Origin: Gemmatimonas sp.
Lineage (GTDB): Bacteria; Gemmatimonadota; Gemmatimonadetes; Gemmatimonadales; Gemmatimonadaceae
Length of the DNA stretch: 64,000 nucleotides
Assembly (NCBI GenBank): GCA_965279375.1
Contig: OZ257156.1
Location: 1,216,001 to 1,280,000 of the forward strand
Direction of reading: 5' to 3'
The notes below the pieces were generated by a model. That model was not told where the DNA came from, did not search any database, and saw only the letters and a list, made by a program, of their open reading frames with translations. Position 1 is the first letter of the stretch, and each line of letters opens with the position of its first letter. Shown here one piece after another: positions 1 through 64,000 of this stretch. A program made the position numbers and the translations under genes.

Positions 1-99
1 GAGCCGGTGTTGCGTCCGTACGTGGAAGTGATGCTGGCGGAGGCCGAGCGCGCCAAGGACGATCGGTTGGAGCAGGTGGCGCGCCGTTTTCTGCGGTAG
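1..99 (+). CDS. 3' end of a CDS entering the window (unknown product)
   Basis: Frame 1 is open from base 1 (EPVLRPYVEVMLAEAERAKDDRLEQVARRFLR) to TAG at 97-99, with host-like codons. Confidence 0.55.
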   Translation, partial: EPVLRPYVEVMLAEAERAKDDRLEQVARRFLR

Positions 100-156
100 G
101 TCGCGCGTTGGCCCTGGTTTTGCCCTGTTCTGTTCGCTCTACGAGAGGAGCGGCAG

Positions 157-606
157 GTGAGCGAGGTCGGGTCGAGCGAGGTGCGAACGCTGGGTGTTCA
201 GCTCGTGTGGCTGTTCACGCTGGCCATTCCGGTGGCATGCGTGGCGTGGACGGTCACGCACGAGGAGCTCTTTCGGGAGCCGCGTGAATACTGCGAGCGG
301 CGCAGCACGACGGATGCGCGCTGGTGGGTGCGAAAGTTCTTCTATCTGGGCACCTGCGAGTACTGCTTCAGCCACTACGTGTCGTTGGGCGCGGTGCTGC
401 TGACCGGCTATCGATTGTTGCTGCCCGACTGGCGCGGTATTCCGCTGGCGTGGTTGGCGGTGGTGTGGGTGGCCAACCAGTACATGAGCATCCACGGCCG
501 ATTGCGCTTGGGGATCAAGAGTCAGCGGACGGAGATTCGCGTGCTGGAAGAGCAGCTCGCGCCGACGGAGCCGTCAGCGCCGGTGATTGTATCGTCGCGC
601 GAGTGA
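157..606 (+). CDS. Hypothetical membrane protein (CxxC motif)
   Basis: GAGGAG RBS upstream of GTG; hydrophobic segments; TCEYCFSH. Confidence 0.7.
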   Translation: MSEVGSSEVRTLGVQLVWLFTLAIPVACVAWTVTHEELFREPREYCERRSTTDARWWVRKFFYLGTCEYCFSHYVSLGAVLLTGYRLLLPDWRGIPLAWLAVVWVANQYMSIHGRLRLGIKSQRTEIRVLEEQLAPTEPSAPVIVSSRE

Positions 607-663
607 AGCCGAGTCGTCACCGTTCATCTGGTGACGCGAACTCTGACGAGCACTCTCGAGCCC

Positions 664-1233
664 TCAACGCTCGCCGTGGACTTCGCCGAACAATGCGTCG
701 AGCTGAATGACGAGCGGCGCGGTAGCGCCTGTTGGTTGCCAGGTGATGGACTCGATGGCGATTTCCGGGCGGTCGGCGTCTGGCGTCCATCGTTCGACGA
801 GACGCGCGTCGAGGTCCACGATCCAGTACTCGACGCCGTAGCGCTGGTAGCGCTGACGCTTGGTGATGCGATCGTATCGCGCGGTGCTGGGTGAGAGCAC
901 TTCCACGAAGAGCAGCGGCATGCCCGTGTCCTGCTGCGACTGCGGCAGCTTGCCATCCACCAGCGGTAGCACGAACACATCAGGCTGCACGAGCGTGAAC
1001 GTGTCCAGCTCGAGCTCACCGGGCGCGGAGAACGCTGCCGCCACCCGCTGCTCGCGCCCGTAGTTCCATAGCAATTGCTGCAGCAGAAACGCGGCAGCCT
1101 GATGGGGAAGCCGCGGTCCCGGGCTCACCAGCAGCTCCCCGTCCACGCACTCGAAACGACGCCCCGGTTCGTCCGGCAGCGCGCGCACCGCCTCAGCAGT
1201 CCAGCGACGGGATTCCACGGCAGGCATTGCCAT
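664..1233 (-). CDS. Uma2 family restriction-endonuclease-like protein
   Basis: ECVDGELLVSP, QPDVFV, VEVLSPST, GVEYWIVD; start taken at MAMPAVE. Confidence 0.9.
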   Translation of the reverse strand: MAMPAVESRRWTAEAVRALPDEPGRRFECVDGELLVSPGPRLPHQAAAFLLQQLLWNYGREQRVAAAFSAPGELELDTFTLVQPDVFVLPLVDGKLPQSQQDTGMPLLFVEVLSPSTARYDRITKRQRYQRYGVEYWIVDLDARLVERWTPDADRPEIAIESITWQPTGATAPLVIQLDALFGEVHGER

Positions 1234-1441
1234 ACATTGCTCGGCGAACGGATGAACGCGCAAGGGATCATGTGCCATACTCGCACCCGTGCGTCAGTGA
1301 CACGTCAGCGATCAATCGGCGTATCAATGCGTTGCACGAAATAGGTACGAAGACGTGCTGATGGTTTGATGATCCATTCACGGTTTTCGCGAAACGCAAG
1401 CCGTGGAAATCACCACGCGCCGCGCATAGGTTGCGCGGTCC

Positions 1442-3748
1442 ATGACTGACACGCTTGCTCCCGACATCGTCGCGCGCGTCGCGACGGAACTCTCGCTCGC
1501 ACCGCAACAGGTGCGCAGCACGCTCGCCCTCTTCGCCGAGGGTGCGACTCTTCCATTTGTGGCACGCTACCGCAAGGAAGCCACCGGTGGACTCGATGAA
1601 GTGCAGCTCCGCGATGTGCGTGAGCGCGCTGAGTATCTCAAGGAACTCGAAGATCGTCGCGCCGCGATCATCAAGAGCGTGGACGAGCAGGGAAAGCTCG
1701 ACGATGCGCTGCGTGCACAGATTCTCGCCGCCGACACCAAGCAGGCACTCGAAGATCTCTATCTTCCCTTCAAGCCCAAGCGTCGCACGCGCGCGATGAT
1801 TGCGCGTGAACGTGGACTGGGCGCGTTGGCCGAGTCGCTGTGGGCAGGCGCGATGAGCGATGCGGAGATTGTCGCATTGGCCGCCACGTTCGTGCACAGC
1901 AACGGCGAAGCGGGCTTGCATGTGCCCACCGTCGACGCCGCACTGCTCGGCGCGCGCGACATTCTCTCCGAGCAGATCTCCGAAGACGCCGTCATTCGCG
2001 GCTGGGTGCGCGAAGTCACGCGTGCCAAGGGATCGGTGAAGAGCACCGTGCTGGCCGACAAGGTCAGCGACGATTCGAAGTTCAAGGACTATTTCGACTT
2101 CAGCGAATCGCTGGGCACGATTCCGTCGCACCGCATGCTGGCCATTCGCCGCGGCGAGACGGAAGGCGAGTTGCTGTGGCGTGTGGAAGCGCCGCTGGAA
2201 GAGATCAACGCACGTCTCGCGCGCGAAGTGATCGGCACGCGCAAGGCGACGGAGCAGCTCACGCTCGTTGCGACCGATTGCTATCGCCGTCTGCTGTCGC
2301 CAGCCATCGAAGTGGAGCTGCGCGTGGAGCTCAAGACGCGCGCCGACGACGAAGCGATCACGATCTTCGGACGCAACCTCGAGCAGTTGTTGCTGTCGTC
2401 ACCTGCTGGTGAGAAGAAAGTGCTGGGGCTCGATCCGGGTTTCCGCACCGGTGTGAAGGTGGCGCTGGTGAGTGCGACGGGCGCGCTGCTGCACACCGAC
2501 ACGCTGTATCTGCATCAGGAAGATCGCTTTGCCGGCGCGATTCGCTCGCTGGTCACGCGCTTCACTCCTGAGCTGATCGCGATCGGCAACGGCACCGCCA
2601 GCCGCGAGACGGAAACGCTGGTGAAGGCGGCGCTGCGCGAACTGGATCCACCCGCCGATGGTGTGCGCACGCAAGTCGTCGTCGTCAACGAAGCAGGCGC
2701 GTCGGTCTACTCTGCGTCCGATCTCGCGCGCGCCGAGTTTCCCGATCTCGACGTGAGCATCCGTGGCGCGGTGTCGATCGCACGTCGGTTGCAGGATCCG
2801 CTGGCTGAGTTGGTGAAGATCGATCCCAAGTCGATTGGTGTGGGGCAGTATCAGCACGACGTACATCAGACGAAGCTCAAGCAGCGTCTCGACGATATCG
2901 TCGAAAGCTGCGTGAACCGCGTGGGCGTGGAAGTGAACACGGCATCAGCGGCGTTGCTGGCGTATGTCGCGGGCATCGGCCCCGGCCTGGCGCAGAGCAT
3001 CGTGACGCTGCGCGATCAGCGCGGTCGTTTAGTGTCGCGCGCAGATCTGAAAGACGTGCCACGTCTCGGTGCCAAGGCGTTCGAGCAGGCCGCCGGTTTC
3101 TTGCGCGTGCGCGGCGGTGCGCATCCGCTCGATAGCAGCGCGGTGCATCCTGAGCGTTATGCCCTCGTCGAGCGCATGGCCAAGGATCTGGGTGTGCAGG
3201 TGAGCGCGCTGGTGGGCAACGACACGCTCGTGGACACCATCTCGCTGTCGCAGTACGTCAGCGATGACGTCGGCATGCCGACGCTGCGCGACATCGTGGC
3301 TGAGCTCAAGAAGCCGGGTCGTGACCCGCGTTCAGCATTCGAGCCGCCCGCGTTCCGCGAAGACCTCAACAAGCCGTCCGATCTCCTCCCGGGGATGGTG
3401 CTGGAAGGCGTCGTAACGAACATCGTCGCGTTCGGCGCCTTCGTGGATGTCGGCGTGCACCAGGACGGACTCGTGCACGTCAGCCAGATCGCTGATCGCT
3501 ACGTGAAAGACCCCAACGACGTGGTGAAGGTCGGGCAGAAGGTGCAGGTGACGGTGCAGAGCGTCGATCTGGCGCGCGGTCGCATCGCCCTGACCATGAA
3601 GAAGGAGCCCAAGCCCACGGGTGAGGGCGCGAGTGCTCGTCCGGAGCAGGCGACTCGTGCGCCGCTCAAGGGGGGCTTCAAGCCTGCCGCGAAGCCGTTC
3701 GTGCCCACCAAGGGTGCAGTCGCTCCGAACGGGATCCGATTCAAGTAG
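1442..3748 (+). CDS. tex: Tex family RNA-binding transcription accessory protein
   Basis: GATLPFVARYRKE, GLDPGFRTG, EAGASVYSAS, SIGVGQYQHDV, C-terminal S1 domain. Confidence 0.96.
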   Translation: MTDTLAPDIVARVATELSLAPQQVRSTLALFAEGATLPFVARYRKEATGGLDEVQLRDVRERAEYLKELEDRRAAIIKSVDEQGKLDDALRAQILAADTKQALEDLYLPFKPKRRTRAMIARERGLGALAESLWAGAMSDAEIVALAATFVHSNGEAGLHVPTVDAALLGARDILSEQISEDAVIRGWVREVTRAKGSVKSTVLADKVSDDSKFKDYFDFSESLGTIPSHRMLAIRRGETEGELLWRVEAPLEEINARLAREVIGTRKATEQLTLVATDCYRRLLSPAIEVELRVELKTRADDEAITIFGRNLEQLLLSSPAGEKKVLGLDPGFRTGVKVALVSATGALLHTDTLYLHQEDRFAGAIRSLVTRFTPELIAIGNGTASRETETLVKAALRELDPPADGVRTQVVVVNEAGASVYSASDLARAEFPDLDVSIRGAVSIARRLQDPLAELVKIDPKSIGVGQYQHDVHQTKLKQRLDDIVESCVNRVGVEVNTASAALLAYVAGIGPGLAQSIVTLRDQRGRLVSRADLKDVPRLGAKAFEQAAGFLRVRGGAHPLDSSAVHPERYALVERMAKDLGVQVSALVGNDTLVDTISLSQYVSDDVGMPTLRDIVAELKKPGRDPRSAFEPPAFREDLNKPSDLLPGMVLEGVVTNIVAFGAFVDVGVHQDGLVHVSQIADRYVKDPNDVVKVGQKVQVTVQSVDLARGRIALTMKKEPKPTGEGASARPEQATRAPLKGGFKPAAKPFVPTKGAVAPNGIRFK

Positions 3749-3803
3749 ACTAAGGGCAGTCGCGGGTCAGACCGCGTGTTCCTCTTCGTCTCAGGTCCCG
3801 CCT

Positions 3804-5738
3804 ATGCCCCGCCTCGTTTCCGCCACGCGCCGCCGGTCGCTCTCGTTCTGTGCACTCGTCGCCACCCCGATGAGTGCGCTCAGCCTGATCGCCTGCGGCG
3901 CGAGTCGTACCATGCCCGCGTCGTCGTCCACGCCTGCGTCAACCGCTAACGCGCCTGCCGCACAGACCGCGATGGCTCCGCGCGATGTCGCGGCAGACCG
4001 GCGTTGGGCAGACTCCGTACTGGCGACCCTCTCCACGCGGCAGAAAGCGGCGCAGCTCGTGTGGGTGTGGTCGCTCGGCGACTACTCGGCGGTGGACCAG
4101 CCGGGGTGGAAGCGACTCGAAACGCTCATTCACGATCAGGAGTTGGGCGGCGCGATCGTATCGGTGGGCGGACCGCTCGACATCGCCGCCAAGGTGAACG
4201 CGATGCAGCGTGCGGGGCGGTTGCCGTTGCTCATCGGAGCTGACCTCGAGACGGGCGCCGCGTTCCGTGCGCGCGGTGGCTGGTTTCTTCCCAACGCGAT
4301 CGAACTGGGCGGGGCGACATCGTTCCCGTACTCGATGGGCGTCGGCGCCACGCGCGACACGATGTTGGCCTACGAGATGGGTCGCGTGACCGCAGTGGAA
4401 GGCCGCGCGATGGGCATCCACTTCGGCTTTGCGCCGGTGCTGGACGTCAACAACAACGCCGGCAACCCGGTCATCAGCGCGCGCTCGTTCGGTGAAGACC
4501 CCAAGCTCGTCGCGCGCATGGGCGCCGCGTTCATTCGCGGCATGCAGGAACACGGCATGCTCGCGACGGCCAAGCACTTCCCCGGTCACGGCGACACCAA
4601 GCAGAACTCGCATCTCGAACTGGCGCGCGTGGATGTCTCGCGCGCGCGCCTCGACAGCGTGGAGCTCTATCCGTTTCAGGCCGCGATCGACGCTGGCGTG
4701 CGCAGCGTGATGACGTTCCACGGCGATTTCCCCGCGCTCGATACCACGCGCACGGCTGCAACGCTGAGTAAGGTCGTCATGACCGATCTGCTGCGCACCA
4801 AGATGGGCTTCAAGGGCATCCTCGTCACCGACGCGATGGACATGAACGGCGTGTTGGGGAAGATGACGATGGCCGAAGCGACGCAGCGCGCGATCGAGGC
4901 CGGCAACGATGTCATCCTGATGCCCACCGACGTGAAGGTCGCCATCGAGGCGATCGTCGCCGGCGTGCAGAGCGGACGCTTCACGATGGCGCGTCTCGAT
5001 TCGTCGGTGACCAAGCTGCTGATGGCCAAGCACGAGTTCGGGTTGCATCGCAATCGCATTGTCGATCTCGAAACCGTACGCTCGGTTGTGAATGTCGCGG
5101 CCAACGAGAAGCCGGCGCAGAATGCCGCCGAATCGGCAATCACGCTCGTGCGCGACTCACTGTCGCTGGTGCCATTCAAGATGGAGCGTACGGCGCGCGT
5201 GGTCAGCATCACCGTCACGCCGCGCGTGGATCTGAGTGCGGGACGCATCTTCGATGCAGAGCTGACGCGCATGTATCCCAAGCTGCTGTCGCTCACGCTG
5301 AGCCCTGAGGTCGTGGCGGACAACACGGCGGGCGCGGCATCGGGTGGCACGGGCACCTACGCGATCAATCCGGAACCGGCGCTGCTGCCGGCCTCGGTGC
5401 AGAACGCGCTCTCAATCGCCAAGGGCGCCGACCTCGTGATCGTGTCCAGCTACATCGGTGCGAGTACCAACACCGCATCGATGGTGCCCACGCAGGGCGT
5501 GCCCGAACTGCTGAACGGACTGCGCGCCGCCAACACCAAGGTCGTGCTGGTGTCGTTCCTCAATCCGTATCTCGCGCAGGGGCTGCCGCTCACCGACGCG
5601 CATCTGATCGCGTGGAGCCCGTGGACGCCGTCGCAGCGTGCGGCGGCGCGCGCGTTGTTGGGGCGCATTCCCATCACGGGGCAGCTGCCGATCACGATCC
5701 CGGGTGTGGCGCCGTACGGAGCGGGGCTCAAGCGCTGA
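3804..5738 (+). CDS. Glycoside hydrolase family 3 (beta-N-acetylhexosaminidase-like), probable lipoprotein
   Basis: FAPVLDV, RSFGEDP, KHFPGHGDT..SH, TDAMDM; LIAC lipobox; start taken at MPRLV. Confidence 0.9.
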   Translation: MPRLVSATRRRSLSFCALVATPMSALSLIACGASRTMPASSSTPASTANAPAAQTAMAPRDVAADRRWADSVLATLSTRQKAAQLVWVWSLGDYSAVDQPGWKRLETLIHDQELGGAIVSVGGPLDIAAKVNAMQRAGRLPLLIGADLETGAAFRARGGWFLPNAIELGGATSFPYSMGVGATRDTMLAYEMGRVTAVEGRAMGIHFGFAPVLDVNNNAGNPVISARSFGEDPKLVARMGAAFIRGMQEHGMLATAKHFPGHGDTKQNSHLELARVDVSRARLDSVELYPFQAAIDAGVRSVMTFHGDFPALDTTRTAATLSKVVMTDLLRTKMGFKGILVTDAMDMNGVLGKMTMAEATQRAIEAGNDVILMPTDVKVAIEAIVAGVQSGRFTMARLDSSVTKLLMAKHEFGLHRNRIVDLETVRSVVNVAANEKPAQNAAESAITLVRDSLSLVPFKMERTARVVSITVTPRVDLSAGRIFDAELTRMYPKLLSLTLSPEVVADNTAGAASGGTGTYAINPEPALLPASVQNALSIAKGADLVIVSSYIGASTNTASMVPTQGVPELLNGLRAANTKVVLVSFLNPYLAQGLPLTDAHLIAWSPWTPSQRAAARALLGRIPITGQLPITIPGVAPYGAGLKR

Positions 5739-5754
5739 CGCGCGGTTCCTCGCG

Positions 5755-6096
5755 ATGTGGCACACTGAGACGCCGTGGTTCACGGTGGCGCTGATCAGCG
5801 CGATCTTCGCCGTTGGTGGCGTGGTCTTTGGCCGGTTCGAGCAACACAAGCCGTGGTGGCGCCGTGTCCTGAAGCAGCTGCTCGTCGTCGGGGTGTTCGT
5901 CCTCCTCGACCGCTTTGCGGGGCGTTCGTGGATGTACGGTCTGCTGAGCCTGATGGGCGTTGGCGTGTTGTATATCCACGGGTGGTGGTTGCCGCATCAC
6001 GGCATCAACGGCTGGACCGCGGAACCCTACGACCAGTACCTCGCTTTGATCACCAGGAAGAAGCGTCGCGATTCTACATCGTCGTCGGCAACGTGA
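5755..6096 (+). CDS. Small hypothetical membrane protein
   Basis: MWHTETPWF start after the GH3 stop; three hydrophobic helices; HGINGWTAEP. Confidence 0.7.
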   Translation: MWHTETPWFTVALISAIFAVGGVVFGRFEQHKPWWRRVLKQLLVVGVFVLLDRFAGRSWMYGLLSLMGVGVLYIHGWWLPHHGINGWTAEPYDQYLALITRKKRRDSTSSSAT

Positions 6097-6120
6097 CCCG
6101 CGATTGGCCGCAACGGTGAA

Positions 6121-7554
6121 TCAATCCAGTGCGAGTGTTAGCTGCGTGCACGTCGCGATCCGCTGATTGTGCAGCACGGTCGCCGCGACTGCCGCCGCAC
6201 CGGTCATCAACGCCTCCGCTCTTCCGTGTGTGATGCCGAACCGTGTGCCGCGATTCGGCGAGTCCAGCATCAGCTCCAGATACGCGCGCTCCGACGGGAA
6301 GCGCGCCAGGTTCTGCGAAGCCTTCGCAAACGACTCGCGCACCTCGTCGCGCGGACCGGTGAGCACTTCACGCACACTGCCACACGACGAGAACGCCAGC
6401 TCCTGCAGCCGCTCATAGCGCACGGTGCGCGGCAGCTTCGTGTCGTTGGCCTCCACCATGCGGCGCGCCATGATCGCATCGGACTCGGCCTGCGTCGACG
6501 CCTTCTTTCCCACCAGCGTCGGGCGCTTGGGCAGCGGCGCCGTTAGTTCGAGACCGCGCGCGTTGCCCGTGACTTCGTACAGTTGATGCAAGCCGTCGCG
6601 GCCGATGTCGATGATCACGCGACCAATGAGCGCGTCGATCGTGTACGATCCGTTGTCGATGTACATGAAGCCGAACGAGACGATGGTCTTGAGCGCTGCT
6701 TCTGCACGCGCCGCGTCACCAAGCGCGAGGTAGTAGGCCGCGCGGGAGACCCCGGCGTACGCGAGCGCCTTCGTGTCTGCGAAGCGCGTGATCGGCATTG
6801 CCGGTGAGAACGCGTCCTCGCGGAACGGCAGCACGAACTGTCCGCCGATGACATCCACCTGTGCCGCGCTCGCCACGCGCTCCACGTCGCGCCAGATCGG
6901 CGCCTCGGCGACACTCTTGAGATACGCCATCTCTTCCGGTGTGAAGCCACCAGACGCATGCATCACCACCTGTGATGCCGCCATCGCATCGAGCCCCTGC
7001 GTCCGCGGAGCAGGGAACATGCCGATCGTTTTCTGCTGTGTCTGCCACGGCCGCTCGTACACCGTCGCAACGGGATGCATCGGGAAGTGCTCGTCCTGCA
7101 GCATCGCATTCACTGCCGTCGATGTACGCGAGCGCGGCGAACGCAGTGCGTTCAGTGCGCGGCCGGCGGCTTCGGCGGAGATTGTCGCATCACGCGGCAC
7201 CATTAGCGGCCGCAATCGTTCTGCATCGGCGATGCGGTCTGCGACGGTGCTACCGTAGTCAGAGCGCAGGCCATCTCGGCTGGCCAGATACACCAGCGGC
7301 ACGGCAGAGATGAGCGCTATTCCGATCACACCGCTGCGCACGAAGTCGAGTACGAACTGAGTGAACGCGTTGCGTTGACGCGGCGCGTTGGTCGCCACGC
7401 GAAGGTCGCCTGCCGCCTGCGCGCTTGCCGACGCGGCAGCTCCACCAGCGGCCACGGGTGCGAGTCCCTGCGCCCCGAACCACCCCGAGGGATTGGCGTG
7501 TGCTTCGCGCGAGTTCACGGCGCGCGCCTTCGTACGCTGCGGATCATTCGTCAT
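6121..7554 (-). CDS. Hypothetical membrane-anchored protein
   Basis: Long ORF directly downstream of the kinase; GGAG RBS before MTNDPQR; one TM segment. Confidence 0.7.
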   Translation of the reverse strand: MTNDPQRTKARAVNSREAHANPSGWFGAQGLAPVAAGGAAASASAQAAGDLRVATNAPRQRNAFTQFVLDFVRSGVIGIALISAVPLVYLASRDGLRSDYGSTVADRIADAERLRPLMVPRDATISAEAAGRALNALRSPRSRTSTAVNAMLQDEHFPMHPVATVYERPWQTQQKTIGMFPAPRTQGLDAMAASQVVMHASGGFTPEEMAYLKSVAEAPIWRDVERVASAAQVDVIGGQFVLPFREDAFSPAMPITRFADTKALAYAGVSRAAYYLALGDAARAEAALKTIVSFGFMYIDNGSYTIDALIGRVIIDIGRDGLHQLYEVTGNARGLELTAPLPKRPTLVGKKASTQAESDAIMARRMVEANDTKLPRTVRYERLQELAFSSCGSVREVLTGPRDEVRESFAKASQNLARFPSERAYLELMLDSPNRGTRFGITHGRAEALMTGAAAVAATVLHNQRIATCTQLTLALD

Positions 7555-7570
7555 GGTCGCTCCGGGTGCG

Positions 7571-9544
7571 TTACAGCGGCGTGAGTTCGAGCGCGTGTCC
7601 AGGCAGGCGCCGTTGGCCACGCACATCGCTCGGTGGCGTGCGCATGGTATCGGCGTTCGCCGACGTGGCGTCGCTCGGCGTAATCAGCAACGCTTCCACC
7701 TCCGCCTGCGCGTCGATCATGCGCGCGACATCCGCCGAGATATGCTCTGCCTGATCGATGTGCGTCGTGAAGGCTTCGAGCGACAATGAACCGGCGTGCA
7801 GTCGCAGCAGGTTGAGGCGAATCGTTTCCATCGCGCCCACGGTTGCACGCAGTCGCTCCTGCACGGCCGTCCGTTCGATGAACGTGTCCGACGTGGCTTG
7901 CTGGACGGCGTCCATGCACTGGCGCAACGACTGCGCATCGCGCTGCAATCGCTGCAAGAGCGCCGGCACATCGCCGAGCGACTCGCGTGTGGCCTTCGGC
8001 AGACTGTCGAACAGTTCTTCCGCCGCCAAGCCAAGCGACAGCTCCGTGGCGCGGTGGGTCATGGCACGCGCAACTGGTGCAGCGCCACGCAACCGCTTGG
8101 CGATCGCGAACGCCCACGTGCCGGCCTGGCCGCTCCAGAGTATGCTCCAGAATTCTACGTCCACGTCTCGGTGTGACTGCAGCAGCGCCAGATACGCCAA
8201 TCCCGATGCGAGCGCGGTGACGAATCCGATCCCGGCCAACCCGCCGAGCAACAGACCCTCGTACTGCATGCCGGCCATGATCGCCATCGCCAACAGCGCC
8301 ACCGACGTCGAGCCGGACACCATCGCCACAGATCGCATCGCGCGCTCGAGCAGCGTCCGCACGCGACTCGGCGCGCCACTGCGCTCTTCGCGACTGCTTT
8401 CCTGTTCCGCGCGAAACGCGGGCACGATGTCCGCCTGCGCGAAGCCTTGTCGCAGCAGCTGTCGTGCGGCCAGAATGCCAAACGTGGCAGTCGCCAGCGC
8501 GACGCCACCGCAGAGGACCGCAACACCGGCGGCCACGCCAGCCATCTTGCTGGTGATTACGCCTACGACCGTGGCCGCGCTCAGGCTAAGCACCGAGCCC
8601 CCGCCATCCAAGCGCCCGTTGCGCTTCACAAATGCGCGCAGCGCCACTGGCAGCTCGCGTCGCTGTTCGATCGCCACGCCCAGCTGATCCGCCAACTCCT
8701 GCGCACTGCGCGGCCGTTGCGCCGGATCTTTGGCCAGGCAGCGGTCCACCAGCTGCGCCAGCTTGCGCGGTACCGCCAGCCCGATGCTCGAGAGCGCCGG
8801 CGCCGGTTCGCTGACGTGCTTGCCGAGCAGCTCCGCGGCCGTCCGCCCCTCGAATGGCAGTCGCCCGCTGAGCGCCCAGAACGCCGTCGCGCCGAGCGAG
8901 TACAGATCGCTCCGCGCGTCCACTTCGCGGCCGAGGGCCTGCTCGGGACTCATGAACTCGGGAGTTCCGATGACAGGAGCGCCGACAGGGTGATCAACAG
9001 TCACCTGCTCGCCCGTCGCGGATTCCCCCGTCGCCGCCGCGATTCCGAAATCCGCCACCAACGCGCGCCCCGACGCCGCCTCGATCAGGATGTTGTCCGG
9101 CTTCACGTCGCGGTGCACCAACCCCTGGCTGTGCGCGTGACCCAATGCCCACGCGGCCTCGCGCAGAATGCGTATTCCCTCACTCGCCGAGAGCGGCCCA
9201 CGCGATTGCACCCGCTGCGCCAACGTCTCGCCATCCACGAACGACATCACGAAATACACGAACCCATCCGTCTCATTCACGGAGTGGATCGGGATGATGT
9301 GCGGGTGCGACAACTTGGCCGCCAGCTGTGCTTCCCGCAGGAAGCGATCGCGGAGCGCGGGACGCAGCGCCAACTCCGGCGGCAGCAGTTTGATCGCCAC
9401 CAGCCGGTCCAGATGGACCTCGCGGGCGAGGTACACGACCCCCATGCCGCCACGTCCCAGCTCGCGGTCGATCGAGTAGCGACCGGCCAGCGCCATCTGA
9501 AATGACAGGAAGAGCGGATCGGGCGCGGTTGGCAGGGCCGTCAT
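7571..9544 (-). CDS. Hanks-type Ser/Thr protein kinase with TM segments
   Basis: LGRGGMGVVY, VAIK, HRDVKPDN, DFG, GTPEFMSPEQ; start taken at MTALP. Confidence 0.95.
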   Translation of the reverse strand: MTALPTAPDPLFLSFQMALAGRYSIDRELGRGGMGVVYLAREVHLDRLVAIKLLPPELALRPALRDRFLREAQLAAKLSHPHIIPIHSVNETDGFVYFVMSFVDGETLAQRVQSRGPLSASEGIRILREAAWALGHAHSQGLVHRDVKPDNILIEAASGRALVADFGIAAATGESATGEQVTVDHPVGAPVIGTPEFMSPEQALGREVDARSDLYSLGATAFWALSGRLPFEGRTAAELLGKHVSEPAPALSSIGLAVPRKLAQLVDRCLAKDPAQRPRSAQELADQLGVAIEQRRELPVALRAFVKRNGRLDGGGSVLSLSAATVVGVITSKMAGVAAGVAVLCGGVALATATFGILAARQLLRQGFAQADIVPAFRAEQESSREERSGAPSRVRTLLERAMRSVAMVSGSTSVALLAMAIMAGMQYEGLLLGGLAGIGFVTALASGLAYLALLQSHRDVDVEFWSILWSGQAGTWAFAIAKRLRGAAPVARAMTHRATELSLGLAAEELFDSLPKATRESLGDVPALLQRLQRDAQSLRQCMDAVQQATSDTFIERTAVQERLRATVGAMETIRLNLLRLHAGSLSLEAFTTHIDQAEHISADVARMIDAQAEVEALLITPSDATSANADTMRTPPSDVRGQRRLPGHALELTPL

Positions 9545-9763
9545 GGGATCAGATCGGGGGTGACGTCGGGCTCGCTTATCGACTCCGGGGCGTCGGTTCG
9601 CGTCACGCGCGCCGAGCAACCTTTGGAGGCGCGATCGGTCCCAAGAGGTGCCGCTCCGTCCCGGTTGCCTTTCGTAACCTGTGCACCGGTCCCAGCGTAC
9701 AGACTGCGCGACGACGCCACTCGCGCCTCGTCGCCCCTTCCTTCCTCGAGCGGTCCCCTGCCT

Positions 9764-11404
9764 ATGACCTCACGACGCGATTTCCTCAAACAGGGCAGCG
9801 CCGCACTCGGCGCTTCGGCGCTCGCCGGCAGTGCCCTGAATGCCATGCCGGGCCTCCTCACCACGGCCCCCGCCCCCAACGACCGTGCGCTCACGGTGTT
9901 TGCGGACACCGCCGCGACCAAAGAGGTCATGAACGCCGCGCTCAATGCCGCGAAGATGGCCGGCGCGTCGTATGCCGATGTGCGCGTCAGCAGACAGCGC
10001 CAGAACTTCGTGCAGACGCGCGAACAGCAGATCACCAACATCGTCGATACGGACACGATCGGACTCGGTATCCGCACGTTGGTGGATGGCACGTGGGGCT
10101 TTGCCGCCACGCGCGTCCTCACGACTGACGGCGCCGCTGCCGCCGCGAAGGAATCGGTCGCGATCGCCAAGGCCTCGCGCATCGCGCGCGACAAGGCCGT
10201 GGAATGGCTGCCGTCGCCCGCCTTCACCGACGTGACCTGGAAGAGCGCCTACACGAAAGACCCGTGGGACGTGCCTATCGAAGAGAAAGCGGACCTGCTG
10301 CTCAAGGCCAACGCCGCCGCACTCAAGGCCAAGGGCGTCAAGTTCGTCTTCAGCGGTTTCTTCTTCGTGAAGGACGAACGCAACTACGCCAACTCCGACG
10401 GTTCCTTCATCACGCAGGACGTCATTCGCAGCTGGCCGCTGATGCAGATCACCGCCGTCTCCGCCGATTTCTCCGACTTCCAGAATCGCGGCAACGTGGT
10501 CCCGCCCACCGCACGCGGCTGGGAGTTCGTGCTCAGCTCCGACCTGGTGGGCAACGCACAGAAGTGGGGCGAAGAAGCCGCCGCGAAACTCACCGCCAAG
10601 CCGGTGGATGTGGGTCGCTACGATCTCGTGCTCGATCCGTCCAACCTCTGGCTCACGATTCACGAAAGCATCGCGCACCCCACCGAGCTCGATCGCGCGA
10701 TGGGCTACGAAGCCAACTACGCCGGCACCAGCTTCGTCGCGCCGCCGGAGAAGATGCTTGGGCAGCTCAAGTACGGACCGTCGCTCCTCAACATTCAAGG
10801 CGATCGCTCGCAGCCCGGTGGCTTGAGCACGATCGGTTGGGACGACGACGGCGTGAAGCCCGACGAGTTCCTCATCATCAAGAACGGCATGCTCAACGAC
10901 TACCAGACCACGCGCGAGCAGGCCCCATGGCTGCGCTGGTGGTACGAGAAGAACAATCGCCCCGTGCGCTCGCACGGTTGCTCGTACGCACAAGGCTGGG
11001 ACAACGTGCAGTTCCAGCGCATGCCTAACGTGTCACTGCTGCCTGGCGAAAAGGATCTCAAGATCGACGATCTCATCGCGGCCACCGATCGCGGCATTCT
11101 CATTCAGGGCGATGGCAGCTTCTCCATCGACCAGCAGCGATTCAACGCGCAGTTCGGCGGCCAGACCTTCCACGAGATCAAGGGCGGCAAGGTCGTCGGC
11201 GTATTGAAAGATGTCGCGTACCAGATCCGCACCCCCGACTTCTGGAACTCGCTCGACATGATCGGCGGCAAGAGCAGCTACTCACTCGGCGGCAGCTTCT
11301 TCGACGGCAAGGGACAGCCGCCGCAAGTCAACGCGGTCAGTCATGGCTCGCCACCAGCGCGCTTCCGCAACGTGAACATCATCAACACGGGGAGGAAGGC
11401 CTGA
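9764..11404 (+). CDS. tldD: TldD family metalloprotease with Tat signal
   Basis: SRRDFLK twin-arginine motif; HESIAH zinc motif; RMPNVSL; VSHGSP. Confidence 0.9.
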   Translation: MTSRRDFLKQGSAALGASALAGSALNAMPGLLTTAPAPNDRALTVFADTAATKEVMNAALNAAKMAGASYADVRVSRQRQNFVQTREQQITNIVDTDTIGLGIRTLVDGTWGFAATRVLTTDGAAAAAKESVAIAKASRIARDKAVEWLPSPAFTDVTWKSAYTKDPWDVPIEEKADLLLKANAAALKAKGVKFVFSGFFFVKDERNYANSDGSFITQDVIRSWPLMQITAVSADFSDFQNRGNVVPPTARGWEFVLSSDLVGNAQKWGEEAAAKLTAKPVDVGRYDLVLDPSNLWLTIHESIAHPTELDRAMGYEANYAGTSFVAPPEKMLGQLKYGPSLLNIQGDRSQPGGLSTIGWDDDGVKPDEFLIIKNGMLNDYQTTREQAPWLRWWYEKNNRPVRSHGCSYAQGWDNVQFQRMPNVSLLPGEKDLKIDDLIAATDRGILIQGDGSFSIDQQRFNAQFGGQTFHEIKGGKVVGVLKDVAYQIRTPDFWNSLDMIGGKSSYSLGGSFFDGKGQPPQVNAVSHGSPPARFRNVNIINTGRKA

Positions 11405-12855
11405 TGTCCAAGTCAACCAACTTCGAACGCAAGCGCGACGCGCTGTCGCGTCGTGTGCTGCTGTCCGATCCGGTCGAGTCGTTCCGTCGTGGCGTGCCGC
11501 TGCGTGAAGCGGCCAGCAGTGCGGTGCTGTCGCGTGAAGAGGCACAGGCAGTCGTCGAAAAAGCCGTGAAGCTTTCCAAGGCTGACGGCATCGACGTCTC
11601 GCTCAACACGTACTACAACGGCAACGTTCGCTTCGCCGCCAATCAGGTGAGCACGTCGGGTGCGACCACCGACGCGCAGCTCGCGATTCAAAGCAGCTTC
11701 GGCCCCAAGCACGCCGTCGTCACCACCAACGATCTCTCCGACGAAGCCATCCGTCGCTGCGTCGAGCAGAGCGAGCGCATGGCACGCCTCGCCCCCGACG
11801 ATCCGGAAGTGATGCCGCCGCTTGGCGCGCAGACGTACACGCCGGTGAAAGCGTTCTTCGATGCCACGGCCAACCTCACGCCGGAAGATCGCGCTCGCGC
11901 GGCCCTGGTCGCGTTGCAGCTCACGCGCAGCGCTGGCGATCTCAAGTCGGCCGGCTATCTCGTCACGGGCATGGGTGCCAGCGCGATTGGCAACAAGGCG
12001 GGCATGTTCGCGTATCGCCCAGCCACCAGCTCCAACTACACGCTGACTGTGCGCAGTGATGACGGTACGGGTTCTGGTTGGGCTGCCGCCGATCATCCCG
12101 ACTGGACGCAAGTCGATGCGCGTCGCGTCGCGCAGCAAGCGACGGATAAGGCGCGTCTCTCAAGAAATCCGGTCGCCATCGAGCCAGGCCGCTATACAGT
12201 CATCCTCGAGCCGCAGGCCGTGGGCGACTTGGTACAGCTCATCGGCAACTACGCCGACGCGCGTTCCACCGACGAAGGACGCAGCCCGTTCGTGAAGCAG
12301 GGCGGTGGCAACAAGATCGGCGAGAAGATTCTCGACGAACGCGTCACGCTCTTCTCCGATCCCACCGATCCGCAGCTCATCGGCCAGCCCTACGATGGCG
12401 AGGGCATGCCGATCAATCGCCAGGTGTGGATCGAGAACGGCGTGCTCAAGCAACTCTACTACTCGCGCTTCTGGGCCAAGAAGCAGAACAAGACGGCCAC
12501 CGGCGCGCCCACCACGTTCAAGATGGCGGGCGGCACGCAGAGCATCGACGATCTCGTCGCGGGCACCACACGCGGCATTCTCGTCACGCGATTGTGGTAT
12601 CTGCGCGAAGTCGATCCGCGCACGATTCTCTACACCGGCCTCACGCGCGACGGCACGTTCCTGATCGAGAACGGCAAGATCACCAAGTCGTTGCGCAACT
12701 TCCGCTTCAACGAGTCGCCGCTGTTCATGCTCAACAACCTCGAGGCACTCGGTCGCACCGAACGTCTCGCAGGCACGGAGCAGGGTGGCGATGTCGCCAT
12801 GCCGTCACTCAAGGCGCGCGACTTCAACTTCACGAGTTTGTCGGAAGCGGTGTAG
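11404..12855 (+). CDS. pmbA: TldE/PmbA family protein
   Basis: Overlaps the tldD stop (TGATG); EPGRYTVILEP, TGLTRDGTFLIENG; no HExxxH. Confidence 0.85.
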   Translation: MSKSTNFERKRDALSRRVLLSDPVESFRRGVPLREAASSAVLSREEAQAVVEKAVKLSKADGIDVSLNTYYNGNVRFAANQVSTSGATTDAQLAIQSSFGPKHAVVTTNDLSDEAIRRCVEQSERMARLAPDDPEVMPPLGAQTYTPVKAFFDATANLTPEDRARAALVALQLTRSAGDLKSAGYLVTGMGASAIGNKAGMFAYRPATSSNYTLTVRSDDGTGSGWAAADHPDWTQVDARRVAQQATDKARLSRNPVAIEPGRYTVILEPQAVGDLVQLIGNYADARSTDEGRSPFVKQGGGNKIGEKILDERVTLFSDPTDPQLIGQPYDGEGMPINRQVWIENGVLKQLYYSRFWAKKQNKTATGAPTTFKMAGGTQSIDDLVAGTTRGILVTRLWYLREVDPRTILYTGLTRDGTFLIENGKITKSLRNFRFNESPLFMLNNLEALGRTERLAGTEQGGDVAMPSLKARDFNFTSLSEAV

Positions 12856-12861
12856 TACGAA

Positions 12862-13092
12862 CTTTGTGGATCTGGGCGGATCACAGGGGATGAACTGCCT
12901 GGCCACGGATACAAACTGACAAGAACAGATCAACAGCACGCGGATACAACAAGAGCAAAAATTGTTTGAGTCCTGGGCATCCGCAGCACTGCTGTGGAAT
13001 GCTCAATTCAAATCCGCGAGCTGTTTCCGTGCGTTTCCGTTTCTATCCGTGGCCGAGCGGTTCATCCGCTGTTATCCCGCACCAATCCCAAA
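12862..13092. repeat. Long imperfect intergenic palindrome (REP/MITE-like) between convergent genes
   Basis: GGATGAACTGCCTGGCCACGGATA (12888-12911) pairs with TATCCGTGGCCGAGCGGTTCATCC (13044-13067); AACAGCACGCGGAT pairs with ATCCGCGAGCTGTT; central hairpin. Confidence 0.7.
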
Positions 13093-14445
13093 CTACTTGC
13101 TGCTTTTCTGCTCCTTCTTGGCCTCGGCCTCCACAGCCTCCATCACGCGCAGCAGGTTGCCGCCCCAGATCTTGGCGATGTCGCTCTCGCTGTAGCCGCG
13201 CTTCACCAACTCGGTCGTGACGGCCAACGCCTGCGTCGCATCACGGAATCCATCCACGCCGCCACCGCCGTCGAAGTCGGAGCTGATGCCGACATGATCG
13301 ATGCCCATCTTCTTCACGGCGTAGTCGATGTGGTTCACGAAGTCCGCCACGTTCGCCGGTGGATCTGACGGATAGCGCCGTGCCGTGATGTCTTCCTGCT
13401 TGGCGAGGTACTCGTTGCGCTTCGCGTCCGGCAGCGCCTGAATCGCCTGCTGCATCTCCTGACGCCCAGTGGCCGTGATGCCGTATTCCTTGCGCAGCGC
13501 TTCCATCGCCGCCGCTCGTGCCTGCTCACGCGGCACATCACGCGTGGGATCGCACTTCACGTAGCTGTTGAACGCCACCACCTGCATCACGCCACCGTTC
13601 TTCTTGAGCGCGGCCATCTGCTCGTCGTCCAAGTTGCGACTGTGATTGCAGATCGCGCGCACCGCCGAGTGCGACGCAATGATCGGCGCCTTGCTCAACG
13701 CCACCGTCTGCATCATCGATTCCTTCGACGGATGCGAGATGTCGACCATCATCCCCAATCGATTCATCTCGGCGATCACCTGCTTGCCCAACGGGCTCAG
13801 GCCATGATGCAGCCACACACCATCGCGCTCACCCGTGTTCGAGTCGGAGAGCTGGCTGTGTCCATTGTGCGCGAGTGACATGTAGCGGCCACCGCGATCG
13901 TAGAATTTCTTGACGTTCGTGATGTCGGCGCCGATGGGGAAACCGTTCTCCACGCCGATGAAGATCACGCGCTTGCCGACTTTGTGAATGCGACGCGCGT
14001 CAGCGGCGGTGTACGCAATCTCCGAACGCGTCGGCGCGAGCTGTTCCGTGAGACGATGCACCGCGTCGAACTTCTCGAGTGCCTGCGCATTCGCACTCGC
14101 GAAGCCAGCAGAATCGAGTTTCGTCGACTGCCCCACGTACACGATGAGGAACGCGCCGCCCAAGCCACCCTCCTCCATCTTCACCAGATCCACCTGCGTA
14201 CGCGGCAGCTTCTGCGTGTAGTTGGGACCCGACGCGTTGAAGTTGGCGGGGCTGATGTCCACGTGCGTGTCGATCGACAGCACCTTCGCGTGAATGGCAC
14301 GCGCCTTGGCCAGCAGCGCATCGTCTTCGGCAGACTGTGCGCGCAGCGGCGACGCCAACACCGTCAGGGCGAACGCCGAGAGCACTGCGGCGGACGTGAA
14401 TACACGGGGCGGAAACAGCTGCGGAACACGCGGAGCAAATCGCAT
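13093..14445 (-). CDS. Membrane/renal dipeptidase family (M19), secreted
   Basis: IDTHVD, GVENG, DISH, IASHS, RNLDDEQ, SSDFDGGG; signal peptide. Confidence 0.92.
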   Translation of the reverse strand: MRFAPRVPQLFPPRVFTSAAVLSAFALTVLASPLRAQSAEDDALLAKARAIHAKVLSIDTHVDISPANFNASGPNYTQKLPRTQVDLVKMEEGGLGGAFLIVYVGQSTKLDSAGFASANAQALEKFDAVHRLTEQLAPTRSEIAYTAADARRIHKVGKRVIFIGVENGFPIGADITNVKKFYDRGGRYMSLAHNGHSQLSDSNTGERDGVWLHHGLSPLGKQVIAEMNRLGMMVDISHPSKESMMQTVALSKAPIIASHSAVRAICNHSRNLDDEQMAALKKNGGVMQVVAFNSYVKCDPTRDVPREQARAAAMEALRKEYGITATGRQEMQQAIQALPDAKRNEYLAKQEDITARRYPSDPPANVADFVNHIDYAVKKMGIDHVGISSDFDGGGGVDGFRDATQALAVTTELVKRGYSESDIAKIWGGNLLRVMEAVEAEAKKEQKSSK

Positions 14446-14622
14446 GGGAGTATCGGGCTTGAGAGACGAGGAGTGATCACGCGGTCGCGCCACAATTCGA
14501 TCCACATATCGTGCGGAACACGCCTCGGCGCAACCGAAGGCGGCGGTTACGCAGACGGCTCGACCTGCTAGCGATACGATCTGCTGACCCATCCCGCTGA
14601 ATGCGTCAGCGCGGTGCGTGGC

Positions 14623-15564
14623 TCAGTGCCCGCCCAGCTCCCGCTGTGCCAGCGCCGCCGGCGCCCGCGATCTTCCGCTCGCTCCAGCGAGTACCAGCAG
14701 CGTCAGCAGATACGGCACTGCCAGAAACAGCTGATAGGGGACGTTCTGCCACCCCATCGCCTGAAAGAGCGACTGCAGCGAGTTGGCCCCGCCAAAGAGC
14801 AGCGCCGCCGCCGCCACACCCAGCGGCTTCCAGCGCCCCAGCACCACGATCGCAATCGCAATGAAGCCGCGCCCCGCCGACATCTGCTCCACGAACGTGC
14901 CAGCCTGCGCCAGCACCAGCGTCGCGCCAGCCAGCCCCGCCATCGCACCAGCAAACAACACCGCCCACCACTGCACCCACCGCGGGCGCACCCCGGCCGC
15001 AATCGCCGCACTCGGCTGCTCTCCCACCGCGCGCAGCGCCAGACCGGCCTGCGTGCGCACCAGCCACCACGCGCACAGCGGCACCAGCAGGTACAGCAGA
15101 TAGGTCACCAGCGGCTGCGCGAAGAGCGCATGCCCCACCAGCGGAATCGACGACAGCCCGGGGATCGCCACGTTGCCGACGGTCGGCGTCGAGAGCGCGA
15201 CACCATTCGCGCCATACACGGTGCGGTAGAGCGTCCCCGTCATCCCGAACGCCAGGAGAGTGATCGCCGTCCCGGTGATGATCTGGTCGGCGCGCATCCA
15301 GACGGTGAAGACCGCGAAAAGCGCCGCCACCACGATTCCCGCCACCGCGCCCGCAACGAATCCGGCGCCCGCGCCCGCGGCGCCGGCCGCGACCGTGGCC
15401 CCCAACGCGCCGGCGATGATCGCCCCTTCCAGCCCGATGTTGATCACACCCGCCCGCTCACTCACGCACTCGCCAAGCGCCGCCAATGCCAGCGGCGTCG
15501 CCGTGCGCACGCTCGCCTCCAGAAAACTGGCCGCGCTCTCGAGTCCGCCAACATCCTGACTCAT
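14623..15564 (-). CDS. Nucleoside/sugar ABC transporter permease
   Basis: ERAGVINIGLEG, GRGFIAIAIVVLGRWKP; start at MSQDVGG. Confidence 0.9.
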   Translation of the reverse strand: MSQDVGGLESAASFLEASVRTATPLALAALGECVSERAGVINIGLEGAIIAGALGATVAAGAAGAGAGFVAGAVAGIVVAALFAVFTVWMRADQIITGTAITLLAFGMTGTLYRTVYGANGVALSTPTVGNVAIPGLSSIPLVGHALFAQPLVTYLLYLLVPLCAWWLVRTQAGLALRAVGEQPSAAIAAGVRPRWVQWWAVLFAGAMAGLAGATLVLAQAGTFVEQMSAGRGFIAIAIVVLGRWKPLGVAAAALLFGGANSLQSLFQAMGWQNVPYQLFLAVPYLLTLLVLAGASGRSRAPAALAQRELGGH

Positions 15565-16604
15565 GTGCCGGCCTCCGCGCGACTCACACTTCGCGACTGC
15601 CATCGCTCTGCCGCCACCACCAACAGGATCAGCGTCGCCTCCACCACCGACACTACCACGTTGGGAACGCCGGCATCGCGCTGCATCGCATTCGCGCCCG
15701 CCTCGAGCGCGCCAAACAACAACGCCGTCACCAGCACGCCCAACGGATGTAGCCGAGCCAGCAGCGCCACGGCGATCGCGGTGAAGCCGTAGCCCGGCGA
15801 GAAGTTGTCGTAGAGCGCGTACGTCACCCCCGACAGCTCCACCGCACCAGCCAATCCGGCGAGCGTCCCACTCAACACGAAGGCGCCAAACAACGTGCGT
15901 GCCACGCGGATCTGACCGCTGCTCGCCGCCGCCGCCTGGTTCGCGCCGACCGCACGCAGCCGAAAGCCACCCGCTGCGTCGCGCAGCCACCACCAGAGCG
16001 CGACGGCCAACGCGATCGCCAACAGCACACCCACATGCAACCGCGTCCCGCTCAGCAGCACGGGCAGGTGCAGCGCGTCGGGCAACGACGCCGACTGCGG
16101 ATTGATCCGCGTCGGCTCCTGCAATGGCCCACGCACCAACCATCCCACCAGGTACTGCGCCAAGAAGTTGAGCATGATCGTGCTGATCACCTCCAGCACG
16201 CCAAAGCGCTGGCGCAACACCGCCGCCACCGCCGCCCACGCACCACCGGCCATCGCGCCCGTCACCAGCATCAGCACAATCACCAGCGGCGCTGGCAATC
16301 CGCCCACTGCCGCCGCCGTCGCTGTCGCCACCGCCGCACCCATCAACAGCTGCCCTTCCGCGCCGATGTTTAGAATGCCGGCACGAAACGCCATCGCCAC
16401 CGCCAATCCCGCCAGCGCCAACGGCACCGCGCGCACCAACGTCGCCGAGGTGATCGCGTACCAGCTCCCGAACGCGCCATTCGCCAGCGCCGACAGCGCA
16501 CGACCCGCATCGTGGCCCGTGAGCAGCAGCAGCACGACCAGCAACGTCAATGCGATCGCCGCCATCGCGATGGTGCGCATCGTCAACGCGAGCGCGTTTT
16601 TCAT
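15561..16604 (-). CDS. Nucleoside/sugar ABC transporter permease
   Basis: NIGAEGQ, EVISTIMLN, GYGFTAIAVALL. Confidence 0.9.
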   Translation of the reverse strand: MKNALALTMRTIAMAAIALTLLVVLLLLTGHDAGRALSALANGAFGSWYAITSATLVRAVPLALAGLAVAMAFRAGILNIGAEGQLLMGAAVATATAAAVGGLPAPLVIVLMLVTGAMAGGAWAAVAAVLRQRFGVLEVISTIMLNFLAQYLVGWLVRGPLQEPTRINPQSASLPDALHLPVLLSGTRLHVGVLLAIALAVALWWWLRDAAGGFRLRAVGANQAAAASSGQIRVARTLFGAFVLSGTLAGLAGAVELSGVTYALYDNFSPGYGFTAIAVALLARLHPLGVLVTALLFGALEAGANAMQRDAGVPNVVVSVVEATLILLVVAAERWQSRSVSRAEAGT

Positions 16605-16659
16605 GCGCGCCCCACGAGAATTCCGCGAATATCACATGCGCGCACTGCACGACCACGCA

Positions 16660-18231
16660 TCACGAGCTCGCCGAACCCAACATCGCCCGACCGACTGCCT
16701 CTCGATCGCGCGCCGTCTCGACCAACGTGCCGGCGTGCATCGCGTACACCCGATCGCACAACTGCAGCACTTCATCCAGGTCGCTCGAGTAGAGCACCAC
16801 CGCCGCGCCACCATCGCGTGCGCCGCGCAACGCCGCATGCACCGCCGCCGTGGCCAGAAAATCGAGTCCGCGCGATGGGTTCTCCACCACCAGCGCACTC
16901 GGCGCACTCTCGAGCTCACGCCCCAGCACGAACTTCTGCTGATTGCCCCCAGACATCGTGCGCGCCGCCGCATCGATCACACCAGGCCGCACGTCATACC
17001 GTTGTACGATCGCCTTGGCCGTCTCACGCAGCGCATCCCACGGCATGCGCCCACTGCGCGCACCCGCGCCACGCAACGCGACATTCTCCGTGAGCGACCC
17101 CTCCAGCAGCAACGCTTCGCCGTGCCGATCCTCCGGCACAAAGCCCACCACCTCGGGGCGCGTCAACGCACCACTGCTCGGTTCCGCTCGGCCGGCAAGC
17201 ACGCGCAACAACGCGTGGTGGCCGGCGCCTTCCACCGCCGCAATCCCCACGATCTCGCCCGCGCGCACCGTGAGATTGGCGCCGCGTACCTGCTCGACAC
17301 CACGCGCATCCACCACGCGCACATCCCGCGCAGCAAACACCGCAGGTCGATTGTCTGCGAACGATGGCCGCACTGTACCCGCGTCGCCGTGTTGGTAAGC
17401 GTGTTGGTCAGCGTGCACTCGCGCACTCGCAGCAGCCGTCGCACCAGGCGCGGTATCGCCGCTGTGGCTCGCCGACAGAGCCGTCGGCGGCTCGACACCC
17501 GCTCGCTCCACGCCAAGCATCGCGGTCGCGAGCCCCGCCTCATTCGTCTCCGCCGTGCGCGACGTCAACACGGTCCGCCCACGGCGCAGTACGGTCACGT
17601 CATCCGCGATCGCCAGCGCGTCGCGCAGCTTGTGCGTGATCAACACCACCGCATGCCCAGCATCGGCGTGCGCGCGAATCCAGCGCAGCAGCTCCGCCGC
17701 TTCTGTCGGCGCCAGCACTGCCGTCGGTTCATCGAGAATGAGCAGCTGCACGTCGCGCGACAGCGCCTTCACGATCTCGCACCGCTGCTGCGCACCCACA
17801 GGCAGATCACCCACCAACGCATCGGGATCGAGCGACAGCCCGGCGCGTGCGGCCACATCACGCACTCGCGCCGCTGCCGCCGTCGGATCAAATCGACCAC
17901 GCCCGCCCAGTGCGACGTTCTCGGCCACGGTCATCGCCGGCACGAGCGTGAAATGCTGATGCACCATGCCGATTCCCAACGACAACGCGGCCGCCGGTGA
18001 CGCGATCGTGCGCATCTCACCGCGATAGCGAATTGTGCCGGCATCTGGCGCCAACATGCCGAACGCCACGCGCATCAGCGTCGTCTTCCCCGCGCCATTC
18101 TCGCCAAGCACGGCGTGCACCGTCCCCGCGCGCACGCGCAACGAGGCGTCGTCCAGCGCGAGCACCGTCCCGAACCGTCGTGTGATCCCCTCGAGCGAAA
18201 GCACATCGGCTTTCGCTGACGTTGCTGTCAC
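16660..18231 (-). CDS. ABC transporter ATP-binding protein (double domain, CUT2 type)
   Basis: GENGAGKT, LILDEPT, SGGNQQK. Confidence 0.93.
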   Translation of the reverse strand: MTATSAKADVLSLEGITRRFGTVLALDDASLRVRAGTVHAVLGENGAGKTTLMRVAFGMLAPDAGTIRYRGEMRTIASPAAALSLGIGMVHQHFTLVPAMTVAENVALGGRGRFDPTAAAARVRDVAARAGLSLDPDALVGDLPVGAQQRCEIVKALSRDVQLLILDEPTAVLAPTEAAELLRWIRAHADAGHAVVLITHKLRDALAIADDVTVLRRGRTVLTSRTAETNEAGLATAMLGVERAGVEPPTALSASHSGDTAPGATAAASARVHADQHAYQHGDAGTVRPSFADNRPAVFAARDVRVVDARGVEQVRGANLTVRAGEIVGIAAVEGAGHHALLRVLAGRAEPSSGALTRPEVVGFVPEDRHGEALLLEGSLTENVALRGAGARSGRMPWDALRETAKAIVQRYDVRPGVIDAAARTMSGGNQQKFVLGRELESAPSALVVENPSRGLDFLATAAVHAALRGARDGGAAVVLYSSDLDEVLQLCDRVYAMHAGTLVETARDREAVGRAMLGSASS

Positions 18232-19040
18232 GAGCCGGTAGGGAGATGCAGGAACGACCAGGGCACTCCAAAGCGCTGCTCGATGAACGCGCCGAGTGAT
18301 TGCACGCCGAGCGTTTCGGTCGCGTAGTGGCCGGCGTAGATGACGCAGAGATCGTGCTCGATCGCGTCGACCGTCGTGTGGTGCGGCCCCTCGCCCACGA
18401 TCAGCGTGTCCACGCCGCGCTCGCGCGCCTCGCGCAGCGATTCGGTGGACGCACCGCCGCCGCTGCAGATCGCCCAGCGCTTGGTCGTGCGACCGGTCGT
18501 GGGCACGCTCGTGCGCACGCTGCCGCCATAACGCGCCGCGTACGCCTGCACGTGCAGCGCGAGTGCGTCGGTTGCGATATCCGCGTCACCCATCACGCCG
18601 ATGTCCACGCCCTTGAACTGCGAGAAGCCAGCAGTCGGCACGAGTCCGAGCGTTTGCGCGAGTCGCACGTTGTTGCCGTGCACGGGATGCAAATCGAGCG
18701 GCAGGTGCGAGGCATACACCGCGATGCCGTTGGTGATCAACGAGCGGTACTTCTCGTAGACCACGCCCACGAGCGGCTGAGCGCCGCCCCAGAACAGCCC
18801 ATGATGCACGATGAGCAGATCCGCGCCACCAATCGCCGCTTCGGCGATCGCGGCACGCGACGCATCGACCGCCACGGCGACGCGACGCACATGCCCAATG
18901 TTCGCCACCTGCAGTCCGTTCATTGCGCCCGGATAGTCAGGTACCTGCGACGTGCGCAACTCGACGTCAAGTGCGGCGACGATGTCGTGCAGTGCGGCAG
19001 ATGGGGACATGGTGTCCATCGCGTCAGTGCGAGTGTGCAA
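18228..19040 (-). CDS. Nif3-like dinuclear metal centre protein (start uncertain, 19010-19040)
   Basis: NGLQV, HHGLFWG, SHLPLD.H, GHYATE. Confidence 0.9.
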   Translation of the reverse strand: MHTRTDAMDTMSPSAALHDIVAALDVELRTSQVPDYPGAMNGLQVANIGHVRRVAVAVDASRAAIAEAAIGGADLLIVHHGLFWGGAQPLVGVVYEKYRSLITNGIAVYASHLPLDLHPVHGNNVRLAQTLGLVPTAGFSQFKGVDIGVMGDADIATDALALHVQAYAARYGGSVRTSVPTTGRTTKRWAICSGGGASTESLREARERGVDTLIVGEGPHHTTVDAIEHDLCVIYAGHYATETLGVQSLGAFIEQRFGVPWSFLHLPTGS

Positions 19041-19045
19041 GTGAC

Positions 19046-20104
19046 TCAGGGCTTCGCGGCCGCCGGAGGCGTGAGCGGCTTCGCCGCATCGGCACCCTGC
19101 AGCATGTCGTCGAGCGCGTGGAACGTCCCCGCGCGCAGGAGTGCACCAACCGAATCGCTCGCCGCGATCGCCGTGGCCGGAACGCGCGCAACCATCGCGG
19201 CATCCGGATTGAGCACCAGCCGCACCACATCGTCCTTCACGCCAAGGCTGATCACGCGCCCCTGAAATCCGCCCGCCTTCACCTCACGCCCGACGATCAT
19301 GAACGCCTTGCGCAGATCGATCACGACGGAGCCCACGATGACATCTGGTGCGACGCTGTTCTGATCGGCGTTGGTGCCAAAGGCCAGCACCTTCTTTTCG
19401 CGCGCCGCCTGAAAGACACCCAGTCCCGCCGCATCCGCGTTCTGAAAAAGCACGTCGGCTCCGCGCGATATCTGTGCGAGCGCCTGCTCCTTCCCCGCGC
19501 TGACGTCATCCCAGTTGCCGATGAACGAGGTCAGCACCTGCACCTTGGGATTGACCGACTTCGCTCCGCGCTCGAACGCCGCAAAGCTGGCCTTCACTGG
19601 TGGCAGCTCCGTACCAGCGATCAGCCCCAACGTGTTCGACTTGGTCATCGCCCCAGCGATCATCCCGGCCTGATACGACGCCTCCTCAAAAAGGAAGCTG
19701 ATCCCCGCGACATTCGGCGCAGTCACTCGGCCTGACGTCACGATGTACGTGGTCTTCGGAAACGACGGCGCAATGCGCGTGGCGGCGTCCTGGAATTCGA
19801 AGCCATGTCCCACGACCATGTCGTAGCCCTGGGTGCCGTACTGTCGGAAGTTCTCGTCGAACTCCGCCGGCGTCTTGGTCTGGATGTGCGAGATCTCCGC
19901 GCCGAGCGAATCCCGTAGCGCCACCAGCCCATCGTAGGCGCCGCCATTCCACGACTTGTCGGTGATCGGCCCGGGCGTCAGCAGGGCGACGCGAAATTTC
20001 TTCGCGCCGGCGCTGTCCGCGGTGGCCGCGCTCTCACCCTTCCCGCAAGCCACGGCCGCCAGCAACGAGGCCATAGCGACACCCTTCACGATAGTATGAC
20101 GCAT
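19046..20104 (-). CDS. BMP family ABC substrate-binding lipoprotein
   Basis: AVAC lipobox, DKSWN, HGFEF; start at MRHTIV. Confidence 0.9.
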   Translation of the reverse strand: MRHTIVKGVAMASLLAAVACGKGESAATADSAGAKKFRVALLTPGPITDKSWNGGAYDGLVALRDSLGAEISHIQTKTPAEFDENFRQYGTQGYDMVVGHGFEFQDAATRIAPSFPKTTYIVTSGRVTAPNVAGISFLFEEASYQAGMIAGAMTKSNTLGLIAGTELPPVKASFAAFERGAKSVNPKVQVLTSFIGNWDDVSAGKEQALAQISRGADVLFQNADAAGLGVFQAAREKKVLAFGTNADQNSVAPDVIVGSVVIDLRKAFMIVGREVKAGGFQGRVISLGVKDDVVRLVLNPDAAMVARVPATAIAASDSVGALLRAGTFHALDDMLQGADAAKPLTPPAAAKP

Positions 20105-20171
20105 AGTGGTGCTATACTGGCTCATAAGTGGCTTGTGTATGAGTCGAAGATTGTCAGTTACGATCGCTTCG

Positions 20172-21140
20172 TCAGTCGAGCGAAACACCGATGACGTCCA
20201 GCAGACGCTCGAGGTCGTCGTTCGAGAAGAACGCAATACGCACCTCTCCGCGATCCCGCGCCGTCAAATGAATCTGCACACCAGTCTGCAGCTTCTTCCG
20301 CAGCAGCTCCTCAATACGCCGCACCTCAGCCGTCGACGCAGTCGGCGCCGCCGTTGCCGCGGGCGCCGCGTTTGGCTTGCGGCCAGATGCCGGTGGCTTG
20401 GGGCGACCTGCCTGCACTCGCCGCTCCACCTCCCGCACAGACAACCCCTGCTCCGCCACCTCACGCGCCAGATCGGTAATCGCACGCTCGTTCCCCAACG
20501 GCAGCATCGCACGCGCATGCCCGGCCGATAGCTGCTTCTCCTGCAGCAATCGCCGCACCGATGCCGGCAGCTGCCTGAGCCGCAACGCATTCGCCACGGT
20601 CGACCGATCCTTCCCCACCACGTCCGCCACTTCCTGCTGCGACAGCGCGAACACCTCCATCATCCGGTGATAGCCGTCCGCCTCTTCAATCGGATCGAGG
20701 TCCGATCGCTGCAGGTTCTCGACCATCGCCAACGTCAGGAGCGTCTTGTCGTCTGTCTCCCGAACGACGGCAGGAATCTCCGTCCACCCCAAACGCGTCG
20801 CCGCTCGAAAGCGACGCTCGCCAGCGATCAACTCAAAGCCGCTGCCGTTGGGCGCCGGCCGCACGGTGATCGGCTGCAGCAGTCCGTTCACGCGCAGGCT
20901 CGCCTCGAGATCCGCCAGCTCCTCCGGCCGGAATTCCTGGCGCGGCTGATACGGGTTCGCGCGAATGTCCGAAATCTTCAAAGTGCGCAGCGCGCTCTTC
21001 GGATCTTGTTCGGTAGCGCCACGCTCCACGACAACAACCTCTTCCGCCTTTCCCTCCGCTCGTGCCGGCTCTCGGCGGGCTAGCAAGGCATCGAGGCCAC
21101 GTCCCAATCGGCGCGGCGGATCCTGCGGCGGCGGATTCAT
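20172..21140 (-). CDS. parB: Chromosome partitioning protein ParB
   Basis: LGRGLDAL, NPYQPR, IAGERR, ENLQR, HTH. Confidence 0.96.
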   Translation of the reverse strand: MNPPPQDPPRRLGRGLDALLARREPARAEGKAEEVVVVERGATEQDPKSALRTLKISDIRANPYQPRQEFRPEELADLEASLRVNGLLQPITVRPAPNGSGFELIAGERRFRAATRLGWTEIPAVVRETDDKTLLTLAMVENLQRSDLDPIEEADGYHRMMEVFALSQQEVADVVGKDRSTVANALRLRQLPASVRRLLQEKQLSAGHARAMLPLGNERAITDLAREVAEQGLSVREVERRVQAGRPKPPASGRKPNAAPAATAAPTASTAEVRRIEELLRKKLQTGVQIHLTARDRGEVRIAFFSNDDLERLLDVIGVSLD

Positions 21141-21970
21141 GCGACGTCCGGCGTTGAGGTAGAGGTCGTCGTCGTCGTCGGCAGCGCGAAGCCTTCAGCG
21201 CGCAGACGGTCCTTCTCGAGCAGCTCACGCGCCACAGCCATATAGGCCTGCGCACCCACCGACGCCACATCGTATACCACGATCGGCTTCCCGAAGCTGG
21301 GCGCTTCTGCCAATCGGATGTTCCTCGGCACCACAGTCTGAAACACCCGGTCGCCAAAGTGCTCGCGCGCATCCGTCGCCACCTGGCGCGACAGGTTCAG
21401 GCGCGCGTCGTACATCGTCAGTAACACGCTATCCACGTGCAGCTCCGGATTGAGCGACTCCTGCACCCGCTGCACCGTGGCCAGCAGCTGTGAAATCCCC
21501 TCGAGCGCGAAGTACTCGCACTGCAACGGAATCAGCAGCGCGTCGGCCGCCACCAGCATGTTGAGCGTGATCAGCGTCAGCGAGGGCGGACAGTCGATCA
21601 GGATGTAGTCGTAGCGATCCCGAATAGGCGCGAGGACACGCTGCATGCGGAAGACGCGCTCCGGGTCGTCCACCAGCTCTACTTCGGCGCCCGCCAAATC
21701 TGGCGTCGCCGGCAGGATGTCGAGGTGGCGGAAGTGCACGCCCCGTACGATGGCGTCGTCGATCGTCGCATCGCCGATAAGCACATCGTAGGTCGTCGCC
21801 TTGAAGCCGTCGCGCGAGAGACCCGACCCGCTCGTCGCATTACCCTGCGGATCGGCGTCGATGAGGAGGACGCGCTTTTCAGCGACGGCGAGAGAGGCCG
21901 CGAGGTTCACGGCGGTGGTCGTCTTGCCGACTCCACCCTTCTGATTGGCGATTGCGAGAATGCGACCCAC
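21137..21970 (-). CDS. parA: Chromosome partitioning ATPase ParA/Soj
   Basis: NQKGGVGKTT, DPQGN, DCPPSL, QCEYFALEG; GTG start. Confidence 0.96.
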   Translation of the reverse strand: MGRILAIANQKGGVGKTTTAVNLAASLAVAEKRVLLIDADPQGNATSGSGLSRDGFKATTYDVLIGDATIDDAIVRGVHFRHLDILPATPDLAGAEVELVDDPERVFRMQRVLAPIRDRYDYILIDCPPSLTLITLNMLVAADALLIPLQCEYFALEGISQLLATVQRVQESLNPELHVDSVLLTMYDARLNLSRQVATDAREHFGDRVFQTVVPRNIRLAEAPSFGKPIVVYDVASVGAQAYMAVARELLEKDRLRAEGFALPTTTTTSTSTPDVA

Positions 21971-22115
21971 GGAGACACTGGGGCGATGAGGGAGAGTGCC
22001 GGCAGCGAGGCGATCGCGAAGGACCGCCGTTCGGGCCGTGGTGCGGGGAGGTGTAGTATAGGAGCGCCGACTGACTCCGACCATCACCAAAAGCATGCAT
22101 TTCGGGCGATGTGGA

Positions 22116-22131
22116 CGTTTCACGTGGAACA
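22116..22131. promoter_or_regulatory. parS site
   Basis: CGTTTCACGTGGAACA, close to consensus TGTTTCACGTGAAACA, directly upstream of parA. Confidence 0.85.
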
Positions 22132-22180
22132 GTGTGGGAAACGCACAATCGTGAGTGGCTCAGAATGGCGCCGCGAGGCG

Positions 22181-22216
22181 AAAACGCCGTCCCCGCGGCT
22201 GCGAGGACGGCGTTTT
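22181..22216. terminator. Intrinsic terminator-like hairpin (possibly bidirectional)
   Basis: AAAACGCCGTCC ... GGACGGCGTTTT perfect 12-bp arms downstream of the SIMPL gene. Confidence 0.65.
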
Positions 22217-22263
22217 GTGTGGGTCTATGCTTCTTTCCGCAGGCTCCGGTGTCACGCGGGTGG

Positions 22264-22279
22264 TGTTGCACATGAAACA
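22264..22279. promoter_or_regulatory. Second parS-like site
   Basis: TGTTGCACATGAAACA, 2 mismatches to the parS consensus. Confidence 0.55.
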
Positions 22280-22380
22280 CCATCTCCAGGAGCTTCTCTT
22301 CGCGCTGCCCTGCCGCTCCCGCTCCTACGGCACCGATCGATCCAATCCAACCTGTCCGCTGCTCCTCGTTTCCCTGTGTC

Positions 22381-23133
22381 CTAGCGGTTGAACTTCCAGC
22401 GCGTCGAGACGGTGACGGACACGGTAGACAGTCCTTCGGACAGCGGCGTCGGCGCGGCATCGGCGACTTCGCGCTTGGCCATCATCGCCATCATCGGGCG
22501 CGGCTCCGGGCGCTCGAACTCGCTGACGTTGAGCTCGAGGAGATCGCCGAGTGCGCCACCCGCGGCCTTGGCGGCCACTTCAGCTTGGCGACGTGCGGAT
22601 TCGACGGCCTTGGTCAGCGCGGCGTCGCGCGCCTTGGACGGATCCTTGACGATGAAGTCGAGCGAGTTCACCTGGTTGGCGCCGTTGGCGAGAGCGGCGT
22701 CGATGATGGGTCCGGCCTGCTCGAGCTTGTCGCTCTCGACCTGTACGACGTTGCTGACGGTGTAGCCGTCGATCACGACGCGCTGGAGCTTGGCGTCGTA
22801 GCGTTGGTTGGGGGCGACGCTGTAGTTGAGGGTGGTGATCTGTGTTGCGGCCACGCCCAGCGCGCGGATGGCGTTCAGAATGGCGGTCTGCTTCTTGTTG
22901 TTTTCCTGCGCCGCGAGTGCGGCCGTCTTGGACTGCGTCTGAACGCCTAGCTGTACGCGGGCACGGTCGGGCGCAACCTGCTCTTCGCCACGCGCGGAAA
23001 CGGTGATCTGTGGAGCAGCTACTGGCGTCATCTGGGCGTGGGCGGTGGTGGCGATGGTGACGGTGCTGGCGAGCGCGAATGCTCCCGCGACGGCGAGACG
23101 CATGATCTGACGGTTTGTATATGAACGGTTCAT
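22381..23133 (-). CDS. SIMPL (DUF541) domain periplasmic protein
   Basis: GGAGG RBS, signal peptide, ITVSARGE..VAPDRA, GANQVN, ARRQAE..A.AAG. Confidence 0.88.
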   Translation of the reverse strand: MNRSYTNRQIMRLAVAGAFALASTVTIATTAHAQMTPVAAPQITVSARGEEQVAPDRARVQLGVQTQSKTAALAAQENNKKQTAILNAIRALGVAATQITTLNYSVAPNQRYDAKLQRVVIDGYTVSNVVQVESDKLEQAGPIIDAALANGANQVNSLDFIVKDPSKARDAALTKAVESARRQAEVAAKAAGGALGDLLELNVSEFERPEPRPMMAMMAKREVADAAPTPLSEGLSTVSVTVSTRWKFNR

Positions 23134-23647
23134 AACCCCTCCGATTTGTTCGTGGTGACTCGTGGAATCCGCAACTCTGCTGCTTCTACATAGATGCGGA
23201 ATGCGTACGACGTGACTTGCGCCGGCGAGCCACTGCCCGCGGCGACTCCGGCGAAGGCAGTTCGTACAGGAGACGTCGCACGTCGACAAACTTGCACATC
23301 GGGTATCGCTGTGTGTGTCGCTCCCTCACTACGCCATTGGGCAGGTGTTGTGCCGAAGCGCCGTGTCTGCGCACTGCAGCGTGTCCGGAGATAGCCGCCG
23401 AGTTCGCCGAGGCTGTCCGCTGAGCCAGGCGGTACGGTTCCGCCGAGCGGGTATGGGATCGGTTAATTAAACTCACTATCGCGCCACTAAGACGACACCA
23501 TAAGATCTTAGTGTAGCATGATGTGCATTCTGTACGTCAACGGCGAACCCGGCTGAACAGCGTCCATCGTCGCGATCTCGTCGTTGGCCCGACGGGATTT
23601 CGTATCTGCGCGCCCAACGCGGGCGATCACCGGACGGCTACGGACGG

Positions 23648-25609
23648 CTACTGCCGGTCCGCGTGTTCAGCGGCTCCGCGGCGCCGACGCTCCAGCTCGA
23701 TTACCAGGTTCTGTAGATCGGCAGGCGTGACGCCGGGTATCTGTGAGGCCTGGGCCAGCGTCAGCGGGCGGGCCGCGCTCAGCTTGTGCCGAGCTTCCGT
23801 GGAGAGCGAGAGCATGACCGCGTAGTCGAGATCGGGCGCGAGTGACATGGCGCCCTTCGCGCGCAGTCGATCGGCGCGCGTGCGTTCGCGCTTGAGATAG
23901 TCGCCGTACTTGATCTCGAGTTCTGCGCCAACGACTGCGTCGGGCGACAACTCCGCGCCAACACCGGTCGCATCGAACAGCGATTGCAGCGACACACCGG
24001 TGCGCTTGGCCAACTCGACTGCGCGAACTGCGTGTGCGAGTGGCGGCGATTGCAGCGCGTCGAGAATCGGTGCGGCGTGCGCGGGCGTCACACTCGTTTC
24101 CGCTGCGAGTGCGTGCGCGGTGCGAACGGCGGCGAGTCGCGCGTCGACGATGTCGCGCTCCTCCATCGTATGAAGTCCGGCGTCGTCGGCAATCTGATGC
24201 AGGCGCGCGAGCGCGTTGTCCTGTCGAACAGTCAAACGGAACTCACTGCGCGACGTGAAGAGTCGATATGGTTCATCGACGCCGCGCATGACGAGATCAT
24301 CGACGAGCACGCCGATGTAGCTCGTCTCGCGTCCCAGTACGATTGGCTCGCGCTCCTGTGTCCAACGTGCCGCGTTGAGTCCTGCAATCACGCCCTGCCC
24401 TGCCGCTTCTTCATAGCCCGTCGTGCCATTCACCTGCCCGGCGAACCAGAGTCCATGCAGCGCGCGTGATTGCAGCGTGATGTCGAGCTGAGTAGGCGGA
24501 TAGTAGTCGTACTCGATCGCATAACCGGCGCGCGTCATGCGCACGTCTTCGAGTCCCTTCACCGTGCGCATCACGTCGAGCTGCACGGGTGCAGGCAACG
24601 ACGTGGAGAGTCCGTTGACGTACAACTCGTGCGTGTCGTGTCCTTCGGGCTCGAGATACAACTGATGGCGTTCGGCGTCGGGGAACTTCACCACCTTGTC
24701 TTCGACGCTTGGGCAATAGCGCGGGCCGCGCGACGCGATGGCACCGCCGTACATTGCCGACTCCGCGATGTGATCGCTGATGAGCTGTTTGCCGGCCTGT
24801 TCGAGATGCGTGATCCAGCAGAGCATCTGCGCGGGATGTCGCGTGCGATCGCCAACGCGTCGCGGACTAGTCCAGAAGTGCGACCAGTCGTAGTTGAACG
24901 TTTCGATCTCGCTGTGCTGCTCTTCGAGCGTATCGAATGCGACGCTGCGACCATCGATGCGCGGTGGCGTACCGGTCTTGAAGCGCGCCGTGGTGAGTCC
25001 CACCGCGTCGAGCTGTTCGCCCAGGTGCACTGACGCGGCCTCGCCCGCGCGTCCGCCGCTGATCGCCGTGTCGGTGCCGATGTGCAGTTTGCCGCGCCCG
25101 AACGTTCCGGTGGTGAGCACGACCGCGCGTGCGCCGAATCGGCGCCCTTCGAGCGTTTCGACGCCGTGCACGGATTGGCCGTCTGGCGATAGGAGCAGCC
25201 GTGCGACCATCCCCTGAATTGTCGTCAGGTTGGGCTGCGCCTCGAGCAGCGTGCGCACCGCGCGTCGATACAGACCGCGATCGCATTGTGCGCGCGGTGC
25301 CCAGACGGCGGGGCCTTTGCCGCGATTGAGCATGCGGAACTGAACAGAGGCCAGATCGGTGGCGCGTGCGATGATGCCGCCCAGGGCGTCGACTTCGCGG
25401 ACGACGGTGCCCTTGGCGATGCCGCCGATGGCCGGATTGCAGGAGAGCTGGCCGATCTGCTCGAGGGCGCCGGTGACGAGGGCGACCTGTGCGCCGGAGC
25501 GGGCGGCGGCGACGGCGGCTTCGGTGCCGGCGTGTCCGCCGCCGATGACGATGACGTCGAAGGTGGCTTCGACGGCGGCGCTGGCGGGGTGCGAGAGGCG
25601 GTCGCTCAT
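23648..25609 (-). CDS. mnmG: tRNA uridine 5-carboxymethylaminomethyl modification enzyme
   Basis: GGGHAGTEAA, SCNPAIGG, KTGTPPR, GPRYCPS, AGQVNGTTGYEEA. Confidence 0.97.
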   Translation of the reverse strand: MSDRLSHPASAAVEATFDVIVIGGGHAGTEAAVAAARSGAQVALVTGALEQIGQLSCNPAIGGIAKGTVVREVDALGGIIARATDLASVQFRMLNRGKGPAVWAPRAQCDRGLYRRAVRTLLEAQPNLTTIQGMVARLLLSPDGQSVHGVETLEGRRFGARAVVLTTGTFGRGKLHIGTDTAISGGRAGEAASVHLGEQLDAVGLTTARFKTGTPPRIDGRSVAFDTLEEQHSEIETFNYDWSHFWTSPRRVGDRTRHPAQMLCWITHLEQAGKQLISDHIAESAMYGGAIASRGPRYCPSVEDKVVKFPDAERHQLYLEPEGHDTHELYVNGLSTSLPAPVQLDVMRTVKGLEDVRMTRAGYAIEYDYYPPTQLDITLQSRALHGLWFAGQVNGTTGYEEAAGQGVIAGLNAARWTQEREPIVLGRETSYIGVLVDDLVMRGVDEPYRLFTSRSEFRLTVRQDNALARLHQIADDAGLHTMEERDIVDARLAAVRTAHALAAETSVTPAHAAPILDALQSPPLAHAVRAVELAKRTGVSLQSLFDATGVGAELSPDAVVGAELEIKYGDYLKRERTRADRLRAKGAMSLAPDLDYAVMLSLSTEARHKLSAARPLTLAQASQIPGVTPADLQNLVIELERRRRGAAEHADRQ

Positions 25610-25732
25610 ACCATACTCATACCGTGATCGTACTCGTGCTCATGGACTCGAAGCTAACCGAGGGCCGCGCGTTGGTACCACGCGCGCTGAGCGGCGTCTA
25701 TGCTTCCCGGTGACCTTTCACCAACGCCCAAC

Positions 25733-26029
25733 ATGCCGACGACGCTTTCGCACACCGCGCCCACGCTGTTCATCCGGAAGTCCGCGTTCGAGCGGGCGAA
25801 TCTGTCGCGCCAGGCATTCGACGAGCTGTTGGGGCTGACGCCCGACGAGTTCGTGGTGGATGGCGGACTCGTCGTGATCGGTCCGCTCGTCGGGGAGTCG
25901 GCGTTGACGGAGCTCATCGACCTGCTCGAGGGGGCGGGGCTCGTCTACTTCGACGACTTTTTCGAGCTGAGCGGCAATTGGCCGGAGTGGCTGCGTTTGG
26001 TGGCGATGAGCGGCGGCCGCGAGGGGTAG
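25733..26029 (+). CDS. Small acidic hypothetical protein
   Basis: Host-like codon use; GLVYFDDFFELSGNWPEW. Confidence 0.65.
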   Translation: MPTTLSHTAPTLFIRKSAFERANLSRQAFDELLGLTPDEFVVDGGLVVIGPLVGESALTELIDLLEGAGLVYFDDFFELSGNWPEWLRLVAMSGGREG

Positions 26030-26325
26030 AAGCGGGCGGGTTCGCTGCGCCGGAGGACGCCTTCCCAGCCGCAGCCGAGGCACCAGCTGCGGCGGAAGCG
26101 CGGTCCGAGGATTTTCCACCAGCCATCGCGGGCGATCGGGAGCGTGACCGAGTCGCAGATGGGGCAGCAATCGCCGTCGGGGATCATGGCGATGAACATC
26201 TTGGTCGCCATCCATATAGTGGCGAATCGGATCGCGACGAAGACGCCGGCGAAGAGCAGGGCGTCGGTCCATGTCCAGCTTCCGGCGATGGTCTTGCCGA
26301 CGATCGCGGTGATGTCTGGAGTCAT
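25945..26325 (-). CDS. Hypothetical membrane protein with Zn-ribbon-like CxxC pairs
   Basis: TM segment, CPIC...CLGCGWEG; follows the NfeD-like gene; 3' end overlaps a convergent ORF. Confidence 0.55.
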   Translation of the reverse strand: MTPDITAIVGKTIAGSWTWTDALLFAGVFVAIRFATIWMATKMFIAMIPDGDCCPICDSVTLPIARDGWWKILGPRFRRSWCLGCGWEGVLRRSEPARFYPSRPPLIATKRSHSGQLPLSSKKSSK

Positions 26326-26353
26326 GGGGTACGTCGGCGTGTGTGTCGCTGGG

Positions 26354-26917
26354 CTACAGGCGCGCTTCGACGCGCGACCACAGTTCCACGTACGCGACGC
26401 CCGCTTCGACGCGATCGATGCAGACGTCGGCAGCGTCCCCGATGGCGGAATCGTCGAGGGAGCGCGCGGGGAGCGGATACGTCTGTCCGTCGAGCAGATA
26501 CTGGATGGTGCCCGTGCCGTTGGCCGGGATGTCGCTCGTCGTGCGTCCGATGGTGCCTTGCAGCAGGTAGCGCTCATCGACGTGTTCGGCGCGTGCACTG
26601 GGAATGGCCCAGCGTGCGATCAGCACTACCTGCAATGCCATGGCACCACCGCCGGCGAGCGTCGCGATTACGATCTGTGCAGCGATCGGAAGTTCGGTGT
26701 GGCGCGTGACGAGATACGCGGTGAGTCCGAAGGCGAAGCTGAAGGCCGCGAGCGACGCGAGGTTAAAGAACGGCGACGGTTCCGCGGCGGGGTTGTGCTC
26801 GTTGCGACGTTCGTGCGGGGCGACCGCCGTGGCGACCTGACGCTCGGTGCCATAGAGCATGGCGAACACGCCGAGTACGAGTCCGGTCGTGAGGAGGACG
26901 AGCGAGAGGGGGAGCAC
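26354..26917 (-). CDS. NfeD-like membrane protein
   Basis: Three TM helices plus C-terminal OB-like segment (IPANGTGTIQY...V.IDRVE.GVAYVE). Confidence 0.7.
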   Translation of the reverse strand: MLPLSLVLLTTGLVLGVFAMLYGTERQVATAVAPHERRNEHNPAAEPSPFFNLASLAAFSFAFGLTAYLVTRHTELPIAAQIVIATLAGGGAMALQVVLIARWAIPSARAEHVDERYLLQGTIGRTTSDIPANGTGTIQYLLDGQTYPLPARSLDDSAIGDAADVCIDRVEAGVAYVELWSRVEARL

Positions 26918-27142
26918 GGGGAGAGGCAGGCCGAGTGGTTAGTGGAGAAGGAATACGATGCGATGCGGTCGATGTACGACTGGACCGTGTCGCCGGACCC
27001 TATCAACAGATGCGCGACCTGAATGGTTCGACCACGGGTCGGGGTGGTTCGAATCGCGCGTCGGCGACTGCGGCGCTGTTGGATCGTAGTGTCCGAACCG
27101 GCGTGGTGCCATGGACCGGGCGATCCGAGCGCGGGCGGCGTC

Positions 27143-28153
27143 TCAGCGTGCGGTGAGCTGCCGGGCGGCGAAGTGCTGGGCGAGGAACTCTGCCGCGCGC
27201 CATTCGCCGTAGTACCACGGGTTCCAGGGCCAGCGGCCGGCGGTGAAGCCGACGTGTCCGCCGCGGTCGGGGAACTCGAGTGTGAGGGCGGGATTGTCGG
27301 CGGCGATGTGGCGGACGTCGTCGAGGACCGCTGGGGGGAGGAACGGGTCGTCTACCGCACTCAATAGAAGGGTCGGGAGCCGGATGCCGTGCAGGAACGA
27401 GAGGGCGCTTGCTCTGGCGTAGTAGTCGGCGGCGTCGGCGAAGCCGTGGAGTGGGGCGGTGAACTGGTCGTCGAACTCCCAAAGGGTGCGGGCGTTGGAG
27501 ACCGCTCTGAGCGGCGCGAGCTCCGGGTGGCGGTCGATCTTGCTGAGTGCTTTGGGGATGAGGGAGCGCAGGAACGACCATTCGTAGATGGCGCCAAAGC
27601 CTTGTCCGATTTTGCGGGAGGCGCGCGCGAGGTCGAAGGGGACGGACATTGCGACCGCGCCGGCCACCTGCGCTGGCAGGGTGTCCTGGCTCTCTCCCAG
27701 CAGTTTGCAGAGGACGTTCCCGCCGAGCGATACGCCCATGAGCCCAAGTGGTGCGTTGGGGAACTGGGAGATCAGGTGGCGGATGACGTGGGCCGCGTCG
27801 GTGGTTTCGCCGGAGTGGTAGGAGCGTGGGAGGCGGTTGGGGGTGGGTCCGCAGGTGCGGAAGAGGAGCAGGTCGGCGCCCCAGCCTCGATGTTGGGCTT
27901 CGCGGAAGGTGGCGCGGACGTAGTGCGAGTGCAGTCCGCCTTCGAGTCCGTGGAGGAGGAGGAGTCGAGGGGCGTCGGGGGGTATGGGGATCGCGGGGGT
28001 CAGCCGTGCAAGCTGGACGAAGTCGCCGTCGGGGGTGTCGAGGCGATGGAGCTGCACTGGCGGGGTTGGTTCGCGCCGGCCGACGCGCCCCCAGAGCGTC
28101 GCGGTGTGCGGGTCGGGGAGCCACCACGCGGGGCGATAGGATTTCGTGTGCAT
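27143..28153 (-). CDS. YheT-like alpha/beta hydrolase
   Basis: PDGDF, HGLEG, YHSGET, GVSLGG, DDPF, GGHVGF. Confidence 0.9.
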   Translation of the reverse strand: MHTKSYRPAWWLPDPHTATLWGRVGRREPTPPVQLHRLDTPDGDFVQLARLTPAIPIPPDAPRLLLLHGLEGGLHSHYVRATFREAQHRGWGADLLLFRTCGPTPNRLPRSYHSGETTDAAHVIRHLISQFPNAPLGLMGVSLGGNVLCKLLGESQDTLPAQVAGAVAMSVPFDLARASRKIGQGFGAIYEWSFLRSLIPKALSKIDRHPELAPLRAVSNARTLWEFDDQFTAPLHGFADAADYYARASALSFLHGIRLPTLLLSAVDDPFLPPAVLDDVRHIAADNPALTLEFPDRGGHVGFTAGRWPWNPWYYGEWRAAEFLAQHFAARQLTAR

Positions 28154-28273
28154 CGCGAAGGAGGATACAGGCATAGATTGGCGCGTGGCTATAGCATGAG
28201 CTCTGGTGAAGCTTATGCGCGCGCCGATGCGCCTGACGTTGCGCCTTTTCTCTCCTGACCCGTACCCCTCGCC

Positions 28274-29536
28274 ATGCTGCAGCGTCTCGCCCGAAACCTG
28301 ACCGTGCAGGTGTTGTTTGCCGTGACCTGTGGCGTGTTGCTTGGCGTATTCAATCCGGCGTTCGCGAAGCAGCTCAAGCCGATCGGCGACACGTTCGTGA
28401 ATCTCGTGAAGATGGTGATCACGCCCATCATTTTTCTCACGATCGTTCACGGCATCGCGTCGATGGCTGATCTGAGTCGGCTGGGGCGTGTGGGCGGGAA
28501 GGCGCTGCTCTATTTCGAGATCGTGTCCACGTTCGCGTTGGCGATCGGCTTGTTTGTGGTGAATCTGACCAAGCCGGGTGCCGGGCTCGATGCGTCGGCG
28601 TTGCCAACGGGCGACATCTCGAAGTACACCGCACCTGGCGCGCAGCAGAGCACGCTGGAGTTCTTGCTGCATATCGTGCCGAGCAATGTGGTGGGGGCGT
28701 TTGCGTCCGGTGACTTGTTGCCGGTTGTGTTTTTCTCGGTGTTGTTTGGTGTCGCGTTGACTGCCGTTGGTGAATCGGGTCGTGACATTGCCGATCTGCT
28801 GGTGCGGTTGCAGGCCGTGTTTTTCAAGATCGTGGCGATCGTGATGAAGGTGGCGCCGATCGGTGCGTTTGGAGCGATGGCGTATACCATCGGGACGTTC
28901 GGGCTCAAGACGCTGTTGCCGTTGGGGCGGTTGATGCTCGACGTGTATCTGACGATGGCGGTGTTCATCTTCATCGTGCTTGGCACCATTTGCCGATTGT
29001 ACGGATTCCGGCTGCTGAAATTCCTGCGGTACATCCGCGAGGAGATTTTGCTGGTGCTGGGGACGTCGTCGTCGGAGGCGGCGTTGCCGCGCATGCTCGA
29101 AAAGCTCGAGCGATATGGTTGTGCGAAGCCCGTGGTCGGGTTGGTGATTCCCACCGGCTATTCGTTCAACCTCGATGGCACGAGCATCTATTTGTCGATG
29201 GCGGCGATTTTCATTGCGCAGGTCTATCGCGTGGACCTGACGATGACGCAGCAGCTGACGTTGTTGGGCATTCTGATGCTGACCTCCAAGGGAGCTGCTG
29301 GTGTGACCGGCTCTGGCTTCATCGTGTTGGCGAGCACGTTGGCGGCGACGAACACCGTGCCGGTGGAGGGTGTCGCGCTATTGCTCGGCGTGGACCGGTT
29401 CATGTCGGAGGCGCGCGCGATCACCAACCTGATCGGCAACGGGGTGGCGACGTTGGTGGTGTCGCGGAGCGAGGGCGCGTTCGACGATGAGAAGCGTGCG
29501 ATTGCGGAGCTGACGCCGGACGCGGTGGGGGTGTAG
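28274..29536 (+). CDS. dctA: C4-dicarboxylate:H+ symporter
   Basis: [32 protein letters not shown]. Confidence 0.95.
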
Positions 29537-29537
29537 G

Positions 29538-29897
29538 GTGCCGCCGGCTGATGTGCAGGTGCAGGTGTTTGGCACCAAGAAGAACGCGGACACGCGGAAG
29601 GCGCTGCGTTTCTTTGCCGAGCGTCGCGTAAAAACGCATTTCGTGGATCTGGCGGAGCGTGCGGCGTCGTTGGGGGAGTTGCGTCGATTCTCGCAGAAGT
29701 TCGGGATCGAGGCGGTGTTGGACCGTGATTCGAAGCGGTTCAGCGAGCTGGGGTTGCGGCCGGCGCTGTATGGCGAGGAGAAGTGGCTTTCAATTTTGGC
29801 GGACGAGCCATTGTTGTTGCGTCAGCCGTTGGTGCGGTTGCAGCACAAGGTATCGATCGGCCTGCAGGAGACGTTGTGGAAGGAGTGGTTGGGGTAG
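29538..29897 (+). CDS. ArsC/Spx-like family protein
   Basis: VQVFGTKK..TRKALRFF, PLLLRQPLV; lacks the catalytic Cys. Confidence 0.75.
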   Translation: MPPADVQVQVFGTKKNADTRKALRFFAERRVKTHFVDLAERAASLGELRRFSQKFGIEAVLDRDSKRFSELGLRPALYGEEKWLSILADEPLLLRQPLVRLQHKVSIGLQETLWKEWLG

Positions 29898-29996
29898 CGA
29901 CGTGCTTGTGTTGGCGAATTGGTTGGCGTCGCGAATTGATGTTGGCGGCGATGGAATGGTGGTTGGGATCGCCGGCGGGTGTGTGAGTGTGGTGGG

Positions 29997-30980
29997 ATGT
30001 CCTCGTCGAATGATTCTCGCCCCACGTTGTTGCAGACGTTGCGCGATCGGGCGTCGGTGCGACGCTACAGTCCGCGGACCGTTACTGCGTACGAGCGGTG
30101 GGTGGTCGCGTACGTGCGGTTCCACGGTCGTCGGCATCCGCGAGAGTTGGGCGGGCCGGCCGTGCGCGATTTTCTGACGCATCTGGTAACGGTCAAGCGC
30201 GTCGCTGCTTCGACGCAGAACCAGGCGTTGGCTGCGCTCAACTTCTTGTACCGTGACGTGTTGGGCGAGCCGTTGGCGCCGCTGGATGGTGTCGCGCCGG
30301 CGAAGCGACCGCATCATCTCCCCAACGTGTTGTCGCGGAGCGATGTGCAGCGCACGTTGGGGCAGATGCACGGGGCACCGCGACTGATGGCGCTCTTGAT
30401 GTATGGTGCCGGTCTGCGCGTGATGGAATGTTGTTCGTTGCGGATCAAGGATATCGATCTTGAGCGGGGCGAGATCATGGTGCGTCGCGGGAAGGGGAAC
30501 CGCGATCGTGTGACCATGTTGCCGGCGCAGACGCGGGACGAAATCCTGGCGCAGATACGCGTGGTGCGTGCGTTGCACGATCGTCGGGTGGCGCGGGGCG
30601 GCGGCTACATCGTGTTGCCGGGTGCGTTCGACCGGAAGGATCCAACGGCGGCGCAGCGTTGGATCTGGATGTGGTTGTTTCCGGCGAGCCGAGAACATTG
30701 GGATGCCGAGCGTGGTCAGCATCGTTCGCACCATGTGCATCCGACCGTGGTGCAGCGGGCGGTGAGCGACGCGGGTCGTCGTGCGGGTCTGACGCAGCGC
30801 GTGAGCTGTCATACGCTGCGGCATTCGTTCGCGACGCATCTGTTGGCGTCGGGGTACGACATCCGGACCATCCAGGAATTGCTGGGCCACCGGGACGTGT
30901 CGACGACGATGTTGTACACGCACGTGTTGAACCGAGGCGGCCTAGGCGTCCGGAGCCCACTCGACGTCGACGTGCGATAG
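29997..30980 (+). CDS. intI: Integron integrase
   Basis: Tyrosine recombinase motifs YGAGLR, GKG, HTLRHSFATH, LLGH, TMLYTH; IntI-specific insertion (VLPGAFDRKDP..W.W.WLFPA); ASTQNQAL. Confidence 0.96.
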   Translation: MSSSNDSRPTLLQTLRDRASVRRYSPRTVTAYERWVVAYVRFHGRRHPRELGGPAVRDFLTHLVTVKRVAASTQNQALAALNFLYRDVLGEPLAPLDGVAPAKRPHHLPNVLSRSDVQRTLGQMHGAPRLMALLMYGAGLRVMECCSLRIKDIDLERGEIMVRRGKGNRDRVTMLPAQTRDEILAQIRVVRALHDRRVARGGGYIVLPGAFDRKDPTAAQRWIWMWLFPASREHWDAERGQHRSHHVHPTVVQRAVSDAGRRAGLTQRVSCHTLRHSFATHLLASGYDIRTIQELLGHRDVSTTMLYTHVLNRGGLGVRSPLDVDVR

Positions 30981-31254
30981 ACAGCAAACCTCGCACGTCA
31001 CCTCGACTCCCCTCGCAGCATAACCCAGCCACGTCGTGCCGACTTTCTAGCGCTCCTCCGGCCGACTACACAGCGATTGCACGCCGTTCCCGACAGCCTA
31101 ACCGTCCATCGATTCCTGGCGTATTCGGTGGCGAAGTTGGGGTGTGGTGGGCAGTTGCCGCGGTTCGGCGTGGGCAGCATGTTTCGGACTACACGGCGAG
31201 AACGACGAGCGAGAACCGGGTCGGTGCGGAGTGGTGCGAGCGGGAGACTTGGTG

Positions 31255-31271
31255 TCGAATGCTCGTTAGGT
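31255..31271 (+). other. Putative attI crossover (G/TTAGGT at 31265)
   Basis: GTTAGGTGGCGC is the exact reverse complement of the first cassette end GCGCCACCTAAC (32086-32097); no attC body upstream. Confidence 0.75.
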
Positions 31272-31310
31272 GGCGCTGCGCCAAAAAATGACCCCTTCCG
31301 AGATCCATGC

Positions 31311-32051
31311 GTGATTGACGATGAAACCGAGGCAGTCCTCCGCTCAATTTTCGATCCGAGTATGAGCGAGTCGGAGCCGGGCGACCTTGGCGAGACACAG
31401 CGGCAGCCCGTCTTCGACGAGGTACTCGAGCTAGCGAAGCATCTCGGCGCCGACGCGCCAGAGGAGGCGCTACAGCAGTGTTTATCGCTGTATCCGCATC
31501 TGCTTCTTCGGGCGCTGCCCACGGCCGGCAATGGAAATCTCGCTGTGCTGACGAAGCCTCCAGTTGGCACAAGGTACTGTGCTGACTTCGCAGTGCTAAC
31601 GTATGGTCAGGGCGGTTGCTACATAGAGCTTGTTGAACTGGAAAGAGCGATAGATCCGCTCTTTACCAAGGCAGGAACTCCGGCTCGCCGACTGCAGGGC
31701 GCGATTGGACAGGTACAGGACTGGCACCAGTGGATAGTGCCGAATCGAAAATCGTTTGTACGCGATTTGGTGAGCCGAGCAATGTCATGTCCGGTGTATC
31801 CGGCTCGCGCGGAGAACGGTAGCTTCGCCCTGAAGTCAGCCAATGATCTCGAAGCCGCTTGGCGTGGCTTCAGTGGATTTGATCACGCAAAGATCACTTA
31901 CACCGTAGTCATTGGGCGTTGGGGTCTTCTGTCCCGCGAAGATCAGGCACGGCTCGTGTTCTTGAATCAGGAGGGTTCCTGGCTGTGCGCAGTGCGCACG
32001 TACGACCAGATTGTGCGACGCGCGTACGACGGACCGCCAATCTTCTGGTAG
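31311..32051 (+). CDS. Cassette: Shedu SduA-like (DUF4263) nuclease
   Basis: EEALQQ.L..YPHLL, ADFAVL, ELVELE, LFTK.G, AIGQVQDW, VVIGR, TYDQIV; start GTG 31311 or ATG 31362. Confidence 0.8.
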   Translation: MIDDETEAVLRSIFDPSMSESEPGDLGETQRQPVFDEVLELAKHLGADAPEEALQQCLSLYPHLLLRALPTAGNGNLAVLTKPPVGTRYCADFAVLTYGQGGCYIELVELERAIDPLFTKAGTPARRLQGAIGQVQDWHQWIVPNRKSFVRDLVSRAMSCPVYPARAENGSFALKSANDLEAAWRGFSGFDHAKITYTVVIGRWGLLSREDQARLVFLNQEGSWLCAVRTYDQIVRRAYDGPPIFW

Positions 32052-32090
32052 GGCGGCGCGTGGCCGGGCCCAATCCGGCGAGGACGCGCC

Positions 32091-32200
32091 ACCTAACCTT
32101 GCGTTGCTATTGACAACGGCTTCAAGGTAGCGGCCTTGCGCCCTGCGGGCGCTGGCCGCAACCTATTGAAGGCCGTTGCAATAGAACGCGAGCGTTAGAC
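32091..32200 (+). repeat. attC site (major type)
   Basis: ACCTAAC...GTTAGAC, 110-bp imperfect palindrome. Confidence 0.92.
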
Positions 32201-32215
32201 CACTAACAGACTTCG

Positions 32216-33211
32216 ATGCCTCGACTTGTAGTTGTATTTGACACAAATGTCTATCGCGCCACGGCCGAGTCTGACTTTCTTGAAATGCGTCGACTGGAGC
32301 GCTCTCGCGGCGTGATCGGGTTCGCAAACTACGGCACCGTCGTCGAACTCCTCTCACATCTTGCAGCTCCCGACTCTTCTGATGGTCGAGCTTCCGCGGC
32401 TGGGGCAGCCCGCCTTGTCGCGCATTGCACTGAGTACGACGGGGCGGTCCACGTGGTTCGATTCATTGCTTCACCCCTGGGCCAAGTCACTCGATACCTC
32501 TTTGGGCACACGCCAGTGCAAGAGGAAGACGCGGATGGCTTTGGCGCAGTGCTCGGGCGATGGGTCCATGATCCTGCGTTCCGTGACAGCGCGATAGAGC
32601 TAGTGCAGGAAATTCGGGCGGAGACCGCCGCGAAGCGCGCCGCGTACGTGGAGATGCTCTGGGAGACAGTTGTAAAGACTGTCTCTCCACATGCCGAGCA
32701 GTGGTCGGACGTGGCAAAGCGGAGCGATCTACGGGATCAGCTGCTAGCCGGAGTTCGCGCCGGAGAAGGGGCCGCCATCATCGCGAACGGCATGGTACGC
32801 GAGGCGGCACTGGTTGCGGGTCGCGAACTCAGTGAGACCGAAGAACGGCGCCTGACAGACTCCGTGCTCGTGAACTTTCGAACGATGATTGAGTATCGCA
32901 GTCTAATCGTCGAGAAGCTCATCAGTGGCGGTCCTAACATGACCAAGCGCAGTCGCGCAAACGGCGTCTTCGATCAAGTCGTATGCGGCGCTACAGGAGG
33001 GCTCGCGCGAATTCGCAACTGCCCCGTGCTCGTCGTGAGTAACGATGGAGATATTCTAGAAGCTGCACGGAGGGCAGACATGACGCTGGAGATCGTGAGC
33101 CCGGAGGAGTATCGCTCCCTCCTTGAGCGCAATCCAGATGACTTCAATGATCACGTAACTGAGATATTCCGCAAACAAGCCGCTCGCAAGGTGGACGCGC
33201 CAGTGGTCTAA
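32216..33211 (+). CDS. Cassette: PIN-like domain protein
   Basis: VVFDTNVY at N terminus, VVEL, FDQVV, VSNDGD; stop lies in the attC TAA. Confidence 0.6.
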   Translation: MPRLVVVFDTNVYRATAESDFLEMRRLERSRGVIGFANYGTVVELLSHLAAPDSSDGRASAAGAARLVAHCTEYDGAVHVVRFIASPLGQVTRYLFGHTPVQEEDADGFGAVLGRWVHDPAFRDSAIELVQEIRAETAAKRAAYVEMLWETVVKTVSPHAEQWSDVAKRSDLRDQLLAGVRAGEGAAIIANGMVREAALVAGRELSETEERRLTDSVLVNFRTMIEYRSLIVEKLISGGPNMTKRSRANGVFDQVVCGATGGLARIRNCPVLVVSNDGDILEAARRADMTLEIVSPEEYRSLLERNPDDFNDHVTEIFRKQAARKVDAPVV

Positions 33212-33324
33212 CCTTGCGTTGGTGCAGACAGCCGCTCAGCGGTGCGCCGTGTAACTGCGGCGCTGGCGCGCCTCCGTTCACGGCTTCCTCTTTGAGCGGC
33301 TGCTGCACAACGCCATCGTTAGAC
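33206..33324 (+). repeat. attC site (minor 119-bp type)
   Basis: GTCTAAC...GTTAGAC; near-identical to 52791-52909. Confidence 0.9.
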
Positions 33325-33447
33325 CGCAATGGACCAACCGCGTGCTCCTCGCCACCGCGGCGCGGTCGCGTTCGTCTCACACGACCACCGTGGTCCCGCG
33401 AGTAGCATACGACGGCAGGTAGTCGCTCACGTCGACGCGGATGACGC

Positions 33448-34107
33448 ATGGTGCGATCGCTCCCGAACTCCACCCGGCGCTTCGGCCTCGTCGCCGCACT
33501 CGCACTGGTCGCGGTCAATGTGGTGTACACGGTCGTGCTCGGCATCGGACTCCTGCGACTCCCCTCGCCGGACACGCCGATTCAAGGCCCGGTGTTCGTC
33601 GCGCTTGAGCTCCTGATCCTCGCGATTGGCCCGTTGCTGGTCGCTGTGGCGGTTGCCATCCACGCGTGGGCGGAGGCCGACCGCCAGATCTACAGTCTGT
33701 GCGGCGTCGTCGGCATGAGTCTCACGGCGCTGCTCACCAGCAGCGTCCACTTCGTCATTCTCACGATCAGTCACCAGGCCACGATGACGGCGTGGCCCGC
33801 GCTCCCGTTGCTGCTGTCGTTCACGTGGCCGTCGGTCACCTACGCGCTCGACATTCTGGCGTGGGATGTCTGCTTCCCGCTGGGCGCGCTGGCCCTCGCG
33901 ATGGTCTTCCGCGGCTCTCGTCTGCACACCTGGATTCGCTGGCTGCTCGTCGCGAGCGCCGGGCTCGCATTCGCCGGCTTGAGCGGGGTGCTGCTTGACG
34001 ATATGGCGTGGCGGAATCTCGGGATCGTGGGCTACGGGGTGATGTTCCCCGTGGCGGTCGGGTGCATCGCGCGCCGCTTCTGGTCCGTCGCGCGCATTGC
34101 GGTCTAA
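33448..34107 (+). CDS. Cassette: multi-pass membrane protein
   Basis: About 6 hydrophobic helices; stop lies in the attC. Confidence 0.75.
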   Translation: MVRSLPNSTRRFGLVAALALVAVNVVYTVVLGIGLLRLPSPDTPIQGPVFVALELLILAIGPLLVAVAVAIHAWAEADRQIYSLCGVVGMSLTALLTSSVHFVILTISHQATMTAWPALPLLLSFTWPSVTYALDILAWDVCFPLGALALAMVFRGSRLHTWIRWLLVASAGLAFAGLSGVLLDDMAWRNLGIVGYGVMFPVAVGCIARRFWSVARIAV

Positions 34108-34212
34108 CACGGCGTTGCGGTTGACAGGGCCTGCAAGGATGGTGGCCTGTTCGCTGACGCTCACTGGCCACAACTTATGGAAGGGCCCTGCAACCGAACG
34201 CAATCGTTAGCC
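34102..34212 (+). repeat. attC site
   Basis: GTCTAAC...GTTAGCC. Confidence 0.92.
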
Positions 34213-34258
34213 AGCGCAGCCCAACGTCACTTTTGCGTCACCCCAATCCTGATTCACA

Positions 34259-36223
34259 ATGTCGGTATTACTTCCTCCGCGTGGCCTCACCTCACTCGCT
34301 CTGCTTAAGGCTCGCTTTGACGCCGGTGAAGATCATCTCGGTCTCTTTGCACCATTCGTGTCGGACATTCTTCCGCGCTTCGGTAGAGACGGCTTCACGC
34401 TTGCAGACTGCAAGCTCGCCGTCGAGCAAGAGCATGGGCTGACAATCCCACAAGACGCTCTATCGCCGATCCTAGCACGTCGCGGACTCGCTGAATTTGT
34501 CAGAAGAGAAGGAGGGCGTTACTGGCTTACGCGGTCTCCTGAAGTGCCAAACAAGCTTCGGGATCAGCGTGAAGCCGTCGAGCGTGACTTTGGCGTCCTA
34601 GCGTCGGCACTACGGAAGAGGCTCAGTGACGCCAAAGAGCCGATAGGCACGCTACAGGATGCACTCGCCCTGCTCGTTGCATTCCTAGTTGACAATGACG
34701 TCGTAGTCCTCCTCGACCAACTAGAGCGTTTCACTCCTCTCAAGAGCGAGGCGCTCTCGCGCCATCATTCTCGCCTCGTCGCAGCATTCATACTAGAGGA
34801 CGTGATTCCCAATCCCGCGCTCGCGAGCGTGCTTGAACAACTAACGCGTGGCATTGTGCTGCAGGATGCTCTGCTGCTTCGCAGTACATCAGAAATTGAA
34901 CAGAGACTAAACGGCCTCACTGTCTTCCTCGACACGGGCTTCTTGCTGGGGCTGGTTGGTGCAAAAGGCGAAGCTGCTAGGTTGGCTGCGCGGGAGTCAG
35001 GGAGTCTAATCGTTGCGGTGGGCGCAACTCTAGCCGCATTTGACGCAACCATCGACGAGATGAAGCGAATTCTCTTCGTCTACGAAAGACTTCTGAGTAC
35101 GCCAGCGGGAAAGTTGTCTCTCCACTCGACGCCTTTGACACATCACTTCCTTAGTGTCGATGCCTCGCCGAGTGATATCAGACAGCTATCTGCAACTCTT
35201 GCATTGAGTGTGAGAGGGTCAGGTGTAGTTGTGCGCGATTTCCCAAAGAGGACGGCCGACTATACGCTCGATGAGACCGATTTAGAGCGGCGGCTATCGA
35301 GAAATGATGGTTCAAAGGAAGACTCGCGAATTCGACACGATATCGATTGCGTTGCTGCGATCTTACACTTCCGCGCAGGAAGAACGTCGCCCGCCCTAGA
35401 ACGTACCAGCGCCATATTCGCGACAACCTCAGGACTGGTGGTTCGTTCGGTTGCTCAGTGGTACCGAGAGCAGGGCGGGCAGGGCCTCTGTCCGGTTATG
35501 CATCTCTCAGCACTTACGAACATTGCTTGGCTGAAGAAGCCGGCCGCGGCCGGAAAGCTGCAACTTCACGAGCTCGCTGCACTCTGCGAGGCCGCTCTGC
35601 AACCATCGCGGCAAGTCTGGGATGCTTTTCAACGCCACTTGCAGCAGCTCCACGAGTCGAAGGAGATCAGCACTGACGAGGCTGTCGCGGTTGTCGCGTC
35701 AGAACTTGCCTCGTCAATGCTGGCTGATATGTCGGAAGATTCGGAGCCAGATGCGTCGTCGATCGGGGACGTGGTTGAACGTGTCAAGGCTCAGTATCAC
35801 GTGGATGCAGACCGGAAGATCGCTCTTCACCAAGCCGAAGTCGATCAGACGCTTGCTACGAAGAATGCCGATATAGCGGAGCGCCAAATGAAGTTGGATT
35901 TCTTAACAAAGGGAATTGACTCGGCGAATACGCGCTATTCGCGGGCAGCCGCAAACGTAGTCTTTTCCCTCCTAGTTGTCGTCATCTTCGGCTCTTTGAT
36001 ACTGAGCCTGCCAGGAGTCTTCGACCATGTACCTCGGGCCGGACGAGTCGGGGCTGTTGCAACATTGCTGATGTCGTTAGGAGTGCAATTGTGGTTTGCG
36101 GTTCTGGGAGGATCACTGCTAGCATTGCGCGACCGTATTCAAGCTTGGTTCGCGCCTCACATCAGGAAGCTGCAACTGGAGCCGCCATCAAGTTCCACCG
36201 ATAATCTCGGCAAAAAGCAATGA
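34259..36223 (+). CDS. Cassette: 654-aa protein with PIN-like core and two C-terminal TM helices
   Basis: VFLDTGFLL, TIDEM, HDIDC, FATTS; coiled coil, then two hydrophobic segments. Confidence 0.6.
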   Translation: MSVLLPPRGLTSLALLKARFDAGEDHLGLFAPFVSDILPRFGRDGFTLADCKLAVEQEHGLTIPQDALSPILARRGLAEFVRREGGRYWLTRSPEVPNKLRDQREAVERDFGVLASALRKRLSDAKEPIGTLQDALALLVAFLVDNDVVVLLDQLERFTPLKSEALSRHHSRLVAAFILEDVIPNPALASVLEQLTRGIVLQDALLLRSTSEIEQRLNGLTVFLDTGFLLGLVGAKGEAARLAARESGSLIVAVGATLAAFDATIDEMKRILFVYERLLSTPAGKLSLHSTPLTHHFLSVDASPSDIRQLSATLALSVRGSGVVVRDFPKRTADYTLDETDLERRLSRNDGSKEDSRIRHDIDCVAAILHFRAGRTSPALERTSAIFATTSGLVVRSVAQWYREQGGQGLCPVMHLSALTNIAWLKKPAAAGKLQLHELAALCEAALQPSRQVWDAFQRHLQQLHESKEISTDEAVAVVASELASSMLADMSEDSEPDASSIGDVVERVKAQYHVDADRKIALHQAEVDQTLATKNADIAERQMKLDFLTKGIDSANTRYSRAAANVVFSLLVVVIFGSLILSLPGVFDHVPRAGRVGAVATLLMSLGVQLWFAVLGGSLLALRDRIQAWFAPHIRKLQLEPPSSSTDNLGKKQ

Positions 36224-36249
36224 GTGTTGTGGCGCCGTCGCCCTGCGCT

Positions 36250-36362
36250 GGCTAACTGTGCGTTGCTGCTGACAGGGCCTTCAAAGGTTGCGGCCAATTG
36301 CTCGCTGCGCTCGCTGGCCGCAACTTGTTGAAGGGCCCTGCAGCAGAACGCGAACGTTAGAT
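36250..36362 (+). repeat. attC site
   Basis: GGCTAAC...GTTAGAT. Confidence 0.92.
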
Positions 36363-37043
36363 GGTCCCATCGCGCGACGGCAACGGAGCGAGGCCCGCTC
36401 GGATCATTGGGGTTCGCCCGACGTCAGGGCGGCATCCGGTGCGCGGCCCCTCGTGCGCGCCGCGTGACGTCTGCGAGGACACGTTCAGCCATTGTGTGCG
36501 TACTCGTCGGCACATCGAACGATGACCTGCAGGACGCGCGCAGGTGGACATCACCGTCGTGCTCGTGGTCGCGGTCGTGGCGTGAGGCGAACGCGGCGCG
36601 CCGTTCAATCGTCCGAAGTCAATACATGTCGGTGGTCGGGAAGGGCCGCCGCACGGTCCTGGCACGCGATGCCGCGGCTGATCTGCGTCCATCGCTCCGT
36701 CGCTTTGTCGCGTTGCGCGTTGCCGTGCCTCGCGACACGATCGCGAGAGTCCGTGCCGCACCGCTGCATCAGCCGCTGGCGTGGTCGCACCAGACCACCG
36801 CAGTCGACGACAACGCGCGGCCCGCGCGACGGCGTCGATCCTCGCGTGGGGCGCGGATGCAGCGCGTGTGCCGGTTGCCGGTGACCGGTCTTGGCCGGGC
36901 GAGCCCCGCCGGCCCCGCGCGGCGTCGCGTGGCGTCAAGGGGTTGCCGGTCACTGCGCGCGTCACCCCAGCCCTGGCCCACGCGCGAGGCGCGGGCGACG
37001 AACAGGGTCGTGGACGCTCACAACAGCCCTGGGACCATCTAAC
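36356..37043 (+). other. Cassette without recognisable protein (candidate structured RNA, or Arg-rich ORF 36407-37042), copy A
   Basis: Homologous to 40853-41534; identical 40-nt block; conserved long-range complementarity. Confidence 0.5.
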
Positions 37044-37147
37044 AATGCGTTGCTGTTGTCGGCGGTTCCAAGGATGGCGGCCTTGCTCCCTTCGGTCGCC
37101 GGCCGCAACCTATGGAAGGCCGCCGCAACAGAACGCCATCGTTAGGT
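37037..37147 (+). repeat. attC site
   Basis: ATCTAAC...GTTAGGT. Confidence 0.92.
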
Positions 37148-37314
37148 GGCACGCGAAGCGCTTGCAGAAACGCAGGGGGGTTCTCACATTCCGTAAGGTC
37201 GCTGAGGCAGGCGGAGTTTGGACGTCCGCTCTTCCCTTTCGATTGCCGTCACGACGTTGGTGTTGGAAGCCAACGTCCTTCCCAGCGGCTTCGATTCGGT
37301 AGCCTAGGTGCGAA

Positions 37315-38139
37315 CTAGCTGCGTTGAGTGTCCGTTGCGTCTGATTCGTCGGTTTCGACCATTAGTTCGACTAGCGCCATCAGCCGTTTTTTCTCGCTAG
37401 CTGTTAAACGCTCTGGCAAGTCGATACTGACGGAGCGTCCCTGTGCCAGAGTCATCGACAGCACATTGCGCCCGACTCTGCGGCCTTCGTCGAGCCTGGG
37501 AGACTGTGTCGCTAAGTCTCCCTCAGTGCGCACGCTCGAAGTCGTGGGTGCTTCGGAGACGCGCTCCGCGGATACGGCGTCAGAAGGAAGTGACTTGGCT
37601 GCAGGATCGTCTTGACGAAGAAGAACTGCGTCTCTTGCCGCGGCGGTCCACTCGATTCTCGTCGGCTTCCCTCTTCTGCCGATCAAGAAGGATCCAAGAC
37701 CGGCGAATGCCGCGAACTTCCCAAATACAAACCCGCCCTCATCGCGGTTTGTCTGACTATTCCCAAAGCCGTGTGTGCTCCACCACGTCTCAATCCATTG
37801 TATGGGCGTCTCGCGTGATTGGCCGCGACTAAAGATGGCCTCCAGCAAGAGCTCGTAGGGTTGATATCGTAGTAGCGCCGTGCGCACCAAAGCCGGACGC
37901 TCCGAGGACTGAGCGAGCGCAAACTCGCGCCCGCTAGGCGTTAGCTCGCCACTGTCCGCTTGGAGAAAGCCGAGCCCTGAAGCCGCGGTAAGCGTCCCCT
38001 GGAAGCCTTGGGTCGGGAAATTGAGCGTCTGAATCTGAGCGAGATCCCGACCGCGAGCCCGAGCCTCCAGAAGCCGAACCAAGTCTTCGGGGGTTGTTCG
38101 ATAAGGGAGCGTTACGGCCCCACCCTTTTGATCATCCAT
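37315..38139 (-). CDS. Cassette (inverted ORF): winged-helix-like hypothetical protein
   Basis: Perfect SD TAAGGAGGTG upstream of ATG; LGFL..GELTPSG wHTH-like motif. Confidence 0.75.
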   Translation of the reverse strand: MDDQKGGAVTLPYRTTPEDLVRLLEARARGRDLAQIQTLNFPTQGFQGTLTAASGLGFLQADSGELTPSGREFALAQSSERPALVRTALLRYQPYELLLEAIFSRGQSRETPIQWIETWWSTHGFGNSQTNRDEGGFVFGKFAAFAGLGSFLIGRRGKPTRIEWTAAARDAVLLRQDDPAAKSLPSDAVSAERVSEAPTTSSVRTEGDLATQSPRLDEGRRVGRNVLSMTLAQGRSVSIDLPERLTASEKKRLMALVELMVETDESDATDTQRS

Positions 38140-38358
38140 ACGTCGCCACCTCCTTATCGGGGATCATAGCTCCAGCCCAATCGCTCCGCAACCCCCTTTG
38201 CGCAATCGGAGTTTTAATGGGCGTTTCTAGGCCCTTTGCAGACTGCGCCGATGCCGCCACCAAGCTGCTGAACGAATCCTGCCCGAGAGGTCCATCGCAG
38301 GACTGAAATTGCCCGCGCTCAACAGCACCCCAGTCGAACAGATCGCCGCTATCGTGCC

Positions 38359-38469
38359 ACCTAACCTTGCGTTGCTGCTGACAGGGCCTTCAAAGATTGC
38401 TCCCTTGCTCGCTCCGCTCGCTGGTCGCAACTTGTTGAAGGGCCCTGCAGCAGAACGCGCTCGTTATAC
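38359..38469 (+). repeat. attC site
   Basis: ACCTAAC...GTTATAC. Confidence 0.92.
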
Positions 38470-38533
38470 CGCCAACAAGCACCACGTTGCGATGAAGACA
38501 CGGGCGGCGCGTCGCCGTGCATTGGCTCCCGTG

Positions 38534-39520
38534 CTACCACCGATTGACGAGCATCTCCGCGATGCGCCCGATGGTGAGCTCGAGCTGCGCAAAGTCGCCG
38601 CGGTTCGCATTGGTGTACACGCTGATGACCAGCACGCCGCCGGGATAGACGATGACACCGACATCGCTGCCGGAGGCCGGTGAAGCGTCGCCCGTCTTGT
38701 GGGCGATGCGCACATCCGAACGATAACGCAGCGTGGCTGGCAATCGTGTGGTGTAGAATTGCCCGAACAGGTGGTTCATCATGGCCGTGCTGCTGGCGCG
38801 ATTCGCGTACTTCGCGGTGTAGATGCCTTCGAGCAGCGTCGTCATCTCGCGCGCGGTGGTGCGACCCAGCCACGTCGTGGAGTCCACGGCATACGCGAAA
38901 CGCCTAGCGGCGAGATCAGCGGCGGAGATTCCAGTGACGGGTGGCGCCCGGAATATCTGAACATTGCTCCACGTCGCACGCTCCGGCGAGGCCGCCGCCG
39001 CGAGATTGCGGAAGAACTGCGAAATGGTCTGCACGAGTCGCGTCTCACGGAACCCAAGCTCGCGCAACATGCCGTTGATGCGGTCCATCCCCAGCTTGAC
39101 GATCAGCGCTTCGGTGGCCGTGTTGTCGCTGGTGATGATCATCTGGTCGATCAGGTCCCGGTACGTCACGGTGGCGCCCGGCGTGAGACGTTTGAGCAGC
39201 CCCGTGCCGCCACGCATGTCCTCTTCGCGCAGCGTGATCCGCTCATCCAAGTTGAGTCGCCCGGCTTCGGCATCCCGGTACGCCAGCAGCATGATCGGAA
39301 TCTTGATCGTGCTCATGGTGTTCATCGGCTGGTCGGCGCGTACGTCCACCGTGCGTCCCGAGCCGAGATGGAGGGCCGAGATGCTTGTCGTCGCCGACAG
39401 GAGGTCGAGCTGGCGGCGAATCTCCGCGGTGATGAGCGTGTCGGCGGTGCGCGCCGCCATTTGTGCCCACGAGGTACGCGCGGACAGCAGCATCAACAGG
39501 GCGAGGACGATCGGGCGCAT
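38534..39520 (-). CDS. Cassette (inverted ORF): class A beta-lactamase-fold serine hydrolase, secreted
   Basis: Signal peptide; SxxK (STIK), SDN, KTG; no obvious Glu166 equivalent. Confidence 0.85.
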   Translation of the reverse strand: MRPIVLALLMLLSARTSWAQMAARTADTLITAEIRRQLDLLSATTSISALHLGSGRTVDVRADQPMNTMSTIKIPIMLLAYRDAEAGRLNLDERITLREEDMRGGTGLLKRLTPGATVTYRDLIDQMIITSDNTATEALIVKLGMDRINGMLRELGFRETRLVQTISQFFRNLAAAASPERATWSNVQIFRAPPVTGISAADLAARRFAYAVDSTTWLGRTTAREMTTLLEGIYTAKYANRASSTAMMNHLFGQFYTTRLPATLRYRSDVRIAHKTGDASPASGSDVGVIVYPGGVLVISVYTNANRGDFAQLELTIGRIAEMLVNRW

Positions 39521-39643
39521 GGGGCAGCGAGATGGAGGAGTGGGTGTCAAACGCGTGCACGCGCCGAACTTGCACTCTCCAAAAGCGTTGGGCTAGCCGT
39601 GGCGCTCTCCTCGAGATCGCACCCGGAGGATTGCGGCAGGGCG

Positions 39644-39754
39644 GTATAACATCGCATTGCTGCAGACAGGGCCTTCAAGGATTGCACGCTTGCTCGCTTC
39701 GCTCACCGCGTGCAACCTATGGAAGGGCCCTGCTGCAGAATGCAATCGTTAGGC
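39644..39754 (+). repeat. attC site
   Basis: GTATAAC...GTTAGGC. Confidence 0.92.
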
Positions 39755-40023
39755 AGCAGCTCGCCCGGCCTGAAGTACCCGCTAGGAGTCAGCGCTTCTC
39801 TCTGTCCCGATGAAGAACGCATCTGGCGGAGGTTTCAGGATCGCACCCATCCTCCTGCTCCGCGCGATGCCAGCCCTTGTGAAACGCGCTCCTACCCAGC
39901 CCAAACCTCTCTAGCACTAGGTTTCGAAGCGCCATCACGCTGAGCTGGTGTTCGTGTTCAACTAGCGGTAGAAGTATCTATCCCTAGGACCAAGCGCGAG
40001 CGAAACCTGCAAGCCCACCTGAT

Positions 40024-40752
40024 ATGAATCGAAGCCAAGCGGAAGCCTTAGTGCGCAAGCGTCTCCGTCCGGAGCTCCGCGATGTACTGCGGGTCGCCTC
40101 TGAGCTTGAGGGCGCCCTACGAGGCATTGTAGAACGTCGCGGAGACGAGGAGCCGCAGCAATTGGCGGGGGTGCAGTCCATTCTTGCTGGTCGACTTGCC
40201 GATGACCTTCGAGCGATGCAGTTGCTATCGCTATCTGGATACGCACACCAAGTAGCGTCTCTCGGCGCAACCGCTTACGAAGTCGCGTTCATTTTCGCTT
40301 ATCTGGGCGAAGACGCGTCGCGAGCACAAAGTTGGCTTGAGCACGAAGATGTGACCAAGCTCCCTTGGAAGCGTACCGACATGGTTCGTGAAGCAACTAA
40401 GTTCGCCTTTCCAACAGATCCTGCGGCAGGCTCGAAGCAGGAAGTATTTTACAAGTTTCTCTGTTGGTATAAGCATGCAAATCCCAATGCGCTGAAGCGT
40501 TTCGCACCGAGTCATAACGCATTGAGCCATGCGCTAAACTCTGATCCTACGTTCTCGTCCGCCCACCCCGACCGAGTTCGGTTGCTGCTTTCGCTTCGGG
40601 CGCCGCTTGTGGCAATGATTTCGCTGCTGCAACGACGGCTTCTGACCGACGCGGAGGCTGCAAGAGTCAGTTGTGCGGCTCGCCTGTATTTCGCCGCCGA
40701 GAACGAGCTCATCGCAACCGAACGCGCGTCAGGCTCGAACGCCGCTGCCTAA
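40024..40752 (+). CDS. Cassette: DUF5677/HEPN-like helical protein
   Basis: All-alpha; YKFLCWYKHANP resembles the DUF5677 Y..LS...H..P motif. Confidence 0.5.
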   Translation: MNRSQAEALVRKRLRPELRDVLRVASELEGALRGIVERRGDEEPQQLAGVQSILAGRLADDLRAMQLLSLSGYAHQVASLGATAYEVAFIFAYLGEDASRAQSWLEHEDVTKLPWKRTDMVREATKFAFPTDPAAGSKQEVFYKFLCWYKHANPNALKRFAPSHNALSHALNSDPTFSSAHPDRVRLLLSLRAPLVAMISLLQRRLLTDAEAARVSCAARLYFAAENELIATERASGSNAAA

Positions 40753-40859
40753 CAGTGCGTTGCTGTTGACAGCGCCTTCAAGGAGTGCGGCCTATTGCTC
40801 GCTGCGCTCGCTGGCCGCATCCTGTTGAAGGGCGCTGCAACAGAACGCGCTCGTTAGAT
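40747..40859 (+). repeat. attC site
   Basis: GCCTAAC...GTTAGAT. Confidence 0.92.
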
Positions 40860-41534
40860 GGTCCCACCGTGCGACGGCGATGAAGCGAGGCCCGCTCGGA
40901 TCATTGGGGTTCGCCCGACGTCACGGCGACATGCGGTGCGCTGGAAGTCGCGCAGGCCGTCTGACCACCGCGCGAATGCGTTCGCCGGGCGAGAGTGTGC
41001 CCACTAGTGAATCGGAAACGGTGCTCGAGCGGGTGCGCAGGTGTGTCTCACTCTCGTGGTCGTCCAAGTCGCGGTGCTGGTCGTGGCGTGATGCGAACGC
41101 GGCGCGCATCTCGCTCGTCGGAATCCGGCGCCTACCGGTGATCGGGCCTGATCGCGACAAGGTCGCGGCACGCGGCGGGGCCGCCGATGCTGTCTACCAG
41201 TTCGAGACACTTGATGTCGCGGCTCTCGCCCGATCGTCGCGCGCGTGGACGCGTCATGTCCGTGCGACCGCCGCCAACGTGGTCGAGCAGAACCAACACA
41301 CACGGCGACCACACGTGGCCTGCGAGCCGGCATCGCTCATCGCGTGCGACGCGGCTGCGACTCGTGGGCCGGTTGCCGGCCTTGGCCGGGCGAGCCCCGC
41401 CGGTGCCTCGCCGTACCGAGTGGCGTCAAGGTGTTTCCGGTCACTGCGCGCGTCTGGCGACGGTTGCTGCAGAGGCGAGGCGCGGGCGAAGGAGGCAGTC
41501 GTCGCTACTTACAACACTGCTGGGACCATCTAAC
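40853..41534 (+). other. Cassette without recognisable protein (candidate structured RNA, or Arg-rich ORF 40880-41533), copy B
   Basis: Paralogue of 36356-37043 with the same termini GTTAGATGGTCCCA/TGGGACCATCTAAC. Confidence 0.5.
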
Positions 41535-41639
41535 AAAGCGTTGCTGTTGTCGGCGGCATCACGGAGTGCGGCCATTGCTCCCTGCGGTCGCTGGCCGCAT
41601 CCTTTGATGAGCCGCCGCAACAGAACGCAATCGTTAGGT
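41528..41639 (+). repeat. attC site
   Basis: ATCTAAC...GTTAGGT. Confidence 0.92.
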
Positions 41640-41671
41640 GGCCCTCCAACCCATTGCTCGGAAGCCTTGAG

Positions 41672-42226
41672 ATGGAAAGCTGGCCTGAGCCACGCCGCAT
41701 CTTTCTGCACACATACAACTCACTAGTTCATCTGGCCGAGACAGTTGAGCATGGTCTTGTTGGCGTGCCCGAGAACGGCGCTGGGTCTGCGAGTAAGGCC
41801 AATCGGCTCCAGATTGATGACTGGGTACTGCTCCGCGTGACAGACCCGCTCTATCGCCCCGACCACCTAGTAATCGCGTCCCCTCTCCGAGTAATCGGAG
41901 CCCCCTTCCGGCAATCGCGGGAACCGCGAGATGCCCCGCGTTGGCCGGACCTCCTGTGGAAAGAGGAGAGGGAAGCAGGTGTCTCTCGCTACGGCTTTCG
42001 GATTCCGGTAACGCATGTTGGCACGCCGTTTCGGCAGCTGCAAATCGCCTTTGAAGATCTCGGGAATAGCGGTATCAAGGGACGGAATCGGAAGCTTCTA
42101 GAAGTCCCGAATCAGTGGGGGATCAAGTTCGTATCCAATGTGCTGGATGCGCGCTTCGAGATCGTACGCGTTCTCGATCTGTTGAGTCGCTTCTCGAAGG
42201 ACGCAGCCGGTACCGAGAACGGATGA
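41672..42226 (+). CDS. Cassette: EVE/PUA-like hypothetical protein
   Basis: LQIDDWVLLRV..RVIGAPF..LLWKEE..YGFRIPV resembles the EVE-domain pattern. Confidence 0.5.
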   Translation: MESWPEPRRIFLHTYNSLVHLAETVEHGLVGVPENGAGSASKANRLQIDDWVLLRVTDPLYRPDHLVIASPLRVIGAPFRQSREPRDAPRWPDLLWKEEREAGVSRYGFRIPVTHVGTPFRQLQIAFEDLGNSGIKGRNRKLLEVPNQWGIKFVSNVLDARFEIVRVLDLLSRFSKDAAGTENG

Positions 42227-42411
42227 GTGCCCTACGTGTTGTCTGGTCGACCTCGGAGATGAATCAGCTATCGTGATAGGCTCGCCGGCGAGACCTAGTT
42301 CTGCACGCAGGTATTGCTGATCGGGCCCGTGTTCGTAACATCCCTGACGGCGCTGCATTTCCCGTTCGCGCGGGAACAGCTTCATCTGCGATTCCGTAGC
42401 GGGGGAGGGCC

Positions 42412-42521
42412 ACCTAACCTTGCGTTGCGGCAGACAGGGCCTTCACGGATTGCTCCCTGTTCGCTGCGCTCACTGGTCGCATCCTATTGAAGGGCCCTGC
42501 TGCCGAACGCGCTCGTTAGAT
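42412..42521 (+). repeat. attC site
   Basis: ACCTAAC...GTTAGAT. Confidence 0.92.
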
Positions 42522-42738
42522 GGCGGCTCCAGCGGCGGTGAGACCGCGAGGTTCTCGAACTCGGGCTGGTGCAGACGGGGGGCAACGCGCTGCAAGGGTG
42601 ACGCTTGCTTAAGTGCGGCGCTGCGGGCGGGTGATGGCGCGGGCGCGTTGCCTTTGCGCAGTCTGTCACCTGTGCGAATACTACGCAGTGTGATCAGCGC
42701 GTCCTTGCCGGCGCAGAGTCAACGAATGGGAGTCCGAA

Positions 42739-43044
42739 ATGCCCGCAACCACAGAGTCGCCCCACCTCACGAAGGTCACCCCCGAGCGACGCGCGCTTGA
42801 GCTCGTGCTGGCCGTCGTGGCGCTCGCCGACCTCGCGTTCGCGTGGTCAGATGTTCACGCCCGGCACGCGGTGCCCTGGACGCGCTGGGCCCAACCGGTG
42901 TGGTTGGTGGGTCTGCTCTTCCTAACCCGACCAAACACGTCGCCGCGATGGCCCACCGTGCATCGGCGTGCACTCGTGGCGACCATCCTCTTTGGCGCGG
43001 GGCTTGCCGTCGCTCGCCTCTGGTCTCTGGGCACGCGTACGTGA
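42739..43044 (+). CDS. Cassette: small membrane protein
   Basis: GGGAG RBS; three hydrophobic segments. Confidence 0.65.
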   Translation: MPATTESPHLTKVTPERRALELVLAVVALADLAFAWSDVHARHAVPWTRWAQPVWLVGLLFLTRPNTSPRWPTVHRRALVATILFGAGLAVARLWSLGTRT

Positions 43045-43132
43045 CGTGCGCGTCGTTCTCGGTTCGCGTTCCGGCCGGCCCAGGGGCACCGACGAGCTGA
43101 CGTGTACGCTGGACCGCGCACATCGCGCCGCC

Positions 43133-43243
43133 ATCTAACCTTGCGTTGCGGCTCTCAGGGCCTTCAAGGATTGCACGCTTGCTCCCTGCGGTCGCGGCGT
43201 GCAACCTATTGAAGGGCCCTGCAGCCGAACGCGAACGTTAGAC
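43133..43243 (+). repeat. attC site
   Basis: ATCTAAC...GTTAGAC. Confidence 0.92.
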
Positions 43244-43505
43244 GGCGGTCGCCACTCCGTGCGGTGGCTAGTCTCCAACCGTCGCCGCAAGCAATCGCCC
43301 GGAAGGGACGCGTGTAGCTGGTCCGTCCTAAGGTACGAGTCCGTTGCATGCGAGTAGGAGTCTGAGGACGCGCGTGTCGCCCTCCCACGGGCGGACCGCG
43401 TTCGGCGCGGCCGCGTTCCGAGCGCGCTCGTGGTATGCTTGGGTGACGCCGCGTGCGATGCCCGTTGCGTTCGCCTCGCACTCCCATTCTCTCGCGCTGC
43501 CCATC

Positions 43506-43907
43506 ATGTCTCGTGCGTCCGTGCTTCGCGCCGCCTTGTGGAGTAGCGTCGGCCTCAATGCACTCGGGGTGGCCATCTTGGCGCCCCTCGCCGTCGGGCA
43601 GCCGTCCGCGCGCTGGCCGATCGAGGCGCCCCCGTACTATGCCGGGCAGCTCGCGTACACCATCGGCCTGTTCGGCCTCGTGTATGCGTGGCTGGCGCGC
43701 CAGCCGGTCGTGTCGCGGCCCCTGCTGGTCGTGGGCGCGCTCGGGAAGGCGGGGTTCTTCTTCTTGACGCTCGCGTATGCCGTGGCGGGTGCGGTGCCCC
43801 GCACGCTCGCCCTGCAAGCGACGCCCGATCTCGTCCTCGCGGGGGTGTTCCTGTGGGGCGCGCGCTCGAGCGTGCCGCCCAGCGCAGGGCCGGCCACCGC
43901 CGTCTAA
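43506..43907 (+). CDS. Cassette: 4-TM membrane protein, copy 1
   Basis: MSRASVLRAALW...; paralogue at 48475-48876; stop lies in the attC. Confidence 0.75.
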   Translation: MSRASVLRAALWSSVGLNALGVAILAPLAVGQPSARWPIEAPPYYAGQLAYTIGLFGLVYAWLARQPVVSRPLLVVGALGKAGFFFLTLAYAVAGAVPRTLALQATPDLVLAGVFLWGARSSVPPSAGPATAV

Positions 43908-44011
43908 CCTCGCGTTGCGGTTGACAGGGCCTGCCGGACTGCGCCCTTGTTCGCTGCGCTCACCGGGCGCATCCTATGGCAGGGCCCTGCAACCGAACGC
44001 AATCGTTAGCT
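43902..44011 (+). repeat. attC site
   Basis: GTCTAAC...GTTAGCT. Confidence 0.92.
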
Positions 44012-44299
44012 AGCGTTCGATGAAGGCGGGCGCGTCCGTTGCCTTTGGATGCGTTCGGCGGCAACAGAGCGCGTTGAGCTGATGGCTCGTGGCACAAAAC
44101 CGCGGACGCGGTGCACGCGGGCGACTGTGGACGTGCGAGCCAAGGAGTGCGCCAAGCACGCGGCGCCGGAAGGTCTGCTTCTGGGACCCGAGGCTTGACG
44201 GGGTTCGGTGCACCGGGCGAACGTCACTCGTCTGGTCGCACGACGAATGTCGGGCGCATCCGCTTGGTGTTGTGCGCCGACCCACGCCTCGGAGTACAA

Positions 44300-44725
44300 A
44301 TGGCACTTGCTGCATTGGAACGCTGGTCGCCGCGACGAATGCTCGCGCTGTGGATCGGAGGAGTCGGCTTACAGGCCGTGCTCCTCTTTGGGCCGCTGTG
44401 GTGGGCGGTTTCGAACGCGGCGCCGCAGCGCGCGGCCATCCAAGCCGTCCACGAGCGCTGGGACATCGCGGAGCGGGCCGACTCGCTGTCGGTGGCGTCG
44501 CAGCGTGCGGCCGAGGCGGCGCGCCACGGCTCGTCCGCGGCGGGCCCGGTCGGCGTCGTGCGGGTGCCCTCTATGCGACAGTCCATCGTCGCCCGTGGCC
44601 CCACGACGCCGTCCTGGTTGGCGCGCACGCTGTCCACGCTGTGGCTGTACGGGATTCCGGTGACGCTCCTGCTGCTCACGGCCGCGTGGTGGCGCCGTCG
44701 TCCCGCGCGCCCGACACTTGCGTGA
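44300..44725 (+). CDS. Cassette: 2-TM hypothetical protein
   Basis: GGAG RBS before MALAALERWSPRR; TM at both ends. Confidence 0.65.
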   Translation: MALAALERWSPRRMLALWIGGVGLQAVLLFGPLWWAVSNAAPQRAAIQAVHERWDIAERADSLSVASQRAAEAARHGSSAAGPVGVVRVPSMRQSIVARGPTTPSWLARTLSTLWLYGIPVTLLLLTAAWWRRRPARPTLA

Positions 44726-44745
44726 CGCGTAGTCGCCGCCACGCT

Positions 44746-44855
44746 AGCTAACCGTGCGTTGCGGCAGACAGGGCCTTTATGGATTGCTCCCTGTTCGCTT
44801 CGCTCACTGGTCGCATCCTGTTGAAGGGCCCTGCTGCCGAACGCGATCGTTAGGG
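44746..44855 (+). repeat. attC site
   Basis: AGCTAAC...GTTAGGG. Confidence 0.92.
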
Positions 44856-44906
44856 CGCAAACGATCATGGTGTCAGTGCAACTCAACGAATCAGGAGACA
44901 CGAAAC

Positions 44907-45395
44907 GTGAAGCCAATCTGGGGTCTCATCGGCGGCTACGGCACTCTGGTCCTACTCGCGTTCTGCGCGTACCACGCCCATCCCAAAGACTCCACTTCTG
45001 GGAGTCGCGCGCAACAGTACTCTCTTACGGTCATCATTGGCATCACCGGGGTGGTCCTTGGTTGGCTGGTGGGCCTTTTGGTCTCCCCATACGAAGGGAA
45101 CGAGGTTGATCGTTTCGCAGCGCTAGCAACGGCCGCCACCTCGTTCGTCTCTGGCTATTTGGTGAGCAAGATTGACCCAGCGATCACGGACGCACTCTCG
45201 AAGGAGAAGATCGGCAGTGGTGGCGGAACATACTTCATGCGCCTTCTCGTGTTTGTGTCGTGCGTTATGATCGGAAGTATCACCATGTATAGCTTTCGGG
45301 CTTACATTGGTGACTCGCGTCCATTGCCGCGTGCGCAGACGAAATCACCATCCGAAGGTGCGGCGCAGGCTGATTCGACGCGCGATGCGCCCTAA
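44907..45395 (+). CDS. Cassette: 4-TM hypothetical protein
   Basis: AGGAG RBS before GTG; four hydrophobic helices; stop lies in the attC. Confidence 0.7.
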   Translation: MKPIWGLIGGYGTLVLLAFCAYHAHPKDSTSGSRAQQYSLTVIIGITGVVLGWLVGLLVSPYEGNEVDRFAALATAATSFVSGYLVSKIDPAITDALSKEKIGSGGGTYFMRLLVFVSCVMIGSITMYSFRAYIGDSRPLPRAQTKSPSEGAAQADSTRDAP

Positions 45396-45497
45396 CATCG
45401 CCTTGCTGCTGTCAGGGCGGTAAGGAAGCACCCTGTTCGTTGCGCTCACTGGTCGCAATTTATGGAAGTGCCCTCCAGCAGAACGCTACCGTTAGGG
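45390..45497 (+). repeat. attC site, partly degenerate
   Basis: CCCTAAC...GTTAGGG intact, but stem mismatches (GCCTTG for GCGTTG, CCCTCC for CCCTGC). Confidence 0.8.
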
Positions 45498-45524
45498 CGC
45501 AAGCACATATCTACTTGGAGTCCG

Positions 45525-46223
45525 ATGCTGATAGGCTATGGAGAGGACTCTCTCACAATCGCGGTGCTACTGACGCACACGCCCCGCCTTCTGATGGCGC
45601 TTGGCGACGCGACAGAAGGCAATCGAGTGCTCACTCTCTATAGGCCATCCTTCGGCCGCCGCGCTGTAAGTGGGCGGCGGGGCCCGCCCTGCGTGTTCGG
45701 GGATTTCGACGCGATAATAATCACTCCAGAGTGCACCTATCTGATTGAGTCCAAGCGCACCGGATCGAGTGAGACGGAGGGTGCGGAGGTGCACCTGCGC
45801 AAGGAGCAGGTATGCCGCCACGCGGTCATGCGGGCATACATCGAGGAATGGCACGCGACCCGGGCTACCGGGTGGGACGACTTCATACGGCGTAGCGGCA
45901 TCGCAGGCCGCCTCCACGCACTCGGCCGGCAATTGCCACCCTCAGGTTCGAGACTTGCGGAGAATCTCCGGTATGTACTGAATATGGCGTCAATATCCTC
46001 GGGGCAGGTGCAAGATGTTCTGCTTTTCCTTCGCGACCTGTCCGCTACCGGCCCAAACGCCTCACCACCGACGGTTGTGACTGAGGTAGGCTTTGTCGTC
46101 GTCCACGCGCGAATTGACACCATTAACCATGGATGGACGATGATCGCGCCGGCTACCGTAGCTCCATCAGTTGAGTTTTGGCTCTCTCCGTTCAAGTCGT
46201 ATCGAATCGCACCCGTACCTTGA
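45525..46223 (+). CDS. Cassette: PD-(D/E)XK nuclease-like protein
   Basis: GGAG RBS; GYGED..FGDFDAIII...YLIESK. Confidence 0.6.
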   Translation: MLIGYGEDSLTIAVLLTHTPRLLMALGDATEGNRVLTLYRPSFGRRAVSGRRGPPCVFGDFDAIIITPECTYLIESKRTGSSETEGAEVHLRKEQVCRHAVMRAYIEEWHATRATGWDDFIRRSGIAGRLHALGRQLPPSGSRLAENLRYVLNMASISSGQVQDVLLFLRDLSATGPNASPPTVVTEVGFVVVHARIDTINHGWTMIAPATVAPSVEFWLSPFKSYRIAPVP

Positions 46224-46322
46224 GTCGCGGTAAATGCGGCCTGTCAGAAATGCAAGCGTGCTCGATGCGCTCGCAGAACGCAGCCATTGTAAGGCCGATA
46301 TCACGGAACGCGAACACTAGAG
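46212..46322 (+). repeat. Decayed attC site (both core sites mutated)
   Basis: CCCGTACCTTGAGTCGCGG...GCTCGATGCGCTCGC...GAACGCGAACACTAGAG is colinear with the attC consensus and has the same 111-bp length. Confidence 0.75.
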
Positions 46323-46338
46323 CGCAAGCCGGATCTTT

Positions 46339-46980
46339 ATGAACTCCAAGATCGCGAAGTGGCATCGCTGGCTCGAGGAGATCAACCCTCAGATGCGATC
46401 CCTACTCTGGTCTCGCCAGATCTACAACGAGACACTGTTCGTCATTCGGTCGAACCCGTTGTTGCCCCAAAGAAACTCATTCCTTAGCGCGATGCAGCTG
46501 TGGTACGAGGCATCCGCGCTATCGGGAATCCGCCGTCAGCTCAAATCATCTACTCAAAGCATCTCCTTGGTCCGGCTAGTTGAGGAAATCCGTGATCAGT
46601 CTGAGCTACTGAGCCGTGCGCGATGGAGGACACTACACGCCACCGCGGCATTCCCAGAGTACGCCGATGCAGTGTTCAGCAAGTATGCCGGGAATGCCGA
46701 GTGCATCGGCCGCGCGCAGGTCGACGCCGATCTCGCAGCGCTCAGCCGTATAGCGCTAAAGTGTGAGACGTTTGCCGACAAGCGCCTGGCGCACCATGAT
46801 AGAGGAGCCGAGCCAGAACTCCCCACCTACGAAAATCTGGACGCGACGCTCGACAATCTGAACGGCCTGTTCAAGAAGTACCATGTACTAGTTACGACGA
46901 AGAGCGTGTCGACAGAAACTAGTATTGCGTACAACTGGAAGAGCATATTTCAACAGCCATGGTTGCCGATTGCGCCCTAA
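46339..46980 (+). CDS. Cassette: AbiU2-like HEPN protein
   Basis: SISLVRLV, FADKRLAHHD HEPN-type motif; stop lies in the attC. Confidence 0.7.
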   Translation: MNSKIAKWHRWLEEINPQMRSLLWSRQIYNETLFVIRSNPLLPQRNSFLSAMQLWYEASALSGIRRQLKSSTQSISLVRLVEEIRDQSELLSRARWRTLHATAAFPEYADAVFSKYAGNAECIGRAQVDADLAALSRIALKCETFADKRLAHHDRGAEPELPTYENLDATLDNLNGLFKKYHVLVTTKSVSTETSIAYNWKSIFQQPWLPIAP

Positions 46981-47085
46981 CCTTGCGTTGCGCTTGACAG
47001 GGCCGCGAAGGATGGCGGCCTGTTCGCTGGCGCTCACTGGCCGCAATTTATGGAAGGGCCCTGCAAGCGAACGCGATCGTTAGAC
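46975..47085 (+). repeat. attC site
   Basis: CCCTAAC...GTTAGAC. Confidence 0.92.
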
Positions 47086-47117
47086 CGCTTCACTCTTGAC
47101 CCGTTGATTCAGCGTCT

Positions 47118-48077
47118 ATGAGCACTGAACCAGTTGGCTTCCTCGTGGAGAAGTTCGTGGCCGCAGACGATCTACTCGACGCGCTGTCGCGGCGAGACTC
47201 ACGCTGGGCAGCGAGTCCTACCTCGTGGATCTTCCGAGGACAGTCTGATTCCCGCTGGGAATTGGTTCCGAGCGCTCTACGCACAAATGCAGAGTTTAGC
47301 TACGGGCCGAACTCCTTCTACAAGCGAGGAGCGCTCTTCCATGAGCAGATTACCGCCGAAGCGACTCTCGTTCGCACATTCCTTTCGGAGCTAGATCGAA
47401 ACGGAATCGCGTTGCCGTCGGATGCGTCTTGGCGGTGGAATGACATGATGAAGATGTTCGATGATCTGCTCAACCACGGGAAGTTTGCGTATTGGCCGCC
47501 TACTGACCTCATTCCACTGTTTGCCTTGGCCCAGCATTCAGGCGTTCCAACCCGACTTCTCGACTGGACTGCGAGGCCGCTAGTAGCCGCCTATTTCGCG
47601 GCCGTGGATGCCGCGCGCGCGTTCGCGACTGGAATGGCTTCAGACACGCATCTTGCCGTTTGGGCACTCAGAACAGAGCAGGCCCGTGCCGTCGTGATGG
47701 TCGACATAGAGAAGCCTCGTCAGCCTGAAATTCAACTCGTTGGCGCACCTCGTTCCACAAATCCCAATCTGCACGCGCAAGACGGAAGATTCACACTCTT
47801 GGTAGACAACACCATCGGTTGGAACTCTCCGGCGGCTGTCCCCTCGCTCGATGGACTCATGCGCGCCCGACTTGAAGAAGCGGCACAGGCGGGACGAGAA
47901 ATTAGAAGTCCACCGCTGAGAAAGCTCGAACTTCCCATCTCGGAAGCCGGAGCGCTACTCCGGCTACTCTCGGCAGAGTGGGTGAGCGCGTCGTCCATCT
48001 ATCCTGGGATGCGCGGTGTCGTCGAGGCAATACGCGAGCGGGGTTTGTGGGACACTGCCGCGCAGAAGGTTTCGTAA
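47118..48077 (+). CDS. Cassette: FRG domain protein
   Basis: WIFRGQ..W.LVPSALR, LAQHSGVPTRLLDWT, N.HAQDGRF, SIYPG. Confidence 0.92.
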   Translation: MSTEPVGFLVEKFVAADDLLDALSRRDSRWAASPTSWIFRGQSDSRWELVPSALRTNAEFSYGPNSFYKRGALFHEQITAEATLVRTFLSELDRNGIALPSDASWRWNDMMKMFDDLLNHGKFAYWPPTDLIPLFALAQHSGVPTRLLDWTARPLVAAYFAAVDAARAFATGMASDTHLAVWALRTEQARAVVMVDIEKPRQPEIQLVGAPRSTNPNLHAQDGRFTLLVDNTIGWNSPAAVPSLDGLMRARLEEAAQAGREIRSPPLRKLELPISEAGALLRLLSAEWVSASSIYPGMRGVVEAIRERGLWDTAAQKVS

Positions 48078-48091
48078 CCTGTGCCAAAGCG

Positions 48092-48202
48092 GTCTAACCT
48101 TGCGTTGCGCTTGACAGGGCCGCGATGGTTGGCGGCCTGTTCGCTGGCGCTCACTGGCCGCAATTTATGGAAGGGCCCTGCAAGCGAACGCGCTCGTTAG
48201 AC
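48092..48202 (+). repeat. attC site
   Basis: GTCTAAC...GTTAGAC. Confidence 0.92.
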
Positions 48203-48474
48203 GGCGGTCGCCACTCCTCTCGGTGGCTAGCCTCCCATCGTCGCCGCAAGCAATTGCCCTGAAGGGCCGCGTGTAGATGGTCCGTGCTGCGGCCCGAGTC
48301 TGTGGTAGCCGAAGCGGAGTTTGAGGCGTGTCAGGACGTGCGAGCCCGCCCTCCCACGGGCGGACGGCGTTCGGCGCGGCCGCGCTCCGTGGGCGCTGGT
48401 GGTATGCTTGGGGGACGCCTCGTGCGGTGCCCATTGCCAACGCCTCGCGCTTTCATCCTTTCGCGCTGCCTGTT

Positions 48475-48876
48475 ATGTCCCGTGCGTCCGTGCTGCGTGC
48501 CGCCTTGTGGAGTAGCGTCGGCCTCAATGCGCTCGGCGTGGCGATCTTGGTGCCGCTCGCCCTCGGGAGGCCGTCCCCCCGCTGGCCGATGGAGGCGCCG
48601 CCGTACTACGCGGCGCAGCTCGCGTACACCATCGGCCTGTTCGGGCTGGTGTATGCGTGGCTGGCCCGCCAGCCGGTGGTGTCGCGGCCCCTGCTGGTCG
48701 TGGGCGCGCTCGGGAAGGCGGGGTTCTTTCTCCTGACGCTCGCGTATGCCGTGGCGGGCGTCGTGCCCCGCACGCTCGCGCTGCAAGCGACGCCCGATCT
48801 CGTCCTCGCGGTGGTATTCCTGTGGGGGGCGCGCCCGAGCGTGCCGCCCGGCGCAGGGCAGGCAACCGCCGTCTAA
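48475..48876 (+). CDS. Cassette: 4-TM membrane protein, copy 2
   Basis: 12 aa differences in 133 relative to 43506-43907. Confidence 0.75.
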   Translation: MSRASVLRAALWSSVGLNALGVAILVPLALGRPSPRWPMEAPPYYAAQLAYTIGLFGLVYAWLARQPVVSRPLLVVGALGKAGFFLLTLAYAVAGVVPRTLALQATPDLVLAVVFLWGARPSVPPGAGQATAV

Positions 48877-48983
48877 CCTCGCGTTGCGGTTGACAGGGCC
48901 TTCACGGAGTGCGGCCTATTGCTCGCTGCGCTCGCGGGCCGCATCCTGTTGAAGGGCCCTGCAACCGAACGCAATCGTTAGCT
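48871..48983 (+). repeat. attC site
   Basis: GTCTAAC...GTTAGCT. Confidence 0.92.
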
Positions 48984-48999
48984 GGCTGCCAGGGTCCGC

Positions 49000-49040
49000 T
49001 TGACCGCGAGGGCGTCAGGGCTCCATTCTTACTGGTAAGA
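49000..49040 (+). promoter_or_regulatory. Putative TA promoter with overlapping palindromic operator
   Basis: TTGACC-18 nt-CATTCT; TCTTAC-TG-GTAAGA palindrome at 49027-49040. Confidence 0.55.
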
Positions 49041-49057
49041 CTTCTCCGGAGACTGTC

Positions 49058-49321
49058 ATGCCCGATGCCGCCACGACCACGCTCTCATCCAAGGGCCAAG
49101 TCGTCATTCCCGAAGCCATCCGCGAGCGCCTCGGTCTGAAGACGGGTGCCCAGTTCGTCGTCGTGGCCGATCGCGACGTCGTGATTCTCAAAGTGTTGGA
49201 GGCCCCGGCGCTGTCCGAGTTTGCGGCGCTGACGGCGCAGGCGCGTCGCGTCGCAAAGGCGAGTCGTCTCAAGCCGGCCGACGTCCCCCGGGCGATCGCG
49301 AAGGTACGCCGCTCGAAGTGA
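49058..49321 (+). CDS. Cassette: AbrB/MazE-type antitoxin
   Basis: TTLSSKGQVVIPEAIRERLGL..G. Confidence 0.9.
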   Translation: MPDAATTTLSSKGQVVIPEAIRERLGLKTGAQFVVVADRDVVILKVLEAPALSEFAALTAQARRVAKASRLKPADVPRAIAKVRRSK

Positions 49322-49740
49322 ACGTCGTCCTCGATACGAACGTCCTGGTTTCGGGGCTCCTCTTCGGTGGCGTACCCGGGCGCATCCTCACCGCGTGGAA
49401 CGCAGGGCGTGTCACCCTCGTGCTGTCGCCGCCGATCCTCGACGAGTATCGCCGGGTGGGTCTCGAGCTCGCGAAGGGACGGGCGCCCCTCATTGAGGCG
49501 CTCGATGCCCTCCTCGCCATGCTCACCGTCCACGCGACGCTCGTGGACGCGCCCGCGTTGGCCACGCGCGTGAGTGAGGATCCCGACGACGACATGTTCC
49601 TCGCCGCCGCACTCGCCGCGCACGCGCGCCTCATTGTGTCCGGTGACAAGCACCTGCTGCGCGTGTCGGGTTGGGCGGGGATCGAGGTGGTGAAAGCGCG
49701 CACGTTCGTCGATCGCTATCTCACCCCGAGTGACGCGTAG
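49318..49740 (+). CDS. Cassette: PIN-domain (VapC-like) toxin
   Basis: VVLDTNVLVS, DPDDDMFL, IVSGDKHLL; GTGA overlap with the antitoxin. Confidence 0.9.
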   Translation: MNVVLDTNVLVSGLLFGGVPGRILTAWNAGRVTLVLSPPILDEYRRVGLELAKGRAPLIEALDALLAMLTVHATLVDAPALATRVSEDPDDDMFLAAALAAHARLIVSGDKHLLRVSGWAGIEVVKARTFVDRYLTPSDA

Positions 49741-49783
49741 TGGTGTGCGCGGGGGCCGAGGACGCCGGGTCGTCGTGACAGCC

Positions 49784-49893
49784 AGCTAACAGCGCGTTGC
49801 TGTTGGCAACGGCTTCACGGATTGCGGCCTGTTCGCTGCGCTCACTGGCCGCAACTTATTGAAAGCCGTTGCAACAGAACGCAATCGTTAGAT
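49784..49893 (+). repeat. attC site
   Basis: AGCTAAC...GTTAGAT. Confidence 0.92.
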
Positions 49894-49978
49894 GGCGCTA
49901 CATTCGCTCAGCTGCTCGAGGGTGCGGAGACGCTATCAGAAGACCTCTCACCACCAACACACTATGGGGATCGCTTGA

Positions 49979-50899
49979 ATGAACGATGCGAGTGAGAGCC
50001 TTCAGACTGCGCCGGGAAGGCAACCTGTCTGCTTCGTCATCATGCCGATCTCAGATGTCGAGCCGTACCAGAAAGGTCACTTCCGGCGCGTGTATGAGCA
50101 TCTGATTCGACCGGCGTGCGTGCTTGCGGGAATGCAGCCAATCCGCGTTGATGATTCATTGCAGAGCGGTCATATCGTGCTGGAGATTCTGCGCCAGCTA
50201 TTGGAGGCCGATATGGCTATCTGTGACCTCAGCTCGCGTAACCCAAATGTCTTCTACGAACTTGGCGTCCGGCAGGCATTCGAGAAGCCCGTATGTCTCA
50301 TCAAGGACAGTCGTACCGAGCGAGTTTTTGACATTCAAGGCCTTCGAGATATCGAGTACGACGAGAGCTTACGCATCGATACCGTAGAACAAGTGATATC
50401 GCAGATCGCGCGCTCGCTTACGGAAACGCTATCTGCCCAAAGGTCGTCCGGTGAGGCCCAGGTCGGCTCCTTCGTTCAACTCCTTGGACTCCGCGCAGCT
50501 GCGCTTCCGCGGCCGACCGAAGTCTCAGCAGAAACGAGTCTCTTGCTCGATTCGATATCGGAGCTCTCGAGCAGGTTCGCCATGCTCGAGGAGTCAGTTA
50601 GGCGAGCGGCCGCTCCGAGAGGCGATTATCGCATCAACTCCACACCGCAGAGCATAGGAGAGGCCCTCGAGCAGCATGATCATCGACTTAGACGCAAGAG
50701 TCACCTTGAACTTGCGCGGCTGTACGAGTCTGGTACGCGAGTTCGGTCGCTCAAGTTCGGCGACGGAACCGTAGCGGAGCTGGATGTTCGAGGCCCAGAG
50801 CCGAAAGTACGCATAGACTTCGACGATGAGGCGGTGGGACGAAAGACAATGGTGCTTAGCCGCGCGCAACTGGATGTTATCGGCTTGGACGGCCTTTAG
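49979..50899 (+). CDS. Cassette: nucleoside 2-deoxyribosyltransferase-like domain fused to UvrD/PcrA-type C-terminal Tudor domain
   Basis: CFVIMP...ICDLSSRNPNVFYELG; C terminus GTRVRSLKFGDGTV...KVRIDF...G.KTMVLSRAQL. Confidence 0.75.
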   Translation: MNDASESLQTAPGRQPVCFVIMPISDVEPYQKGHFRRVYEHLIRPACVLAGMQPIRVDDSLQSGHIVLEILRQLLEADMAICDLSSRNPNVFYELGVRQAFEKPVCLIKDSRTERVFDIQGLRDIEYDESLRIDTVEQVISQIARSLTETLSAQRSSGEAQVGSFVQLLGLRAAALPRPTEVSAETSLLLDSISELSSRFAMLEESVRRAAAPRGDYRINSTPQSIGEALEQHDHRLRRKSHLELARLYESGTRVRSLKFGDGTVAELDVRGPEPKVRIDFDDEAVGRKTMVLSRAQLDVIGLDGL

Positions 50900-50911
50900 T
50901 CGGCCCGCGCC

Positions 50912-51022
50912 ATCTAACCTTGCGTTGCGCTTGACAGGGCCTCCAAGGATTGCGGCCTTGCTCGTTGCACTCGCCGGCCGCAACCTATGGGAGGGCCCTG
51001 CAAGCGAACGCCATCGTTAGGC
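50912..51022 (+). repeat. attC site
   Basis: ATCTAAC...GTTAGGC. Confidence 0.92.
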
Positions 51023-51181
51023 GGCGTTCTAGCCTACTGTGGAACAATGGAACCGGCGCGGCGGTAGGCTCTGTCGGCTCAGTGGTGCGTGCGTCGGCGC
51101 GCGGCGACGATGGCTAGGCAGGTGGCGTGGCACCCGAATGGGACCCGCCGTAGGCGAATCTCAATGCGGACGGAGCGACGG

Positions 51182-51694
51182 ATGCGGATCTCACGCGTGT
51201 GGTGCGGGCTCGGGTTGGTCGGAATCCTCACGTCGCCGGTGGCGGCGCAGGACCCCAACAGCGAAGGTGCGCTGGTCCCGGGGGCACGGGTCCGGTTCTC
51301 GGTCGTCGACCTCCAAAGTCCCGAGGCGTGGGCGGCCCGGCGCATGACGCTCAAGGGGACCGTGCTGTCGGCCCCGACCGATTCGCTCGTGATTCGCTAC
51401 GGCGGGGCGTCCGAGCTGAGTGTACGCCGCACGGCGATCACGGACCTGGCCGTGAGCCGGGGGACGGAGCCCGGCTGGCGCGCGCGCCCCGGCCGCACCG
51501 CGGTCCAAGTGGCCCTGACGCTGGCGCAAACCGCCCTCCTCGTGCGTGCCTTGCAAACGCGCGCCGACGCGAGCCCCTCGGCGCGGCGCTCGCCGCTCGT
51601 GCCGCTGATGGCGGGCACGCTCACCCTCCAAACCGCGCTCACCGCGAAGCTCGCGTTTGGACGGACAGAACGCTGGGAGCCCGTGGTACCCTAA
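51182..51694 (+). CDS. Cassette: secreted/membrane hypothetical protein
   Basis: Signal peptide (..VAAQ), PGARVR..GT...DSLVI..L.VSRG, ERWEPV. Confidence 0.7.
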   Translation: MRISRVWCGLGLVGILTSPVAAQDPNSEGALVPGARVRFSVVDLQSPEAWAARRMTLKGTVLSAPTDSLVIRYGGASELSVRRTAITDLAVSRGTEPGWRARPGRTAVQVALTLAQTALLVRALQTRADASPSARRSPLVPLMAGTLTLQTALTAKLAFGRTERWEPVVP

Positions 51695-51729
51695 GGCTCG
51701 GCGCGCGTGGGCGCATCGACAGGAACGCC

Positions 51730-51839
51730 GCCTAACCTTGCGTTGCGGCAGACGGGGCCTTCAAGGATTGCCGACGGTTCGCTGCGCTCACTGTCGGCAT
51801 CCTATTGAAAGGCCCCGCTACCGAACGCGATCGTTAGGT
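51730..51839 (+). repeat. attC site
   Basis: GCCTAAC...GTTAGGT. Confidence 0.92.
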
Positions 51840-52009
51840 CGCATCGCAGCATAGTCTCGACGAATACGACTGTACCCACCTAGTGCGCGGTACGAGTAGA
51901 CATGACGTCTGGACTCATCGAGTCTCGGGCGATGTCCAGAGAGAATTCTGGGACAGGAACCGTTGTATGGAGCGAATTCGAGCTACCGACTCGTAGGGAG
52001 AATCGACCA

Positions 52010-52588
52010 ATGAAAGCCGCAGTACAGCTCGCATGGGTGGGCCTGATCCTTATCAGTACTCCGCTGGCTGTCACTCTGCGGAAAAGGACCGTTCGCGCTA
52101 CGACGCTGGCCGGCGCAGTCGCCGCGATCGATAGCGTCCATGACTGGTCGAAATGGATGGCGGGCATCCAGACAGCAGCACTCGCGGGGCTGAGCTTCTT
52201 CGTCTTCGGTAAGGACAGTCCAAAGCCGATCGAACTCTCTGGGTTCGGTCTGTTCTACGCGCTCGCAGCCTACGTCTTCCTAGGCTCAGCGCTTCTAGTC
52301 AGCGCATGGGTCCTTTCGTCGACGTCCTCCTTAGTCCTGCGGGCGCACGCTGAGGTAGCCACTGCATCGGCCGCCCGGCCCTCGTCAAGCAAACCTGACC
52401 CCGACTTTCTGACTAGGACGCAACAAGCCGGCGAACCGGTTCTAGCAGATCTCGACGTGTTCGAGCAGCCGATATATGCGGCCTACCCCTGGCCTCACCT
52501 CGGCTACATCCTAACGTTACAGCACGCGCTCTGGGCCGAAGGCCTTATCTGCGCAGCCCTCTTGGTCGGTTGGAGGCTCCTTGAATGA
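52010..52588 (+). CDS. Cassette: membrane hypothetical protein
   Basis: GGGAG RBS; about 4 TM segments. Confidence 0.65.
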   Translation: MKAAVQLAWVGLILISTPLAVTLRKRTVRATTLAGAVAAIDSVHDWSKWMAGIQTAALAGLSFFVFGKDSPKPIELSGFGLFYALAAYVFLGSALLVSAWVLSSTSSLVLRAHAEVATASAARPSSSKPDPDFLTRTQQAGEPVLADLDVFEQPIYAAYPWPHLGYILTLQHALWAEGLICAALLVGWRLLE

Positions 52589-52790
52589 GCCTAGTTGCAC
52601 GTTGTAGTTGGCGCCGGTAACGCCACCTCTGCGACTGACGATCCACCGAGAGAATGGCCTGTGATGACGCGACTGAGGAGCCGACAAACTGGTGCCTCTC
52701 AGGGCACCCGTTGGACTGGATGCGTTGCGCTCGCTCGCGCACAAATCGAAAGCGGCGCCCCAATCCAACAGCGGTATCGCTGTGAATGCG

Positions 52791-52909
52791 ACCTAACCTT
52801 GCGTTGGTGCAGTCAGCCGCTCAGCGGTGCGCCGTGTAACTTCGGCGCTGGCGCACCTCCGTTCACGGCTTCCTATTTGAGCGGCTGCTGCACAACGCCA
52901 TCGTTAGGC
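52791..52909 (+). repeat. attC site (minor 119-bp type)
   Basis: ACCTAAC...GTTAGGC; near-identical to 33206-33324. Confidence 0.9.
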
Positions 52910-52995
52910 GCCACTCCACCCTTCGTGGCTCCTGCTTCGAACGTAGATGCTCCGGTCGTCGTACGCGCTGCGATTTCACGCCAGCCAGAGATCCG

Positions 52996-53784
52996 ATGTC
53001 CGCTACGCCAACCGGTTCTCAGGCCGCGATCCCGGCGCCGCCCACCACGACGCGGCCGACGGGGCGCGACGCGCACTATCTGTGGACCACGCTCGCCCTC
53101 GCGCTCGCGACCTTCGGCGGCTTCTGGTTCACGTACTTCGGCCCGCGCCTTGAGGGGACGTATCCGACGACCGCGGTCGCCGTGCATGTCCACGGCTGGA
53201 GCTTCTTCGGCTGGTATCTGCTGCTGCCGCTCCAGGCCGCGTTCATGCACACGCGGCGGGTGCAGCTGCATCGCACCCTCGGGTGGGCGAGCGTCGGGCT
53301 CGCGACCCTGATGGTCACCACGGGGCTCCTCGTCATCGGGGTGCAAATGCAGGCGGCGGCGTCGGCGGCGGAGCCCACGTTCTTCGCGCTCTTTGGCCCG
53401 ATGATCTTCGCCACGCTCCTGCTGTTCGCCGGGTTCTACGGGGCGGCGCTGCGGCTGCGGCGCAACGGGGCCTACCATAAACGCTTCATGCTGGTCGCCA
53501 GCGCCGCGGGCATGGGCGCCGCGATGTTTCGCTTGGTCGGCGCGCTGGTCGGCCAAGTCCTCTGGGCTGCGCCGGTCGGGATCCTCGCGACGAACCTGTT
53601 CCTGGTCTGGGGCATCGCCCACGATTATCGCCGCGACCAGCGCGTGCACCCGGCGTATCAGATCGGGTTCGCGGTCTGTATCGCGCTAGAAGCGGGGGCG
53701 TGGTTGCTGACGCCGACGCCGGTCGGCGCGGCGCTCGCGCGGGCCTTGGCGTGGGTGGGGCGCATCGGCGCGGGCTGGTACTAG
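52996..53784 (+). CDS. Cassette: multi-pass membrane protein with conserved His residues
   Basis: HVHG..F..W..L...Q, HRTLG, HKRFML, VHP. Confidence 0.8.
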   Translation: MSATPTGSQAAIPAPPTTTRPTGRDAHYLWTTLALALATFGGFWFTYFGPRLEGTYPTTAVAVHVHGWSFFGWYLLLPLQAAFMHTRRVQLHRTLGWASVGLATLMVTTGLLVIGVQMQAAASAAEPTFFALFGPMIFATLLLFAGFYGAALRLRRNGAYHKRFMLVASAAGMGAAMFRLVGALVGQVLWAAPVGILATNLFLVWGIAHDYRRDQRVHPAYQIGFAVCIALEAGAWLLTPTPVGAALARALAWVGRIGAGWY

Positions 53785-53865
53785 GGTCGCGACACCGCCC
53801 GCGTGCGCCGGCCGCGCGCGGACTATCAACACCCCCGCGTGGTGGGAGCGTGTCCTAGTCGTGGC

Positions 53866-53976
53866 GCCTAACCTTGCGTTGCGCATGACAGGGCCGCGTC
53901 GGATGGCGGCCTGTTCGCTGGCGCTCACTGGCCGCAATTTATGGAAGGGCCCTGCAAGCGAACGCGCTCGTTAGGT
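53866..53976 (+). repeat. attC site
   Basis: GCCTAAC...GTTAGGT. Confidence 0.92.
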
Positions 53977-54202
53977 CGCTTAGCGCCATTTCGGATCATC
54001 GTCGGAGCAGGTGTTGCGCGGGCAACGACTGCGAACTCCCCCACCTACCAAGTGTGATCCTCCGCTTCGACCCGAGTGGCACCGCCCTCAGCTTGGCGAA
54101 GAGCGCTCGAATCTGTAGCATTGATGCCAGCGCGCATCGAATTCGTCGTAGACCGCCAGCGCCATCCATCGGCCAACAAGACCCACAAAGCAACCTGGAT
54201 CA

Positions 54203-55309
54203 ATGTCTCTTCAAGACCAGATCAACACGGTTCGAGCTCAGGTCCGAACTGACGGATACCCCGTTTCGATCGGCGAATGGATCAGCATCTATGAGAAGAG
54301 CGAAGTCGATATCCATCCGGAGTTTCAGCGATTCTTCCGCTGGTCTGTAAAGCAGAAGTCTCGTCTGATTGAGTCCATCCTCCTGGGCATACCAATTCCG
54401 CAGGTTTTCGTCGCGCAACGACCAGATGGAGTCTGGGATGTCGTTGATGGCGTGCAGCGCCTCTCGACCATCTTTCAGTTTGCCGGCATCCTGCGGAGCG
54501 AAGATGGCTCGGTCCTTCCACCACTCGTCTTAGAATCGACTAAGTACCTACCAGCTCTCGCTGGAAAGCGGTGGGAGGATGAAGCACATCCAGAGCAAGC
54601 ATTTACGGCGGCGCAGCGCCTCATCGTGAAGCGCTCGAAGATCGATGTGAGCATCATCCTCCATGAGAGCGACGACTCCGCAAAATACGAACTCTTCCAA
54701 CGGCTTAACGCCGGCGGGTCGCAGCTCTCAGATCAAGAGCTACGCAACAGCATTATCGTGATGCTAAATCGCGACTTCTACGCATGGATGGAGAATCTCG
54801 CGAAAGACGCGAACTTCCTCGAGTGCGTCGGCCTTTCCGATCGCGCGATGGAGGAACGATACGAGATGGAGCTCGTACTTCGATTCATCGCGCTCCGAAC
54901 CGCTACGCAATCAACTCTCTCAAGTCTTGGAGACCTTGGGGAGTTCCTCACGGCGAGTGCAGCGTCTCTCGCTCAGGACAAGGAGTTCGATAGAGCCGGA
55001 GAAGAGGCGGCATTTCGAGAGACGTTTGCAATTCTCTCAAAAGAACTCGGCTCTGATTCGTTTCGCCGCTTCGAGAAGGCAAGAAGTCGCTTCCTCGGCG
55101 GATTCTCGGTATCCGCGTATGAGGCAGTGGCACTTGGCATCGGCTACAACTCAAAGATCATTGGCGAAGAGCCAGTTGAGATCGTCACCAAGACTCAGTC
55201 AATCTGGAGTAACTCGGAGTTCATCTATAATTCCGGATCCGGAATTCGTGCTTCAACTCGAATTCCGAAGATCGTTCCATTTGGGCGTAAACTGTTCGCG
55301 CCATCATGA
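54203..55309 (+). CDS. Cassette: DUF262 (GmrSD N-terminal/ParB-like) protein
   Basis: PEFQRFFRW, LIESILLGIPIP, VVDGVQRL, FQRLN. Confidence 0.9.
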   Translation: MSLQDQINTVRAQVRTDGYPVSIGEWISIYEKSEVDIHPEFQRFFRWSVKQKSRLIESILLGIPIPQVFVAQRPDGVWDVVDGVQRLSTIFQFAGILRSEDGSVLPPLVLESTKYLPALAGKRWEDEAHPEQAFTAAQRLIVKRSKIDVSIILHESDDSAKYELFQRLNAGGSQLSDQELRNSIIVMLNRDFYAWMENLAKDANFLECVGLSDRAMEERYEMELVLRFIALRTATQSTLSSLGDLGEFLTASAASLAQDKEFDRAGEEAAFRETFAILSKELGSDSFRRFEKARSRFLGGFSVSAYEAVALGIGYNSKIIGEEPVEIVTKTQSIWSNSEFIYNSGSGIRASTRIPKIVPFGRKLFAPS

Positions 55310-55950
55310 TCCGGACAGGCGAACAGCTAGATGATGCAATTGCCGCCGACCTTATTTGGCGCAAGAAGGAGTTGTCCGCGCTTCGTGCGCTTGTGCAAGG
55401 GAGCGCTACTGCGCCCGAGCGTCATCGAGCGTTACTGAGATCAGCTGTGGCGATCCTATACGCTAACTGGGAAGGGTTTGTTCGCTCAGCTGCCTGCTCG
55501 TACTTGGAGTACGTCGCGTTCCAGCGATTGAAGTACGCCGAGCTTGCACCAAGCTTTGTGGCGTTGGCCGCCAAGAAACTATTCCGCGCAGGTGACGACT
55601 CGCGGCGAATTCAAGCCCACGTGAAGGTGACTGAGTTCTTCCGCAATCACCAGAACGACAGAGCCGTCGTACCGTATAAGGAGGGGATCTCGACGGAATC
55701 GAATCTGTCTTCCGAGGTCCTTGAGAACATCGTTTGCACACTCAGTCTCGATTATTCACTGTTCGAGCTCAAGCGACACATTGTTGATTCACTACTCGGC
55801 AAGCGCAATGCGATTGCGCACGGAGAGTATGCGACCGTCGACCTCGCAGACTTCGAAACCCTGTATGCTGAGATGACTGGCATGCTCGAACTCTTTCGAA
55901 ATGCGATTTCGAACGCCGCTAGCTCGGACTCGTACCGCAGGGCAGCGTAA
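55306..55950 (+). CDS. Cassette: MAE_28990-like HEPN nuclease
   Basis: WRKKEL, LYANWEGF, TESNL, RNAIAHGE; ATGA overlap with the DUF262 gene. Confidence 0.88.
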   Translation: MIRTGEQLDDAIAADLIWRKKELSALRALVQGSATAPERHRALLRSAVAILYANWEGFVRSAACSYLEYVAFQRLKYAELAPSFVALAAKKLFRAGDDSRRIQAHVKVTEFFRNHQNDRAVVPYKEGISTESNLSSEVLENIVCTLSLDYSLFELKRHIVDSLLGKRNAIAHGEYATVDLADFETLYAEMTGMLELFRNAISNAASSDSYRRAA

Positions 55951-55972
55951 GCAGGCTTAGGCTCGGGGCGCG

Positions 55973-56082
55973 ACCTAACCTTGCGTTGCTGCTGACAAGG
56001 CCTTCAAAGTAGCGGCCTTGCTCGCTGCGCTCGCTGGCCGCAACGTTTGGAAGGGCCTTGCAGCAGAACGCGAGCGTTAGAC
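55973..56082 (+). repeat. attC site
   Basis: ACCTAAC...GTTAGAC. Confidence 0.92.
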
Positions 56083-56116
56083 CGTGCACCAACATTCTCT
56101 CAATCGGCTGTCTCTC

Positions 56117-56644
56117 ATGTCTCCATGGTCGTCTCTTCGAGCGCTCTGCTTGACGACGATGCTTCCAAGTGCTGCGTACGGTCAGCTCCAGCTGCATCCG
56201 CCCTCGGATAGTCTGACCGTGGAATTCGCGTCGGTGGCAGCCTTCGAGATCGTGGCATCCCATCTGGCCCGCGCCGCGCAGGGCCAACGACAGGCCTGGG
56301 TCATCTCAGTGCCGGCGCAGCCCGCGACGGCGCGCTGGACGCGCTTGGCGACGCATCTGCGGGTCGCACTCGCCGCACGCGATACGACCCCGCAGGACTC
56401 GATCCGGATGACGCTCGAGATTGCGCCGGTGCGGGTGGTCGGCGATACCCTCATCGGCGGGATTCATCTCGGGCGGCTGCAACGCTGTGCGGGGACGTGG
56501 CGGGCGAACAGCACCCGCTACGATGTGCGCGTGCTGGGGCAGACGGGCTCGGTCGGTAGTCCGGAGGTCTCGTGGGAGAGTGAGTCCTACTCGGCGCCGT
56601 GCGTGGCCGCCCCGGCCCGAAAGCGTCCTGCTCCGAGCGCGTAA
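56117..56644 (+). CDS. Cassette: secreted hypothetical protein
   Basis: Signal-like N terminus (..AAYGQ); only ORF filling the cassette. Confidence 0.6.
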   Translation: MSPWSSLRALCLTTMLPSAAYGQLQLHPPSDSLTVEFASVAAFEIVASHLARAAQGQRQAWVISVPAQPATARWTRLATHLRVALAARDTTPQDSIRMTLEIAPVRVVGDTLIGGIHLGRLQRCAGTWRANSTRYDVRVLGQTGSVGSPEVSWESESYSAPCVAAPARKRPAPSA

Positions 56645-56743
56645 GGTACTGCTGCCTCGAGGGCACGCGGTCGGTGCGTGCGGTTTCCGGTGAGCGCGTG
56701 CCACCGGACAGGCTCGGGGGGCCCAGAATCGGAGGGCTGCACG

Positions 56744-56856
56744 GTCTAACCTTGCGTTGCGCTTGACAGGGCCTTCAAGGACTGCGGCCTATTGCTCGCT
56801 GCGCTCGCTGGCCGCATCCTGTTGAAGGGCCCTGCAAGCGAACGCGAACGTTAGCG
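56744..56856 (+). repeat. attC site
   Basis: GTCTAAC...GTTAGCG. Confidence 0.92.
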
Positions 56857-56882
56857 AGCAACTACATCTGAGCTGCGTCAGA

Positions 56883-57275
56883 ATGCCAATTTCGCTCGTT
56901 GTCCTGTCGCTGTTCCAGCTGTCGGTAGCGCGGGTCGACTCGTGTCCGCCCACGCCAGCCACCGGCCGGGCACCCGCGTGGTTCGAGTTTCAGGTCGACC
57001 GTCCGGCGCGATGGAGCGGGTCTGACTCAACACTCCCGTATCCGGACACCTCGCTCGCGGGGCGCGATCTATTCTTCGAAGATCTCGCCTTGGTTCAGTT
57101 CATTGTCGACACGGCGGGGGTTCCAGTGTCTCAATCGCTGAGGGTCCTTCGGCGTCCGGACAGTCTCACAGTCGCGACTGTGCGCGCCTCCCTCTCGCGT
57201 TGGCGCTACGAGCCAGCGATCGCGCTCACTTGCAAGGTGCCGCAGCTAGTCCAGACGTCACTAAGATGGAGATAG
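56883..57275 (+). CDS. Cassette: TonB C-terminal-like protein
   Basis: FEFQVDRPA, YP, VQFIVDTAG, WRYEPA, V.QLVQ. Confidence 0.7.
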   Translation: MPISLVVLSLFQLSVARVDSCPPTPATGRAPAWFEFQVDRPARWSGSDSTLPYPDTSLAGRDLFFEDLALVQFIVDTAGVPVSQSLRVLRRPDSLTVATVRASLSRWRYEPAIALTCKVPQLVQTSLRWR

Positions 57276-57393
57276 GTCGTGAACCAGGCGGAGCTAACGA
57301 TCTGTTGCGCGAACTGCCTCCTTGTGTGATCGCCATTTGATGGTCGCACGCACAATGCGCCCGATTCCCCCTGCATCCCCAAGTTGCGATTCC

Positions 57394-57879
57394 ATGGCCG
57401 AACAGATTCAAGTGGCGCTAATTGCGGTTGGCGGTGTGGTTGTCGGGAGCATTCTTAACGCGGTCGTGCAGTTCTTCGTTACCCGCCAGATGCTTCGAGC
57501 GGAGCGAGAAAGGCTGCGTGACCAACTGAACGGCGAATTCCGGTTGCGCATGCTCGAACGTCGGACCGATCGCGCGATCGACATCGTGGCCGAGTTAGTA
57601 ACGATCTCCGACCCGGTCATCAACCAAGAGATCGACTACGCCACTGCCATTCGCCTAGTCCACAGGGTGCAGTTGCTCTTGGATCGAAAGAACCCACTGG
57701 AAGGAAAGCTAAATGATCGAATCAACGCGCTCGGACTAGCCCTCGCCGAACACACGAACTCCCCGGATGCGGGTATGGTACCCGAGCGGCTGCGCGGAGC
57801 CAGTCTGATGCAGGTACATGGCGAAGTAATTGATGCGATGCAGGCAGTCGTGGTCGCGACGGGATCCGTTGCTCGCTAA
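57394..57879 (+). CDS. Cassette: N-terminally anchored helical hypothetical protein
   Basis: One TM (ALIAVGGVVVG) plus coiled coil; stop lies in the attC. Confidence 0.65.
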   Translation: MAEQIQVALIAVGGVVVGSILNAVVQFFVTRQMLRAERERLRDQLNGEFRLRMLERRTDRAIDIVAELVTISDPVINQEIDYATAIRLVHRVQLLLDRKNPLEGKLNDRINALGLALAEHTNSPDAGMVPERLRGASLMQVHGEVIDAMQAVVVATGSVAR

Positions 57880-57984
57880 CAGTGCGTTGCTGCAGTCGGC
57901 GGCTTCAAGGATTGCGGCCTTGCTCGCGATGCTCGCCGGCCGCAACCTATTGAAAGCCGCCGCTGCAGAACGCAATCGTTAGGT
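57874..57984 (+). repeat. attC site
   Basis: CGCTAAC...GTTAGGT. Confidence 0.92.
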
Positions 57985-58079
57985 GGCCCACTGGCTTTCG
58001 TGGTACGTTGCGCGCGGGTTACTCCTCGTCCTGACATCCAGCGTCGTTCATCCCGAGCAACATCCCGCGCGAGACCCCC

Positions 58080-59027
58080 ATGGCGATCCCTTCAACGCTG
58101 CTCGTCGCCTGCTGGGATGATGGGGTGCACGTCTTCGACGGGGCGGACCGTCGACACGAACTCGCCGGGCGCGGCGTGCGGGGCCTCGCCCGCGACGCGG
58201 CCGGTCGCGCGCTGGCCCTGGTGGATGGCCAGTCGCTGTGTTGCCGCACCGCGCCCGGCGCATGGACCGTCCTCGCCCAGAGCGACGTTTCGCTGGCGTG
58301 TGTGCTGGCCGTCGGCGCGCGGGTCTACGTCGGGACCGATGACGCGCGCGTGCTCCAGCTGAGCGACACCGGCGTGCTCGAGCCCCTCGCGAGCTTCGAC
58401 GATGTGCCGGGGCGGTCGTCGTGGTTCGCCGGCGGCGCGTGGGTGGATGGCGTGTGGATGGGCCCGCCCCTTGGCGTACGCTCCCTCACGGCCACCGCCG
58501 ACGGGACGGCGCTCTTGGCGAACGTGCACGTGGGCGGCATTCCGCGATCCGGCGATGGGGGCGCCACGTGGCACGCCACAATTGCGGTCGAGTGCGACGT
58601 GCATCAAGTCCTCGCCCATCCTACAGATCCCGACCTCGTCATTGCCGCGACGGCGCGGGGCCTCGGCGTGAGTCGGGACCGGGGGCAGACGTGGACGATT
58701 GAGACCGCGGGCCTCACCGCGCCCTACTGCAGCGCGGTGCGGTTCGTGGGCGCGGACGTGCTCGTGTCGGCGTCCGCCGACCACTTTGCGCCAGACGGTG
58801 GCGTCTATCGCCGTCCCAGCGCCTCGCTCGGGGCACTGGTTCCGGTACACGCGGGGTTCCCGCGCGCCACGGCCGGCATCGTCGACACCGGCTGCATGGA
58901 CACGCACGCCGCGACCGTCGCCATCGCCGATCACGGCGGCAATGTTTACGTGTCGACAGACGATGGCGGTACGTGGGCGGTCCGTGCCCGTGGGCTGTCG
59001 GCGCCGAGTAGTGTGCTCGTCCTCTGA
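58080..59027 (+). CDS. Cassette: BNR/Asp-box beta-propeller protein
   Basis: SGDGGATW, SRDRGQTW, STDDGGTW. Confidence 0.85.
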   Translation: MAIPSTLLVACWDDGVHVFDGADRRHELAGRGVRGLARDAAGRALALVDGQSLCCRTAPGAWTVLAQSDVSLACVLAVGARVYVGTDDARVLQLSDTGVLEPLASFDDVPGRSSWFAGGAWVDGVWMGPPLGVRSLTATADGTALLANVHVGGIPRSGDGGATWHATIAVECDVHQVLAHPTDPDLVIAATARGLGVSRDRGQTWTIETAGLTAPYCSAVRFVGADVLVSASADHFAPDGGVYRRPSASLGALVPVHAGFPRATAGIVDTGCMDTHAATVAIADHGGNVYVSTDDGGTWAVRARGLSAPSSVLVL

Positions 59028-59061
59028 CGGCGCACGCGGCGAGGAGTTTGGCGGCACGGCC

Positions 59062-59172
59062 ACCTAACCTTGCGTTGCGCTTGACAGGGCCGTCAAGGAT
59101 GGCGGCCTGTTCGCTGGCGCTCACTGGCCGCAATTTATGGTAGGGCCCTGCAAGCGAACGCGATCGTTAGCC
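59062..59172 (+). repeat. attC site
   Basis: ACCTAAC...GTTAGCC. Confidence 0.92.
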
Positions 59173-59232
59173 AGCGCGACTGGTCCACTCACAATGTCAG
59201 TCTCACATTCAGCGCGATCCGGAACTACGCCA

Positions 59233-60108
59233 ATGACCACGCCGTCGATCTTCATGAGTCACAGCTCTCGAGACAAGTTCTTTGTCCGCGAGCTTGCAAC
59301 CCGACTTGAGCAAGCCGGTGTTCGCGTCTGGCTGGACGAGGCGGAGATGAACATCGGCGATTCGTTGACGCAAAAGATTGGGGATGCCATTCTCCGGACA
59401 GACTTCGTTGCAGCAGTGCTTTCTCACAACTCGATCGCCTCTGAGTGGGTGCAGCGAGAGCTTCAGGTCGCGCTCCAGAAGGAATTCTCGGGCAAGCGTG
59501 TGGTTGTGCTGCCTATCCTGCTAGAACCAGTAGCAATTCCGCCATTCCTAGCAGACAAGCTCTACGCGGATTTCACCACGCCGGACAAGGCCGAGAGCGG
59601 CATCAAGAGTATTCTCCGTGCGGTTGGAGTATCAGCTGAGGTGCAGCGAACAGTACCGCAGCCAGTAGCCTCTCCGGCAGCGCCGTTGAAGCTGTCAGAG
59701 GCGGAACGGAGACTGGCTCTCTTTGAGGACCTTCGTATCGTTGGACTAGACGAAGAGAGATCCTTCAAACCGAATCCGCAGAAGGCGCTCTATCACATGT
59801 ACCTCCAGCTGTCAGGCCAACCAGCGTCAGAGTGGCAGCAGATATTCGACGCCGAGCGGCGGTTTCCACGCCACTCGATGTGGCGTCGCGCTTGGATCGA
59901 AGGTGCCTTTGTCATCGTCCATTGCGTACCGGACGAACTCGAAAGGCATCACTTGGAAGACCTGAAGGAGGACGTTCGAAACGCCAACGTGAAGTTCCGT
60001 GAGTACCTCACCGAACAGGCTCGCCGTCAGGCAATCGAACGCGAGAAGGGGCAAAGGGAGCAGAATAGCATCCGGGATCTCAAGGGTCGCCTAGACTTCG
60101 ATAGGTGA
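59233..60108 (+). CDS. Cassette: TIR domain protein with unrecognised C-terminal domain
   Basis: IFMSHSSRDK, VWLDE..IGDS, SEWVQREL (catalytic Glu), LPILL, YADF. Confidence 0.9.
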   Translation: MTTPSIFMSHSSRDKFFVRELATRLEQAGVRVWLDEAEMNIGDSLTQKIGDAILRTDFVAAVLSHNSIASEWVQRELQVALQKEFSGKRVVVLPILLEPVAIPPFLADKLYADFTTPDKAESGIKSILRAVGVSAEVQRTVPQPVASPAAPLKLSEAERRLALFEDLRIVGLDEERSFKPNPQKALYHMYLQLSGQPASEWQQIFDAERRFPRHSMWRRAWIEGAFVIVHCVPDELERHHLEDLKEDVRNANVKFREYLTEQARRQAIEREKGQREQNSIRDLKGRLDFDR

Positions 60109-60126
60109 CGATCTGCGTGGGGCGCT

Positions 60127-60239
60127 GGCTAACCTTGCGTTGCGCTTGACAGGGCCTTCAAAGATTGCGGCCAATTGCTCGCTGCGCTCGCTGGCCGCAA
60201 CTTGTTGAAGGGCCCTGCAAGCGAACGCAATCGTTAGGC
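60127..60239 (+). repeat. attC site
   Basis: GGCTAAC...GTTAGGC. Confidence 0.92.
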
Positions 60240-60579
60240 GGACTACTGGCCACGCGAACCCCGCGCGCTCCCGCTTCCAAAGAGCCGAATGTCGTGGGTG
60301 TCATCTCCTCGCTCCGCATGCACAAGCGCGTTTTTGCGGGATGCAGTGCCTCCCCCGTGGGAACGACGCGCATCGGTCAGCGATCACCTCAGCCACCTCG
60401 GGGCGCTGGTTCCTCGGGGCCCGAACGGCCGAGACCGTCCGAGCCGGTATCCCCAATCGTAGGGGTACATTTTGCGGATACTAGCGGCTCTCGAAGCCCT
60501 TCGAGTTCGCGCCGGCAGAACTAGGGGAAGCGAGAAGAACCTGCCGATCGGTACGTCAGAGATCAGACGAATGTTCCCA

Positions 60580-60608
60580 TTGCGGTAACAAGACCACTTG
60601 TGTATAAT
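60580..60608 (+). promoter_or_regulatory. Sigma70-type promoter of the higB operon, with spacer palindrome
   Basis: TTGCGG-17 nt-TATAAT; ACAAG-acca-CTTGT inverted repeat in the spacer. Confidence 0.7.
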
Positions 60609-60668
60609 ACCGAATCGGTAAAGCACAAGGTGTTCGAATGCCCGTCGAAATCGGATTGGTACCCATAG

Positions 60669-60956
60669 ATGGACGTCGTAGGACTGAATCACGTACACGA
60701 CTTCGTAAAACGGCACCCTGAGTGCCGGCAGGAGCTGTCCGAACTCATTAGGGAGCTCGAGGACTCGACGTTCGCGACACCGCACGCCCTGTCCGCGCGA
60801 TATCCATCGTGCAAGATCTTGGATGGGCGGACGATCGTCTTCAAGGTTCGGGGCAACAAGTATCGACTAAGCGCGAAGATCGCGTATAACACACAGAAGG
60901 TGCTCATCCAGGCGGTAGAAACTCACGCCGAATATGACCGACGCACCCTTCGTTAG
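60669..60956 (+). CDS. higB: Cassette: HigB toxin
   Basis: VFKVRGNKYRL, THAEYDR. Confidence 0.88.
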   Translation: MDVVGLNHVHDFVKRHPECRQELSELIRELEDSTFATPHALSARYPSCKILDGRTIVFKVRGNKYRLSAKIAYNTQKVLIQAVETHAEYDRRTLR

Positions 60957-60968
60957 AGAATTTCAGAA

Positions 60969-62219
60969 ATGATTTCCGTCATCAAGACAACAGCGCATCA
61001 TCGAGAGATTCTCGAGCGAGTCAGCGCGCTCATCGATCTCGATCCAATTCCAGATTCGGCGGAGGGGAAGGAACTGGAGATACTCACGGTGCTGCTTAAG
61101 GACTACGAAAGCAGAGAGTATCCGATCGCGCCGCCGAGTCCACTCGCAGCGATTCGCCTGCGGATGGATCAGATGGAGCTTTCGCCGAAGGACCTAATTC
61201 CGTTCTTGGGAGCGCGCAGTCGCGTCAGCGAAGTACTGGCGGGAAAACGGCCACTCTCCTTGGCAATGATTCGAGCACTCCACGAGGGGCTTCGGATTCC
61301 GCTTGAATCCCTAGTCGCGGATTCTACTGATGACGAGCCTGTTGAGGAGATTCCTTGGGATCGGTTTCCGGTTCGGGAGTTGCTGAATCGTGGATGGATG
61401 GAAGACTTCGCCGCGCCAAAAAGAAAGCGACTTGTCTTTTCTGATTTCAAGCAGGCTATGGAGGGCTATTTCCGTCCAATTGGCGGTCTCACTACCGCTC
61501 TCGGCGTTCTCCATAAAACGGATCATGTTCGCACTTCAGCTGCTTCTGATCGGTTTGCGCTGGCGGCTTGGGCTGGGCACGTCTGCAAATCGGCTCAAAT
61601 GATCAAGCTCAAGACAGCTTTCGATCCAGGTGCGTGGGGGCCAGATCAATTTCGCGAACTTCGTAGTCTAAGCCAGTATGACGTAGGGCCTCGGTTGGCC
61701 GAGCAGTTCCTTCGTGATCGTGGAATCGCGGTTGTGATCGCTCCGCACCTAAAACGCACTCGATTGGATGGCGCTGCGATGAGGAGAGGCGATGGTGCAC
61801 CAGTTATAGCGCTAACGCTACGACATGACCGCGTCGACAACTTTTGGTTTACGCTCTTTCACGAGTTGATGCACGTTCTGCTCCATTTGTCGGGAGATAA
61901 GATTTCAAGCGCGCAGCAGACAGTTTTCATTGACGATCTCGAAGTGAGCGCAGACATGTCCGAATTCGAGAGAGAAGCTGATGATGCTGCACGTGAGGCC
62001 TTGGTTCCTGAAGCATTCTGGAATCGAAGTGCCGTTCGATATGCCATCGCGCCGGCAACGGTTTCTCAGCTTGCACGCGAGATTGGTGTGTCGGATTCCA
62101 TCGTAGCTGGACGAGTACGACACGAACGGCGGAATTTCCGACTTCTCTCAGGCATGGTAGGTGCTGGACAGGTACGTCGACATTTCCCCGAGGTGAAGTG
62201 GTCGGCTGACGACGAATAA
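60969..62219 (+). CDS. higA: Cassette: HigA-type HTH antitoxin fused to ImmA/IrrE metallopeptidase
   Basis: SRVSEVLAGKRPLSLAMIRALH; RHDRVDNFWFTLFHELMH. Confidence 0.85.
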   Translation: MISVIKTTAHHREILERVSALIDLDPIPDSAEGKELEILTVLLKDYESREYPIAPPSPLAAIRLRMDQMELSPKDLIPFLGARSRVSEVLAGKRPLSLAMIRALHEGLRIPLESLVADSTDDEPVEEIPWDRFPVRELLNRGWMEDFAAPKRKRLVFSDFKQAMEGYFRPIGGLTTALGVLHKTDHVRTSAASDRFALAAWAGHVCKSAQMIKLKTAFDPGAWGPDQFRELRSLSQYDVGPRLAEQFLRDRGIAVVIAPHLKRTRLDGAAMRRGDGAPVIALTLRHDRVDNFWFTLFHELMHVLLHLSGDKISSAQQTVFIDDLEVSADMSEFEREADDAAREALVPEAFWNRSAVRYAIAPATVSQLAREIGVSDSIVAGRVRHERRNFRLLSGMVGAGQVRRHFPEVKWSADDE

Positions 62220-62228
62220 GGAGCTGTC

Positions 62229-63368
62229 ATGTACGTCTGGGCGATGCGCGACAAGAGGTCGGAGTGGCAAACGGTGCGATCCTTCCGCACATCGGGGCGT
62301 CTTCCGTTCTCGTTGCTGGTTGAGGCCGTGTGCGAGCCATTCGTGTCGATTCGAGGTTCCACGATTCGGACTCCCGAAAGCGTGATGAATTCTCTGGCGC
62401 AGAACCTCGTTGCTGCGGCTGCCGCGACCAGAGTGTGGGTGGATTTCGAGAATCTCGCCTTGATTCTCAAGGATCACGAAATCGCCGAGATGATCTCGCT
62501 ACTTTCCCGAAGCCTTGGCGTAGCCGCGCGCGATGTCGTTCCCGTTTTACGCACAAGCTCCGGGCCAGACACTCGACGTGCGGTACTCACTTGGTCGCAG
62601 TTGCACGGAACAGGCATCTGCATTCGAGTGGTGGGTCTTTCTCGACTAGAGGACGCGGCAGCCTCGACACGAAACGCGATCGACGACTCCAAGCATGCGC
62701 TCTCGAAGATCGACCTCGTCACAGATGCCGGGGATCTTCCGCGGGTCGTGTCTCACGCGGAACTGCGCTCAGCGCTTCCGTTCGTGGCACTCGTACGCTC
62801 CTGGTCGCATCTCGCTGGCTCGTTTCCAAGCTCCGTAACTCACCTTAGTCCAGATGAATACGAGCATTCACTCGAGCGCTCTGAATGGAGCGTGTGGAAG
62901 GAAGACGTTCTAGACGAGAGCGAGTCAGGTCGTGCTCCTGACTATGGAGATTACGCTACGCAGTCAGCGGTGTACGGAATCTCTCCGGGGTTCGCTGGCA
63001 GTCCAACTGTTCGCTACACCACCGAAACGAGTTTCAAGGTTCTTCGTGGTCGCGGAGCGGTCTCAATTGACTTCTCGCAGTTCGTCGGACACGCGCGATT
63101 TCTACAACGTCAACCGTACTTCAGGGAACAAGTAGATACGTTGGGCGATCTTTATGTCGACCGAATCGCCACTGGTACACAAAGAACTGGCAACCTTGGC
63201 ACGTGGCGGGTGGCATCGCTTCAGCGACACGTCGTGCTCGCATCAAATCAGGCGGCAGCCTTTCAATCAATTCTTAAGCAGCGGGCGCTCGCTCTCGACT
63301 CCAAGCGTATCCCGAGCATCTCCGGTCGGCAGCTCCCGGAAGCCCAATCGCCACGACGTTCGAGCTGA
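62229..63368 (+). CDS. Cassette: beta-protein family protein
   Basis: AAGGAG RBS; N-terminal YV...K.SE, YGDYATQ, VRYT...VLRG, GD.Y, GN..W pattern. Confidence 0.65.
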   Translation: MYVWAMRDKRSEWQTVRSFRTSGRLPFSLLVEAVCEPFVSIRGSTIRTPESVMNSLAQNLVAAAAATRVWVDFENLALILKDHEIAEMISLLSRSLGVAARDVVPVLRTSSGPDTRRAVLTWSQLHGTGICIRVVGLSRLEDAAASTRNAIDDSKHALSKIDLVTDAGDLPRVVSHAELRSALPFVALVRSWSHLAGSFPSSVTHLSPDEYEHSLERSEWSVWKEDVLDESESGRAPDYGDYATQSAVYGISPGFAGSPTVRYTTETSFKVLRGRGAVSIDFSQFVGHARFLQRQPYFREQVDTLGDLYVDRIATGTQRTGNLGTWRVASLQRHVVLASNQAAAFQSILKQRALALDSKRIPSISGRQLPEAQSPRRSS

Positions 63369-63644
63369 GACAAGCACCGATCACGGCGCGGTGGTGACGG
63401 GAATTCCTGACGCACGCGTGAGGCAGAAAGTCTGCCACCAGTTGGCTCTCCAGGTGTGAGATCGCGTCGACGAAGTCGCGATATGTCAAGCGAGTTGCCA
63501 GTCATCACTCAGCACCAACGTATTCCATTCCGTGTCTCAATGACGCATGCTGGACGGCGATAATCGTTGGGCAGTCTTGCAATGAGATACGATGATCAGC
63601 GGGCGTTCGAGGGTATCGTATCCGCCAATTTGAGCGCGAAGTCC

Positions 63645-63755
63645 GCCTAACCTTGCGTTGCTGCTGACAACGGCATCACGGAGTGCCGCCTTGCTCGCTT
63701 CGCTCGCTGGCGGCATCCTGTGATATGCCGTTGCAGCAGAACGCGAGCGTTAGGC
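63645..63755 (+). repeat. attC site
   Basis: GCCTAAC...GTTAGGC. Confidence 0.92.
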
Positions 63756-63792
63756 GCCAACGCGCTCCGTCTCGAAGGACATCCCCGTGCCT

Positions 63793-64000
63793 ATGGCGCT
63801 CTCCGCAGCATTTCAACGCGCGCTCGATCTGAGTCTCGAGGACTTGCAGGCCCGAACGGATGTGATCGGCGTCCTGTTCTTTGGTTCCGCAGCTCGGGGC
63901 GAGGCGCAGGTCGGTTCGGATCTCGATCTCTATGCGATCACGCGCCAGGACCGTCGCGGCAATCTGGGGCGCACCGTCGGCACGGTCCCAGTCGAAGTGT
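63793..64000 (+). CDS. Cassette: nucleotidyltransferase (Pol beta/MNT superfamily), truncated by window end
   Basis: Manual translation MALSAAFQ...GVLFFGSAARGEAQVGSDLDL. Confidence 0.8.
   Translation, partial: MALSAAFQRALDLSLEDLQARTDVIGVLFFGSAARGEAQVGSDLDLYAITRQDRRGNLGRTVGTVPVEV

Follow-up and report, generated by a model that had tools for sequence, protein, structure and literature searches.

Organization of the cassette array

The window analyzed, a stretch of 64,000 nucleotides of the Gemmatimonas sp. contig OZ257156.1, carries an integron integrase gene at positions 29979 to 30980 of the forward strand (TIGR02249, E = 4.9e-115, above the cut-off; Pfam), oriented in the same way as the cassettes of its array. 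The array comprises 123 cassettes and 124 attC sites, and the features described below are all located on the forward strand. The attC of one cassette, at 36253 to 36358, provides the GTT crossover that opens cassette A (36356 to 37043; 688 nt, GC 0.71). The attC of A (37040 to 37143) matched the attC profile, and its bottom strand forms the expected long hairpin, with a DNA fold z of -6.5 that none of 200 shuffles equaled. Cassette B (40853 to 41534; 682 nt, GC 0.68) is followed by its attC at 41531 to 41635. The boundaries of both cassettes were derived from attC sites, and both are gene-less by coding score.

A search for further copies in the genome yielded one, paralogue C, located beyond the window (G000:C1:1283614-1284330), and the family cassettes are 682 to 717 nt long. 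All three have the hallmarks of integron cassettes, namely, the GTT crossover and an attC with R''/R' boxes and a bottom-strand fold (the fold was scored for the attC of A). The cassette 3' of B (41633 to 42418), with an ORF at 41654 to 42226 for a candidate EVE-like protein, has a 100% identical copy directly 3' of C (P = 0.014 for the same cassette following both B and C). The different neighbors of the three copies imply, from their placement in the array, that the cassettes are mobile. The attC variant reported as common to A and B is indeed 84 to 85% alike between them, but other sites are equally close.

Identity islands and recombination between paralogues

The sequences quoted in the original prediction were located where it had placed them. 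A and B have 40 identical nucleotides in common (36387 to 36426 and 40884 to 40923), together with blocks of 23 nt at 36890 and 41381 and of 18 nt at 36946 and 41437. Coding scores and permutations bear out the view of A and B as gene-less paralogues whose islands of identity are not random; the longest run, 40 nt compared to a mean of 14, was not reached in any of 10,000 permutations.

The 40-nt block of the leader combines its best-conserved part (cassette positions 38 to 68) with island X (36412 to 36421 in A). Two further islands of 15 nt are invariant in A, B, and C: island Y (36898 to 36912 in A, 41389 to 41403 in B), the 3' arm of a 12-bp long-range helix, and island Z (36984 to 36998 in A, 41475 to 41489 in B), an alternative 7-bp partner of island X, located 31 nt upstream of the terminal repeat in all three copies. 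The interior is otherwise saturated, with an A-C identity of 0.49 compared to 0.47 ± 0.04 for shuffled C, and family identity is at most 66% and confined to islands. Despite this saturation, the two 15-nt islands remained invariant, while the longest run in 30 shuffles was 5 to 9 nt. Islands Y and Z are confined to the family, with no counterpart in toxin-antitoxin (TA) cassettes.

Cassette A is closer to B 5' of a breakpoint and closer to C 3' of it. The ratio of A=B to A=C sites changes from 38:8 before to 6:16 after position 608 (Fisher P = 2e-5; 0 of 5,000 permutations), demonstrating that the paralogues exchanged 3' ends by recombination. A 7-nt invariant block (36957 to 36963) lies at the breakpoint deduced from these site counts.

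Kinship with BrnT/BrnA toxin-antitoxin cassettes

The same array contains a BrnT/BrnA type II TA cassette (PF04365 with PF14384), and such cassettes are 746 to 755 nt long. The 5' leader of A (36356 to 36450) matched the leader of padded BrnT/BrnA cassettes (nhmmer E = 1e-7; anchored z of 5.6 and 6.7; alignment), and the anchored z against BrnT/BrnA cassettes was 5.4 to 7.1 for A and B and 2.1 to 3.2 for C. The ungapped identity of the leader to the genome's own BrnT/BrnA cassette was 56.5%, compared to 26.7 ± 3.9% for other cassettes, and the same leader was present in 2 of 86 genomes of the genus, both times on a BrnT/BrnA cassette. Leader positions 38 to 68 were more conserved than both flanks in 14 of 15 pairs, with one tie, and when TA cassettes from different genomes are compared, this core is again the part that has been kept best. 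Column by column, the conservation of the family did not correlate significantly with that of the TA leaders (rho = 0.17, P = 0.13). Homology of the first ~95 nt to padded BrnT/BrnA cassettes is strongly indicated by the leader comparisons.

At the 3' end, the trailer match to the BrnT/BrnA cassette was the best of 91 cassettes for all three family members (z of 3.9, 2.8, and 2.1). Of 105 cassettes, only four, namely, A, B, C, and the BrnT/BrnA cassette, have the sequence ACAA 24 nt before the cassette end (37020 to 37023 in A), and 13 exact bases at equal distance from attC are common to B and the BrnT/BrnA cassette in L233. The trailer match to the BrnT/BrnA cassette of genome G109 was weak (z of 1.5 to 1.9). 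Homology of the last ~110 nt is moderately supported, more weakly than that of the leader. The original prediction, made from the window alone, could show neither the BrnT/BrnA ends nor the recombination.

Between the two ends, intact brnT and brnA frames are absent from the family cassettes, and our own BrnT and BrnA profiles detected no protein-level remnant above shuffled controls. Positions 96 to -127 showed no DNA similarity to TA cassettes, a result that is uninformative because the comparison of A and B with C also fails there (z of 0.8 to 2.0). Against four brnA 3' ends, A and B ranked 0 to 4 of 66 with z up to 4.1 in a noisy match, and C ranked 51 to 65 of 66. Since A and B align in two registers ~30 nt apart, one of the two is spurious; a brnA remnant in A and B is possible. 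An apparent match to the start of brnT in A was not significant.

The common ends could also have arisen in the opposite order, with a gene-less cassette serving as the chassis in which a compact brnTA operon replaced the interior to give the padded TA cassette. Several other lineages have compact BrnT/BrnA cassettes, and the ones with the family's ends carry pads of ~100 and ~60 nt, as this order would have it. However, long pads with no relation to the family are also found on other TA cassettes of the array, so that pads need no chassis; the brnA hint in A and B points the opposite way; and these flanks were seen to carry only a single kind of cargo. We consider this order of events improbable.

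Tn3-type miniature elements have terminal inverted repeats with a target duplication. An element of this type was rejected here, as the bases beside the two arms differ and the leader homology crosses the would-be left end. An attC-derived interior and a miniature transposon were looked for in the cassettes and not found.

Occurrence in other genomes and collections

BLAST of cassette A against 200 genomes of the bacterial family returned short weak matches only (the 200 include the unpublished genome G034, which enters into this count and nothing else), and cassette B had no match in 86 genomes of the genus. A 3' pattern with three mismatches allowed gave 0 of 400, and a 3' model gave nothing above 21 bits in 100 relatives. 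The leader model detected, in 150 genomes of the bacterial family, G109 and two weak matches without attC, and the leader was present on only 1 of 80 BrnT loci. Scans of sequence collections for the cassette family gave chance matches among the matches listed in one case, no match in a second, and 9 of 9 unrelated matches in a third, and in another 1 of 7 matches was real and proved to be a TA leader. Metagenomes gave no match in one scan and one chance match in another, two scans of viral collections gave none, and plasmids gave none. A circular search with the trailer pattern produced one other exact match and four with two mismatches, compared to two control matches; the one inspected was unrelated. 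Since the majority of the genomes are in fragments and arrays frequently fail to assemble, these negative searches are not proof of absence. Run X5 contained short chance pieces only, and run X6 contained two partial records of 151 nt over 36374 to 36677, with 13 and 11 differences from A, which probably represent a close relative of A.

Coding potential

In A and B alike, one forward frame runs without a stop from the GTT as far as the TAA of attC, as had been reported, and it was examined as a possible gene for an Arg-rich protein with an atypical start. The chance of an open given frame is 0.062 in A and 0.017 in B, and the in-phase parts of the A/B alignment show a slight third-position excess (47/45/68). 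Across 147 aligned nt, however, A and B are out of phase, the codon-position bias over the whole alignment has P = 0.18, and dN/dS is 0.65, compared to 0.14, 0.16, and 0.29 for three pairs of coding paralogues. Paralogue C has a negative codon score and four stops, and a run X6 record shows a one-base deletion (depth 2, possibly an error). Two large protein searches returned the self-match only, and no match was obtained in Pfam, NCBIfam, or Atlas. With the phase shift, the stops in C, and no homologues in these searches, the Arg-rich protein fails by the terms that the original prediction had set for it and is close to refuted. The one-base A/B phase shift, over A positions 376 to 522, and paralogue C had been overlooked in the original prediction.

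A, B, and C have the three lowest coding scores among 105 cassettes, with best segments of 7.4 bits in A, the lowest, and 8.5 bits in B. Their long open frames exceed the working definition of non-coding cassettes in Vibrio, which allows no ORF longer than 150 to 210 bp. Long open frames in any of the six frames arise by chance in 12 to 45% of shuffles at this GC, and the Vibrio cut-off is therefore not transferable to 70% GC.

Six-frame translations also revealed a low-ranking GTG-started, Val-rich mini-frame of 13 codons in A (36544 to 36585), which has 16 codons in B and is unterminated in C. A Val-rich peptide of 9 to 16 residues, of the leader-peptide or micro-toxin type and embedded in long untranslated flanks, would be in keeping with the common TGA that ends the mini-frame in A and B and with length changes divisible by three (9 nt in B and 12 nt in run X6). 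In-frame indels may equally come from triplet-repeat slippage, though, C has no stop at that site, the lengths are unequal, and no terminator follows the mini-frame in A. A peptide of 9 to 16 residues is, moreover, too short for a membrane toxin, and such a product is very hard to credit.

Evaluation of long-range pairing and RNA structure

The complementary 12-mers at 36409 to 36420 (40906 to 40917 in B) and 36896 to 36907 (41387 to 41398 in B), as well as the flanking 7- to 9-mers, were confirmed. The 12-bp long-range helix built on them is in itself common, since a helix of this length with at most one G-U pair occurred anywhere in 52% of 150 shuffles of A and in 34% of 150 shuffles of B; its position inside the A=B blocks is unusual (26 of 3,000 shuffles), a modest and post hoc result. 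The flanking helices do pair, but their registers differ between A and B, and compared to shuffles with the core fixed, they were marginal in A (0.034) and unexceptional in B (0.73) and C (0.68). The complementary termini common to both cassettes are likewise present but generic in the array, reaching at least 10 bp in 81 of 105 cassettes and at least 14 bp in 14 of 105. Terminal complementarity and GC-rich helices need an array-wide control before a structured RNA is called.

A structured non-coding RNA or single-stranded DNA fold of ~600 nt, closed by the X-Y helix and perhaps switching to island Z, was weighed against these data. In addition to the placement of the helix, it gains from the Y region being the best partner of the leader cassette-wide (-64.0 versus -51.9 kcal/mol in A, -52.5 versus -43.3 kcal/mol in B), from seven core pairs invariant across A, B, and C, from island Y not being inherited from the TA cassette, and from a possible 9-bp partner for the leader of the G109 TA cassette in the trailer of that cassette. 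In contrast, once the generic terminal repeat of the array was removed, the interior was no more stable than dinucleotide shuffles (z of -0.7 to +1.2, both strands), and windows below z of -2 numbered 4 of 86, compared to 13 of 236 in eight coding cassettes. The 12 pairs show no compensatory change, C breaks 3 of the 12, and the covariation term is unfavorable (+2.57). Swapped ends paired as well as cognate ones, and the helix is present in the full fold of B only. Complementarity among the invariant islands did not exceed that of shuffled islands (0.24), TA cassettes devoid of island Y also conserve the 5' arm, and Rfam returned no match. The covariation sample consisted of 3 full-length and 5 to 6 leader sequences, among which no covariation was seen. 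As far as three sequences allow, these are the outcomes that the original prediction had named as refuting its RNA; as three full-length sequences give little power, the structured RNA is unsupported rather than excluded, and we consider it unlikely.

A local leader hairpin (positions 44 to 49 with 61 to 66), which pairs in 26 of 30 cells, was rejected, its covariation being no better than that of shuffles (313 of 500). It is also quite doubtful that exaptation turned a dead TA cassette into a structured RNA or RNA switch carried by the cassette, in which the leader block would have two mutually exclusive 3' partners, Y and Z, and would control the next cassette, e.g., the EVE-like gene 3' of B and C. 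Both proposed new partners are invariant in the three copies amid the saturated interior.

Large non-coding RNAs known from bacteria include OLE, GOLLD, ROOL, and HEARO. A, B, and C resemble them and the attC-like DUF1874 motif (PMC5737381) in length class and in being gene-less. Those RNAs and the motif rest on covariation over many sequences, whereas A, B, and C showed none in the small sample compared, nor an Rfam match, nor a folding signal.

Probable origin as relics of a toxin-antitoxin cassette

Because both ends match the TA cassette, we interpret A, B, and C as gene-less cassettes descended from a padded BrnT/BrnA cassette of the lineage, with islands kept by selection and recombination and an action, if any, in cis, a reading to which we give about an even chance. 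The TA genes would have died while the integrase kept moving and copying the cassette via attC, and the interior would then have drifted. The islands may persist through selection on short cis-acting motifs, aided by recombination between copies. The untranslated spacer could set transcription into the next cassette, either damping read-through or supplying a non-sigma70 start. By analogy, any action would most likely be in cis, rather than that of a folded RNA in trans. A scan limited to sigma70-type promoters found none in A or B, no terminator was found in A, and B had only G-T-rich minus-strand terminator matches. Gene-less cassettes with promoter activity, some of them from degenerate genes, and a link between cassette translation and polarity are described in PMC11014356 and PMC11511950, respectively.

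The same relics could instead be functionless, with patchy recombination and gene conversion among the copies having left the islands behind. In favor of this are the demonstrated recombination of the paralogues, the saturated interior, and the failure to find the family in those relatives that were searched; PMC1382264 proposes gene conversion for Vibrio non-coding cassettes. Yet several separate invariant islands of 7 to 15 nt stand in saturated sequence, and such short, scattered tracts would suit selection better. The leader core is best kept also between TA cassettes of different genomes, and cassette and island spacings are conserved (31 nt in A, B, and C). Functionless relics seem to us an unlikely account.

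Comparison with known gene-less cassettes

TA cassettes are usually considered hard to lose. Here, the flanks allow the putative ancestor to be named as a TA cassette despite the erased interior, and the family would make it possible to test, on a small scale, how a coding cassette loses its genes and which short motifs survive. The family and the BrnT/BrnA cassette are alike in their homologous leader and trailer, similar length, and common array; the family differs in having no toxin or antitoxin frame and no recognizable promoter-operator, and islands Y and Z are family-only. No report of such a family was found in a literature search that covered few subscription papers.

The paralogous non-coding cassettes of Vibrio chromosomal integrons (Boucher et al. 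2006, PMC1382264) are similarly bounded by attC, without database match, and present in several copies per large array, with selection and gene conversion, as well as roles as promoters or RNAs, having been put forward for them there. They are >80% identical over their full length and without pseudogene trace, whereas A, B, and C have at most 66% identity, in islands only, a GC of ~70%, and ends that trace to a TA cassette. The gene-less promoter cassettes of Vibrionaceae superintegrons (Blanco et al. 2024, PMC11014356) also lie deep in a large array and include a few degenerate genes. Promoter activity was measured for those cassettes, while A and B have no sigma70 consensus, and the degenerate example described there still has a 90% protein match, in contrast to the saturated interior of the present family.

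Paralogous gene-less cassettes and their conservation

The two gene-less cassettes, A (36356-37043, + strand) and B (40853-41534, + strand), are 66% identical over their alignment in a blocky pattern, the longest identical run being 40 nt, whereas permutations average 14 and none of 10,000 matched it; all the sequences quoted in the original prediction were found in their places. A third paralogue, C, lies at G000:C1:1283614-1284330 (contig C1 of the source genome, G000). Identity of the interior to C was at shuffle level (0.49 vs 0.47 ± 0.04), and islands of 15, 15, 10, 8, 8, and 7 nt were invariant in A, B, and C, compared with at most 9 nt in 30 shuffles of C. The shared termini of A and B are present but not special, at least 10 complementary terminal bases occurring in 81 of the 105 exactly delimited cassettes (out of 123) used for most cassette controls. 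The interior of C (~G000:C1:1284100-1284150) also contains a short tandem repeat, three copies of ~16 nt, which points to slippage in DNA free of constraint. The relatives and collections that were searched yielded no further family members except partial records from one peat run.

Coding potential

One + frame is open in both A and B, as noted in the original prediction, whereas a given frame stays open in just 6.2% (A) and 1.7% (B) of shuffles; its in-phase parts carry a slight excess of third-position differences. The long, Arg-rich protein that this frame could encode is nevertheless very improbable: the third-position bias is nonsignificant over the whole alignment (P = 0.18), the phases of A and B differ over A 376-522, C has four stops in the same frame, and dN/dS for A/B is 0.65, versus 0.14, 0.16, and 0.29 in three coding paralogue pairs. 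Best-segment coding scores (A, 7.4; B, 8.5; C, 8.1 bits) were the three lowest among the 105 cassettes. The B product matched only itself in both protein libraries and received no family assignment in Pfam, NCBIfam, or Atlas. A mini-peptide is hardly more credible. The frame openness and third-position excess may be slight vestiges of former coding.

RNA structure

A structured RNA is an unlikely explanation. The 12-bp helix (36409-36420/36896-36907 in A, 40906-40917/41387-41398 in B) is real, and a helix this good lies inside the identical blocks in just 26 of 3,000 shuffles, but a comparable helix appears somewhere in 34 to 52% of shuffled A or B; none of its 12 pairs shows compensatory change among the three sequences and three pairs are broken in C. 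The leader (first ~95 nt) does find its best partner in A and B in the region of island Y (36898-36912), although ends exchanged between copies pair equally well, and the full fold contains the helix in B only. The flanking helices proposed alongside it exceeded chance only in A, and there marginally. Pairings are possible between islands X (36412-36421) and Y, X and Z (36984-36998), and Y and Z, at a complementarity not above shuffles (0.24). Since the 5' arm is also conserved in cassettes without island Y, pairing is weakened as the reason for its conservation. Whole-cassette folding z scores were -2.15 and -1.28 (20 shuffles); once the generic termini were removed, both strands of A, B, and C gave values between -0.7 and +1.2 (30 shuffles each), and local windows below -2 were alike in frequency (4/86) to those in eight coding cassettes (13/236). 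Neither A nor B matched Rfam, and the three sequences give no positive sign of structure.

Relationship to a BrnT/BrnA cassette

The family profile also matched a fourth G000 cassette over its first 93 nt; this cassette encodes the toxin-antitoxin (TA) pair BrnT and BrnA. Its leader shows 56.5% ungapped identity to the family (other cassettes, 26.7 ± 3.9%), and among the 105 cassettes ACAA at -24 is common to the family and this cassette alone. In end-anchored alignment, the leader gave z scores of 5.4 to 7.1 for A and B and 2.1 to 3.2 for C, and, among 91 cassettes, the TA cassette was the best match to the final 110 nt (trailer) of A, B, and C. The same leader occurs in 2 of 86 genus genomes, each time on a BrnT/BrnA cassette, while the BrnT/BrnA cassette of another locus, L233, lacks it and has 13 exact bases in common with B at equal distance from attC. 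The 3' similarity of A and B may extend into brnA; against four brnA ends they ranked 0-4 of 66, in two different registers, with C near the bottom. No BrnT/BrnA remnant was seen in A, B, or C at the protein level or in the central DNA, where A/B and C are also unalignable.

Because BrnT/BrnA cassettes are compact in several other lineages and the pads (long non-coding ends) of other TA cassettes in the G000 array are unrelated to the family, the most economical reading is that the gene-less family decayed from a padded TA cassette. The reverse, a gene-less cassette serving as the precursor of the padded TA cassette, appears quite improbable. At L233:628-1500, the BrnT/BrnA operon has a family-like trailer and attC, but its upstream side carries a divergent AraC-like gene and lacks an attC; such an arrangement could reflect capture from, or return to, the ordinary chromosome. 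At L225:1628-1844 of another genome, G433, the BrnT/BrnA cassette trailer is interrupted before any attC, apparently by an insertion-sequence end.

Island persistence, probable mobility, and possible action in cis

In 14 of 15 pairs (the other being a tie), TA-only pairs included, leader positions 38-68 are better conserved than the stretches on either side; column-wise conservation of family and TA leaders was not significantly correlated (P = 0.13). The copies have recombined, A being closer to B before position 608 and to C after it (38:8 vs 6:16 sites; P = 2e-5; 0 of 5,000 permutations). Islands can arise by such recombination, but selection would better account for several that are short and scattered within a saturated sequence; pure junk is an unlikely reading. 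Paralogous non-coding cassettes are described in Vibrio (PMC1382264), transcribed non-coding cassettes in one array (PMC2945992), and ORF-less promoter cassettes in oral metagenomes (PMC6557892); what is new is conservation in the form of islands, together with ends traceable to a TA cassette and a mosaic structure.

Since the attC of A folds normally and A, B, and C are flanked by different neighbors, the copies were presumably moved by the integrase. As polarity is reported to depend on cassette translation (PMC11511950) and most gene-less Vibrio cassettes to have promoter activity (PMC11014356), an untranslated 680-nt stretch would be expected to influence read-through into the following cassette. 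By analogy, the family could be a relic acting in cis, a reading we favor over the others and consider about as likely as not. No sigma70-type promoter was detected in A or B by sequence scan. B and C each lie directly upstream of the same 786-nt cassette (P = 0.014, permutation; noticed post hoc), whose copies at 41633-42418 and G000:C1:1284438-1285223 are 100% identical. Its 190-aa product had no Pfam or NCBIfam match; a high-scoring EVE-domain hit in Atlas is a lead to an EVE-like protein.

The integron array

Integrons are on record in Gemmatimonadota (PMC8618304). The complete 5.3-Mb source genome has an integron integrase gene (29979-30980) at the head of an array comprising 124 attC sites and 123 cassettes, among which 15 families are present in more than one copy. 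Integrases are usually divergent from their cassettes; here the gene is co-oriented with them, and a 324-aa ORF (31077-32051) lies between it and the first attC (region 29979-32100). Within G000:C1:1247000-1396000, attC sites fall into classes of ~103-106 nt (100 sites, including those of A and B) and ~112-114 nt (24 sites, including that of C), all cassette interiors measure at least 480 nt, and most TA-like cassettes have long GC-rich non-coding leaders. Second-class attC sites at 33208-33323 and 52793-52908 were missed by the main repeat family (128-nt repeat, 92% identical). A reverse-oriented cassette (38534-39550, - strand) encodes a class A beta-lactamase-family protein (PF13354, E = 5.9e-53), and 49058-49740 is a putative AbrB-like and PIN-like TA cassette, labeled by reading its translations. 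Eight attC-like sites lie beyond the array (G000:C1:109650, 316904, 318316, 673930, 904952, 911824, 923843, and 3705122), of which three form a minus-strand cluster.
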